Positions 1 to 64,000 of a DNA stretch of 64,000 bases are shown one piece after another (position 1 is the first letter of the stretch; every line of letters starts with the position of its first letter). The DNA is taken from contig CAWCKY010000003.1 of assembly GCA_963796275.1 (NCBI GenBank), positions 960,001-1,024,000 of the forward strand. The letters are read 5' to 3'. The notes under the pieces were generated by a model that was not told where the DNA came from, made no database searches, and saw only the letters and a program-made list of their open reading frames with translations. A program made the position numbers and the translations under genes. This DNA comes from an uncultured Acidobacteriota bacterium. GTDB taxonomy: Bacteria > Acidobacteriota > Blastocatellia > RBC074.

Positions 1-194
1 TCGGGCGAAGCTACGAGCGTCGCCGTCATCTTGCTGATCTTCATCTTGCTGCGCGGGGGCAATGCGCGCGGGTTGCCGCTGCGTTTTACACCGTAGGCGT
101 TACGATCGAAAGCCAGGACCATGTCTTCGATACTGCTGAGTCCGGTTACGCCAGCCGCTGTAGCTATCCAGTTGCGACGACTCCAATCAGTCAT
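1..194 (-). CDS. 5' part of a Tat-exported protein, probably enolase superfamily (sugar-acid dehydratase-like); runs off the window
   Basis: Not in ORF track. Manual translation from ATG at 194 (RBS AAGGAG upstream): MTDWSRRNWIATAAG...MKISKMTATLVASP. Twin-arginine motif; MKI..TATLVA resembles enolase-superfamily N-termini. Confidence 0.55.
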   Translation of the reverse strand, partial: MTDWSRRNWIATAAGVTGLSSIEDMVLAFDRNAYGVKRSGNPRALPPRSKMKISKMTATLVASP

Positions 195-305
195 GGTTGC
201 TCCTTGGGAAATTGTTGGGAGTTCCGCCTTCAGGCGGTCAGGAAATCATGCGAACAGAAAAAGACCGCGTAAACGCGGAACTCCAAACGCGGTATCACAT
301 GCTCT

Positions 306-1067
306 TCAGGTCCGCATGGCCTGCAGATAACTGCGACAAGCCGAGCTCAATAAAGACTCAAGACCGATCACGATGTACTTCGCACCGCGCTCTCTCCAGG
401 CTTGGGCAGCCTGAACATTAGACACAAGCACACCGAGCGCTTTGTCGGATTGATTAACGGCAGTGATGATGCGATTCAGAGCGGCGTGCATCGTCGAATG
501 CTCGGTATCGCCCGGCACGCCGAGCGAATGCGACAGGTCGGTCTGCCCAATGAAGATCACGTCGATATCCGGCACTTCGATGATCTCGGCGATCTGTTCG
601 GCGGCGGTGCCGGTTTCAACCTGGGCAATAACCATCGTTTCCTTGTTGGCTTGTACGACGTAGTCTTTAAATGGTTGGCGTTGCGCATAATCGTCCGCCC
701 GCACTCCGGCTAATCCGCGTACCCCGCGTGGATGATATTTGACTGCCCGCACTGCGGCCTCTGCCTCCGCCTTAGAATTGATCATCGGGATTTGAGCGCC
801 CTGGATGCCTGTGTCGAGGTAACGAAGAATTATGGGCGGCTGGTTGGTCGTTACGCGCACGAGCGTCGTGATATCGTGCAATTCAGCGGCACGCGCCAGA
901 TTCTCGCAATCGCGCGGTTCAAGCGTGCCGTGTTCGCCGTCGAACAGAATGAAGTCCCAGCCCTGATAACCGAGAACATCTACGATGCCGGGTTCAGGGT
1001 ATCGGTAAAAGCAGCCGAACACAGTCTCACCCGCAGTTAGCTTTGCTTTAGTCTTGTTAACTCGCAC
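306..1067 (-). CDS. HpcH/HpaI aldolase family protein
   Basis: DFILFDGEHG, RYLDTGIQG, KYHPRGVRG, AQVET, DVIFIGQTDLS motifs. Confidence 0.9.
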   Translation of the reverse strand: MRVNKTKAKLTAGETVFGCFYRYPEPGIVDVLGYQGWDFILFDGEHGTLEPRDCENLARAAELHDITTLVRVTTNQPPIILRYLDTGIQGAQIPMINSKAEAEAAVRAVKYHPRGVRGLAGVRADDYAQRQPFKDYVVQANKETMVIAQVETGTAAEQIAEIIEVPDIDVIFIGQTDLSHSLGVPGDTEHSTMHAALNRIITAVNQSDKALGVLVSNVQAAQAWRERGAKYIVIGLESLLSSACRSYLQAMRT

Positions 1068-1186
1068 TCTAACCTCTCATATCCGGGGGGAACGCCAGTT
1101 TCATTATGACTTGGAAATGATTGTTCGGCGGATAGACTAAGGCTGAATCGGGTTATAGCACAAGGCCCGATGATGCCATTGACAAT

Positions 1187-2134
1187 TCAGTTGTCAAAAA
1201 TACCGTTCCACAGAGCGCGAATATAGGCTGCATTGCATCCACAACACCCGCCAAGATATCCGATGCCTTCGGCCTTTGCCATACGGCCGATATCGGAGAA
1301 CTCTTTTCTCGCCACCTGAATCGTCTCCATCTCGTCCGGGAATTCAGGGAGACGGGTGAAGCATGGGGTTTCATCCGTAGTTCGGAAGGCCGCAGGCTGA
1401 GCTGCTAACGGGATATCGACTGCTGAACGCATCTCGCGCAAAACCTTCAACATTCTATCCGGCTCCTGCTCGCAGTTCGCCCCCACGAGGTGGGCGCCGG
1501 CGGCGTTCATTTGCCGGGCGCACTCAGCCGGCGAGTGCCCATCGTTCGATTGATCCAGGCGGGGCCGGAAGCTCATCGTGGCGATCAGCGGCAGCCGGCT
1601 TCCGCGCGCGCAATCGAGCGCGATCAACATCTCTTCGAGATGGAAGAAAGTTTCGAAGATCAGAAAATCCACGCCGGCTTCGGCCAGAAGGCGTACCTGC
1701 TCGGTCAGCAACTCACTCACATAAGCGGCTGCACCGCGCCCTTCGCGCTCGAAGAGCTGTGTGCGTGAGACCGATCCTGCCACCAGGGCTCTCCCGGCTG
1801 CCGCGTCGCGCGCGATCTCTACCGCGGCCCGATTGATCGCCTCGGTCTCACCCCCGTAGCCGGCCCGGGTCAGCTTCTCTCTGGTGCCGAAGAAAGTCAG
1901 CGCCTGTAATACCTGAGCCCCTGCGTCTAGAAATTCGAGGTGCAACTGGCGTAAAGCCTCGGGGTGTTCAATAGCTACTTCGGGCGTAAATTGCCCGCTG
2001 CCTCGTCCTGTCCCCACTTTCTCGCGCTTCGAGCCGCTATCGACATAGCCGCGCCGTTCGAGTTCGATCAGATACCCGCCGTCTCCAAGTACGATCCCCT
2101 GCTCTTTGATCAGGCCTAAAATATCTGCTCTCAT
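1187..2134 (-). CDS. Homocysteine S-methyltransferase family protein (BHMT-like)
   Basis: GDGGYLIELERRGY, FTPE..IEHPEALRQLHLEFLDAGA, Zn ligands GANC and GGCC. Confidence 0.9.
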   Translation of the reverse strand: MRADILGLIKEQGIVLGDGGYLIELERRGYVDSGSKREKVGTGRGSGQFTPEVAIEHPEALRQLHLEFLDAGAQVLQALTFFGTREKLTRAGYGGETEAINRAAVEIARDAAAGRALVAGSVSRTQLFEREGRGAAAYVSELLTEQVRLLAEAGVDFLIFETFFHLEEMLIALDCARGSRLPLIATMSFRPRLDQSNDGHSPAECARQMNAAGAHLVGANCEQEPDRMLKVLREMRSAVDIPLAAQPAAFRTTDETPCFTRLPEFPDEMETIQVARKEFSDIGRMAKAEGIGYLGGCCGCNAAYIRALWNGIFDN

Positions 2135-3072
2135 CTATTCTCCTTCATAGAATCATGATGGCGCCAAAAGTTCATGGCGGCGCCGATCACGCCATTCTCA
2201 GCAAGCGCGGCGTGTTGAATGGGAAGATTGCGTCTGGCGTCCGCCCAGATGTGTTCGCGTGTCGAGCGGACGAAGCAATCCCAATATAGTCCTTCGCAAA
2301 GCCCCAACCCGCCGCCGACCACAATTGCTTCCGGATCGAGCACATTAACCAGTAACCCCGCAGTCACGCCCAGCGCGGCGCCCCCGGTGCGGAGTATTTC
2401 GCAGGCCCACTCGTCGCCGTCTGACGCGGCTTTGATAATTTGCTCAGCCCGTCCGATCTTCTCTGAAGCATAAGGTTGATAACGCCTGGCCAGGGCGGGG
2501 CCTGAAGCATATTCTTCAAGTGTGATTTGGTTGCTTGCTCCACATTCCGCGCATATTGAAGTCAGCGGGCTGTTGGCGCAGACCAATGCGTCTCCATGAG
2601 CGCCGGCATAAGGCTGCTTGTCTTGCACTAGACAGCAACTGATGCCAGTTCCGACCGTGAGATATAGGAAAATCTCGTACTCTCGGCCCGATCCGAGCAT
2701 CGCTTCAGCTAGCGCGGCGGCGCGCACGTCTGCTTCGACTGTTGTCGGAGCGATCTTCGAGAGGCGTTGTTGAACAGGCCGCCCGCACCACTTAATAATA
2801 TGGCCGCTCGTGACATTACCCTGCAGATCGACCAATTCGGCCACACATAGCCCAATTCCCGCGACCTTCAGCCTCGATTGACTAGCCCTTTTTATCAGTT
2901 CGACTGAGAGCAACTCGACCTCTTGCAACAGTGCCTCACCACCGCGCTCGGCGCCGGTGGGAATCAGGCAAGGGAACAGAACGTCACCCGCCTGCGTCAC
3001 CACTCCTGCGGCGATCTTGCTTCCTCCGACATCAATGCCGACCGCGCAAATTGAGGTCAGGTCTTCAAGCAT
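2131..3072 (-). CDS. ROK family sugar kinase
   Basis: GIDVGGSK, EADVRAAALAE, LTVGTGI, LEEYASG, LDPEAIVVGGG; the longer start at 3096 lies within a repeat array. Confidence 0.85.
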   Translation of the reverse strand: MLEDLTSICAVGIDVGGSKIAAGVVTQAGDVLFPCLIPTGAERGGEALLQEVELLSVELIKRASQSRLKVAGIGLCVAELVDLQGNVTSGHIIKWCGRPVQQRLSKIAPTTVEADVRAAALAEAMLGSGREYEIFLYLTVGTGISCCLVQDKQPYAGAHGDALVCANSPLTSICAECGASNQITLEEYASGPALARRYQPYASEKIGRAEQIIKAASDGDEWACEILRTGGAALGVTAGLLVNVLDPEAIVVGGGLGLCEGLYWDCFVRSTREHIWADARRNLPIQHAALAENGVIGAAMNFWRHHDSMKENR

Positions 3073-3085
3073 AGGAGCCCCCAGA

Positions 3086-3219
3086 TCATTTGTCATTCGT
3101 CATTTGTCATTCGTCATTTGTCACTTGTCACTTGTCATTCGTCACTTGTATCGAACCGGTCAATTTCTCTGCAATGACAACTGTTAAATGACAAATGACA
3201 AATGACAAATTACAAATGA
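3086..3219. repeat. Inverted pair of heptamer tandem arrays (TCATTTG/TCATTCG/TCACTTG ... CAAATGA)
   Basis: About 9 heptamers at 3086-3148, then about 5 reverse-complement units at 3172-3219. Confidence 0.9.
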
Positions 3220-4365
3220 TTACTGCTCATCCGACGGCCGAGTGTGGTCGTGCAGATGATGCAGATCGCGCCTCTGTTCAATCAAGCTCAGATCGAGGTC
3301 GCGAAAGCGGGAGGAGATCGTCATCCATCGACTTTCCTTGGCAGATCGCTCGGCGGCCTCCACTATCTCGAGCAGATGCAGGTCGTGCGTGATCTCGGCC
3401 AGGGGCGCCCTCCCTTCAAATAATGCAGTGATGGTTTCGGCCAACCCATCAGTCCACATCCATGTCCCCTCCACCGCTTCGTATTCCTCCCAACGGCCCG
3501 CCTCATTCCGCCAGATTTCAAATCCACGCGGATCCCAATCGTCGCCGAGCAGGTTGGCGGTGCCTTCAGATCCGTAGATTTCCAAGGCAGGGCGCCGGTA
3601 TCGCTGGATCGCGTGGCTCGAGACGATGTTGGAAAGCGCTCCCGACTCATGTCGCAGGATGACGTGAGAGACGTCAGGCCCGGGATCGGTTATTTCACAG
3701 GCGCCGATGGATCGCCGTTCGATTGCCGTATGCTCGGCGGCCAGGATTTCAATGCCGGGTCCCAATAGAGATGTGAGGGTCTTCAGATTATATATGCCGA
3801 CTTCCGCCAGCGGCCCGATCCGGCCCTGATGATACCAGTTGGCCCAGGTTGATCCCGCATTGCCGTAGAGCCCGCGCGCTGAATGCGGTTTGCCAATGGC
3901 CCCATTACGAATCTGTTCCCAAAAGGCGCGAAATGTCGGCGCAAGATGGACGAAAGGTGCCGCCATGAGATGAAGACCCCGATTATCAGCCAACTCCGCC
4001 AGTTCTTCTCCTTCGGCGCGAGTCATGGCTAGAGGCTTCTCGACAACTGCGTGTTTGTTATGCTCCAACGCTTGCCGAACTAAGACGGCATGGGTTTCCG
4101 GCGGTGTGATGATAACTACGACATCGATTTCTGATTCCATCACTTGGCCGGGGGATGCAACCAGTTGTAGCCCCGGCCGCCGGCTCTGCAATTCAGCCCA
4201 CTTTTCCCGGCGCCTCGCGCAGACCGGGCCGAGCAGCGCGTAGCCTTTAGGTATAAGGCGATCGAGCGCTCGCAGATAAGCCCACAGTACGTTGCCCGCG
4301 CCGATAATGCCCACCCGCACCGCACGGTTTTCGGGGGCGAATCTATTTTTCTTCTTCTGCCTCAT
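3220..4365 (-). CDS. Gfo/Idh/MocA family oxidoreductase
   Basis: VGIIGAG Rossmann motif, HAVVEKPLA, EIYGSEG; start uncertain (4320-4407). Confidence 0.9.
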   Translation of the reverse strand: MRQKKKNRFAPENRAVRVGIIGAGNVLWAYLRALDRLIPKGYALLGPVCARRREKWAELQSRRPGLQLVASPGQVMESEIDVVVIITPPETHAVLVRQALEHNKHAVVEKPLAMTRAEGEELAELADNRGLHLMAAPFVHLAPTFRAFWEQIRNGAIGKPHSARGLYGNAGSTWANWYHQGRIGPLAEVGIYNLKTLTSLLGPGIEILAAEHTAIERRSIGACEITDPGPDVSHVILRHESGALSNIVSSHAIQRYRRPALEIYGSEGTANLLGDDWDPRGFEIWRNEAGRWEEYEAVEGTWMWTDGLAETITALFEGRAPLAEITHDLHLLEIVEAAERSAKESRWMTISSRFRDLDLSLIEQRRDLHHLHDHTRPSDEQ

Positions 4366-4771
4366 AGGAGAGCATTGCCCCGCCGGCGACGGCGAGCGCG
4401 ATTCCAATCCACTGCCTGAAGGTCAATATTTCAGCCAGAAAGACGCGCGCCAGGACGATAGTGACCAATGGGTAAAGCGCTGTCAGCGGAACTGCGACCG
4501 ATGCTTTGGCGCCTTTCTCCAGCGCTCCGAAGAGAGCCCACGAGCCGAACCCATTAGCCGCGCCACCCAACAAACCGATCATAATTACGTGCCAGCTCAG
4601 GCCGGTGAGATTGCCCTCGCGCCAAAGCAGCGGAAGCAGCGCCGCAAACCCCACTATCAGCCAGATGAGGAGCGAACGCGACGAAATGCGGTTGGTCCCC
4701 AATTTCTGAAGCAACCCGACGACGCCCCAGCAGAGCACAGCAACGCACGCATAGAAAACCCAACTATCCAT
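4343..4771 (-). CDS. EamA/DMT family half-size transporter
   Basis: About 5 TM helices; ALEKGAKASVAVPLTALYPLVTIVLA..FLAE. Confidence 0.85.
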   Translation of the reverse strand: MDSWVFYACVAVLCWGVVGLLQKLGTNRISSRSLLIWLIVGFAALLPLLWREGNLTGLSWHVIMIGLLGGAANGFGSWALFGALEKGAKASVAVPLTALYPLVTIVLARVFLAEILTFRQWIGIALAVAGGAMLSYEAEEEK

Positions 4772-4780
4772 CGAATCGCC

Positions 4781-5242
4781 TCAAAACGAGAGGATAATGA
4801 TGGCGGCCAGCGCCATTACCATACCCGCAGCCTGAACACGGTTGATCCGTTCGCGCAGGATCACAACGGCGAGCGCTATTGTCAGCAGCGGGAAGAGAGC
4901 CGTGAACGGACCGACGATTGACGCTTTGCCCCCTGATAACGCTGCGTAATAGGCCAGCATCCCCAATCCAGTGAAGACTCCGTTCAGTATTCCATAGATC
5001 GCTCCGCGTCGATCCGTCTCGACTCTGAATCCGAGCTGAGCCCAGGCCAGCAGCGAAGGCGGTATGATTCCAACGGTGAAGAGAATCTGGAGTTGTTGCG
5101 GCGATACCCGATCTGATCCAAGTTTTGATAAAAATCCCCAGATGCCCCACCATACAATGCAGAGGAGGGCATATAGCAACCATGTTGAACGAAATCGAGG
5201 TGCCAATTTCGACTTCGACGATGCGGCCTTTTCTTCGATCAT
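4781..5242 (-). CDS. EamA/DMT family half-size transporter
   Basis: WGIWGFLSKLG, ALSGGKASIVGPFTALFPLLTIALA..ILRERI. Confidence 0.85.
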   Translation of the reverse strand: MIEEKAASSKSKLAPRFRSTWLLYALLCIVWWGIWGFLSKLGSDRVSPQQLQILFTVGIIPPSLLAWAQLGFRVETDRRGAIYGILNGVFTGLGMLAYYAALSGGKASIVGPFTALFPLLTIALAVVILRERINRVQAAGMVMALAAIIILSF

Positions 5243-6377
5243 GATGCCCGCCCTTTGTTACCGATGCATTCCCGGCCAATCGAGATTCTTTATCGTCCCG
5301 CAATATCCCGCCTTCCTGCTCGACAATATATGAGCAGTACCGTAGAGAATCGCAGTCTACCCCGCGTATCCGCGAGAGACGTTCGGCCGCAAGCTGGGAG
5401 GGCATGATGTCGGTGAGGAATTGCCACCCTAGTGGCGATGCCGGTAACGAAAAAACAAGTTCACCCAGCGAGCCGGAGACTTCTTCACCGATCAGCATTA
5501 CTCTAGCCCCGAGACTCTGCAGATCCTTTGCCACTGCCAGGTCTTCAGTACGCAACGTATGCTGATCGAGCCAGATGCAGAAACGCATATCGCGCTTAAT
5601 TACCTCCTGCGGCCCGTGACGAAAGGCCCCCGTCGTCATCGACGTGGCAGGAGATTTGGCAGCCTCTTCCCAAAGCAACCGGGCTCCGTGACAACTGGCC
5701 ACGCTCGCTCCCCGGGCCAGAAAATAGACCGGATGGTCGGATGCGATCCAATCGCTTGCTTCAATCTTTTCGCGCCAAAGGCCAATATCTTCTTGGACGG
5801 AGAGCAGCGTTTCGATCAATGAAGGGCCGAGAGGGGCATCGGGCTTTCCGGCCGCCGCGCCAACCTTCGTACTCGCTGTTGCTCCTATTGTCGCGGTTAC
5901 TACCAGCCCGGCCGCCATAGCCAGTGCCGTGTACATCATCACCGAGACTGCGTGATCGAAAGAGAGATCGACGCAGACCGATGCATCGCTCGCAAGCGCC
6001 AGGGGGCTGTCGGGCGTGTTGGTGATCGCCACGATATTCGCATCATTAGTTCTCGCTTTGTCGAGTAGATTGACGATCTCAACGCTTCGGCCGCTTCGTG
6101 AAATGACGATGATCACCGAACCGGAAGCCAGGTTGGAAAAGTGCAGAAGCTCCGAAGCCTCGATCAGTCCGACCGGAAAGCCCGCCCGGTGAAAAAAAGA
6201 TGCCCCCGCCATCGCCGCGTGCCAGCTCGCCCCGATGCCGGTGAGGTAGATATAATTTGCCTGATTGAGAATGAAAGCCGCCTTGTCGATTGAGGCTCTT
6301 TCTTCTTCCAGGAGGTAATGAAGCGATCTGATCAACTCTCCCGGTTGTCTGAGAATGTCAGCCAGAAATTTGGTCAT
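5240..6377 (-). CDS. SIS-domain phosphosugar isomerase/deaminase (GlmS C-terminal/AgaS/FrlB-like); 3' end uncertain
   Basis: DILRQP, TGIGASWHA, ISRSGRS, ITNTPDSPLA, FRHGPQE. The called ORF runs on to 4764 through the EamA gene with non-homologous-looking sequence after ~5300. Confidence 0.8.
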
Positions 6378-6392
6378 CCTAGCAAAGTCCTT

Positions 6393-7376
6393 TCATTTGG
6401 CAGGGGTCAGCACGATATTCCGATACCAGACTTTTCCGTAATCGCCCTGGAGCATGAGCGGGCCCGGGCTGCCCTCGTCGCTCTCGAGTGCTGCGCCTGT
6501 GATTCCTGGAATCTCTTCATCATCGATGATCGTGACGCCGTTGAGACTGATCGTCACTCTGCGTCCCACGAGTGTGGCGTCGATCGTCTGCCACTTGCCG
6601 GCCGGCCGCGCGGGATTCGTTGCCGGTGTGAGAAAGCCATATACCCCACCTAGGCGATGGCTGTCAGGAGGCTTGCCGAAACTGTCTTCGAGCTCGATCT
6701 CGTAGCGACCGCGAAGATAAACGCCGCTATCGCTTCCCGCCGCTATCTTGAATTCGAGATGGATGCGAAAGTCATCGAACTTTTCCGCCGTCACCAGATT
6801 TGCTCCGCTGGCTTCATTGACCAGAATTCCGTCTTCTATTTTCCACTTGCTCGGTTTGTTCGCCGGGTAAGACATCCATCCGGACAGGTCTTTCCCGTTG
6901 AACAAGCGGATAGATTTGCCCCAGTCAGGCGCACCGGTCCGCGCGAGCGCTGGCGCTCTGGTGGCCCTCCAGCGCTGCTCTTCGCCGCTCCAGTGAGTGG
7001 TTCCGCTCAGCCGGCCATCTGACAGCCTGCCTATAAAAATGAGGTCATGCGGCCAACCTCCTTCACGTGCGATGATGAATTCAAGCTGGCCGGCGTCGAA
7101 GCGGATGCTTTTGAGCGGCTGCGCGGCATCCCACCTCCCGACGAAGCGCCCGGTTAGATGATCGCCGGAATCGGATATTTCGATCCAGCTCGGGTAACTG
7201 CCGTCCTTACCTGTCACGGTGATATCCCATCTGCCAAGAACTGTTTCTATCTGCATCGGCAGAGAAGAAACGGTAGGATTCACCACAAAAATCACAAAAG
7301 TACAAAGAAGGCAGACGAAGGTTCTTCTTTTGTTTTGTCTATTTTTTGCCGTTTTGTGTTCTTTGTGGTGAATCAT
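6393..7376 (-). CDS. DUF1080 (3-keto-disaccharide hydrolase-like) exported protein
   Basis: LFNGKDLSGW, WKIEDG, FDDFRIHLEFK, DSGVYLRGRYEIEL, LQGDYG.VWYRNI; ATG 7376 follows GAGG. Confidence 0.9.
   Translation of the reverse strand: MIHHKEHKTAKNRQNKRRTFVCLLCTFVIFVVNPTVSSLPMQIETVLGRWDITVTGKDGSYPSWIEISDSGDHLTGRFVGRWDAAQPLKSIRFDAGQLEFIIAREGGWPHDLIFIGRLSDGRLSGTTHWSGEEQRWRATRAPALARTGAPDWGKSIRLFNGKDLSGWMSYPANKPSKWKIEDGILVNEASGANLVTAEKFDDFRIHLEFKIAAGSDSGVYLRGRYEIELEDSFGKPPDSHRLGGVYGFLTPATNPARPAGKWQTIDATLVGRRVTISLNGVTIIDDEEIPGITGAALESDEGSPGPLMLQGDYGKVWYRNIVLTPAK
7277..7374. repeat. ~100-bp palindromic element, copy inside the DUF1080 5' end
   Basis: Perfect 13-bp inverted ends GATTCACCACAAA (7277-7289) / TTTGTGGTGAATC (7362-7374) with further imperfect pairing. 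Confidence 0.85.
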
Positions 7377-7387
7377 TTCTCTCAACC

Positions 7388-10300
7388 TCAGAATGTGATT
7401 CTACCCGCAACTTGAATATTGCGTGGCGCTGTCACCGATCCATCCCATAACCCGAAGGATGTGCCCGTGATGTCTGCCCCGAATCCACGTAATGTATGGT
7501 TGTTCCATAGATTGAATGCTTCACCGCGAAGCTGGAAAGTCACACGCTCGGTGATCCGGACATCTTTGAAGATCGCGAAATCCTGGTTTCTGTATCCGAA
7601 TCCGCGATAATTCGTAATCCGTGCGCCGTTTCCATAATATGTCACGGTGCTGAAGCTATCATTGGGCTCAAAGGAATCGATATCAAAGAGCGGTCCACTC
7701 GGATCGAAATTATCCTTACTCTGTGCCCATGGGTTTTTGCCAGGCAATAAGCCCGGGATACAGGCAAGCGCGAATTGACTTGGGACGGTGCAATTGCTCG
7801 AACGGAATGAGAACGGAGTGCCCGAACTGAATCGCAAAATATTGCTCACCCTCCATCCGCCTATCAGGTGATTCACCACTCCGTCTCCACTGAGCCAGCG
7901 TTGCCCTTTTCCGAAAGGAAGATCATAGGTCATCGCTAGCGAAAATGAGTGCGGAATATCATCCAAAGCCAGCCCCTTGCTCCGTCTCTGCTCGAATGGA
8001 GAAATGCCCAGGTTGCCCGGCTGGTTGCTGTCCGCGTTGGTGAGCATCTTTGAGAAGGTGTATGAAGTCAGAAACCACAGTCCACGCGAAAACCGCTTCT
8101 CCGCCTTAAGCTGAAGCGAGTGATATGTCGAGTTGCCGGCATTTTCGTTTATCCCATAGATGTTGCCGCAATACTGGGGGAATGGAAGCAGCGCCTGAGC
8201 CAGCGTTGGCGGGCAGGCCTGCATCTGTTCGACCCAGCCGGCAAATGGGACGGGCACGCCATTCAAACTGGTCTGACCAGGCTCAAATGCTGTCAGGAGC
8301 GCGCTGCCGTATTGGTTGAGAAGCCTCGGGTCGAGGGCATTGAGTGGGTTGATCTGCGAGATCAGCCGCGTCCCCTTGCTGCCTACATACGCGGCGCTGA
8401 CATTGATCGTATTGGTCGCTTGATTCTCGATCGTCAGATTCCACTGCTGCGAATATGGCAACCGGTTCGCATCAGCCGGGCGATAGATCGGCGCATCCTG
8501 CCCATTGAGAAACCCCGAATCGAGGAATGGCGGGCGGGTGAAGTTCTGCGGCACGCCATTGCTCAAAATGAAGGCCGGAACCAGCCCACCCTCGGTGCTG
8601 GAGAATGATGGGTTGGCGTTAAAGCCGTCACTTCTGATGCCGCCTTCCCACCCCGGAATAAATCCTGCGTCGAAGAAGATACCGTAACCGAGCCGCACCA
8701 CCGTATTCTCTCGCGGTGAGTACGCGATGCCGAACCGCGGGGCGAAGGCTTTGAAGTATCTTTTCTCTGGATAGCGTCCGCCGAAGCTAGCGGCCCCTGC
8801 ATCGTTGCCGGCGAATGCCAGACGGCCGGGCCGGTTTCCCGCCGACGGATTCAGTCCGACCGGATCCAGGAACGAGAAGAAATCATGTTTCTCAAACGAA
8901 GGAGCGACCGTCTCCCAACGGAGACCATAATTTAGACTGAGCCTGGGGAAGACTTGCCAGGTATCGCCTGCGTGGGCAATCCAGGAACTCTGCATGCCGA
9001 TCGACCGTGTAGTGTTGCGGATATCGAAATTCGCAGAATCGACCTGTTCGAGCAGGAAGCTGGCGATCGGGCTTCCGCTATTTATTCCGAGCAATCCCGT
9101 GTTTGCCCGGCTGAAATTAAATTCGCCCGCCTCGCCGGTGACCCGAGGGACATTGTTGGTCATATGCCGGTATTCTGCGCCGAATTTAAGCGTGTGCCGT
9201 CCCTTGACCCAGGTCATAACGTTACTGCCTACGACAGCAGGAGCGGGCCAGCTGTTCTCTTCCGCCGATCCCTGGTTAGAGCCATACCCTTCGAATTTGT
9301 CATCAAGGAAGCGAATGGCTGACGGATAGGCGTGCCGCGCCACGCCCTGAATCTTCGGCAGTTCGTCTGTGTAAGGGACATCAATTCCGCCGCCAAAAAA
9401 ATGATCGTGGTTATAACCGATACTGAAGTGATTGAGCAGAGTCGGGCTGAAAGTATGATCCCAGTTCACTCGGTTGATCCATGTGGTTTTGTAATTGAGC
9501 TGACCCGTGCTGATCTGAGGCGGCAGCGTGGTAGTCTCCTGGCGCAGGTTGTTGCGTTTGAAGATGGTGAAGGTGAAATGGTCGTTGTTGCCGAGATACT
9601 CGTCGATCCTCACGTTGAGGATATTGGCGTCGGCGCTGAATCCTCCCGGTAGGGCCGGCGGCAAGTAGTTGTTCACCGCACCCGGAAAGGTCGGCTCCGG
9701 GAGGAATTTGAACCACTGGAGTGCCAGCGAGTTTCTGAGACGGGGGTCGCTCGGACAGATTACGTTCGGGGTGTTTCCGTCGCATCCCATAAACTGATCG
9801 CGGACCACGCGACGGTCTGTCTGCAATGTCTCTGAGTTAACGACATCGACGAACCGAGTCGTAGCCGGATCATATATCGGGATGAGGTTGCCGCTGGCAT
9901 CCACCCAATCGGTGAAGTCCCCCTGGCGATTTTTGAGAGAGGGGATGGAAAGGACCGGACGAACCAAGCCGCCGCGGATCCGGTAACCCTCCCAATTTAC
10001 GAAGAAGAACGTTTTATTCCGCTGCGACCATGCGAGCGGCAATTTGACCGGGCCGCCGATGGCGCCTCCGAAGTTGTTCTGGATGTTTGTCGGCCTGCCG
10101 GGTCGTTCCTCGCCGATGCCGAACTGGTTGGCATTGAAGATAGTGTTGCGATGGTACTCGTATAGACCACCGTGGAATTGGTTCGTCCCCGCCTTGGTCT
10201 CCATAATGAATACCACGGCGCCGGTTGAGCCATATTGCGGTTCATAGTTCCCATTGAGTATCTTCAATTCACTCACCATATCGGGCGATTGTGGGAAATC

Positions 10301-10924
10301 GAATGCCGCCGACCACGTGCCGTTGCCGCCGTTGGGGTTGACCATCGTAACACCATTGAGAATCGCCTCTCCGGCGTATTGTACGCTTCCGTTGAAATGA
10401 GCTCCGATGACGCTGCCGTCAGGCGTGGTGACGCCAGGGAAGAGTGTGGCGAATGAGGCCGACGAGCGTGGGCCGCCCGCGACGATGAGTGGGAGATCGT
10501 TGACGGTCTTCGGCTCGATGCTCCCGCTTTGAGTGGCATCTTCGCGATTTATCGGCGAGACATCGGCGTTAATCTCGACGATTTCACTCGTCGCCCCGAT
10601 CTTTAATTGTGCATCGATACGCGCTTTTTCGTTGAGCGATATCCGCACGCCACTACGGACGTAGCTCTGAAACCCGTCGGCAGAGAACTTGAGTTCGTAA
10701 TCGCCCGCGGCGAGGTTGAGAAAACTATATAGCCCGCCGGCATCGGTCGCGATCTTGAAATCTATGCCGGTGCTGATGGCTCTCAGCGTGACGTTGGCGT
10801 TCGGGATCACGGCTCCGCTCTGATCGGTGATCACACCGTTGATCGATGCGCTGGTGTTCTGCGCTGCAGCTGCTCCGTGAACAAGCGCCAGGAATAAGGC
10901 GGCTGACAGGAAGTGATATTTCAT
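7388..10924 (-). CDS. TonB-dependent receptor with N-terminal carboxypeptidase-regulatory-like domain
   Basis: Signal peptide, G.ITDQSGAVIPNA.V, GTNQFHG.LYEYHRN, FAPRFGIAY, C-terminal PRNIQVAGRITF. Confidence 0.92.
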   Translation of the reverse strand: MKYHFLSAALFLALVHGAAAAQNTSASINGVITDQSGAVIPNANVTLRAISTGIDFKIATDAGGLYSFLNLAAGDYELKFSADGFQSYVRSGVRISLNEKARIDAQLKIGATSEIVEINADVSPINREDATQSGSIEPKTVNDLPLIVAGGPRSSASFATLFPGVTTPDGSVIGAHFNGSVQYAGEAILNGVTMVNPNGGNGTWSAAFDFPQSPDMVSELKILNGNYEPQYGSTGAVVFIMETKAGTNQFHGGLYEYHRNTIFNANQFGIGEERPGRPTNIQNNFGGAIGGPVKLPLAWSQRNKTFFFVNWEGYRIRGGLVRPVLSIPSLKNRQGDFTDWVDASGNLIPIYDPATTRFVDVVNSETLQTDRRVVRDQFMGCDGNTPNVICPSDPRLRNSLALQWFKFLPEPTFPGAVNNYLPPALPGGFSADANILNVRIDEYLGNNDHFTFTIFKRNNLRQETTTLPPQISTGQLNYKTTWINRVNWDHTFSPTLLNHFSIGYNHDHFFGGGIDVPYTDELPKIQGVARHAYPSAIRFLDDKFEGYGSNQGSAEENSWPAPAVVGSNVMTWVKGRHTLKFGAEYRHMTNNVPRVTGEAGEFNFSRANTGLLGINSGSPIASFLLEQVDSANFDIRNTTRSIGMQSSWIAHAGDTWQVFPRLSLNYGLRWETVAPSFEKHDFFSFLDPVGLNPSAGNRPGRLAFAGNDAGAASFGGRYPEKRYFKAFAPRFGIAYSPRENTVVRLGYGIFFDAGFIPGWEGGIRSDGFNANPSFSSTEGGLVPAFILSNGVPQNFTRPPFLDSGFLNGQDAPIYRPADANRLPYSQQWNLTIENQATNTINVSAAYVGSKGTRLISQINPLNALDPRLLNQYGSALLTAFEPGQTSLNGVPVPFAGWVEQMQACPPTLAQALLPFPQYCGNIYGINENAGNSTYHSLQLKAEKRFSRGLWFLTSYTFSKMLTNADSNQPGNLGISPFEQRRSKGLALDDIPHSFSLAMTYDLPFGKGQRWLSGDGVVNHLIGGWRVSNILRFSSGTPFSFRSSNCTVPSQFALACIPGLLPGKNPWAQSKDNFDPSGPLFDIDSFEPNDSFSTVTYYGNGARITNYRGFGYRNQDFAIFKDVRITERVTFQLRGEAFNLWNNHTLRGFGADITGTSFGLWDGSVTAPRNIQVAGRITF

Positions 10925-10956
10925 TTGTGCCTCCTTGCAGGGTTTGGGGGATTGGC

Positions 10957-11068
10957 CTCACGCCCAACGCAAAGGCGCGCAGAGAAGAAGAGGGGAAAAG
11001 AGAAACTGCTTTTTCTCTTTTCTTCTTCTTTCTTTTTCACTCTTGGCGTCTAAGCGCGTTTGCGTGAG
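10957..11068. repeat. Imperfect palindromic intergenic element (CTCACGC..CGCAAAGGCGC ... GCGTTTGCGTGAG)
   Basis: Inverted ends with A-rich/T-rich complementary interior. Confidence 0.6.
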
Positions 11069-11077
11069 ATCTTGAAC

Positions 11078-12766
11078 TTAAGTATGGACGCCGCGTTTTA
11101 AGTTCTCGAAGATGTACTCGCAAGTGCGCAGCGTGAAGGCCATGATCGAAAGCGTCGTCGTCTTATCCGTGGCGAAAGGGAAGATACTCGCGTCGCAGAT
11201 GTAGATATTCGACACGTCGTGGCACTGGGAAAAACCATTGGTGACAGATTTCTTAGGGTCACTGCCGAATCGGCATGCGCCGGTCTCGTGCAGGCTGTGG
11301 CCCGGGGAAAGCGGTTCGGAACCTGTTCCCCAGACTTCGCCGCCCGCTCGTCGAATGATCTCGCTGCAGACATGTTTAGAGTGCTCCCACATCATCAGTT
11401 CGTTCGCCTCCCAGTTGAAATGGAAGCGGGCCACGGGGATCCCGAAGATGTCTTTTGCGTTCGGGTCGAGGTCGAGGTAGTTGCCGGGAGACGGAAGCGA
11501 AGGAGCTTGCAGCAGGAAACTGACCGGAGCCGGGTAATATCGCTTGATGTTGCGTTTGAATTCCGAGCCGAATCCTTCAAATTGATGGTAATGGCCGGGA
11601 AACCCGCCGCACCCGCCGTAAGGATAGACGGAGTACCCGCGAATGAATTTTTCTTCGAAGGGGCTTTTCAAGTTCTGCCAGCGCGGCATCCAGACGACGG
11701 TCGAGTCGGCGACATTGTCGGGGGTCGCGGGTTGCCCCACCAGCTGCGGCAGGAAGCCCCAGGCAGGACTGCCGTAAAGGTGATCGCTGATGTTTCGGCC
11801 GACCTGACCGCTCGAATTGGCGACGCCGGTGGGCCAGTGGCGCGATTTCGAATTCAGCAGAATCTTCGCCGACTCGCAGCACGAAGCGGCGACGATCACC
11901 GCCTTACCGTAGACCTTGACCTCCTGCCGCGTGGAGCGGTCGATGTAGGAAACCCCCGTCGCCTTGCGGCCGTCCGGAGAGACGAGAATGCTTCTGACGT
12001 GCGCATTCGGGCGTAATTCCAATCTGCCTGTGCGCTCGGCTTCCGGCAGGAAGAACATAGTCGGCGAAAAGAAAGATCCGGTCTCACACCCCGTCGTACA
12101 TCCGGCGCAATAATGGCAGGCGGGATGCCCGTTGTGGCTGACCGTCAGTTGGGCGCACCGGTCGTGTACGTAGGGGATACCCATCCGGTCGCATGCGCTC
12201 TTGAGAACGTAATCGAAACAGCGCAGCTTGAAGGGCGGCAGATATTCCCCGTCCGGATTGCTCGGGCGGTTCTGAATAGTGCTAGCCACCCCGATCAGTT
12301 TTTCTATGCGGCTGTAGTATGGTGCGATCTCTTCGTAAGTGATGGGCCAGTCTGCGTCGAACCCATCGAGTGAGGCGGCTTTGAGATCAATCTCCCCAAA
12401 GCGCGCAGAAGAGCGCCCCCAGAAGTTGGCCTTGCCGCCCGTCGCCTTGCATCGCGTCCACGTCCAACGGCTTCCCGGAGCAACGGTGTAAGTTATGTCG
12501 TGTTCAAAGAGGTCGAAGGTGGCTTCCTGCTCGCAGTCGCCCTGGCGCAGATGGCGCGTCTTCGGATTGCCCAGACCGCGATACTGCAGTTCGAATCTGT
12601 GTCGATGATTGCCGTAATCTTTCGCCGGGTCGAGGCGCTTTCCCGAGTTGAGCGCCAGCACTTTGAGTCCCGCCTCGCACAGGAACTTGATCGCGGTGCT
12701 ACCGCCGGCGCCCGTGCCGATGACAATAACGTCGTAAACTTTTCTGCTTTTTTGGAGGAACGGCAT
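11078..12766 (-). CDS. GMC family oxidoreductase (flavoprotein subunit, glycoside 3-dehydrogenase-like)
   Basis: YDVIVIGTGAGG, GGKANFWGR, CHYCAGCTTGC Fe-S motif, NSSGQVGRN, HETGACRFG. Confidence 0.92.
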   Translation of the reverse strand: MPFLQKSRKVYDVIVIGTGAGGSTAIKFLCEAGLKVLALNSGKRLDPAKDYGNHRHRFELQYRGLGNPKTRHLRQGDCEQEATFDLFEHDITYTVAPGSRWTWTRCKATGGKANFWGRSSARFGEIDLKAASLDGFDADWPITYEEIAPYYSRIEKLIGVASTIQNRPSNPDGEYLPPFKLRCFDYVLKSACDRMGIPYVHDRCAQLTVSHNGHPACHYCAGCTTGCETGSFFSPTMFFLPEAERTGRLELRPNAHVRSILVSPDGRKATGVSYIDRSTRQEVKVYGKAVIVAASCCESAKILLNSKSRHWPTGVANSSGQVGRNISDHLYGSPAWGFLPQLVGQPATPDNVADSTVVWMPRWQNLKSPFEEKFIRGYSVYPYGGCGGFPGHYHQFEGFGSEFKRNIKRYYPAPVSFLLQAPSLPSPGNYLDLDPNAKDIFGIPVARFHFNWEANELMMWEHSKHVCSEIIRRAGGEVWGTGSEPLSPGHSLHETGACRFGSDPKKSVTNGFSQCHDVSNIYICDASIFPFATDKTTTLSIMAFTLRTCEYIFENLKRGVHT

Positions 12767-12772
12767 AAATAA

Positions 12773-12849
12773 CAGTTTTCAGTTTTCAGTTTTTAGTATT
12801 CAGTGGCTGGCCGACTACCATCTAACTGAAAACTAAAACTGAAAACTAA
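12773..12849. repeat. Inverted heptamer arrays (CAGTTTT)n ... (AAAACTG/AAAACTA)n
   Basis: Directly visible between GMC and its small subunit. Confidence 0.85.
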
Positions 12850-13481
12850 TTTGGTGGCGGCAGGCGTTTATGTTCCGGATCGTCGAGGTGAGGGCATCCG
12901 GGAACTTCGCGCCAGTACTTCTTGAGCCCCGGATAGTTGATCTCCTCCATTCCGATGCGCGAAGTGTAGAAACCGATGACTGTGTATTCGCGGATGAGTT
13001 GGAAGAAATCACGCCCATCCTCCTCACCTACACGGTGTCGACCCTTGTAAGCAAGATGAGTGAGCATTTCGATCTGCTCAGCTTCCGCCAGTTCACTGAA
13101 CCGGCTTCCGAATAGATAGCGCGAGTGAGCATCGACCCACTTGATCCCAGAGCGGAAGCGAAATTGCAGGCTCGGGTCGCTCAATACTATGAAGTCGATG
13201 AACTCGCTGACCCCCGCTTCACGCGCGCCCGGCGTGCCATCCGTCGGTATGATGAGTTCGCTGAGCCTCGCGATGATCTCGTATTCATCGATCGTGAAAA
13301 ACTGCGGTTTGTAAATCAACCCCGCCGGCGATTTCTGAAGCGCGGCCGGTTCGATGGGGTTACCGCCATTTTCATGGGAGAGAGCGAAAGCCCAATTCAC
13401 AAACCCTGGGAACCGGGCTGCACCAGATGCAAGCGATAGCGCGCGTAACATCTCACGCCGTTCCAGATTCTGGCCTGCCAT
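12846..13481 (-). CDS. Gluconate 2-dehydrogenase subunit 3 family protein (Tat small subunit)
   Basis: ERREML Tat motif, LIIPTDGTPGAREAGVSEFID, TVIGFYTSRIG. Confidence 0.9.
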   Translation of the reverse strand: MAGQNLERREMLRALSLASGAARFPGFVNWAFALSHENGGNPIEPAALQKSPAGLIYKPQFFTIDEYEIIARLSELIIPTDGTPGAREAGVSEFIDFIVLSDPSLQFRFRSGIKWVDAHSRYLFGSRFSELAEAEQIEMLTHLAYKGRHRVGEEDGRDFFQLIREYTVIGFYTSRIGMEEINYPGLKKYWREVPGCPHLDDPEHKRLPPPN

Positions 13482-13518
13482 GAGCGATCTCCGTCAATTT
13501 GATTTGGTTTCTGGTGTA

Positions 13519-13546
13519 GGAAAGCGTTTTCCGAAAGCGCTTTCCT
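13519..13546. promoter_or_regulatory. Tandem LacI-family operator candidates
   Basis: GGAAAGCGTTTTCC immediately followed by GAAAGCGCTTTCC; CG-centred palindromes between the operon and the divergent LacI gene. Confidence 0.75.
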
Positions 13547-13589
13547 AAAGGTTGAAAAACGGTATCACGGAGCCTAGAATCTGTCAATA

Positions 13590-13720
13590 AACAGTTTTCA
13601 GTTTTCAGTCGGTTACGGAAGCATACGACTGAAGACTGAGACTGAAGACTGACAGAAGACTGAGACTAAAGACTTAAAAACTAAAAACTAAAAACTAAAA
13701 ACTAAAAACTGAAAACTGAA
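13590..13720. repeat. Inverted heptamer/hexamer arrays (CAGTTTT ... GAAGACT/AAAAACT)
   Basis: Array ends at the LacI ATG. Confidence 0.85.
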
Positions 13721-14734
13721 ATGGGATATACAATGAAGGACGTGGCTGAGCGGGCGGGCGTATCGCTAGCTACCGTATCACACGTCTTGAATAAGACGCG
13801 ATACACGAGGCCGGAGACCGAGGGCAAGGTGCTCGCCGTCGTCGAAGAGCTCAACTATCACGCCAATGCACACGCACGGCGGCTGGCCATGAAGCAGACC
13901 GATCTTTTCGGGCTGGTTATCTCGGAGATCTCAAATCCCTTTTTCCCGGAGATCGTCAACGGTTTTCAGACGGCCGCATGGAAGGAGGGGTTCGATACTC
14001 TTCTTTGCAATACCGAGCACGACGCTACGCGGTCGACCAAGGCAATCCGCAATATGCTTCAGAGCAGCGTGCGAGGGGTGGCTGTTATGAGTTCGGCGCT
14101 CGACCGGAAAGCGGTCGAGCTTCTCAATGCATCGCGGATCGGCGTTGTTTTTTACAACCTCGGCCCCGCGGAAAAATTGATCAGCAACATACAGATCAAC
14201 TATTCGGCCGGTATTTCACAATCGATCGATCATCTTATGGAACTGGGGCACCGCGAGATCGCGGTTATCTCGGGGCCTCAGACCAACCGTACAGCGGTCA
14301 CTTTGCGAAAGGCCATCGTAGAGGAATTGCAGAACCGCCGCCTGCGCCCATTCCCGATCCTCGAAAGCAACTTCAAGGTCGATGGAGGCGCGTCTGCAGT
14401 TCGCGTAATTATCGCCCAATCCTCGATACCCACCGCAATCTTCTGCAGCAACGACCTGATCGCGATGGGCGCAATGAGCGCACTGGAAGAAGCGGGAGTA
14501 AAGGTGCCGGAAGACGTCTCCGTTGTGGGATTTGATGATATCTACTTTGCACGGTTGTCACGCCCGCCGCTCACCACCGTCCGCATTCCGCGGGAGCAAT
14601 TGGGCGAGCTGGCATTTAAAGCCTTGCACAAAATATCTTGCTCCAAGCGTCAAATGGGTATCAATTACCAGATCGAAACGGAACTGGTGATCCGCAAATC
14701 CACGGCTCCCCCGCCGCATAATCCAGGTAATTGA
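13721..14734 (+). CDS. LacI family transcriptional regulator
   Basis: TMKDVAERAGVSLATVSHVLN HTH, VPEDVSVVGFDD, PPLTTV, LVIRKST. Confidence 0.95.
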   Translation: MGYTMKDVAERAGVSLATVSHVLNKTRYTRPETEGKVLAVVEELNYHANAHARRLAMKQTDLFGLVISEISNPFFPEIVNGFQTAAWKEGFDTLLCNTEHDATRSTKAIRNMLQSSVRGVAVMSSALDRKAVELLNASRIGVVFYNLGPAEKLISNIQINYSAGISQSIDHLMELGHREIAVISGPQTNRTAVTLRKAIVEELQNRRLRPFPILESNFKVDGGASAVRVIIAQSSIPTAIFCSNDLIAMGAMSALEEAGVKVPEDVSVVGFDDIYFARLSRPPLTTVRIPREQLGELAFKALHKISCSKRQMGINYQIETELVIRKSTAPPPHNPGN

Positions 14735-14742
14735 TTAGTTTC

Positions 14743-15157
14743 GAAACTTCGGGTGACCTCAATGGGTTGGTTAAGAAACGCAGTTCACCGTATAGGTGTA
14801 TCTCTGAGATTTGACATGTCCGATTGGCTGACCGCCTCGGATTTTGTGGGTGAGGGTATTGGGAAAGCGCCGACGGCACGGGGATGGTTATAGCTCCCGT
14901 AAGTAAAGCTTGTGAGCTCCGTCAGGAGCTGCATAAAAGCATGCATATGCCGTCCCGCTTTAAACATCCCGCCCTGCTGTGAAATACATTGTTTACGATG
15001 CGGAGCCATCACTCCTGTGAGCCACTGTTATCTACACATCAGAGATATTCTGTGCCGTCTCCTGCCATCGAGGGCAAAATCAGAGTTGTAATCAGAGTTG
15101 AGTTGATACCAATGACTACCGAGCCCGGTGAATTTCTATCTCGTAAGAGAAAGTTTC
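14743..15157 (+). ncRNA. Candidate structured RNA of unknown family between convergent genes
   Basis: At least seven nested complementary segments found by eye; G-U pairs and a GUAA tetraloop favour the + strand. Confidence 0.4.
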
Positions 15158-15164
15158 AGTGAAG

Positions 15165-16610
15165 CTAAAACTCGAATCCCTTCCGATATTCTTTACACAT
15201 CTTCGGTGTTGGAACCGCCTTACCCGGGTTGCATAGGCCAAGAGGATTGAAAACATCTTTCACGGAGAGCATGGCGTCGAGCGATGATTGATTGAATATC
15301 AAGGGCATGTAATCGATCTTATCGGCGCCGACCCCGTGCTCTCCGGTGATCGACCCGCCCGCATCGACGCATAACTTCATTATCTCTCTGCTCGCGGCCA
15401 TGACCCGTGAAACTTCTTCTTCATCGCGCCCATCGAAGTTGATGTTCGGGTGCAGGTTGCCGTCGCCGGCGTGGAATACCGTCGAAAGGCGAAGCCCATA
15501 TTTCGCGCCGATAGTATAGAAACCGGCCAGAACTTCCGGCAATTTTGTACGAGGTACTACCGCATCCTGCACGAACAGATCAGGGCTGACGCGGCCCAGG
15601 GCGCCAAATGCCCCCTTACGTCCGGCCCAGAGCTTCTTGCGTTCGCCTTCGTCTCGCGCCTCGCGTACCGAACGGGCGCGGTTTTGCAGGCAAATCTCGC
15701 CGGCGCGCTTTGCCTGAGCTTCTAAACCCGCCCGCAATCCATCGAGCTCGACGATCAAACATGCTGCCGCGTCGCGCGGATAACCGGCGGAGTAAATCGA
15801 ATCCTCGACCGCGTTGATCGTCACTTTGTCTATCATTTCGAGCGCTGCCGGCAAAATTCCGGCGGCGATGATGGACGATACGGCGCGGCTCGCATCGTTG
15901 ATGTCGAGGAAATCGGCGAGCAGAGTGATGACGAATTGCGGCTGGCGGGTCAACCTGATGGTGATTTTGGTCGTGATTCCGAACGTTCCTTCGCTGCCGA
16001 CAAATGTTCCGACCAGGTCATACCCTATCGTGTCCGCGCCGTCTCCGCCCAGATTGATGACCTCGCCGGTAGGCAGCACGACTTCAAGCCCGAGAATATG
16101 GTTGGTGGTCGACCCGTATTTCAAGCAGTGCGGGCCGCCGGCATTTTCCGCCACATTACCGCCTATGGTGCAGGCGTTTTGCGAGGAAGGGTCGGGCGCG
16201 TAGTGATAACTGTGCTCAGCGACAGCCTGCGATAGTCTGATGTTGATCACACCCGGTTGCACGGTGGCGCGGCGATTCGCGTAATCGACTGCGAGTATGC
16301 GGTTCATCCGGGCCATTTCAATGGTGACCGAACGCTGATTCTCCTCGCATCCGAGGGCGAGCGCGCCGGAACTCAAGCCCGTGCCTGCACCGCGCGGTCC
16401 GAAGGGAATCCTGTTCTCGTAAAGCAATTTCACGACACGGGATGTCTCGTCGGTGTTTTGCGGAAAAACGACCGCCAGCGGGCGCGCTTTGTGCATTGCG
16501 ATCGCGTCGCATTCGTAAACCAACAGTTCGGATTCGTCGGCCGTTATGCCGTTTTTGCCGACAATCTCGCGCAATTGAGATATGATGCTATTTTCTCGCA
16601 TAATGAACAT
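15165..16610 (-). CDS. glcD: FAD-linked glycolate/D-lactate oxidase subunit GlcD-like
   Basis: PRGAGTGLSSG, PDPSSQNACTIGGN, GSEGTFG, FHAGDGNLHP, ITGEHGVG. Confidence 0.85.
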   Translation of the reverse strand: MFIMRENSIISQLREIVGKNGITADESELLVYECDAIAMHKARPLAVVFPQNTDETSRVVKLLYENRIPFGPRGAGTGLSSGALALGCEENQRSVTIEMARMNRILAVDYANRRATVQPGVINIRLSQAVAEHSYHYAPDPSSQNACTIGGNVAENAGGPHCLKYGSTTNHILGLEVVLPTGEVINLGGDGADTIGYDLVGTFVGSEGTFGITTKITIRLTRQPQFVITLLADFLDINDASRAVSSIIAAGILPAALEMIDKVTINAVEDSIYSAGYPRDAAACLIVELDGLRAGLEAQAKRAGEICLQNRARSVREARDEGERKKLWAGRKGAFGALGRVSPDLFVQDAVVPRTKLPEVLAGFYTIGAKYGLRLSTVFHAGDGNLHPNINFDGRDEEEVSRVMAASREIMKLCVDAGGSITGEHGVGADKIDYMPLIFNQSSLDAMLSVKDVFNPLGLCNPGKAVPTPKMCKEYRKGFEF

Positions 16611-16740
16611 GATAATCCATGTTTATCTATGTTGCTCTGTTCCATGGTTGATCATGGATGCTGAACTGGCGCATTATTTGCTTTCATCTGTTTTTGTTTC
16701 AGGGGATGGGGGCTGTTAGAATACTAATTGAACTCGCCTG

Positions 16741-17766
16741 ATGGCAAGTAATTTTATGGGAACGGAATCCACTTCAATTTTGTTGAAAGACAGTTATGGG
16801 CGTGCGATTCGAGACCTGCGCATCTCGATAACAGACCGCTGTAACTTCCGCTGTTTCTACTGCATGCCTAAGGAGGCGATGGAATGGCAGCCCAAGGCAG
16901 AGATCCTCAATTATGAAGAGATAGTTACCTTGACTGAAATTTTCGTCAAACTGGGTATCAACAAATTGCGGGTGACGGGTGGCGAACCAATGTTGCGGCG
17001 CGACGTCGAAAGCCTGATCTCACGTCTGGGGAAAATCGATGGCATCGAAGACCTGGCGATGACCACGAATGCGCATTTTTTGCGGGGACGCGCGCAAGGG
17101 TTGAGAGAGGCGGGATTGCAGCGAATCACGGTCAGCCTCGATTCGCTCACCCCTGATCGTTTTGCGCTACTGACGGGCAGAAATGAGCTGAGTCAGGTGT
17201 TAGAGGGTATAGACGCGGCGATCGAAGCTGGCTTGCAACCGGTCAAAGTCAATTGCGTTATGATTCGCGGGATCAACGACGATCAGGCGGAGAAGTTCGC
17301 CGAGTTCGCGCGGCAAAAAGGCGCTCAGGTGCGCTTCATCGAATTTATGCCTTTGGACAACGGGAAAATCTGGCGGCGCGAAATGGTCGTTCCGGGCGAA
17401 GATTTGAGAAAACGAATCCACGAGGTCTTTCCGCTGGAGCGGGTCAAATCGGAGAATCTGAGCGAGACGGCGCGCCGATGGCGATTTGCCGATGGCGCTC
17501 CCGGTGAAATCGGGTTTATCAACCCGGTCACCCAGCCGTTCTGCGGCCATTGCAGCCGCATCCGTTTGACCGCCGATGGGATGATCCGTACCTGTTTGTT
17601 CTCGACGGTCGAACACAGCATCAAGCGGTTGCTGCGCGAGGGGGCTACCCGCGATGAGTTGCGCGATTTCATTGTGGCTACGGTAGAGAAGAAAGAAGAG
17701 CGGCATCACATCAACGATCCCGAATTTGTGCAGCCGCTCAGAACGATGTCGTGTATCGGAGGCTGA
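16741..17766 (+). CDS. moaA: GTP 3',8-cyclase MoaA
   Basis: LRISITDRCNFRCFYCMP, RFIEFMP, FCGHCSRIRLTADG..RTCLF, C-terminal IGG. Confidence 0.95.
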   Translation: MASNFMGTESTSILLKDSYGRAIRDLRISITDRCNFRCFYCMPKEAMEWQPKAEILNYEEIVTLTEIFVKLGINKLRVTGGEPMLRRDVESLISRLGKIDGIEDLAMTTNAHFLRGRAQGLREAGLQRITVSLDSLTPDRFALLTGRNELSQVLEGIDAAIEAGLQPVKVNCVMIRGINDDQAEKFAEFARQKGAQVRFIEFMPLDNGKIWRREMVVPGEDLRKRIHEVFPLERVKSENLSETARRWRFADGAPGEIGFINPVTQPFCGHCSRIRLTADGMIRTCLFSTVEHSIKRLLREGATRDELRDFIVATVEKKEERHHINDPEFVQPLRTMSCIGG

Positions 17767-18025
17767 AATTAAGGGCTGCCGAGATCAATCATTCCGGGCC
17801 TATCATCGTTTCCGTGATCGGTTCCGTTTCCCTGTTGAGCTACGAAACCGAGAGCTGGAGGATTATCGCGAGTCCGGGTCACATGGTTAGCACAGAAAAA
17901 GACTTACTCTGATGAAGAGTTATTTCAACCTCGTCGCTTTCTAAAACTCTCGATCAAGGTCAGAGATTGCCGCCGGTCAAATCCCGCAGCGAGGCGACGT
18001 AATAAGTAATTTTCATTTATTTATC

Positions 18026-20153
<2,128 letters not shown>

Positions 20154-20170
20154 AATGCCGGAAGCAATGC

Positions 20171-20203
20171 CGGGAGCGTACGGCGTGCGCTCCCGCACAT
20201 TTT
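20171..20203 (+). terminator. Probable intrinsic terminator after thiC
   Basis: CGGGAGCGTAC-GGC-GTGCGCTCCCG stem followed by a weak T-run. Confidence 0.45.
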
Positions 20204-20331
20204 AAGCAGAAGCTTTAGGGTAGAAGCTTTAGGATTGATACATGTAATGCCCCCAAATGCTTGCAATGCCCCGCTATCAGTTCCTCTCAAACTTAGCACA
20301 AATAAATATCAAAATATTAAGGAGAAAAATA

Positions 20332-20838
20332 ATGGCAACAGTTACATTCAAAGGCAACCCACTCACTTTGCAGGGCGAAGATGTGAAGACCGGTCAGGCG
20401 GCCCCCGATTTCAAAGGACAAAATGCCGCCGATCTGGGGGATTACACGCTCGCGACATCCGCGGGCAAGACGCGTATTTTCCTTTCAGTACCTTCGCTTG
20501 ATACGCCGGTCTGCGATGTGGAAACCCGGCGGTTCAACGAGGAGGCTGCCAAGCTCCCGGGAGTTGAGATCGTGTGTTTGAGTATGGATCTGCCATTTGC
20601 CCAGAAGCGATGGTGTGGCGCCGCGGGAGTCAGTAATGTCATCACGGTCAGCGATCACCGCGATGCGTCCTTCGGCAAGAACTATGGCGTGCTCGTAAAC
20701 GGGGGCCCTCTGGACCGACTGCATGCGCGCGCGGTCTTCGTTATCGGTCCTGATAACAAGATTAAATATGCCGAGTATGTGAAGGAGATTGCCGAACACC
20801 CGAATTACGAAGCTGCGCTTTCCGCCGCGAAAGCTTAG
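20332..20838 (+). CDS. tpx: Thiol peroxidase Tpx
   Basis: AAGGAG RBS, VTFKGNP, SVPSLDTPVC, SMDLPFAQKRWC. Confidence 0.95.
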   Translation: MATVTFKGNPLTLQGEDVKTGQAAPDFKGQNAADLGDYTLATSAGKTRIFLSVPSLDTPVCDVETRRFNEEAAKLPGVEIVCLSMDLPFAQKRWCGAAGVSNVITVSDHRDASFGKNYGVLVNGGPLDRLHARAVFVIGPDNKIKYAEYVKEIAEHPNYEAALSAAKA

Positions 20839-20939
20839 GAGCGGGGGGACCGGGAGGTAGGGGGGGCGGGGACTCGGGTCGACAGCGGGAGACGGCATAT
20901 CGTTGCCCCGTTGCCTGCCCATTGCCCCGTCTCTTCGCC

Positions 20940-21389
20940 TCACCCTCCCTCGACCGGAACGCAGATAATGGGGATCTGCGCTCCGCGTAATACTTTTTCG
21001 GCAGTCGAGCCGAAGAGCAGGCCCTCGATAGAACCTTGTTTTTTGCCGCGAATACTCAGCACGATCATCTCGAAGTAAAGGTCGTTCGCGACGCGTAAAA
21101 TTTCGGCAAATGGATAACCGACGACGACCATCGTATCCACCTGAATTGTTGCGGATGGGGTTCGTTTGGCGATTTCTGCCAGGCTTTGCTCCGATTTATT
21201 CCGCAATTGCTCGATAGCGGTTTCGGCCTCGAGAAAACCCGCTTCATTGAGTTTAGCGATGAAATCCGAATCTATTACATGCAGCAGGCAGATTTCACCA
21301 TCTGGCTCGATTAATGAGAAAGCGAATTCAATCGCTCGTAAAGAGCCGGGGGAAAAGTCAACGGGCACAAGGATATCCTTGAATTGCAT
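20940..21389 (-). CDS. Universal stress protein
   Basis: ILVPVDFS, G.PFAEIL, LFGSTAEKVLR. Confidence 0.9.
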   Translation of the reverse strand: MQFKDILVPVDFSPGSLRAIEFAFSLIEPDGEICLLHVIDSDFIAKLNEAGFLEAETAIEQLRNKSEQSLAEIAKRTPSATIQVDTMVVVGYPFAEILRVANDLYFEMIVLSIRGKKQGSIEGLLFGSTAEKVLRGAQIPIICVPVEGG

Positions 21390-21467
21390 CTTCATCTCCT
21401 TTCTCCATTCGAGTTTCGAATCTATAATTAACAAACGGATGCAAGCTATATTTTTAGCTCAAATGGG

Positions 21468-23168
21468 ATGCAGAAGCGATATATAAAATTTGAAATCCTG
21501 CTTACAGCTCTCTTTGTCGCGAGCGCTGCCGATTCGGTCGCCCAACCGCTCAAGAGGCAACCGGATTCGCGGCCGGCCAAGGCACATATGCAGAGGGTGA
21601 GGGATCGTAAACCTTTCCCACCCTATCAGCGCGACCCGATACAACTGGTTAAGGAGTTCTACCTCGACGAGGACAGGAAAAAGCTCGCGTTCGATCTGGA
21701 ACTCGCTGTCGCGACAGCCTTGGGTGGAGACGCCTGGGGGAAACTCGACGAAAAGCAGCGAACAGCGGTGGCCAGGGCCTTTGAAATTAAGGTGAATGAG
21801 ATTCTGGAAGAATGGGATCCGGGAAATCTGACCAGCGTCCGCGTCCTGAGGAGCAGGATCAAAGATAATCAAGCCACGGTGATGGTCTTAAGGGACCTCG
21901 AATTGATTCGGTTCACGCTCGCGATGCGTAACGGATTGTGGTTCGTGACGGAACACGAGGTTGTCGATGATGCGCTTCCGGAATTCAGCGACACGATCCA
22001 GGGCGCGCTGCATCCTGGCACGGCCCGAGGACAGGCTTACCAACTGCCGACTGAGAGCGCGCTCAAATATCTTGATGGGTTGATTGCGGTTCAGGGCGAA
22101 AGCCCGCAGCTCCTGCTGCTCAAGTACCGGGTGCTCATATCTCAAAAAGTTGAAGAGGATACGGCGAGATCTGCGGAAGCGCTCCGGATAGCGCTGACCG
22201 GAAGGACTCAGGGGAATGTGAATCGTTTGAGGGAGCGCCGTGGGGTGGAGCTAGAGGATGATCGTGCGCACGAGTTGTTGCTCAAGATAAACAGCCGTTG
22301 GCCAGATTTCGCTCCCGGTTCTTTGGCTCTCGCTTTTGACCTTTTATATTACGGCAATGACGATGCGATTCTAAGTACGGTCAGCAAAAATGCAGAACGC
22401 GCCATCGCGCCGCTCGAGCATTACATCGAGCTCGTTCCTTACGACCCCCGGCCGTGGCGCGATCTGGCGCACGCCTATGCCTTGCTGGATAAAAACGATG
22501 AGGCCGAGCGGGCATTTCGGGCGGCCATCGAGCGGGACCCGACCTACCTCGACCATTACGCGACACTGATTGGCTTCCATTTATTGTGTGATGAGCTCGA
22601 GAAAGCGAAGGCGAGTTTCACCCAGATGCTGGGGGCAGCTTCTAGTCCTGATGAAGCATTCGAGTGGTTTCTCGACGACGAAGGATTCGATCCCGATTAT
22701 GCGGTGCTGCTGGAAAATTTACTCCTTTCATTTCCCAAGGAATTGGAAGGGAGCAGGGCGGGCATGGTTTTGCTAGCGAATGCGAGGGAAGCTCAAAATA
22801 GAACGGGAGAGGCGATCAAGGCTATGCAGAGCGCGGTTGCGATCGAGGGCGAGGCGGACGATTATGAATATCTATCCCAGCTTTATCGCCAGCAACAACG
22901 ATTCGTCGAAGCCTTGAACGCGGCAAATCTTGCGCTCAAATTGGATGACAAATCCGCATCGGCGCAATTCGAGCGCGCTTGTTCTCTCTCGCAGCTTGGG
23001 CGGAAACGCGAAGCGCTCGTGGCCTTGAAACAGATGATGGTGTTGGATCCGGAAATCATCTTCGATCCACAGGAGGCCGATCTGCAGCCTCTCGCAAACA
23101 TGCCTGAATTCAAGTCGATCAAAGAGAAATTGAAGGACGATCCCGAGGAAATGAATAAGAAGAGATGA
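21468..23168 (+). CDS. Exported TPR-repeat protein with possible MlaC-like N-terminal domain
   Basis: Signal peptide; TPR-like helices (PWRDLAHAY..LDKNDEAERAFRAAIERDP); C-terminal F.RACSLSQLG..EAL..D.DLQPL. Confidence 0.7.
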   Translation: MQKRYIKFEILLTALFVASAADSVAQPLKRQPDSRPAKAHMQRVRDRKPFPPYQRDPIQLVKEFYLDEDRKKLAFDLELAVATALGGDAWGKLDEKQRTAVARAFEIKVNEILEEWDPGNLTSVRVLRSRIKDNQATVMVLRDLELIRFTLAMRNGLWFVTEHEVVDDALPEFSDTIQGALHPGTARGQAYQLPTESALKYLDGLIAVQGESPQLLLLKYRVLISQKVEEDTARSAEALRIALTGRTQGNVNRLRERRGVELEDDRAHELLLKINSRWPDFAPGSLALAFDLLYYGNDDAILSTVSKNAERAIAPLEHYIELVPYDPRPWRDLAHAYALLDKNDEAERAFRAAIERDPTYLDHYATLIGFHLLCDELEKAKASFTQMLGAASSPDEAFEWFLDDEGFDPDYAVLLENLLLSFPKELEGSRAGMVLLANAREAQNRTGEAIKAMQSAVAIEGEADDYEYLSQLYRQQQRFVEALNAANLALKLDDKSASAQFERACSLSQLGRKREALVALKQMMVLDPEIIFDPQEADLQPLANMPEFKSIKEKLKDDPEEMNKKR

Positions 23169-23214
23169 CGAGAGGAGAGTTAGGGTAATTGATGCCTGCG
23201 CCGGAGAGTGAGAT

Positions 23215-23529
23215 ATGCCGAACTATGATCCAGAACTGGATGACGCGGTAATCACAGAAAGCAAGCAGAAGGTAGAAAAACCGCCGCTATATAAAGTTCT
23301 TTTGCATAACGATAATTACACGACGATGGATTTTGTCGTCGTCATTCTAATCACCGTCTTCCACCACTCGGAAGGCGATGCAATACGTATCATGCTGCAG
23401 GTTCACCATAAAGGCATGGGCGTAGCAGGCGTTTTTACTCATGAAATTGCCGAAACGAAGATCGCGCAGGTTACCGAACTCGCGAAAGAGCACGAATTCC
23501 CTCTCCTCTGCACGATGGAAGAGGAATGA
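23215..23529 (+). CDS. clpS: Clp protease adaptor ClpS
   Basis: PPLYKVLLHNDNYTTMDFVV, MLQVHHKG, EFPLLCTME. Confidence 0.97.
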   Translation: MPNYDPELDDAVITESKQKVEKPPLYKVLLHNDNYTTMDFVVVILITVFHHSEGDAIRIMLQVHHKGMGVAGVFTHEIAETKIAQVTELAKEHEFPLLCTMEEE

Positions 23530-23590
23530 ATGGGGCGGGTTCTGACTCCGGGCCCCACACCCAGGTGAATTCATATTCCTCCCAAAGCAT

Positions 23591-25855
<2,265 letters not shown>

Positions 25856-26267
25856 GAGCAGGCGTGTCAACTATCCGAGATGTGTGCGCCGTTCCGTATC
25901 GTTATTCACCACCAAGATCACAGAGAACTAATCTCCGCACTCCTCACGATGAAAATCGAATTTGAATCACGACCCAATGTATTGTAACTTCGTCCGGCTT
26001 GATGGTCACTGAGATAACCGGACAAACTCGCCTCCGGACACATTGTGGCTCGTCTATTTGCCCCGGCGTCCTTAGCATTGCAAGAACGCTGTCAAGAACC
26101 GTGCCGGATTTATCTGCCATCTTCAATTTCAGGTGATCTCGTTTGCCCAGATCGACGGACTTTACTATCATCACGCTTCAATTTAACCCTGTCCACCTAC
26201 ACTGCCCCGCTGTTTAGACATTGATAAAAATCTTGAACTTCACGGTCTACCGCTTAGGAGGTCCGAG

Positions 26268-29200
26268 ATGGCAAAAACAAATACACGCTTTTCACCACAC
26301 ATCATCGCAGTATTGATAATAATCGTCATTTGCCTGACAACCAACGCTCTCAATTTCTCTTCGAATGCGCAGCAGATTTCACCACCGGCGGCCGCCCATC
26401 CGCTTAATGGCCTGCAATGGCGAAGCGTCGGGCCTTTTCGTGGCGGTCGCGTTACGGCTGTCGCTGGCGTCCCATCGCAGCCGATGGTCTATTACTTCGG
26501 CGCAACCGGCGGAGGCGTGTGGAAGACTACTGATGGAGGCGTCAATTGGGAGCCGATCTCGGACGGTCAATTAACCACCGGTTCGGTCGGAGCGATCGGC
26601 TTGAGCGAATCTGATCCGAACGTGATCTATGCCGGTATGGGTGAGGTGCCCATCCGGGGTAACGTCTCGCACGGCGACGGCGTTTACAAATCGACCGATG
26701 CCGGAAAGACGTGGAAGAGAATAGGCTTGGAAGAGACGCGACACATAGGCCGCGTTCGGGTGCACCCGAAAAATCCCGATCTGGTTTATGTCGCCGCCCT
26801 GGGACACATCTTCGGGCCGCACGAGCAACGTGGCGTATTTAGATCCAAGGATGGAGGTAAAAGCTGGGAGAAGATTCTCTATCGCAACAACAAGGCGGGA
26901 GCGATCGACCTCATTCTCGATCCGTCCAATCCTAATGTGGTCTATGCAGGTTTCTGGGAGGTTTTTCGGACGCCGTACAGTCTGGAGAGCGGAGGGGAAG
27001 GGGGCGGTCTCTTCAAATCGACCGATGGCGGCGACACTTGGAATGAGATCACGCGCAATCCCGGAATGCCCAAAGGGCTGGTGGGAAAGGTCGGAATAAC
27101 TGTTTCCGCCGCGAATCCGGATAGGGTGTGGGCGATCATCGAGGCCGAAGACGGCGGAGTATTCCGTTCGGACAACGGCGGCCAGACGTGGAGCAAGACA
27201 AACGAGCAGAGAAACTTGCGCCAGCGCGCGTGGTATTACACGCGCATATACGCAGACACGAAAAACGTCGATACCGTATACGTTCTCAACGTGAGTTTCT
27301 CCAAGTCCAATGACGGCGGGCGCACTTTCACTACGATCGGTGCACCTCACGGCGATCATCACGATCTTTGGATTGCGCCCGACGATTCGTCGCGGATGAT
27401 CAACGGCAATGACGGCGGCGCTAACGTCTCGTTCAATGGCGGCAGGACCTGGACGGAGCAGGACCAGCCTACCGCACAATTTTACCGGGTCGCTCTCGAC
27501 ACTGATTTCCCTTATCACATTTATGGCGCGCAGCAGGACAACTCGACAGTCAAGATCGCCAGTCGCTCGATGGGTGCCAGCATAGAGCGAACGGACTGGG
27601 AAGAGACGGCTGGCAGCGAATCGGGCTGGGTTACCCCACATCCCAAAGACTCGAATATCGTTTTCGGAGGCAACTACGGCGGCTATCTATCGCGTCTAGA
27701 TCATCGCACGGGACAGGAGCGCAATATCACTGTCTGGCCGGATAATCCCATGGGTTGGGGCGCTGAGGGGATGAAATATCGGTTCCAATGGAATTTTCCG
27801 ATAGTCTTCTCTCCTCACGATTCCAATACGCTCTATGTCGGCAGCAATCTGCTCTTTAAATCCACCAACGAAGGACAGAGCTGGCAAGCGATTAGCCCGG
27901 ATCTCACTCGTAACGACAAATCTAAACTCGGCCCCTCGGGCGGACCCATAACCAAAGACAACACGAGCGTCGAGTATTACTGCACGATCTTTACGCTGAT
28001 GGAGTCTCCCGTGCAGAAAGGCGTGATCTGGACCGGATCGGATGATGGATTGGTATACGTCACGCGCGATGGCGGCAAAAAATGGGAGAACGTCACGCCG
28101 AAGGAGATGCCCGAATGGATTCAGATCAATTCGATCGAAGCCTCGCCGCACGATGCCGGGACCACTTATTTCGCGGGGACGATGTATAAGTCCGACGATT
28201 TTCGACCGTATCTATATAAAACGAATGATTATGGTAAGACGTGGAAGAAGATCGTCAACGGCATTCCGGAGAGCGCGTTTACGCGTGTGATTCGCGAAGA
28301 CCCCAACCGCCGGGGTTTGCTGTATGCGGGAACCGAAACGGGGATATATGTTTCATTCAACGATGGCGAGAACTGGCAATCCTTGCAATTGAATCTGCCG
28401 GTCGTGCCGATAACAGACCTGGCTATTCATAAACGCGAGAAAGATCTGGTCGCCGCGACGCAAGGGCGCAGTTTCTGGGTGCTCGATGATTTAACCCTGT
28501 TGCATCAGTGGAAAGATACGATCGCCGTTTCGAATGTGCATCTGTTCAAGCCCGAAGATGCTTACCGCTCACCGAATCAAGGTATTTCATCGAGCGCAAG
28601 AATGACGGCCGGCGCGAATCCTCCGGGAGGCGCGGTAATCTGGTACCACTTTAAGGAAAAACCGACCGGAGAGGTTGTTCTCGAAATTCTGGATGGCGCG
28701 GGCAAGCAGGTGAAGAAATTCTCTAGCAAGGCGGAGGACTCTCCTGCCGCGGCCTCTACGGAGGACGGAGTTTCGGCAAGAGGCGGTGGCGCCGCTCGCA
28801 TCCCGATAGAGAAGGGATTGAATAGGTTCATCTGGGATTTGCGTTACCCCGACGCGAGCCGTTTCCCCGGCTTGATTCTGTGGTCCGGCAACACCAATGG
28901 GCCGCGCTCCGTGCCCGGGGTTTATCAGGTCAAACTCACGGCTGACGGTAAGACGATGACCGAGAGCTTTGAGTTGAAGAAGGACCCGCGCATTGCGACG
29001 ACCCCGGAAGATTTTAAGAAACAGTTTGACTTGTTGATAAAAATTCGCGATAAATTGACCGAGGTGCACAAAGCAATCAGCGAAATCCGTGATCTACGTA
29101 AACAGATTGATGATTACGCCACTCGCGCTACAGGGCAGCCGAATTCTCAACCAATCGTCGATGCATCAAAGTCGCTCAAAGCCAAACTAACCTCAATTGA

Positions 29201-29477
29201 AGAAGAGTTGTATCAAACAAAAAATCAAAGCAATCAGGACCCGCTCAATTATCCAATCAGGCTCAACAATAAGCTGGCAGCTCTTGCCGGCGTAGTGGGC
29301 AGCGCCGATGCCGCTCCGACCGATCAGTCTTACGCGGTTTACGAAGACCTGACCGGGCGTATTAACCAGCAGCTCGAGAAACTGAAACAGGTGATGGCGA
29401 GCGATGTTCCGGCTTTCAATAAATTGGCGAGGGACAAGGATGTGCCGGCGGTATTTATAAAACCATCTAAAGAGTAG
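26268..29477 (+). CDS. BNR/VPS10 (sortilin-like) repeat glycosyl hydrolase-like exported protein
   Basis: [12 protein letters not shown], many S.DGG.TW Asp-boxes, [17 protein letters not shown]. Confidence 0.88.
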
Positions 29478-29678
29478 TTCTCTGAAGAACGGCTAAATTT
29501 AAATGCTACTGGAATCAGGGTTTTCGGCTCTGGAACGCGGAGGCGCGGAATATTCTAGTACTCGATCAGCCAAATCTCATCGATATCCGAACAGCTGGCA
29601 TATCCGGGTTTTCTAGATTTTTAAAGATAACGACTATAATTAACGGATTCGTTAGCTATATTTCGGGGGGATATTTTT

Positions 29679-31106
29679 ATGGACAGGACTACTGAATCGC
29701 CGGTGGAAGACTTCACGCAACAAATGAAACGTGATTGGAATGAACGCGCGAAGGAAGACGCGAGATGGTTCATCAACAGCGTTAGGCATGGACAGACCGA
29801 AGGAGAGTTTGATGAGAGTGGCCGGAGGGATATCGAAGGATGGGTCAGAACGGAACTCCCGATACTCGTGGGTGATCGGGATCCTGCATCGATGCGCGCG
29901 CTCGAGATAGGTTGCGGCATCGGGAGGTTGACCAAGCATCTGGCTGCCATATTTGGAGAAGTATACGGCGCCGATGTTTCCTCAGAGATGATCCAGCAGG
30001 GCCGGGATCGTTTACGGTCTCACCCTAATATTCATCTGCGTGAGACGAGCGGGTCCGACTTCGCCGAATTCCCGGATGAGTACTTCGACTTCATCTTCTC
30101 TGCTTTAGTCTTTCAGCATGTGCCGACAAAGGAGATCATATTATCGAATATACGTGATGCCTACCGAGTGCTGAAACCAGGCTGTATCTTTAAATTCTTG
30201 GTAAGGAGCGTAACGAACGATGAGCTGATGCAGATACAAAAAGATACCTGGATCGGCGCTTCTATGTCAGAGAACGAAATCCGTGAGCTGGCTCGGGGTC
30301 TGGGGGCAAGATTGATCGGCTTGAATGGCGGCGGGACGCTCTACTGCTGGACGCTTCTCCGTAAACCTAGACTAGATGTGAAACCCGGACTGCGTAAGCC
30401 GCCAATACCTCCTTCGATCAACTATATCGGTCGGTCAGATAACATGCAGATAAAAGAAATACCTGCGCGCGGTGAGAAAGCGTGTGTCGGCCTAGTATCT
30501 ACCGGTCTGGAGAGAGACGAAGTCGATATAAACAATTTGATAATAAAACTGCGTGATAAAGAGATAAAGCCATGTTATGCCGGCTCGGCGGGGGATGCCT
30601 CTACTCCGGATGTACAAGTTAACTTTCGCATTCCGGAAGATGATCCGGGCGGTAATGCCAGTGTGCGGTTGCAAAAGATCGAAGGTGAGGCGTCGGAGGC
30701 GGTCACCATCAAAATATTACCACCCCAACCTGTGCCTCCGAAAATTCACTATATTACAAATGCTGTCGATGAGGGACTAGATATATTTACAAGCGGCCCT
30801 AAGTCGATAATTCGTGTATTGACCGAAGGGCTGAATAATCAATCGAACTCTGAGAATGTTCGTGTCAGGGTGGGCGGGAACATTCTCAAACCGGAATCGA
30901 TAATATTTTTGGCTGAAGGTGGAATCTGGCGAGTAACCGCGCATCTGCCGGAATCAACCGTATCCGGGGAGACCAGAGTACAGGTAATCTTTAACGGGAT
31001 TGAGTCGGATGTCGCGCCCCTGCAAGTCAAAGAAGCTGAACCGGCGACGGCGCCGAAAGAAGAACCGCAAACTCTGAGGTCGTTCCTTCGGAGCCTATTT
31101 AAATAG
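29679..31106 (+). CDS. Class I SAM-dependent methyltransferase with C-terminal Ig-like repeats
   Basis: LEIGCGIGR, GADVSSEM, FDFIFS, RVLKPG; two beta-rich Pro-linked C-terminal units. Confidence 0.8.
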   Translation: MDRTTESPVEDFTQQMKRDWNERAKEDARWFINSVRHGQTEGEFDESGRRDIEGWVRTELPILVGDRDPASMRALEIGCGIGRLTKHLAAIFGEVYGADVSSEMIQQGRDRLRSHPNIHLRETSGSDFAEFPDEYFDFIFSALVFQHVPTKEIILSNIRDAYRVLKPGCIFKFLVRSVTNDELMQIQKDTWIGASMSENEIRELARGLGARLIGLNGGGTLYCWTLLRKPRLDVKPGLRKPPIPPSINYIGRSDNMQIKEIPARGEKACVGLVSTGLERDEVDINNLIIKLRDKEIKPCYAGSAGDASTPDVQVNFRIPEDDPGGNASVRLQKIEGEASEAVTIKILPPQPVPPKIHYITNAVDEGLDIFTSGPKSIIRVLTEGLNNQSNSENVRVRVGGNILKPESIIFLAEGGIWRVTAHLPESTVSGETRVQVIFNGIESDVAPLQVKEAEPATAPKEEPQTLRSFLRSLFK

Positions 31107-31534
31107 TCATCAAAATAGCGTTAGTCGCGGGTTCGCCACATTTTTTTATACCGCAATCTCCTCACCTTGCGGGACCCGAATTGGTAAACCCAAATTAGCC
31201 TCTCTGAATTTTGACAGGATTTTCAGGATATACCAATCGGTGTAAATCCTAGAAATCTTTGTAAAAAATCCTGATTTTCCGTTCTATACAGGAGCGACAT
31301 TAGCAATTGAGCGATTTTAAGAAATAGCCACTTTTCCCCCGCAATCCAATTAAAGGCAATGGTTTCTATATGAAACCGCCTTCGCATCTAAGGTTGTCGC
31401 TCCTAAGGTTCTCGTGATAAGGTTCTATGTTAACCCTGTCACTGGCTAAGGGTTTAAAATCGGGGAATTGGCATCAGCCCCATCGGCTCCTGGCTCGAGA
31501 TGTGGAATCGAACGCAAGGTCGGCATCAGTACTC

Positions 31535-32506
<972 letters not shown>

Positions 32507-32518
32507 ATTCGACTAACC

Positions 32519-33010
32519 ATGAAACCTGGAAATTTACGTAACAGACGAAAAAGCCATCCGCTGCCACGCTTGCGGGAAATCACGCCGGAGGCACAACTCG
32601 AGATTCGTTCTACCCCCAAGCCTGAAATGAATCTCCACCCGCTCGACACTTTTGAGTATGAGTATCCGGGGAGCAGGATCGAGATCAATTTCAGCTCTGC
32701 CGAATTCACGGCCATCTGCCCGTTCTCCGACTTCCCCGATTTCGCCACTCTCAATATCCGCTACGTACCCAACCGCCGCTGCATTGAGTTGAAATCACTC
32801 AAGCTTTACATCAATTCGTTCCGTCATGTGAAAATCTTCCATGAGCACGCCATCAACCGGATATTGGAAGATTTCGTGGCAGCCTGCGATCCGATCGAGT
32901 TCCATATAGAGGGCGATTTCAATGTGCGAGGCAATCTTAAGACCGTAATCAGAGCGAGCTATGTTCAGGAAGGTTCGAAGAAGGTTTCCGTCCGAAATCT
33001 GAAGAACTAA
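32519..33010 (+). CDS. queF: NADPH-dependent preQ0 reductase QueF
   Basis: [30 protein letters not shown]. Confidence 0.93.
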
Positions 33011-33067
33011 CCCGCCCATCGCATCGTAGTGGTAATTATTCAAAATATCCAAGAATGGAGACCACCG

Positions 33068-33793
33068 ATGTTCTATTGTCCAAAATGTGCAACTTCAGCC
33101 ATTCCGGGTCAGAGGCACTGCCGAAACTGTGGGATCAAACTCGATTTAATCCAGAACGCAATTGAGGGCAAACAACGTGGGCCGCTGGATTTTGATACGC
33201 TCAAAAAAGACCTGCGCGATCTGGGCTCAAGTTTGCGCACGGGTTTTGAAGAAGCTGGAATAAAGATCAAACAGACGCAGAAGCTCAATAAAAACGCACG
33301 ACCGCTAACGCCTAACATGCCGAACTGGACGAAAGAGTTCAATAAAGCTCTGCGTAAAGTCAAAGCCGCGAACACGCGCAAATATAGTCTGCAACAGGCG
33401 ACCCTCTCGATCTTCGGCGGCGGCGCAATAATTGCCGTCTGGTACCACCTGCTCAATGTCGCCGCAGAATCGGGCCTCCTCCAGAGTATTGAGCTGATCA
33501 TCTTCGAGCAAACCGGCTCCCAGGTGACCGGATTGATACAGGTCGTCAATATACTCTGGTTATTGGGATTGATCCCGATCGCGCGCGGAGTAGCACACCT
33601 GATCAACGGCATCTTTATTGTCCCGCGGAAGGTGGAAGAGCGAGAAGAAGAGAGCTACGCGACACCGGCCTATACCTATAGTTCGCCTGTGGCGGCTGGC
33701 AACGCATCGACAAATGAGCTGCAGGACGAGCCAAACGCTGTTACACCATTGAGCGTGACTGAGGAGGAGACAGTGCGATTCGAACAGAGATAA
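33068..33793 (+). CDS. Zinc-ribbon membrane protein
   Basis: MFYCPKCA...HCRNCG, two hydrophobic segments, C-terminal SVTEEET. Confidence 0.75.
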   Translation: MFYCPKCATSAIPGQRHCRNCGIKLDLIQNAIEGKQRGPLDFDTLKKDLRDLGSSLRTGFEEAGIKIKQTQKLNKNARPLTPNMPNWTKEFNKALRKVKAANTRKYSLQQATLSIFGGGAIIAVWYHLLNVAAESGLLQSIELIIFEQTGSQVTGLIQVVNILWLLGLIPIARGVAHLINGIFIVPRKVEEREEESYATPAYTYSSPVAAGNASTNELQDEPNAVTPLSVTEEETVRFEQR

Positions 33794-33862
33794 AGGGGGA
33801 ACAGGGAAGCAAACTTGACGAATAGCCGAGAATCTCGGGTCCCTCACACTGGTTCCCCCTGC

Positions 33863-34990
33863 TCAACTTTTTCTTAGCGAAACATGGTCGACAATTTCCA
33901 GATCGAAGCCTTCCAGCGCGTGTAATTTTGGCGGATGGTTTGACAACAGTCGCAACTTTCGCACGCCCAGTTCGTGTAATATCTGCGCGCCGGTGCCGTA
34001 ATCACGCACGTCGCGCATTTTGTCGGTCTTCTCCTGCTCCCGCGTAACACGTTTTCCCTGATAGCCGCGTAACTGATCGGCCAATCCCACACCGCGCATC
34101 TCCTGCTTGAGATAGAGCACTATTCCATGACCTTCTGCCTCGACGGTCTGCAAGGCGATTTGAAGCTCCGCTCCGTGATCGTCGATAGTGCTGCCGAATA
34201 CATCGCTCAGGACGGATTGCGTGTGGACCCGCACGAGTACCGGTTCATCAGGACTGATCTCGCCCCTGACCATTGCCAGATGGACTTCTCCGTTCAGCAC
34301 GTTTTCGAACGCCACGGCGCGAAATACCCCGTGGATCGTAGGCACCATCGCTTCAGCGATACGGTGCACCAATATTTCGTTCTGAATGCGATAGCGGATC
34401 AGGTCGGCGACGGAGATAATTCGGAGTTGATGTTTGCGCGCGAACTCAACCAGCTGCGGCAGGCGCGACATCGTGCCATCCTCATTCATTATCTCGCAGA
34501 TGACGGCAGCAGGAGTGAGCCCGGCAGTTCGCGCGAGATCGACGCTCGCCTCGGTTTGACCGGGTCGCATCAAGACTCCTCCTTTGCGCGCGCGCAGCGG
34601 AAAGATGTGGCCGGGGCGAACCAGGTCTGCCGCTCTCGATGTCGGATTGACAGCCGTTAGGATGGTCTTAGCGCGATCGGCCGCAGAGATGCCCGTCGTC
34701 ACGCCTGACCGCGCTTCAATCGAAACGGTGAAGGCGGTGTTATAGTTCGAGTTGTTTTCACGCTCCGAAACCTGCAGGGGAAGGTTCAACTCATCGCAGC
34801 GATCTTCGGTCATCGGAAGACAGATCAGCCCGCGACCCTCGCGCGCCATAAAGTTGATAATCTCCGGCGTGACCTTCTCCGCCCCGCACGCCAGGTCGCC
34901 TTCATTTTCGCGATCCTCATCATCGACGATGATGATCATTCTACCGGCACGGAAATCTTCGATTGCTTGTTCGACAGGGGAAAATGCCAT
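33863..34990 (-). CDS. ribB: 3,4-dihydroxy-2-butanone-4-phosphate synthase fused to a degenerate GTP cyclohydrolase II domain (RibBX type)
   Basis: [32 protein letters not shown]; C-domain lacks the Zn cysteines. Confidence 0.9.
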
Positions 34991-35001
34991 GATAAGAAAT
35001 T

Positions 35002-35646
35002 CTAGTAGCCCATTGAACCGAGGCTCTCTATGGTCAACCCGGCCCCCGGTTCTTTTATGTGCGTTTGCATCATCCTCTCGACATACTTGGCGATGATGTC
35101 AACCTCAAGGTTTACCGGGGAGCCTCTATCGAGACCGCTCAGGTTGGTCACCTTCCAGGTGTGCGGGATGATCGCGATCTCGAACCACTCTTCGCCCAGC
35201 GCCGCCACCGTCAGACTGATCCCGTCGACTGCGATCGAACCTTTTTCGACGATATAGCGGGCGAGATTGACGGGAAACTCTATGCGGACGATCCAGCCAT
35301 CTCCTTCGGCGCGCGCATCAACGAATTTGCCGGTTCCATCGACGTGCCCTTGAACGAGATGGCCGCCGAGCCGTGATGACGGCAGCAGCGGGCGTTCGAG
35401 ATTGACGCGCGTGCCGCCGCGCAAACGGTTCAAACTGGTTCGGCGTAATGTTTCAGCCGAGACGTCCGCGGCCAGCCAGTCAGGACCCAGACCAACGAAG
35501 GTCAGACAAACTCCGTTGACGGCAATGCTATCGCCTTTTTTAGCGTCGCGGACTACCTTCCTGGCTGAGACCTCAAGACGCGCGCCATCGCGGTCGGTAG
35601 TTATCCGGCGAATAGCTCCCATTTCTTCAATGATTCCGGTGAACAT
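35002..35646 (-). CDS. ribE: Riboflavin synthase (alpha chain)
   Basis: [41 protein letters not shown]. Confidence 0.96.
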
Positions 35647-36313
35647 AAGAGATTATATCCATAATTCGTTTGACGACTTCATCGATCGTCATCGCGGACG
35701 AGTCGATATAAATCGCATCATCAGTTTGAACGAGCGGCGAATCGAGGCGTGTTACGTCGCGATAATCGCGGTCCTCGATTTCAGCTTTCATTTGGTCGAG
35801 CGATCCGGAGCCGATCCCGCGCCCGGCATTCTCCGCCAACCGGCGCCGGCTGCGCGTGTCCGAAGTAGCGTCGAGGTAAATTTTGACATCAGCCTCCGGA
35901 AACACCTGCGTGGCGATATCACGCCCTTCCATTACCACACCGCCTGCACGCCCCATCTCCCGCTGGCGCGCGACGAGCGCCCGGCGGACTGCGGAGAAGG
36001 CCGATACTTGCGAGGCCGCCCGAGTAACATCGGGCGTGGCGATCTCCTCTGTGATATCGCGACCGTCGATCAACACGCGCATCGAGTCGACATCGCCCTT
36101 CAAATCGATCGAAGCGTCTAGCGCGAGCAGTCCGATGCGATCGGCAGCGTCGAGTGAAATCCCATCGTTCAGCGCTTTCCAGGCCACCGCGCGATACATC
36201 GCGCCGGTATTGATGAAAAGATATCCGAGTTTCTTCGCTATCCGCCTCGCGACCGTACTTTTCCCCGCGCCGGCCGGACCGTCAATAGCGATGATCAATC
36301 TTCGGTGAGTCAC
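35627..36313 (-). CDS. cmk: Cytidylate kinase
   Basis: [27 protein letters not shown]. Confidence 0.96.
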
Positions 36314-36400
36314 CTTAACTCCTCAATGTCGCCGCCCGCGCGGCTGAAAGCGACCTTGCCGAACTACCAGGCGGTAGCCCCGGAAAATTCCAGAGGGAAA

Positions 36401-37432
36401 CTATCTCTCCAATACTTCTCCGACCAATTGCAGGCTACGATCGATCATCTCGCGACTCACGTCGTAATGAGTAACCATACGCATTTCGCGCGCGTTGATG
36501 CCGTTGGCCAGCACGCCGCGCGCTTTCAGTTCGGCGGAGAATTGCGCGGTTGACAAGCCAGTTCCTGAAATGTCGAAAATCACGATGTTCGTCTGCACTC
36601 GTTCCGGATCGATCTTTACTCCGCGCAAATCGGCCAGCCCTTCAGCGAGTCGCTTCGCCTTGTCGTGATCTTCAAATAACATCTGGGGAGACTCTTCGAG
36701 CGCGACCAGACCGGCGGCGGCCAGGACGCCGACCTGGCGCATTCCCCCGCCCAGGAGCTTACGCCAGTTGCGAGCCTCATCTATGAAGTCCTGTCTTCCG
36801 ACGACCATAGAGCCGACAGGAGCGCCCAGCCCCTTCGATAAGCAGAACATGACCGAATCGAACGGGCGAGCTACCTCGGCCACCGTAGTATTGAGCGCCG
36901 CCGCAGAATTGAAAATCCGCGCGCCATCCAGGTGCACGGGCAAGCCGAACTCCCGCGCTCCGTTGCATATCTCTTCGGCTACTTTCAAAGGCATCACCGC
37001 ACCGCCGGCCATATTGTGGCTATTTTCGAGAGCGATAAGCGATGTGGCTGTGACGTAATAGGGGGTTTTTTGATGAATTACGCTGCTCACCGAGCCCCAA
37101 TCGAGCAAGCCATTCTCACCGCGGACAGTGCGAAAAGTCACGCCGGACAAAGCTGCTGCTGCTCCCATCTCATAGTTGTAAATATGGCAGCGTTCTTCCA
37201 CTATGACCTCTGTTCCCGGGCGCGTATGAAGTTTTACGCATATCTGATTACCCATCGTCCCCGATGGGACGAAGAGAGCGGCCTCTTTTTTGAAAATCTC
37301 GGCCGCCATGCTCTGGAGGCGGTTAACAGTCGGGTCTTCGAAATAAACGTCATCGCCGACTTCGGCCTCTGCCATCGCGCGGCGCATTCCGGGGGTGGGT
37401 TTTGTTACTGTGTCGCTCCGTAAATCAATCAT
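36401..37432 (-). CDS. ltaE: Low-specificity L-threonine aldolase
   Basis: [36 protein letters not shown]. Confidence 0.94.
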
Positions 37433-37579
37433 TTGTATTCTCCGTCATTTGTATTCTCCGTTTCCATTCTCCAATATCTATCAGCTTCTTCTGTGTTCTT
37501 TCGTAATCTTTCGTAATGAACCTCTCAGTCCGCTAAGTCCGACCGTCGCTCTGTTCATTAAAATCCAGCGATGGGCATA

Positions 37580-38715
37580 TCATAAGAATGCAACGAAAAC
37601 TTCATTCGCCAATACTTTGCCCTTGCGGGAGATAACCATGTTTTCGCCGCTCAATTCGATCAAACCCGCCTCACGCAGTCGCTCCAGCTCGTCTCGATAA
37701 CGATCGACCACGTTCACGCCATACCGGTTTCGATGTTCGATCAGATCGACACCTTTTCTCAAGCGCAGACGCAAAAAGATGGCCTCGCTCTGCCGGTCTT
37801 CATCGTTGAGCTCGGAGCGCTCCACGACAGGAGAAATACCGCCCTCGACCATTTCCAGATACTCGTGGATATTACGCGTATTCGACCACCGGGATTCTCC
37901 ATCATATCCAGCAGCCGAAACTCCGAAAGCCCAGTATGGGGCCCCTGTCCAGTATTTCAGGTTATGGCGGGACTCGAATCCTGGGCGCGCCCAATTTGAT
38001 ATCTCATAGTGCTCAAAACCGGATCGTTCGGCTTCATCCATCAAAACGAAATACATTTCAACAGTCAGTTCATCGTCGATCGCACGCAATTCTCCGCGCT
38101 CGATGCGATGGAGTAGCGGGGCATCCCGGTAAAGTTCCAGCAGATACACAGACAAGTGATCCGGAGCCAGCCCGAACGCTTCGTCCAGATTGGCGCGCCA
38201 TATCTCCATCTTCTGTTCGGGCAGCCCCGCGATGAGGTCGATGCTGATATTCTCGAATCCCGCAGCCCTGGACATCTGAACTGCCGAGCGTGCGTCTTGC
38301 GCTGTATGTGTGCGCCCGATCATTTGCAATTCAAGATCACTGAACGATTGCACACCGAAGCTTACGCGATTGATTCCGATTGCGCGCAGTCTTCCGAGAT
38401 AATCCGCGGTGACGGATCCGGATTGGCTTCAATAGTGATTTCGGCGCCCGGATCGATTTCGAATTTTTTATGACAGGTCTCAACCAGACTCGATATCTGT
38501 TCGGTGGAGAGGGTAGTGGGCGTGCCGCCGCCGAAGTACAGTGTATCAACCGAGGTCATCCCCGGATTTGGCGTTATATTTTCAATTTCTCGCCCGAGAG
38601 CGGCGACATAGCGTCGCGCCACGTCCGATTCGTAACCTCCAGTGGCAAAATTGCAGTAGTGGCAACGTGTTGCACAAAAAGGTATATGTAAATAGATACC
38701 TGCCGGCTCGTTCAT
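37580..38715 (-). pseudogene. hemW: Radical SAM heme chaperone HemW split by a 1-nt frameshift near 38417 (probably a sequencing error)
   Basis: [31 protein letters not shown] in one frame; [25 protein letters not shown]...HYEISNW..HNLKYW in another. Confidence 0.85.
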
Positions 38716-38825
38716 AAAGGTAAACAGTATAGCATTTTACCGCGAATATCCGCCCGCTGATAATTTTTGTTCTGTTTTCTTGCAGGAAATTTCTATGGAG
38801 TTTCGCCGCTCATAAGCATATAATC

Positions 38826-39260
38826 ATCTGACTGACAATGTGATTTATGCCGGGGCTTCTCGATTTGCGGTTAGACGAGCCCGGATCAAATCAAGTCGAA
38901 CGTATCAGACTTTAAGTAGTTCAAGGAAGTTAGGCAGACAGATCATTTCGACGCTTCATCGTCGAAATATTGCACATCTTTGCTGATCCGATGCGAGCAT
39001 ATAGGCGTCAACGCCTGGATCAGCGTGTGGCCCATGGGGCCATTGGTGGTATCTCCCCCTGCTGTTGATTAATATCCGGCGCCAAGGAAACGTGCTGAAG
39101 AACCTTGTTCTGCTCATGCTTGCTGAGCTTTGTTCGGTTCTTTCAGCCAATATAATTGGGTAGTAGGTAGGCAAGTATTCAGTAGCAGATTTCTGGAGGG
39201 CACAAGTCTCCTTCAGGAGCCTGCGACCGATTACCTCCTCCTATTTCCATGAGGAGACCC
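38826..39260 (+). ncRNA. Candidate long structured leader or ncRNA upstream of a small membrane-protein ORF
   Basis: TATAAT at 38819-38824; more than 10 complementary segments in three apparent domains; G-U pairs favour the + strand. Confidence 0.5.
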
Positions 39261-39265
39261 CCCCA

Positions 39266-39424
39266 ATGCAAATTTTCGCCACCCTTTTCCTGCAGATCGA
39301 AGATAGACCGGATCTGACCTTCAACTACATCATCATTGCGATTCTATTAGTCATCGCGGCTATTCTGAGCATTGTCGTCGTACGTCGTCGCATCCGCGAA
39401 CGCGACGATGATTGGGAGAATTGA
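39266..39424 (+). CDS. 52-aa single-pass membrane peptide (below ORF-track cutoff)
   Basis: GAGGAG RBS; MQIFATLFLQIEDRPDLTFNYIIIAILLVIAAILSIVVVRRRIRERDDDWEN; 18 hydrophobic residues followed by RRRIR. Confidence 0.7.
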   Translation: MQIFATLFLQIEDRPDLTFNYIIIAILLVIAAILSIVVVRRRIRERDDDWEN

Positions 39425-39508
39425 TTGTGTAGGAGATAGCTCCAGGTTTTTCAAAAACACTATGCAGTGCTAGAATAATTCTCGAAGAATCAAAAAGGTT
39501 TCAGAGAC

Positions 39509-39967
39509 ATGGGTGAAATGTCGAAAGAGAAAGAGATATTCTTCGAGCATTTGCGTCGCGCGGGGTTCAAGAAGACCGCACAGCGGGAGTTGATCCTCGA
39601 AGTTTTTCTCAAAACAGAAGGGCACCTGAGCGCTGAAGATCTGTATCATCTTGTCAAAGTTGAAGACCCAAGCGTCGGGTTTACAACAGTCTATCGCACG
39701 CTCAAGTTATTGCATGAATGCGGTCTGGCGCGGGAAGAGAGACTGGGAGATGGCCGCAAGCGATATGAGCATGAATACAATCATCAGCATCACGATCATT
39801 TGATCTGCACCGACTGCGGCCGGCTGATCGAGTTTTACAGCGAGGTCATCGAGAAAAAACAGGATGAGATCGCTGCTCAATTCAATTTCAAGCCTACGCG
39901 TCATAGTCTGCGCATCTTCGGGATCTGCTCGAATTGCGAGGCCAAACGTAAAATCGCCGGTCGTTAA
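39509..39967 (+). CDS. Fur family metalloregulator
   Basis: [39 protein letters not shown]-terminal CSNC. Confidence 0.93.
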
Positions 39968-39981
39968 GCTCAGAATTTGGC

Positions 39982-40401
39982 GTGGGAACGGTAGTCCCTC
40001 AGCAGAAGTCTATCGTGAGAACGTACAATCGCCGGCACAAGTTGATCTTGCTGCTGCCCTATTTTTGTTTAATGGGCGCCTGTCTGAACAACTCTTCGTC
40101 AGGTGATCAGGAGCGGCTCGGTCTGGACACTACCAGCGTTGAAGCGTTTATGCCGGAACGCATACGCGTCATTTTCAAGCGCAGTTGCGAATCGTGCCAT
40201 GGCATCGACGGGCAGGGAATCGCTGGGATCGCTCCGGCATTGAGGTGCGGCAGCCGCCGCAGTATTGATGAATGGGGAAGATACTTGCGCGAATCGCGCC
40301 ATGCCCATCCGGTTGCCCAGGAGCCGCCCATCTGGCTCGATCCTGATGAGGTAGACGCTGCGGCTGAATATCTAGCTGTAATAAACCACGGGAAAACCTA
40401 G
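39982..40401 (+). CDS. Monoheme c-type cytochrome, probable lipoprotein
   Basis: CESCHGIDGQG..APAL; hydrophobic stretch ending in MGAC. Confidence 0.65.
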   Translation: MGTVVPQQKSIVRTYNRRHKLILLLPYFCLMGACLNNSSSGDQERLGLDTTSVEAFMPERIRVIFKRSCESCHGIDGQGIAGIAPALRCGSRRSIDEWGRYLRESRHAHPVAQEPPIWLDPDEVDAAAEYLAVINHGKT

Positions 40402-40640
40402 CGCCGGGATGCCGACGCGTAATTATCCGGGTTATGACGATTCAAAATATTTCAGATATCCGAACGAGACTACGCGGTGAAGCAGCAGGTCTTGCCGTGA
40501 GGTTAAAGAACGCGTGGCGCATTGTGCGCGACGTTTTGCGCGGCTATTCCAGCGGACAGCCGGCAGATGAATCGCGACCGCGCAAAGGTTGCTGTTAATA
40601 AGATTTGAGATTCGAATTTTGAGATTGATAATTTGAAATA

Positions 40641-41531
40641 ATGATTCCGATGAACGCAGAGATTGAGAGCCTGGTCGAACGCATCACCGACCAGGTTATC
40701 GCGCGCCTCAATGCCGAGGGGAACAATTTTTGGGGACAGGACGATTGCGCTCCCTGCAGCCCGCATCATATCGCGTGCGCGCTCAGGGCCGGGGCTTCCC
40801 GAATCGGACTCGCCCCTGGTCAGTCGGCGGGTGCGGCGGCCGATGTCGCCGGGTATATCGATCACACGCTGCTCAAGCCTGACGCAACGCGCGCTGAAAT
40901 CGAGAAGCTGTGCGAGGAGGCGCGCGCTTACAACTTCGCCTCCGTCTGCATCAATCCGGTTTGGGTAAAAGAATGCGCCTTCGCTCTCTACGGATCGCCG
41001 GTGAAGGCCTGCACCGTGGTGGGTTTTCCATTGGGCGCCACTCTGGCCGACGTCAAAGCATACGAGACGCGGAGAGCGATCTTCGACGGCGCGACCGAGA
41101 TAGATATGGTGATCAATATCGGAGCGCTCAAATCGGGAGACAATGATACTGTTAAGCGCGACATCAGCGCTGTAGTTGAGGCGGCGCACGATGCCTGTGC
41201 GATCGTTAAAGTGATCATCGAAACCGCATTGCTCACCGACGAGGAGAAGATACGCGCCTGTTTGCTGGCGAAGGATGCTTCGGCAGATTTCGTTAAAACA
41301 TCAACCGGTTTCGCCAAGGGAGGCGCAACCGTCTCCGACATCGAATTGATGCGGCGAACGGTGGGCGCCGAGATCGGCGTAAAAGCGGCAGGCGGCGTAA
41401 AAGACCTGGCAGCGGCGCGCGAGATGATCGCCGCGGGCGCGACCCGTATCGGCGCCAGCGCCGGCATCAAAATCGTTCAGGAATTACAAGGCCGGAAGCC
41501 GGTCACTCAGAGTACACCTGGAAGCTACTGA
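40641..41531 (+). CDS. deoC: Deoxyribose-phosphate aldolase with N-terminal extension
   Basis: [50 protein letters not shown]. Confidence 0.95.
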
Positions 41532-41663
41532 AAAGAATTGATAATAATAGTTCGTATAGATTGTGGCAAACACTTCATACGAACTATCAACTATCAATTC
41601 TTTTGTTGACGCTTTCGCGGCTTGTTTGCTAGGATCACGTTTTCTTTCGCAAGAGGGAAATAA

Positions 41664-41735
<72 letters not shown>

Positions 41736-41768
41736 TGCATTTTGCGGACAAAAAAATGAGCCGTGACG

Positions 41769-42083
41769 CTACGGTTTGGGGCGGCGGAGCAATAGTGTTA
41801 AGTGAAACGCACGATGATCACCACCAGCGCCAGTTTGATCTGACCAAACTACTTCATCAAATCCCTGCCGACCAAGCTCGATGAGGGCATTATTCACCTC
41901 CTTAGCATTTACCCCATTGTTAGTCACTACGCGGTATTCCCATCGCTGTGGGGTTGCCTGCGCTGCGACTGCTGGCTCGAGTGTCTTAGCAGAGAGATGA
42001 ATGGATCTGATGCCAAGAGTGGCGGTGAACACACAACCAGCCGCAAATATGATGATCGCCAACACGAAATTTCTAATATTCAT
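41769..42083 (-). CDS. Small exported protein, DUF4177-like
   Basis: AGGAG RBS, signal sequence, QRWEYRVV...L.ELGRQG...LLRRP. Confidence 0.65.
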   Translation of the reverse strand: MNIRNFVLAIIIFAAGCVFTATLGIRSIHLSAKTLEPAVAAQATPQRWEYRVVTNNGVNAKEVNNALIELGRQGFDEVVWSDQTGAGGDHRAFHLTLLLRRPKP

Positions 42084-42163
42084 GCCTGCTCCTTTCGTGG
42101 CTGATCGTAACGAAATAGGGGCATCGCCGCCTGACAAATCCTGACACGTTCTGAATCATCACT

Positions 42164-43978
42164 TTATCGCTGATAAACTATCCGACCTCCCACAATCGTA
42201 TAGAGAGTCTTGACCTTCACCTCTCCCCGCTCATCGATCCAATCCTCGGGCTTCGTTTGCAGCAGGCTCCGATCGAGCACCGTGATATCGGCGAGTTTTC
42301 CTTCAGTCAGCGTCCCCTTGATATCTTCCTCGAAACTCGCATAAGCCGAGCCCCAGGTATATGCCTTGATCGCTTCGGCAATCGTCAGCTTTTCGGCGGG
42401 AAACCAGCCTCCGGCAGGTGTGTGCTGCACTGTCTGGCGCGTGACGGCGGCATATAGGCCATAGATCGGATTGATCGGATAGATCGAAGCCGTCGTCCCC
42501 GGCCAGTCGCTGCCGAAACTCAGGGTCGCGCCTTTATCTTGAATAGTTTTGAATGCATAAGCGCCTTTGCAGCGTTGGTGGCCGATGCGTTCTTCCATCC
42601 AACGCATATCATCGCTCAGATGGAACGGCTGCACTTCGGCCACTATGCCCAGGCATTTCAGACGATCGAAATCTCGCGGCGCGATGACCTGGGCGTGAAC
42701 CAATCGGAACCGGCGGTCGCGCGCTCCGTTGGCGCTGTTCATGGCCTCGATCATATCGAGCATGAGTCCATTGGCTTCGTCGCCGATGGCGTGCACGCTG
42801 ATCTGGATGTCGGCAGCGTCAGCCCTTATCATCATCTCTGTGAATGGTCCTCGATTCAGCTCCGTCCTCCGCTCCGGGGACACCCAGGTCAGCGGCCGCC
42901 AGTGTCCGCGATTCTTCTTATCCGGGTCGTTAGCGTAAGGCTCGTAGAACCGGGCGCCCATTGTTCCCATAATGCCGTCAATGTGGCCTTTGACCGCGCC
43001 GAGACGGACCATCTCACTGCCGAAGCCGCGTTTGATCCCGAGAGCGTTCATATGTTCCCAATTTTCGAGCCCGTATCTGAAATTCACGCGGGCTGTCAGG
43101 TGGCCTGAATCAAGCAACTCATTGTAAATCTGCAATTGTTCGTTGTCCGATATATCTTGAAAAGAGGTCACTCCTCCTTCGCGCACCAGACGCAGGGCAT
43201 TCTCCGTCATCTTTGCCCGCTTCGTGCGATCGGGTCTAATTTCACGCCCCAGGAATTTGGCTTCGATGCCGCGAGCGTTCCTGATTCGCATTGTTCCCGT
43301 AATGCGGCCGCCGCCGTCGCGGATGTGTTCGATCTGATCGTCGTTTCGGTCTTCGACTCCGGCGCGCTTCAAAGCCGCGGTATTGGCAAAATACAGCGAG
43401 CTATCGAACTTGTTGATGAAAAGTGGCGTATCTCCCGTGATCGCGTCGATCGACTTGCGGTCAGGGAACCAGGACTCTTTTTTCCCGGAAGATGTACTCG
43501 CCCCCACCTCCCATTGCTCATAAGCCCCCCAGCCGCCGCCGCGTATAGGTTCGCCGGGATGCGTGGCAACATAATTGCGCACGCGCACCACAAAAGCGTC
43601 GTCCGTATGTACGTCCATCAATTGAATGTTCCAGAAAAAACTGGCGGCGCTCGCGAAATGTACGTGGTTATCGTTGAAGCCGGGTAGAACGAAGCCACCC
43701 TTTAGATCGATCGTCAAAGTGCGATCGCTTTTCAAGGCCAGGCAGTCGGTATTACTGCCGATCTTTGTTATTTTCTCTCCGCTTATGGCAATTGCTTCGG
43801 CCGTGGGTTTCGAGGAATCGACCGTCCATATGTATCCATTGTGAAGGATCAAATCGGCGGTCGCTCTCCCCGTCTGATCCGCATTGAACGATGAGTCGCT
43901 TAGTTGCAGGAAGATGAAAAGGATCAGAACGATTGATAGTTGAGCCCAGCTTGACTGGCATTTCATTCTCGGTTTCAT
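42164..43978 (-). CDS. Amidohydrolase 3 family (YtcJ-like) exported protein
   Basis: PGFNDNHVH, VHAIGD, RLVHAQ, FGSDWP, GKLADITVL. Confidence 0.9.
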   Translation of the reverse strand: MKPRMKCQSSWAQLSIVLILFIFLQLSDSSFNADQTGRATADLILHNGYIWTVDSSKPTAEAIAISGEKITKIGSNTDCLALKSDRTLTIDLKGGFVLPGFNDNHVHFASAASFFWNIQLMDVHTDDAFVVRVRNYVATHPGEPIRGGGWGAYEQWEVGASTSSGKKESWFPDRKSIDAITGDTPLFINKFDSSLYFANTAALKRAGVEDRNDDQIEHIRDGGGRITGTMRIRNARGIEAKFLGREIRPDRTKRAKMTENALRLVREGGVTSFQDISDNEQLQIYNELLDSGHLTARVNFRYGLENWEHMNALGIKRGFGSEMVRLGAVKGHIDGIMGTMGARFYEPYANDPDKKNRGHWRPLTWVSPERRTELNRGPFTEMMIRADAADIQISVHAIGDEANGLMLDMIEAMNSANGARDRRFRLVHAQVIAPRDFDRLKCLGIVAEVQPFHLSDDMRWMEERIGHQRCKGAYAFKTIQDKGATLSFGSDWPGTTASIYPINPIYGLYAAVTRQTVQHTPAGGWFPAEKLTIAEAIKAYTWGSAYASFEEDIKGTLTEGKLADITVLDRSLLQTKPEDWIDERGEVKVKTLYTIVGGRIVYQR

Positions 43979-44034
43979 GTGGATGCTCCTGTGGGTTGAG
44001 TTATGATGAAAACTCTGGTGAAGCTGGCTATATT

Positions 44035-44670
44035 ATGAACGAACTTGAAATCACTGCAACTTTTTTTTCCGGGCAGCAGCTCGATATCCGCTTCGATCGC
44101 GAAGGCTGGAGTCGAGCGCGGCTGCTGACCCTCGATCGCAACTGGCGCGGTGAGGCGGCGCCGTCGCAATTACGTACTATCGCGCGGGCCTTGTGGAATG
44201 CTGATGAGCTTCTCTTCGGCTTCGAATGTCGTTATACCGAGCTCGACGTGGATCAGGAATTCGATATGAATGAAGAGCGCCACGCCCTCTGGGATCGTGA
44301 CGTCTGCGAGGCATTTATTCGCTCCCCGCTGGAACGGCAAGAATGGGTGTACAAAGAGTTCGAAGTGGCGCCGACGGGCCAGTGGTGCGATTTGATTGTC
44401 GACCGCTTGTCGATGACACACGATTGGAAATGGAGAAGCGGCATGCGCACGGCAGGCCGGATAGATGAGAAATTCTGGTGCGCAGTCATGGCGATCCCGT
44501 TTGACGCTTTCGGCCGCCGACCAGAAGAGGGTGAAGTCTGGAAAGCGAATCTCTTCCGCATCAGCCGGTTCGATGGAGAGCGACAATATCTCGCATTTTC
44601 CCCGACCTACACCGAAGAGCCCAACTTTCATGTCCCGGAACGATTCGTCAACCTGCGTTTCGTCGCATAG
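44035..44670 (+). CDS. Carbohydrate-binding family 9-like (DOMON-like) protein
   Basis: ALWDRDVCEAFI, YKEFEVAPTG, AIPF, WKANLFR, PNFHVPERF. Confidence 0.8.
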   Translation: MNELEITATFFSGQQLDIRFDREGWSRARLLTLDRNWRGEAAPSQLRTIARALWNADELLFGFECRYTELDVDQEFDMNEERHALWDRDVCEAFIRSPLERQEWVYKEFEVAPTGQWCDLIVDRLSMTHDWKWRSGMRTAGRIDEKFWCAVMAIPFDAFGRRPEEGEVWKANLFRISRFDGERQYLAFSPTYTEEPNFHVPERFVNLRFVA

Positions 44671-44823
44671 TTTTTAACATGGTCTTAAAACTGCGCAGCG
44701 GGGCGGATTACATTCTTGTTGTTTCTCGGCAGATAGCGAACAAAAACGTCAGAGTAAGGGAAGCCAAAACTGGCGAAACAATCGAAAATACAAGACACCT
44801 TTTTCGTGCGTTTCTTAATCGGC

Positions 44824-46399
44824 TTAGGACCGGAACCGTTCACAATCGATCCCGTACTTTTTGACCTTGTAGTTGATTATGCGTTCGCTGACCTGTAGCA
44901 GTTTGGCAACGCGCGCCTGATTGCCGCGCGTCGTCTTGAGCGTATCGATGATCATCTCGCGTTCGAGTGCCGCTACGGCTGATGTGAGTGAAGCTGCCGA
45001 GATGGTCCCCGAGCCTTCCGCCGTCTGTAGCGTCGGTGGCAAGTGATGGCCGTGAATTACCGCGTCGTCGCAGACGACGACTGCGCGCTCAATGCAGTTT
45101 TCAAGTTCGCGGACATTGCCCGGCCAGTGATAACTCATGAGCATATCGATTGCGGGAGTTGAAATGCGTTTTACCGTTTTGCTGTGCTCGCGCGAATACT
45201 TTTCGACGAAATGATCGGCGAGCAGAAGGATATCCGGCTTCCGCTCGCGCAGAGGCGGAACGAAGATCGTGAAAACATTGAGCCGGTAGTACAAATCTTC
45301 GCGGAATGTGCCATCGGCGATCGCTCGTTCCAGATCCTTGTTCGTCGCCGCAATCAGCCGCACGTCGAGGCTCAGAGTCTCTATCCCGCCGACGCGCTCG
45401 AATTCGCGTTCCTGAAGAACGCGCAGCAATTTGGTCTGAGTGGCCAGCGATATCTCCCCGATCTCGTCCAGAAAGATAGTTCCCCCATTCGCCATTTCAA
45501 ACCGACCTTTGCGACGGGCGTGGGCGCCGGTGAAGGCGCCGCGTTCGTGGCCGAATATCTCGGCTTCTATCAGACTATCTGGCAGAGCGGCGCAGTTTAC
45601 CTTGATAAAGGGATTGTTGATGCGCGTAGAGTTGCGATGAATAAGCTCTGCGATGAGTTCTTTGCCAGTTCCCGATTCGCCGCGAATCAGCACCGTCGTT
45701 TTTGTCGGCGCAACCTGTAACGCCTGTTCGAGAACGATCGTCATCGCGTTGCTGGTGCCGACGAGCGAGCCGAAATCGGCCTTGCTCGGAATGGAGACCG
45801 TACGCGCAAGCCCGGAATTCTCAGCCTCTTCCGTCCGCCGCGAGAGGTGATCCAGACGGAGAGCCTGGCCGATCAACGAAGCGATGACTGATAGGAAGTC
45901 AGCGACCAGGTTAATCTCGCTCTCTTCTTGTTGGCGAAGAAGTGAGCCCAGCGCGCCGATCGTACGCCCGCCGGCATTGACCGGGACGCAGATAAATCCT
46001 CGTTCATCGCGCTCGGATGCAATCGCCCCCGTGCGGTTGAGATAAAGCGGCTCATCGCTTACCTGCGGAACGATCACCGGTCGACCCGACATCACAACCC
46101 GCCCAGTTATGCCCTCGCCTAACTGATATCGACCCTGCGCTCGGCCGCGGCCGCTCACGCCCACCGCGACTGCGACGCGAACTTCGCGCGTCGGCTCATC
46201 GAGCAATGAGGAGCATGCACGATTGCAGCTTGTGCCGTTCGTCGAGCAGCATAAAGACGCGCGTGATTGCATCTTCCAGCTTGAGCGCTTGATCCAGCAT
46301 CCGATGCGCCTCTTGCAGCGTCCTTAACCGGGCCGCTTCAAACTCCGAAGAACCGTTTATCTCATCCCGAGGATTCGCTTTCTCTACAACTGAATTCAT
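44824..46399 (-). CDS. GAF-AAA+-Fis sigma-54 activator; 1-nt frameshift near 46210 (probably an error)
   Basis: GEGITGRV GAF, GESGTGKE, GAFTGA, WPGNVRELEN, C-terminal HTH; N-terminal part in ORF 46196-46453. Confidence 0.85.
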
Positions 46400-46460
46400 T
46401 GAATTTATATCGGTCTTCTTTTCCTTTACGAAAAGTATGAGTGATAACTTCATAACTTTG

Positions 46461-46475
46461 GCAAGCTTCGTGCCA
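46461..46475 (-). promoter_or_regulatory. Sigma-54 -24/-12 promoter facing the activator gene
   Basis: Minus strand TGGCACGAAGCTTGC matches TGGCAC-N5-TTGC exactly. Confidence 0.75.
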
Positions 46476-46776
46476 TCCGGATCCCGCCTTTCATAACAAT
46501 TGTTTAGCAGGATGAGCCGCGAATCTGAAATTGTGCGTTACTGCAAAAATGTATGCTCTTTGCCGTAAAGATACAAAAATGTGCGAGCTTATTTTATACA
46601 CAGAGTGGCCTCGATCCGATGCAGCAATTTTGTGGTCGCTCATTACCGTTGCTACGATCTTGTTCGTGCGGACCCCTGGCGAGATAGCCCGGTAATTCGC
46701 CGATGTGGTTTAACTGCGACGATATCTCATTTCCTCAAAAACACTTACCGTTCGGATTAGACCTTCTTTGTTTGAT

Positions 46777-46791
46777 CGGCACGTTTTTTGC
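46777..46791 (+). promoter_or_regulatory. Sigma-54 -24/-12 promoter facing the HExxH protein gene
   Basis: CGGCACGTTTTTTGC. Confidence 0.7.
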
Positions 46792-46940
46792 CGTGTCTCT
46801 GGCGTGGAGAGGTTAGCCGTGAGCCAAAACTTCACATTTTGAATACAGAAAACTGATAACGATTTAAGCTCGGCTGGGTAGGCTGAAGACCGAGCAGTAG
46901 CTTGATGTTTGTCAATCGTGAAATACGCGATCAGGAGAGG

Positions 46941-47756
46941 ATGAAAATGAAAGGGAAGATAGTACAGGCTTGCTTGCTGGGATGTTTAATTTTATTGGTG
47001 AACTCGCCGGTTATCGCCGAGATGTCGGTCGCTGCCGGCATTTGGTGCAATCGTGAAAGGCTTAATCGAGTTTCTGATGCTCATGAAGCTCAGCTCGTGC
47101 GCAGTCTGCGTAAGATCACCGGGTACGAGCGGCTGCGTTTTGCGGAAGATGGGTCGCTCTCGCTCGGCGATACGACCGGCGTAATCGCGGGTTCATCGAT
47201 CGCAAGGCAGATAATATTTTGTGCGATGGGATCGGGCCGCGCTTACATTATCGAGGACCATTCCGGTTCTCAATCGGTATTCTTCGGTCAGTTGGATGAA
47301 GGCACTGATTTTGAAGACGTCGTATCGAAACGGAAGTTGGATATTTGGCGTCTGCGACTAGATTTCGAAGATTTTATTGATATGGAAGCGCCACCCGCCG
47401 TGCGCGAATCTTTCGATGTCGGATTCACCCTGTTGCACGAATTACTGCACGGGGTCGGATACAAAGATGCTGACTCCCGAGGAGAGATTGGCGAATTGGA
47501 AGGATTGATCAATCAAGCGCGTGGTGAATTGGGACTACCGTTGAGGGATCAGTATTTCGGAGAACCCCTGCAGATCACGCCTGGGATAGCTACCGTCCGG
47601 CTGCGATTCCGCGAGTTTATAGAAAAAGAATCGGCTGCAGGCGGGCATCTGAAACGGCCAATTCTTCGCTATCTCTTCTTTCTCCTACCCGCGGGTTACA
47701 GATCACAGCTACAAAATGGGTTGACCTGGCTCAATTGCGGTGCGAAACGCGAATAA
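46941..47756 (+). CDS. Exported hypothetical protein with zincin motif
   Basis: AGGAGAGG RBS, signal peptide, TLLHELLHG...GELE. Confidence 0.7.
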   Translation: MKMKGKIVQACLLGCLILLVNSPVIAEMSVAAGIWCNRERLNRVSDAHEAQLVRSLRKITGYERLRFAEDGSLSLGDTTGVIAGSSIARQIIFCAMGSGRAYIIEDHSGSQSVFFGQLDEGTDFEDVVSKRKLDIWRLRLDFEDFIDMEAPPAVRESFDVGFTLLHELLHGVGYKDADSRGEIGELEGLINQARGELGLPLRDQYFGEPLQITPGIATVRLRFREFIEKESAAGGHLKRPILRYLFFLLPAGYRSQLQNGLTWLNCGAKRE

Positions 47757-47777
47757 GGGTATCGACAATCCCGTCAA

Positions 47778-47861
47778 TAGTTTTCAGTTTTCAGTTTTTA
47801 GTTTTCAGCTGAGCTGTCTCGAGCAGCAACTAAAAACTGAAAACTAAAAACTGAAAACTAA
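47778..47861. repeat. Inverted heptamer arrays (AGTTTTC)n ... (AACTAAA/AACTGAA)n
   Basis: Same unit as the arrays at 12773 and 13590. Confidence 0.85.
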
Positions 47862-47998
47862 ATTGGAGATCGAATCGCCCGCTCAATATTTTTTTGTCTT
47901 ATATTGTTATTTCTTGCCTTTTTAGTTTCACCCCCAGAATTTTCGCAATCCCAACTTTGTGTTAAGCTGCGCGCTACGCTTTCGCTTGCCAAATCTTA

Positions 47999-49612
<1,614 letters not shown>

Positions 49613-49705
49613 TACTCCGTAAACGAAGTTTTTAGTGGCTACCCCGCCCGATTCATTGTAAACCGGCCTGAATGCTATTCTGAACGCGCCCTGCGGGGCT
49701 TTAAT

Positions 49706-50464
49706 TTGATGAGCGCCCTGATCTCAGTAGACAATATACGAAAAAACTTCGGCGCAGCCACGGCCCTACGCGGCATCAGTTTTGAGATCGAAGTTTCCGA
49801 GCTGACCGCCATAATCGGCCCATCAGGCTGCGGCAAATCGACGTTGCTGCGTTGCCTCAACGGGCTCGAGTTATTCGACAGTGGGCGGGTTAAGATTGGT
49901 GACATCATACTGGACATGAACAACGGCGCACCGCATCGCCATCTCAATACCCAACTTCGACATCTCCGCGAAGAGGTCGGGATGGTATTCCAGGACCTCA
50001 ACCTCTTCCCGCATTTGACAGCACTGGAAAATACCGCTCTCGCAATAATGATAGTTAAAAAAGCCGATCGAAAGACGGCGGAATCGCGAGCCCGCGAGAT
50101 ATTGGAGAAGGTCGGATTGCGCGATCGTCTCGACTATTACCCGTCGCAATTATCCGGCGGCCAGCAGCAGCGCGCGGCCATAGCGCGAGCATTAGCGTTA
50201 TCTCCCAAGGTTATGCTTTATGACGAGCCGACATCCGCGCTCGATCCGAGCCTCGTCGGCGAAGTGTTGAACATAATGAGGAAGCTTGACGATGAAGGAA
50301 TGACGCAGGTCGTAGTTACACACGAGATGCATTTCGCGCGCGGTGTGGCCGATAAGATTCTGGTGCTCGCCGATGGGGAATTGATTGAATCCGGTTCGAC
50401 TGAGAATATCTTCACCTCCCCGCAGGATGAACGGACGCGCAATTTTCTGCAACGTTATCTGTGA
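49706..50464 (+). CDS. Polar amino acid ABC transporter ATP-binding protein
   Basis: GPSGCGKST, LSGGQQQR, DEPTSALDP, VTHEM. Confidence 0.93.
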   Translation: MMSALISVDNIRKNFGAATALRGISFEIEVSELTAIIGPSGCGKSTLLRCLNGLELFDSGRVKIGDIILDMNNGAPHRHLNTQLRHLREEVGMVFQDLNLFPHLTALENTALAIMIVKKADRKTAESRAREILEKVGLRDRLDYYPSQLSGGQQQRAAIARALALSPKVMLYDEPTSALDPSLVGEVLNIMRKLDDEGMTQVVVTHEMHFARGVADKILVLADGELIESGSTENIFTSPQDERTRNFLQRYL

Positions 50465-50474
50465 GGTAAAAAAG

Positions 50475-52091
<1,617 letters not shown>

Positions 52092-52203
52092 TGGAAGCGC
52101 AGGTAGCGACAGATCAGAAATAACAAGCTCAGTGCTTTTTTGGCTTCCCTGAGCACAGCCAAATGCAGGTAACCGATAATTCAATAAAGGGAGAGTATAG
52201 TAG

Positions 52204-52977
52204 ATGAATAGACGGGAAGTATTGAAGACGGGTTTAGCCGCAGGAATCGCGAACAAGATCAACATATCAGCTGAAAGTATGCACTATTACGAACTGAGAA
52301 CTTATGAACTGCGCAATGATCTGCAGCCCGCGCGCATCCAGGATTTTTTTCAGAATCACTTCATGCCGGCGATGAAGCGCCAGGGCATCGGGCCGATCGG
52401 CTGCTTCAATGTGATCTCCGGCCTCAACACGCCATCGCTGATCATCGTGATCGATTACAAATCGCTCGCGGATATGCAAACGGCGATGGAGCGCGTTCGT
52501 TCAGACAAGGAATATATGAAAGCCTGGCAAGCCTTCGAAGCAGGAGGCGAATTGCCCTACTCGCGTTATCGTTCCGTTCTACTAAAGGCATTCGAGTCGC
52601 ACCCCAAGATCGAAGTTCCGCCGGCAGAAGAGAAGCGCCCGCCCCGCGTATTCGAGCTTCGAACATATGAATCGAAGAATGCCTTTTCGCTGCAGACCAA
52701 GATCGATATGTTCAATCAGGAAGAGATCAAGATTTTCCGCGATTGCGGTTTCGCAACGGTATTCTTTGGGGAAGCTGTTTTCGGTACGCGGTTGCCGCAT
52801 CTGACTTACCTGGTGGGTTTCGATAATATGGCCGCTCGTGAGAAGGCCTGGGATACTTTCAGAGTCAACCCCGATTGGGCTCGCGTTCGCGTCAAGCCAG
52901 GTTGGACCGATCCGGAAGCTGTTACAAATATTCACGCGGCATTTCTGCGCCCCGTGAGCTATTCTCAAATTCGATAA
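52204..52977 (+). CDS. Tandem NIPSNAP family protein with Tat-like N-terminus
   Basis: MNRREVLK, YELRTY and FELRTYES, REKAWDTF..PDW, LRP.SYSQI. Confidence 0.85.
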   Translation: MNRREVLKTGLAAGIANKINISAESMHYYELRTYELRNDLQPARIQDFFQNHFMPAMKRQGIGPIGCFNVISGLNTPSLIIVIDYKSLADMQTAMERVRSDKEYMKAWQAFEAGGELPYSRYRSVLLKAFESHPKIEVPPAEEKRPPRVFELRTYESKNAFSLQTKIDMFNQEEIKIFRDCGFATVFFGEAVFGTRLPHLTYLVGFDNMAAREKAWDTFRVNPDWARVRVKPGWTDPEAVTNIHAAFLRPVSYSQIR

Positions 52978-52981
52978 CTCG

Positions 52982-54055
52982 GTGACGGTAGTGAATAGAA
53001 CCAGACTACGCACAAGCCAGCAGACCCGCGCGCAATTGGTTATCGGCGTCGGCTTCGATCATCAAAATATTACAGTCGCGCTGGTGGATGAGCGCGCACG
53101 TTTACTCGCCCGACAGCAGGCCGACACTCCACAACGGACAACTCGGGCGGCTGCTTCAGCCATGACGAAGCTGATCCTCGGTGCTTCTTTGACGAAGGAG
53201 CGTGGGGAGAGTTTGATCACGGCAATCGGAGTATCCGTGCCGGGACAGGTCGATCCGGACTCCGGGCGCGTCTCTATCTCCGGGCTCAAAAACTGGACGC
53301 GAATCGCCCTGGGGAAGATGATCGAAGAGGGGTTGAGCGACTCGGGATACGACATCCGCAACCCGATTAATGAGCGGCGCGCACGCGCACAACCCGGGCG
53401 CTCCTCTCAACCGCAAATTGCCATTCAACCCCGCATCTGCTGCACAGCTGCAGCGGAAGGTTGGGTCGGAGGTGCGAGAGGAAGGGATAATGTCGTTTAT
53501 CTATCCATAGGTGAGGAGATCGAGGCCGGCATCATCGTCGATGGCCGGGTATTGCGGGGAGCGGATGGGCGGGCGGGGTTGGCCGGGTGGATGGGCTTAA
53601 GCGAGCAATTTAAACCGGAGTACGCCGCTCACGGCTGCCTGACAACCGAGGCGACGATCGGTTCGTTAGCCCGGCGCGCAATTGACGAATGGAGTGGAAG
53701 CTCAAGCTCGATGCTGGGGAAGATGATAAAGGCAGATCCGATGCAGCTCGACGCGCCGATCATCATCCGTGCGGCGCGCGGCGGGGATCCGCTTGCGCTC
53801 AAGATCGTCAACGAAACCTGCCGATGGATAGGGCGGGGAATAGCGAATCTGATATCGATTCTCAACCCTGAAGCGGTGGTGATCGGCGGCGAGCTGGGGC
53901 TCTCGCTAAAACCATTTTTTGACGTCGTGCGCGGAGAGGTTGAACGATGGACTCCGCCCAACAATTCCAAAAATTGCCGCATAGTTAGCGCGTCACTGGG
54001 TGATGAAGCCGTGTTGCTGGGAGCGGCGCGGCTGGCCTGGGTTAAATCAGGGTGA
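52982..54055 (+). CDS. ROK family protein (divergent)
   Basis: IGVSVPGQVD, AGIIVDGRVLRG, LNPEAVVIGG, LGDEAVLLGAA. Confidence 0.8.
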   Translation: MTVVNRTRLRTSQQTRAQLVIGVGFDHQNITVALVDERARLLARQQADTPQRTTRAAASAMTKLILGASLTKERGESLITAIGVSVPGQVDPDSGRVSISGLKNWTRIALGKMIEEGLSDSGYDIRNPINERRARAQPGRSSQPQIAIQPRICCTAAAEGWVGGARGRDNVVYLSIGEEIEAGIIVDGRVLRGADGRAGLAGWMGLSEQFKPEYAAHGCLTTEATIGSLARRAIDEWSGSSSSMLGKMIKADPMQLDAPIIIRAARGGDPLALKIVNETCRWIGRGIANLISILNPEAVVIGGELGLSLKPFFDVVRGEVERWTPPNNSKNCRIVSASLGDEAVLLGAARLAWVKSG

Positions 54056-54150
54056 GAGAAAACAGAGCGGCGGCACCGAGTCAATCTCAATCAGTCAAAC
54101 TACAGTTGAGACCGGCTCGCTGCCGCCGCAGACGTTTCTATCAGATAATT

Positions 54151-55278
54151 TTACTGACTGTTACCGGTCGAATCCGGCTGCCGCTTGAGCTCCGGCCTGC
54201 CGGAAGAATCCGCTGGCTTCTCGGTTTGCGCAGGCGGCGTGTCCGTCTTTTCGCTCGCGGGTGTTCCGTCGCCGCGCTTGAGCACCGGGCGATTCTTCTG
54301 TTCCGGTTCGGTTGAATCGCTATCGGAATCCGGACGTCGCTTGAGAGTCGGCCGCCCGCTGTCGTTCGCATCGCCCCCGATGGTTCGTGCGGCGCTGGCT
54401 GCAACCAATCTCGATCTGACTCCGTTAAATTCCGAGCTGCTTATCTGATACGCTTCTCGGGCGGGGAATCGCGTGATTAATTCCTGCACTAACTCAATGC
54501 GATCGCCCGTCAGCGGATGTGTGCTGAATACTTTTAACAGGGTCGATTGTTTATTACCCTTCTCTTTTGACTGTAACTTTTCGAAAAACGAGACCAATGC
54601 GGTCGGGTCGTAACCTGAGGCCCACATATACTGCGCGCCGAGCCGGTCCGCTTCTTTCTCCGCGCCTCTCGAAAACTTGAGGAACGTGAGAGGGACCGCA
54701 ATACTGGCAACCTGCTGAACTATATAACCGCCTATCCCACCAAAGAAGATCAACGGAATTGAACCATATTTCAGCAGTTCGCCCTTTGACGCTTGCTCGA
54801 CCCCATGTCGCGCTGTAACGTGTGCGATCTCGTGCGAGATTACTCCAGCAACTTCGGCTTCATTTTCCGCCGCCTCGAGCAATCCGCGGTTGACGTAGAG
54901 GAATCCGCCCGGTAGTGCAAACGCATTGATATCATTCGAGTCGATTACTTTGATCGTGAATGGAACCTTGGCATCAGAATGAAGAACCAGGTTCTGAGCG
55001 ATGCGGTTGACATATTCGGTGATTACTGGATCGTTGACGAATTTGGACGAGCGATCGACTTCCCTCGACAGTTGTCTTCCCAGAGCAACTTCGCGATCGA
55101 GGCCATAGAAGGCCAGTTGCCCTTTGTTTATGTCTCGTTTGCCGATGAGCTGCGGGTTGTTCTTGTCTTCCAGCGGCTTGATTTTCTGTTGCTTCTGCCC
55201 CAACACCGGCGTTGCAGCAAGCGTTACAGAGACAATAAACGCTATGGAAATTTGAAGAAGTTTGGTTTTCATTTGCAT
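54151..55278 (-). CDS. M48 family metalloprotease
   Basis: INAFALPGG, HEIAH, FSRGAEKEAD, STHP. Confidence 0.92.
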   Translation of the reverse strand: MQMKTKLLQISIAFIVSVTLAATPVLGQKQQKIKPLEDKNNPQLIGKRDINKGQLAFYGLDREVALGRQLSREVDRSSKFVNDPVITEYVNRIAQNLVLHSDAKVPFTIKVIDSNDINAFALPGGFLYVNRGLLEAAENEAEVAGVISHEIAHVTARHGVEQASKGELLKYGSIPLIFFGGIGGYIVQQVASIAVPLTFLKFSRGAEKEADRLGAQYMWASGYDPTALVSFFEKLQSKEKGNKQSTLLKVFSTHPLTGDRIELVQELITRFPAREAYQISSSEFNGVRSRLVAASAARTIGGDANDSGRPTLKRRPDSDSDSTEPEQKNRPVLKRGDGTPASEKTDTPPAQTEKPADSSGRPELKRQPDSTGNSQ

Positions 55279-55611
55279 CCCTCTTGCTAGTTGTATTTCT
55301 TTGGCGGACTAACAGCTTTTCGTATTATATAATAAATGCAGCTTTTACGCCTGTGATAACCTGCACAGCCAGATAAAAAATATGTTAAATAGATTTCATA
55401 CCCCTCAGCCTCTCAAGTGCTTGAGCAGCGCAGCTACCGGGTGTTAGTATCCGCGCGCACACGAGATACTTACGCGATCTAAAGAATAATTGGACTCATC
55501 TCCATTCGATCGCAAACGACTTACATTGGGACAGAAATAAGCGAAATCAAAAGTCAAAACGATAAAATCGAAATTCAAAAGGCCGGCACATTTTCTGTAA
55601 TATTCCGGAAT

Positions 55612-57063
<1,452 letters not shown>

Positions 57064-57189
57064 CGGAAGCCGTAGACGGTGAGACAGAGGGCGAGGCGAT
57101 AAGTGGATAGAGGACGAAGAGATTCCTTTCTGCCGTGGATTTTTTCTCTCGCCTCAGCACCAATATTCCCGGCGCCTCTTCATCAATCC

Positions 57190-57501
57190 TCATAAATCTT
57201 CCATTGCCATTTCAAACTCCTGCGCCATTCCCGGGTGGTTATGGCGATTGGCTGCGGCGATGCCTTGCTGGTAAGCGGCGCGCGCCTCATCGATCAGGCC
57301 CTGCCTCTCGAGAGACTGCGCCAGTTTGCCGTAAGCCGCACCCTGATCATCGGCATCGTTCAGGTAGGCGCGCAGCTCGACGGCCGCTTCTTCAAACCTT
57401 TCAAGCTTGAACAACTCATTGGCCAGACCGAAACGGACGACGGTGTTTTTCGGATCGTCGTTCAGCATTTTTTTGAACAACTCAATACGACCTTCTGCCA
57501 T
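57190..57501 (-). CDS. Small TPR protein
   Basis: DPKNTVVRFGLA, AYGKLAQSL...EARAAYQQGI. Confidence 0.8.
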   Translation of the reverse strand: MAEGRIELFKKMLNDDPKNTVVRFGLANELFKLERFEEAAVELRAYLNDADDQGAAYGKLAQSLERQGLIDEARAAYQQGIAAANRHNHPGMAQEFEMAMEDL

Positions 57502-57668
57502 TTGCTTTTCTCCACAATATCAGTCTTTCTTTACAGTCGGTCCAGATAATAGGCGTCTACAAGGCGGCGGTCAATCGAGGGTTGTTAACGATGACTGACA
57601 ATCGATGATTGATTGACTTATACTTATACCCTCACTCGATAAGCGGTTTCATATTGAGAGGGTATACT

Positions 57669-58004
57669 ATGGCAAAAGTTCAAAACCAGAACACACAAAT
57701 AAAGAAAAAACAAAAGAGGGACGAGGAGGAGGATGTGCTAGTCGGTCGTGTTAAGAAGGTGGTCAAAAAATCGAGGCGCAAGCTGAGCGAGGAGAAGTTC
57801 GAAAAACAACTGCAGCGGACCATCATTTTCCTTGAAGAACTGCAGACGAAGCTGAACGACACGCAAGATTCGGTAGCTGAACCGGGAAATAAAAAGCCGG
57901 AGTCCGATCGAAAAGCGAGACAGGACAGCGTGCATAAACGAAACAAAACATCCACTACACCCGTGAAACAGGCGGCAAAAGCTACAACGAAATCCGCCAA
58001 GTAG
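57669..58004 (+). CDS. Lysine-rich hypothetical protein
   Basis: GAGAGG RBS; highly basic, with a K/A/T-rich tail. Confidence 0.55.
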   Translation: MAKVQNQNTQIKKKQKRDEEEDVLVGRVKKVVKKSRRKLSEEKFEKQLQRTIIFLEELQTKLNDTQDSVAEPGNKKPESDRKARQDSVHKRNKTSTTPVKQAAKATTKSAK

Positions 58005-58104
58005 TAGCTGATACAGCAAGTCGCGAAATTGACAGCTCTTTCGATTGCGTGATACTTTGGCTCTTCTTTACACCCTATCCGGTTGAAACAGGAGCCATTC
58101 TCTG

Positions 58105-58743
58105 ATGGATTTAAACCCCGGCAAAATACTGATCTGGTTTGCAATCTTCTTGTTGTCTCTCACCGTGCACGAGTGCGCGCACGCATTTGCCGCCGAGAAA
58201 TCGGGCGACCCGACAGGACGGTACCTGGGTCGGATTACGCTCAATCCGATACCGCACATCGATATTTTGGGGACCGTTATCTTTCCCCTGATCGCATTCA
58301 CGTCCGGCGCCATGATGTTCGGCTGGGCCAAACCTGTTCCGTTCAATCCCATGAATCTGCGCGACAGGCGATGGGGCGAGATATTCATCGCACTGGCGGG
58401 GCCATTCAGCAATATCCTGCTCGTGATTTTATTCATGATCATCACCAAGGTGGTTCTTCCGGATCCGCTGATGCTGCTTGATGACGGTGATCCGGTGGCA
58501 ATGGTGCTTAATACGGGGATTACACTCAACATCGTCCTGGCGGTCTTCAATCTGATCCCGATTCCACCGCTAGATGGCCATCATGTATTGCGCAATCTGT
58601 TGCCTGATAGTCTGGCTGAGGCTTATGCGCAGATTCCGGATATGGTGGGATTTGCCGTCCTGATGTTGCTCATCTATTTGGGATTTACTTCGATGCTTAT
58701 CAGACCGGTCATCCAAATGGTATACACGCTGTTGTTGCTCTGA
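58105..58743 (+). CDS. Site-2 protease (M50) family protein
   Basis: HECAH, GWAKPVP, LAGP.SN, FNLIPIPPLDG. Confidence 0.92.
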   Translation: MDLNPGKILIWFAIFLLSLTVHECAHAFAAEKSGDPTGRYLGRITLNPIPHIDILGTVIFPLIAFTSGAMMFGWAKPVPFNPMNLRDRRWGEIFIALAGPFSNILLVILFMIITKVVLPDPLMLLDDGDPVAMVLNTGITLNIVLAVFNLIPIPPLDGHHVLRNLLPDSLAEAYAQIPDMVGFAVLMLLIYLGFTSMLIRPVIQMVYTLLLL

Positions 58744-58783
58744 CCTATTCAAGCGGTTCTCCCCGGCTATCCGATCGAAACCT

Positions 58784-59767
58784 ATGAAACGAATCGTTAG
58801 CGGAATGCGCCCGACGGGTAAATTGCACCTGGGTAATTACGAGGGCGCGCTTAAAAACTGGGTAAAACTTCAAGACAGCTATGAGTCTTACTATTTTATC
58901 GCCGATTGGCATGCCCTGACATCAGATTACGCCGACACGTCGACGATAAAAGAGAACACGATGTCGATGGTCACCGGTTTTCTGGCGGCGGGCCTCGATC
59001 CGAAGAAATGCACGATTTTTCTGCAATCGCTCGTTCCCGAACACGCGGAACTGCACATCTACTTTTCTGCGGTCACGCCGCTCGGCTGGCTGGAGCGCGT
59101 CCCTACTTATAAAGAGCAGCGCGAGAACATCGCCGATAAGGACCTGGGCAATTACGCTTTTCTGGGTTACCCGGTGCTGCAGGCTGCGGATATTTGTATG
59201 TACAGGGCGAACTACGTTCCGGTCGGAAACGATCAGGCCGCGCACGTCGAGCTGACGCGCGAGATCGTCCGCCGCTTCAACAATTTCTACGGCGAAGTCT
59301 TTCCCGAACCGGAAGCTTTGCACACCGAGGTCCTGACGCTCGTCGGCACCGATGGGCGCAAGATGTCGAAAAGCTATAACAACACGATCGACCTCTCCGA
59401 TTCACCCGATGTGATCCGCACTAAAGTACGCAAAATGATTACCGACCGCACCCGCATAAAACGCTCAGATCCCGGCCATCCGGAGGACTGTGATGTATGC
59501 AAGATGCATCGGTTGTTCGTGCCCGCTGCAGTGGCGGATAAATTCGATGAAGATTGCCGCAATGCTCTTATCGGCTGCGTGGATCGCAAGGGAGCGCTGG
59601 CAGATGCCTTGATCGAATACCTCGCGCCGGTTACTGAAAGGTTTAATTATTACCGCAACCATCAGGATGAAGTGCGCGACGTCATCATCGAAGGTTCGAA
59701 GCGCGCGCGCGGGGAGGCAGCTCGGGTGATGGCCGATGTCAGAAGGGCGATGAAGATAGATTGGTAA
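58784..59767 (+). CDS. trpS: Tryptophan--tRNA ligase
   Basis: SGMRPTGKLHLGN, YPVLQAADI, VPVGNDQ, KMSKS. Confidence 0.97.
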   Translation: MKRIVSGMRPTGKLHLGNYEGALKNWVKLQDSYESYYFIADWHALTSDYADTSTIKENTMSMVTGFLAAGLDPKKCTIFLQSLVPEHAELHIYFSAVTPLGWLERVPTYKEQRENIADKDLGNYAFLGYPVLQAADICMYRANYVPVGNDQAAHVELTREIVRRFNNFYGEVFPEPEALHTEVLTLVGTDGRKMSKSYNNTIDLSDSPDVIRTKVRKMITDRTRIKRSDPGHPEDCDVCKMHRLFVPAAVADKFDEDCRNALIGCVDRKGALADALIEYLAPVTERFNYYRNHQDEVRDVIIEGSKRARGEAARVMADVRRAMKIDW

Positions 59768-59826
59768 GTCCGTTCCGGAATCCAGCGACTTTCTGCAAGC
59801 GGGCTCCAGACCCAAATTCTCTATAA

Positions 59827-60645
59827 ATGTCGAAACATCAAACTGACAAAAAGCAAGTTAAGACAGGCACCGCGGTTGCCGAGGGACCGGAACTCGAAGA
59901 CGAGACTCGGCGCGATAGTTATCGCGTGAGGTTGGAGGTTTTCGAAGGGCCGCTCGATCTCCTCTTGTATCTGATCAAGAAAGACGAGATAGACATCTAC
60001 GACATTCCGATCTCGCATATAACCGAGCAATACCTCGAATACCTTCGCCTCCTGGAGCAGTTGGACATCGCCGTTGCCGGCGATTTTCTGGTCATGGCAT
60101 CGACCTTGATCTACATCAAGTCGAAGATGCTGCTGCCTCCTTCACCGACGGCCGATGGCGAAGAAGATCTGAACGAAGACCCGCGCACGGAGCTGGTCGA
60201 GAGACTGCTCGAATACCAGAAATTCAAGTCTGCCGCTAATATGCTCTATTCTCGCGGAGAGATCGAATCGGCTTGTTATACGCGCGGCACGATCGAAACC
60301 GACGATAACAATCCGGAAGTCTCGGCCACCTTATTCGACCTGCTGAGAGTATTTCGCGAAATTCTCAAGCGCGCTGAATCGGCCGTCGAGATGGAGATAC
60401 AGCGCGACGAGATGACGATGGCCGAGAAGCTTCAGCAGATCGATCGGCTGCTGTCCGATAACGGTGAGATCAATGTCCGCATACTTTTCGAGACGGCACG
60501 CTCGAAACGCGAATTGATCCTGACTTTTCTGGCTTTTCTGGAAATGGTGAAAGCTATGAAGATCAGTCTTATCCAGCGCGAACTCTTCGGCGAGATTTTC
60601 GCAATCAAGCGTGTTGCGAATGAAGGGACAGAAGAAGCTGTATGA
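59827..60645 (+). CDS. scpA: Segregation/condensation protein A (kleisin)
   Basis: FEGPLDLLLYLI, IDIYDIPI, FLVMASTL..IKSKMLLP, FLAFLE. Confidence 0.95.
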   Translation: MSKHQTDKKQVKTGTAVAEGPELEDETRRDSYRVRLEVFEGPLDLLLYLIKKDEIDIYDIPISHITEQYLEYLRLLEQLDIAVAGDFLVMASTLIYIKSKMLLPPSPTADGEEDLNEDPRTELVERLLEYQKFKSAANMLYSRGEIESACYTRGTIETDDNNPEVSATLFDLLRVFREILKRAESAVEMEIQRDEMTMAEKLQQIDRLLSDNGEINVRILFETARSKRELILTFLAFLEMVKAMKISLIQRELFGEIFAIKRVANEGTEEAV

Positions 60646-62747
60646 CCGACGAAAACCATCAGGAAGAACTAACAGTAGCCTCACCGGAAGCGACCGAAAT
60701 CTTCGAAGAATCATCAAATGATGGCGTCATCATGCCGACAGCAGATGACAGAGCAGAGGCGCCGCCGGAAGAAGAGAGATTGATTGCCGATGCTGATGAT
60801 AAATGGCTTGGAGAAGAGATTGGGGCAGCAATACGAGAGGAAACCGTATTTGATGAAGCGGTTGCCTTTATCTCGGCGATTCCTGCAGGTCAAACAGATG
60901 ACGAGATAAACGCGATGCAGGAAGAGATCGAGCCTGCGAGTGATGGCGTTATCGAGCTGGCGGTGGAGGACTGGACAGAATCGCTGTTGGAAGAAGAGAG
61001 ACTGATCGCCGATGCTGATGATAAATGGCTTGGAGATGAGATTGGGGCAGAAATACGAGATGAAACAGTATTTGATGAAGCGGTTGCCTTTATCTCGGCG
61101 ATTCCTGCAGGTCAAACAAATGACGAGGTAAACGCGATGCAGGAAGAGATCGAGCCTGCGAATGATGGCGTCATCGAGCTGGCGGCGGAGGACGGGACAG
61201 AAACGCTGTCGGAAGAAGAGAGATTGACCGCAGATGATATCGAACTAGGAGAGGAGATAGAAGGGGCGAAAGGAGAAGAAACGGCATCGGACGAAGGGGT
61301 TGCCTTTATCTCAGGGGGACGCGCGTGGCAAACCGATGACGAGATAAACGCGATGCAGGAAGAGATCGAGCCTGCGAGTGATGGCGTCATCGAGCTGGCG
61401 GCGGAGGACTGGACAGAATCGCTGTTGGAAGAAGAGAGACTGATCGCCGATGCTGATGATAAATGGCTTGGAGATGAGATTGGGGCAGCAATACGAGAGG
61501 AAACAGTATTGGATGAAGCGGTTGCCTTTATCTCGGCGATTCCTGCAGGTCAAACAGATGACGAGATAAACGCGATGCAGGAAGAGATCGAGCCTGCGAG
61601 TGATGGCGTCATCGAGCTGGCGGCGGAGGACAGGACAGAAACGCTGTCGGAAGAAGAGAGACTGATCGCCGATGATATCGAGCTAGAAGAAGAGATAGAA
61701 GGGGCGATAGGAGTAGAAACGGCATCGGACGAAGGGGTTGCCTTTATCTCGGCGGTGCCTGCAGGTCAAACCGATGACGAGATAAACGCGATGCAGGAAG
61801 AGATCGAGCCTGCGAATGATAGCGTCATCGAGCTGGCAGCGGAGGACAGGACAGAAACGCTGTCGGAAGAAGAGAGACTGATCGCAGATGATATCGAGCT
61901 AGGAGAAGAGATAGAGGGGGCGATAGGAGAAGAAACGGCATCGGAGGATGGGGTTGCCTTTATCTCGGCAGTACACGTGGGGCAAACCGATAACGAGATA
62001 AACGCGATGCAGGAGGAGATCGAGCCTGCGAATGATGGCGTCATCGAGCTGGCTGCGGAGGACGGGACAGAGACGCTGTCGGAAGAAGAGAGACTGGTCG
62101 CCGATGATATCGAGCTAGGAGAAGAGATAGAGGGGGCGGTAGGAGAAGAAACGGCATCGGACGAAGAGGTTGCCATTATCTCGGTACCCGCGAGTCAATC
62201 TGATGACGAAATAACAGCTACCCGAGAGGAGATCAAGCCTGCGATTGAAGCTTTGCTCTTTGTAGCCGAAGAGCCGTTGCCGTACAAAACCCTCTGCAAG
62301 CTTCTGGGTGAGGTGAGCGAAGACGATGTGAGAGCGGCGCTCGATGAGTTGGTGGCTGATTACGAGGCGCGCAATGGCGGGTTGGAGATCCGCGAGATCG
62401 CCGGCGGCTGGCGCATCTCGACGCGCCCGCAAAGTCACGACTTCATCCGTAAATACTTGAAATCGCGGCCATCGGCGCGGTTGTCGCTTCCGGCGCTCGA
62501 GACGCTCGCAGTTATTGCTTATAAGCAACCGATCACCATTCCCGAGATCCTCGAGATTCGCGGCGTCACCTCGAGCTCGGCTATCAAGACGTTGCTCGAA
62601 AAACGATTGATAGTAACGAAGGGAAGAAAAGAGACGGTAGGGCGGCCGATGTTGTATGGCACTTCGAAAGAGTTCCTTATACAGTTCGGACTGAAAGACC
62701 TCACGGAATTGCCTAGCATGGAAGATTTTGAAGATTTAGCTCAATAA
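60642..62747 (+). CDS. scpB: SMC-Scp complex subunit ScpB with a ~525-aa acidic repeat N-terminal extension
   Basis: C-terminal IEALLFVA, LS.PALETLAVIAYKQPIT, IRGV, GRPMLYGTSKEFL.QFGL; start overlaps the scpA stop (ATGA). Confidence 0.93.
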   Translation: MTDENHQEELTVASPEATEIFEESSNDGVIMPTADDRAEAPPEEERLIADADDKWLGEEIGAAIREETVFDEAVAFISAIPAGQTDDEINAMQEEIEPASDGVIELAVEDWTESLLEEERLIADADDKWLGDEIGAEIRDETVFDEAVAFISAIPAGQTNDEVNAMQEEIEPANDGVIELAAEDGTETLSEEERLTADDIELGEEIEGAKGEETASDEGVAFISGGRAWQTDDEINAMQEEIEPASDGVIELAAEDWTESLLEEERLIADADDKWLGDEIGAAIREETVLDEAVAFISAIPAGQTDDEINAMQEEIEPASDGVIELAAEDRTETLSEEERLIADDIELEEEIEGAIGVETASDEGVAFISAVPAGQTDDEINAMQEEIEPANDSVIELAAEDRTETLSEEERLIADDIELGEEIEGAIGEETASEDGVAFISAVHVGQTDNEINAMQEEIEPANDGVIELAAEDGTETLSEEERLVADDIELGEEIEGAVGEETASDEEVAIISVPASQSDDEITATREEIKPAIEALLFVAEEPLPYKTLCKLLGEVSEDDVRAALDELVADYEARNGGLEIREIAGGWRISTRPQSHDFIRKYLKSRPSARLSLPALETLAVIAYKQPITIPEILEIRGVTSSSAIKTLLEKRLIVTKGRKETVGRPMLYGTSKEFLIQFGLKDLTELPSMEDFEDLAQ
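60717..62243 (+). repeat. Seven in-frame tandem repeats of 222/216 bp inside scpB
   Basis: EEERL-coding anchors at 60768, 60990, 61212, 61428, 61650, 61866 and 62082 (spacings 222, 222, 216, 222, 216, 216). Confidence 0.95.
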
Positions 62748-62919
62748 ACAGAAGGAAAGCGATAGGGGGTAAGATACAAGAAGGCACGGGGCGCCTTTTT
62801 TTCTAATTTTGCTCCTTGTAAGCCATTTTTATTTCCTACTCGACATCCCTCGATTCGATAATAGGAATTGAAGATGTAAAATCACCAAATTCCCCCTCAC
62901 ACCAATTCCGATTTTGCAT

Positions 62920-64000
62920 ATGAATATGAATAAAATAGCAAAGATTGTTCCGGGATTTCTGCTGATAATTCATAGTTTGTTAGCGCTCGCCGCTGACAAT
63001 TGGACGCAATTCCGCGGGCCTGAGGGAACGGGCCATTCCGATGCTCGCGATCTCCCGCTCAATTGGAGTGAGACCAGTAATGTCGTTTGGAAGACCGCGA
63101 TTCACGACCGCGGTTGGTCCTCACCCGTAATCTATGGCAATCAGATATGGTTGACCACCTCGACGCCGGACGGTCGCAAACTCTACGCCGTCTGCATCGA
63201 TCGTGAAACCGGGCGAGTCATTCGTGACATGAAACTTTTCGATGTCGCCCAACCTCAATACGCCCATCCATTCAATACTTATGCCTCGCCCACTCCGGTT
63301 ATCGAAGCGGGGCGCGTTTACATCACGTTCGGCTCTCCCGGAACCGCGTGTATAGATACGAAGAGCTTTCAAGTGATCTGGGAACGGCGCGATATGGAGT
63401 GCAATCATTTTCGGGGAGCCGGCTCATCGCCCATTATTTTCCAGGACCTGCTCATAATGAATTTCGACGGGAGCGATCATCAATTCGTTACGGCACTCGA
63501 TAAACGCACCGGTAAAACAGTCTGGCGTACCAATCGATCGATCGATTTTCAAGACCTAGAACCCAGTGGGAAGCCGGCGGCCGATGGAGATTTTCGTAAA
63601 GCCTTCGCCACGCCGCACGTCACAATGATCAATGGCAAATGGGAACTGATCAGCCTCGGTGCCAAGGCCGCGTATTCTTACAACCCACTCAATGGCGAGG
63701 AGCTCTGGCGAGTGGAAGAGCGCGCCCAGCATTCGGCGAGCACCCGTCCCGTGATTGGATTCGGTATGATCTTTTTCCCGACGGGATTTTCGGCCGGCCA
63801 GTTATTAGCCGTCCGCACGGGCGGCAAGGGACTGATTACTGATACACATGTCGCCTGGAGAATGAAGCGGGGCGTATCGAATAAACCCTCCCTCCTTCTT
63901 ATCGGTGAACTGATCTATATGGTCAGCGATGCCGGTATAATCAGTTGCGTTGAGGCGAAGACCGGGGAGCTGGTCTGGCAGAAGCGTATCGGAGGCGAAT
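62920..64000 (+). CDS. PQQ-binding-like beta-propeller (BamB-like) exported protein; runs off the window
   Basis: Manual translation: signal peptide, DNWTQFRGP.G.G, NVVWKT, GWSSPVI, ALDKRTGKTVW. Confidence 0.85.
   Translation, partial: MNMNKIAKIVPGFLLIIHSLLALAADNWTQFRGPEGTGHSDARDLPLNWSETSNVVWKTAIHDRGWSSPVIYGNQIWLTTSTPDGRKLYAVCIDRETGRVIRDMKLFDVAQPQYAHPFNTYASPTPVIEAGRVYITFGSPGTACIDTKSFQVIWERRDMECNHFRGAGSSPIIFQDLLIMNFDGSDHQFVTALDKRTGKTVWRTNRSIDFQDLEPSGKPAADGDFRKAFATPHVTMINGKWELISLGAKAAYSYNPLNGEELWRVEERAQHSASTRPVIGFGMIFFPTGFSAGQLLAVRTGGKGLITDTHVAWRMKRGVSNKPSLLLIGELIYMVSDAGIISCVEAKTGELVWQKRIGGE

Follow-up and report, generated by a model that had tools for sequence, protein, structure and literature searches.

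The described systems closest to the locus reported here are the Tad/Flp pilus loci, the Flp/Fap pilins, riboswitches and other long structured 5' leaders, and type I toxin mRNAs. We analyzed a window (the whole stretch of 64,000 nucleotides from an uncultured Blastocatellia bacterium, genome G000) and in it the interval 38716-39508 between hemW and fur. A sequence-only reading had described most of this interval (38819-39424) as a novel multi-domain cis-regulatory RNA, or else a type I toxin-like mRNA, leading to an unannotated 52-aa membrane peptide. Like Tad/Flp pilus loci, which encode TadB and TadC of the T2SS-F family (PF00482), the window contains the 3' piece of a tadC gene and the promoter of a tadZ operon; unlike in those loci, the machinery is gone, leaving only a frameshifted fragment of ~72 codons and no other Tad-type T2SS-F gene in the genome. 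To our knowledge, neither the 52-aa gene nor DUF192 belongs to the canonical tad genes. The peptide resembles Flp/Fap pilins (PF04964) in its size (~50-60 aa), its one hydrophobic helix, and the location of its gene inside a Tad locus. Flp prepilins are processed at a G/XXXXEY motif, however, which is absent from the peptide (it reads P-DLT(L/F)NY there), and the basic cluster after its helix would predict the opposite topology. Further, the Flp_Fap profile did not match the peptide even at E ≤ 10, and in a same-genus relative (G001) the canonical Flp pilin is encoded by a different gene, which scores 30.7 bits against Flp_Fap (E 2.8e-7), slightly below the Pfam gathering score of 32.2. With riboswitches and other structured leaders in Rfam the locus shares a leader of ~435 nt, running from promoter to small ORF, and several stable hairpins, but it has no Rfam match and no conservation outside the lineage that shares the deletion scar described below, and the pseudogene origin of its leader can be traced base by base. 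With type I toxin mRNAs it shares a long folded leader that precedes a small hydrophobic ORF, but it differs in the fixed operon position of the gene in relatives, its single copy, its exposed ribosome-binding site (RBS), and the lack of any identified antisense element.

The interval between hemW and fur

We think it highly probable (roughly 85%) that the interval 38716-39508 is what remains of a Tad/Flp pilus locus after its collapse; it is a deletion scar rather than a new riboswitch. A contig of the same-genus genome (G001:C65) is colinear with the window over five ORFs on each side, and the 20 ORFs of 90 aa or more in its middle 22.6 kb all lack a counterpart in the window. Pfam identified the ORFs of this middle segment as a complete Tad locus, and the set found in relatives comprises an Flp pilin, an A24 prepilin peptidase, TadE-like proteins, RcpC/CpaB, a secretin, a TadZ-like ParA ATPase, the CpaF/TadA ATPase, TadB, and TadC. 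In the window, only 793 nt separate hemW from fur, compared with this 22.6-kb island. We examined 38 public loci for gene order, with the T2SSF and DUF192 families assigned from Pfam, and found the peptide gene immediately preceded by tadC in 35 of 35 loci and immediately followed by DUF192 in 35 of 35 (three loci lacked the upstream flank and three the downstream flank). The same tadC-peptide-DUF192 order was seen in a further two sets of loci (L002-L008 and L054-L061). Here the peptide gene lies instead between the tadC fragment and fur. Neither orthologues of the G001 Tad genes nor DUF192 were found in G000, in which the only T2SSF gene is of the two-domain PilC type; because this genome is 94.7% complete, the loss of the Tad genes is given as "not found", short of proven absence.

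The genes flanking the interval had been correctly named as a Fur-family gene, a cytochrome c, and a divergent hemW, and a metal or heme connection had been suggested from them. In G001, G006, and G013, however, the peptide gene and fur lie on the same strand 8-9 kb apart, and since the hemW/fur neighborhood here arose by deletion of the 22.6-kb Tad island, the link is a by-product of that deletion. This eliminates a false lead: the long, folded, seemingly orphan leader beside fur is no metal/heme riboswitch. The hemW gene (37580-38715, minus strand) occupies two frames with one apparent frameshift near 38419-38428, as the NCBIfam HemW profile was split over two ORFs and tblastn with G001 HemW gave two HSPs, in frames -2 and -1. 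The promoter scan assigned fur a promoter of its own (TTTTCA-17-TAGAAT, 39448-39508, plus strand), which overlaps the palindrome AGAATAATTCT (39472-39482). The fur promoter region at 39460-39508 is 88% identical to L052, a metagenome contig that is the nearest full-length relative of the scar, compared with only 42% for the 35 nt before it.

In relatives, the locus has the order promoter-tadZ-cpaF-tadB-tadC-peptide-DUF192; hemW lies ~9.5 kb before the promoter, and fur ~8 kb past the peptide gene. Under our reading, deletions in the lineage leading to this genome, the number and order of which we infer, would have removed ~22 kb. Four pieces would have been retained: the tad promoter with the tadZ leader and its Shine-Dalgarno sequence (38785-38933); the last ~72 codons of tadC, joined directly behind the tadZ Shine-Dalgarno and now frameshifted (38934-39155); the former tadC-peptide spacer (39156-39265); and the intact 52-aa gene (39266-39424). 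The peptide gene would still be transcribed from the ancestral promoter, on an mRNA whose leader of ~435 nt is mostly pseudogene-derived, and translated from a strong RBS typical of its family; the transcription start site, co-transcription through the relic, and translation of the peptide are all predicted. If so, the locus provides a traceable case of a pseudogene fragment becoming the 5' leader of a surviving gene.

The ancestral tad-operon promoter maps to 38785-38824 on the plus strand and consists of an invariant motif core (38790-38804), 14 nt, and TATAAT (38819-38824). This combination of motif and TATAAT-like box precedes tadZ in 21 unique sequences from relatives and is also present in L052, and the -10 TATAAT is conserved across all 23 sequences (21 relatives, window, and L052). 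The TATAAT at 38819 from which the sequence-only reading had started is therefore real, as the -10 box of a predicted promoter motif conserved family-wide. Further, 38785-38824 is 84% identical to L052, compared with ~42-57% in neutral segments. At 17-nt spacing, the -35 position reads TGGAGT, which is not sigma-70-like and lies inside the invariant 15-nt motif; a consensus promoter scan did not pick the site at 38819. The exact motif has no second site in G000, and a regulon search allowing up to two mismatches gave no match with a -10 box at the right spacing when judged by eye. The motif is sharply conserved and defined for Blastocatellia tad operons, and could be used in seeking their regulator.

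The segment behind the promoter (38831-38933, plus strand; its start is predicted from the -10 box) corresponds to domain 1 of the sequence-only reading; it is derived from the tadZ 5' UTR and contains the tadZ Shine-Dalgarno relic AAGGAAG (38923-38929), with no start codon behind it. As a candidate role, this orphan Shine-Dalgarno sequence might bind ribosomes and thereby stabilize the leader. In a multiple alignment with the tadZ upstream regions of 21 relatives, the Shine-Dalgarno block aligned and tadZ homology ended at the start codon. This was more informative than the pairwise comparison of 38825-38945 with the G001 tadZ leader, which gave only an 11-nt identity at a similar offset, a result reached by 5 of 500 shuffles. 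The junction between the tadZ Shine-Dalgarno and tadC codon ~240 is visible in alignments with the relatives' tadZ upstream regions and with intact tadC.

The next segment (38934-39155, plus strand) covers tadC codons ~240-311 and a stop relic. As determined by tblastn, the TadC proteins of all seven relatives used as queries matched it (E 1e-6 to 3e-5 in a 1-kb search space) across two in-frame stops, and a hidden Markov model built from 31 TadC proteins matched over its positions 242-287 (E 7.6e-8 in the window and 1.3e-5 in L052). Further, blastn aligned the fragment with intact tadC in eight genomes of another genus, and the colinear DNA alignment reaches the tadC stop codon in three genera. 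Compared with the full-length ORF of ~311 aa in relatives, only ~72 codons with in-frame stops and a frameshift are present, so we regard the segment as a tadC pseudogene fragment and not as a member gene. The window and L052 carry different frame-breaking indels in it. A conserved small ORF within the relic, on either strand, was rejected, as the window and L052 differ by several indels with lengths that are not divisible by three.

The scar is shared with L052 (75% identity over 1173 nt) and with two Logan contigs (X1 and X3) that span 38600-39800 and differ from the window at 72 and 76 letters. A further set of contigs (X4, 80% similar) does not cover 39133-39255, and one of them has a possible joint skipping 38926-39259, which is weak, as one flank is just 23 letters long. 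No RNA run was among the sequencing runs listed as containing the stretch. DNA conservation beyond the closest relatives is confined to the peptide gene itself. We also considered a repeat, MITE, or REP element and rejected it, since the 793-nt interval and each of five sub-elements are single-copy in G000.

The 52-aa membrane protein gene

The ORF at 39266-39424 (plus strand) is an intact gene for a single-pass membrane protein of an uncharacterized Blastocatellia family. That it is protein-coding, as had been proposed, is seen from 35 unique sequences of the gene, in which the mean pairwise identity at codon positions 1, 2, and 3 was 0.83, 0.95, and 0.52, respectively. The comparison with L052 gives 99 identical sites of 104 at positions 1 and 2 and 32 of 52 at position 3; these patterns indicate purifying selection on the gene since the deletion. 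All 25 columns that are invariant among eight genera-level sequences (alignment A1) recur in the window protein, and it has the family core, (E/D)RPDLT(L/F/V)NY followed by a hydrophobic helix and RRR..E(R/K)DD(D/E)W. Its identity to four database proteins is 87-92% by BLASTP and 90-96% in alignment A2. The N-terminus would face outward, and the basic and acidic C-terminal tail would lie in the cytoplasm.

A profile search with the family returned 194 database clusters at E ≤ 1e-3, and no Pfam domain was recorded among the 120 of these 194 matches listed. NCBIfam and Pfam gave only sub-threshold matches to transmembrane and sorting-signal models; the ESM Atlas returned the peptide's own cluster only, with no functional lead. 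A metagenome scan with the single peptide found nothing, and a scan with the peptide alignment found one locus, L052. In the literature, as far as the sources we saw go, we found no description of the peptide family or of DUF192 in Tad loci. Because purifying selection persists in a genome without pilus machinery, the function of the peptide is presumably independent of that machinery. The locus thus resembles a natural experiment, in which the whole pilus machine was deleted but its promoter and a single tiny membrane-protein gene persist under purifying selection, and it marks this Pfam-less family as one that probably functions beyond the Tad pilus.

The translation initiation region (39251-39265, plus strand) consists of GAGGAGA (39251-39257), a run of C, and the ATG, and an AAGGAGA(C/T)CCCC...ATG context was present in 49 of the 55 loci scanned. 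The claim that this RBS can be occluded was not supported, as the CTCCTC anti-RBS sequence is absent from L052 and all relatives seen.

Folding of the leader and alternative readings

All 15 stem pairs named in the sequence-only reading were found at or near the places given for them, and the minimum free energy (MFE) fold of 38825-39270 reproduces most of them. Only in part did the region fold better than shuffled sequence: the whole 446 nt did so modestly (-148.4 kcal/mol compared with -134.4 ± 6.3 for the shuffles; z -2.21; 3 of 100 shuffles as good), but domain 1 (38825-38940) was matched by 54 of 200 shuffles (z -0.57, as expected by chance) and the opposite strand of the window gave a better fold (z -3.05; 0 of 100 shuffles). 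Conservation of the structure as a whole was not supported. Compared with L052, the one full-length relative, 33 of the 94 pairs that the named stems form in the window are broken, and only 14 of the 47 changed pairs in all named stems stay paired; in the MFE fold 32 of 84 changed pairs stay paired, which is the chance level. Four named helices are kept in L052 without a broken pair. Given the origin traced above, the apparent multi-domain structured RNA is mostly relic sequence and no ancient regulatory RNA.

Several functional readings of the leader have to be weighed against this origin. We consider a novel riboswitch, or a metal- or heme-sensing cis-regulatory RNA that occludes the peptide RBS, to be exceedingly improbable, and this reading is already largely refuted. 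CTCCTC at 39235 can indeed pair with GAGGAG at 39251, G-rich competitors lie upstream, and fur and hemW are the neighbors; however, the anti-RBS is missing from all other sequences seen, where the upstream regions are A/T-rich, the segment in question (39149-39250) is the least conserved of all (42% identity to L052), the supposed aptamer is mostly the tadC fragment at 38934-39155, domain 1 folds no better than chance, and the fur/hemW neighborhood is secondary. As had been noted, no known riboswitch consensus is present: Rfam covariance models gave no match at gathering score across 38600-39600, and at E ≤ 10 returned two chance-level matches (14.9 and 11 bits). A type I toxin-antitoxin-like module, comprising an antisense RNA and the mRNA of a small, hydrophobic, toxic peptide whose 5' UTR is long and structured, is suggested by the 52-aa hydrophobic product, the long leader, and the well-folding opposite strand. 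It is nonetheless highly improbable given that the peptide gene is single-copy in G000 and is fixed in the tadC-peptide-DUF192 position across at least eight genera, that its RBS is strong and exposed family-wide, that no conserved antisense promoter or element was seen, and that the long leader is confined to the scar lineage. It also seems very unlikely that domains 1 and 2 constitute an independent small RNA, with the peptide mRNA starting from a second TATAAT. That box exists (39151-39156), and the block 38876-39030 is conserved with L052. However, the box sits on the tadC stop-codon relic, reads differently in L052, is changed at 39153 and 39154 in X1 and X3, lacks acceptable -35 spacing, and was not picked up by the promoter scan; further, no terminator follows domain 2, with one terminator-like site observed compared with 2.0 expected by chance.

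A purely neutral relic, however, leaves unexplained the kept helices, the high identity of 38910-38985 (~90% with L052, compared with 39 of 69, or 57%, at four-fold degenerate sites), and the folding of the homologous region of L052, which is far better than that of shuffles (z -7.46). The segment may form a structured leader specific to this lineage. A tentative alternative, which is compatible with the scar origin and which we doubt more than we favor, is that hairpins A, B, and D and the GCTGATCC/GGATCAGC stem came under selection as an exapted leader after the collapse. In these four named stems (34 pairs), the nine pairs that changed in L052 are all still paired, four of them by two-sided changes. 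Each of the four one-sided changes within hairpin A, hairpin B, and the 8-bp stem produces G-U on the plus strand, where the opposite strand would have A-C. Both in the window and in L052, hairpins A, B, and D also beat shuffles, and the intact tadC-peptide spacers of relatives are unstructured (12 of 12 unique loci with a located tadC stop codon, at z -1.60 to +1.42; G001 z -0.93). On the other side, the alignment relies on a single full-length relative, the helices were chosen after their survival had been seen while changed pairs overall were kept no better than by chance, the opposite strand folds better, and one X4 contig may skip much of the segment. Palindromes, moreover, can be maintained or perfected by template-switch mutation, which needs no selection and could have kept those seen here. 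It is likewise only a possibility, and not the likelier one, that selection kept the promoter and the 52-aa gene and reshaped the pseudogene fragment into a structured leader securing expression of a peptide with a pilus-independent, indispensable function. Structure in a leader may shield it from nucleases or Rho-dependent termination, or keep the RBS free of long-range pairing.

The individual hairpins (all on the plus strand) differ in how well they are kept. Hairpin A (38945-38968), a perfect 9-bp stem with a 6-nt loop inside the tadC relic, gave z -3.88 here (0 of 200 shuffles) and z -2.28 in L052, where the stem is kept with one G-C changed to G-U although the loop differs in length and sequence; its palindrome is absent at this position in intact tadC genes. 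The outer 8-bp stem GCTGATCC/GGATCAGC of the three-way junction (38982-39024) has no broken pair in L052, where two pairs have become G-U by one-sided changes, but the local fold of the junction (38976-39030) was no better than shuffles (z -1.59, 14 of 200 shuffles; z -0.95 in L052). Hairpin B (39094-39147), formed by the last codons of the tadC relic as an 11-bp stem in which one U is bulged, gave z -3.23 (1 of 200 shuffles) and z -3.10 in L052, and its RNAalifold consensus contained two two-sided compensatory pairs, one one-sided change, and no broken pair. Hairpin D (39157-39249), long and imperfect, occupies the former tadC-peptide spacer and ends just before the RBS (z -2.80; 0 of 200 shuffles). 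Two two-sided changes leave its basal stem AGGTAG/TTACCT paired in L052, and its inner stems are not alignable or are broken; despite a sequence identity of only 42% in this segment, L052 has a longer hairpin in the same place (-61.5 kcal/mol; z -8.24).

Collapse of a Tad/Flp locus between hemW and fur

We compared the window with G001:C65, a 32.5-kb contig from a genome of the same genus that is colinear with it on both sides (five ORFs including hemW in the left flank and five including fur, cytochrome c, and deoC in the right). The central 22.6 kb of this contig, for which the window holds no counterpart, is a complete Tad/Flp locus. It codes for Flp pilin, A24 peptidase, two TadE-like proteins, RcpC, a secretin, and a TadG-like protein; for a TadZ-like ATPase, CpaF, TadB, TadC, a small peptide, and a DUF192 protein; and for a di-haem cytochrome c peroxidase, a membrane protein of 535 aa, and TPR, AAA, and VWA proteins. 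In three genera, a distance of 8-9 kb separates the peptide gene from fur on the same strand, and we therefore conclude that the island layout is ancestral. Further, tadC directly adjoins the upstream side of the peptide gene and DUF192 the downstream side in all public loci with the respective flank (35/35 for each; 38 loci in total), the same arrangement is seen in L002-L008 and L054-L061 (families by Pfam), and none of the 38 public loci has hemW, fur, or cytochrome c within 6 kb of the peptide gene. In G000, the genome holding the window (94.7% complete, 7 contigs), neither DUF192 nor orthologues of the G001 island genes were found, and the only T2SS-F gene is of the two-domain PilC type. 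We noted that the 535-aa membrane protein (G001:C65:19195-20802; L068 3195-4799), which comes after DUF192 and is missing from G000, has no Pfam match.

The sequence-only reading had proposed comparing hemW-fur intervals among relatives. In G001 the interval is occupied by the 22.6-kb island. The relic layout of the window is shared by L052, a metagenome contig of 1173 nt (75% identical) with the same hemW-relic-peptide-fur order, in which the frame-breaking indels of the tadC fragment differ from those of the window. Logan contigs from two sequencing runs, X1 and X3, also span 38600-39800, with 72 and 76 letter differences. Because the scar is common to these contigs, the collapse is older than the split of the window, L052, X1, and X3 lineages. 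Overall, the region is the scar of a decayed operon, and the gene that it surrounds belongs to an uncharacterized small-protein family; its kind is ordinary, and what is unusual is the precision with which decay left the promoter and a single tiny gene in place.

The segments of the 793-nt interval all read on the + strand up to the end of the peptide gene. The tad promoter (38785-38824) consists of an invariant motif with its core at 38790-38804, 14 nt, and TATAAT at 38819-38824; this layout is also found upstream of tadZ in 21 unique sequences from relatives, ~4.9 kb before the peptide gene, and in L052, and the motif has a single site in G000. The TATAAT noted ahead of the proposed structured RNA is therefore the putative -10 element of a real promoter, that of the old tad operon. 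The adjoining tadZ-derived leader (38831-38933) aligns with the tadZ leader of relatives only near its end, at the retained Shine-Dalgarno block AAGGAAG (38923-38929), and similarity to the tadZ region ends at the tadZ start codon. From 38934, the sequence is colinear with the 3'-terminal ~220 nt of intact tadC genes of three genera, through the stop codon at ~39153-39155. All seven TadC queries matched this fragment in tblastn (E 1e-6 to 3e-5 in a 1-kb search space; two in-frame stops), positions 242-287 of an HMM built from 31 TadC proteins matched it with an E of 7.6e-8, and blastn matched it to intact tadC of eight genomes of another genus. The former tadC-peptide spacer is 39156-39265, followed by the intact gene for the 52-aa peptide (39266-39424), which is preceded by GAGGAGA (39251-39257) and then by seven consecutive C. 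These comparisons establish the origin of each segment and the conservation of the promoter; that of the ribosome-binding site is shown by the scan of start contexts below. One of the seven TadC queries, L002, comes from an unpublished genome (G004) and is also one of the eight rows of the peptide alignment A1; public loci gave the same results, and no conclusion depends on L002 by itself.

Two further features of the tad promoter region were noted in relatives. A 15-18-nt block at the -35 location (38790-38804 in the window) is invariant in nearly all of the 21 relatives and is unlike the sigma-70 -35 consensus; in this family, the tad operons probably have a dedicated activator or an alternative sigma factor that acts at this block. 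Many relatives (L015, L017, L019-L021, L024-L026, L035, and L037) also carry, at the start of the tadZ leader (~15-45 nt after TATAAT), a hairpin of CCTGA, 4-7 nt, and TCAGG, followed by TTTCCGCGCCCG and, further on, a matching CGGGC; the loop varies among genomes, and intact tad operons may share this hairpin as a conserved structure of their leader.

A conserved small-protein family

When 38716-39508 was searched by blastn against 40 related genomes, matches were obtained in 11, all within 39246-39424 (the ribosome-binding site and the small ORF). The peptide, which the sequence-only reading had put forward as an unannotated membrane peptide, belongs to a real protein family: A1 has 25 invariant columns in eight sequences, a profile search collected 194 database clusters at E ≤ 1e-3, and mean pairwise identity at codon positions 1/2/3 (0.83/0.95/0.52 for 35 unique of 49 sequences) gives a clear coding signature. 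No Pfam domain was found among the 120 clusters listed, which are named "hypothetical protein" or bear stray automatic names, and no description of the family was found in the literature listings and abstracts searched. Compared with L052, the gene is unchanged at 99 of its 104 first- and second-position codon sites and at 32 of the 52 third-position sites; the baseline is 39/69 identical at four-fold degenerate sites of the three flanking and central genes, and 42-61% identity in most non-coding segments. This comparison shows purifying selection on the gene since the collapse. The start context AAGGAGA(C/T)CCCC..ATG is present in 49 of the 55 loci scanned. In the window (39251-39268) and 49 related loci, a stretch of 5-7 C separates the Shine-Dalgarno sequence from ATG; it is conserved across genera and exceeds the need of a plain ribosome-binding site.

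We considered whether the peptide is itself a Flp pilin and rejected this: it has no Flp_Fap match, it lacks the Flp processing motif, its charges are distributed the opposite way, and the Flp gene of G001 is a separate one. Similarly, nothing supports a type I toxin, as the gene is single-copy, its operon position is fixed, and its ribosome-binding site is exposed.

Folding of the leader and its conservation

All 15 stem pairs of the proposed multi-domain RNA are present at or near the positions reported for them, most of them in the minimum-free-energy fold. Hairpins A (38945-38968, z -3.88), B (39094-39147, z -3.23), and D (39157-39249, z -2.80), all on the + strand, fold better than shuffled sequences. 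The whole is only modestly more stable than expected by chance (-148.4 kcal/mol; shuffles average -134.4 ± 6.3; z -2.21; equalled by 3 of 100), and the reverse strand folds better (z -3.05). Domain 1 (38825-38940) does no better than chance (z -0.57), and the three-way junction gives a weak score (z -1.59). No Rfam family matches the region, whether the cutoff is the gathering score or E ≤ 10, and so it stands apart from known RNA families.

The claim of a novel cis-regulatory RNA was not supported, as much of the supposed RNA (38934 to ~39155) is the tadC fragment and the base pairs of the fold are kept in L052 at the chance level overall: of 142 minimum-free-energy pairs, 84 are changed in L052 and 32 of these (38%, the chance value) are still paired. 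Among the 95 pairs of the sequence-only reading, 33 are broken in L052, 14 have changed yet still pair, 47 show no change, and 1 is unpaired in the window itself. Stems lost in L052 are the domain-1 closing stem, TGATTT/AAATCA, AAGTC/GACTT, ATATTG/CAATAT, TTGGTG/CGCCAA, GCAG/CTGC, CTGGAGG/CCTTCAG, and the pairing of the anti-RBS; its loss counts against the occludable ribosome-binding site, CTCCTC being absent from L052 and every relative scanned. The least conserved segment is 39149-39250 (42% identity to L052). As a whole, the leader thus appears to carry no signal for functional structure.

Room is nevertheless left for a lineage-specific exapted leader. Four helices have no broken pair in L052: hairpin A (one G-U change, different loop length), GCTGATCC/GGATCAGC (two G-U changes), hairpin B (two two-sided compensations, one G-U change, and an identical bulged U), and AGGTAG/TTACCT at the base of hairpin D (two two-sided changes). 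Further, the homologous region of L052 folds with z -7.46 on the + strand (-4.20 on the - strand), identity to L052 in 38910-38985 is ~90%, clearly higher than at neutral sites, and intact relatives are without such structure (12/12 tadC-peptide spacers with z between -1.60 and +1.42; G001, z -0.93), the hairpin-A palindrome being absent from intact tadC. With one full-length relative and helices picked post hoc, we regard exaptation as rather unlikely. The fold strength of L052 comes mainly from a long hairpin in the place of D (z -8.24), whose arms (L052 557-660) are tandem heptamer-like units, GGTTGNC on one and its complement on the other, which suggests growth by slippage.

Transcription would start near 38831 from the old promoter and pass through a leader of ~435 nt, and translation would yield a single-pass membrane protein with a basic and acidic C-tail in the cytoplasm, presumably functioning independently of the pilus. 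Hairpins and an orphan Shine-Dalgarno sequence may shield an untranslated mRNA leader from nucleases or Rho; speculatively, those seen here could protect this leader in the same way.

Neighboring features

Between the peptide gene and fur, 39425-39459 is not conserved. The fur gene has its own conserved promoter (39448-39508; TTTTCA-17-TAGAAT), overlapping the perfect palindrome AGAATAATTCT (39472-39482), which is likely an auto-regulatory operator. The promoter region is 88% identical in L052, compared with 42% for the preceding 35 nt. In G001, fur is directly preceded by the gene for the di-haem cytochrome c peroxidase, a hint that the fur-family gene may encode a peroxide-type (PerR-like) regulator. 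On the - strand, hemW (37580-38715) lies in two frames, residues 12-117 of the G001 orthologue matching in frame -2 and 115-397 in frame -1; the switch, near 38419-38428, reflects a genuine frameshift or else an indel in the assembly. Elsewhere in the window, the + strand carries a TPP riboswitch (Rfam RF00059, 65.5 bits; 18023-18249) and a tRNA gene (69.1 bits; 41664-41735).
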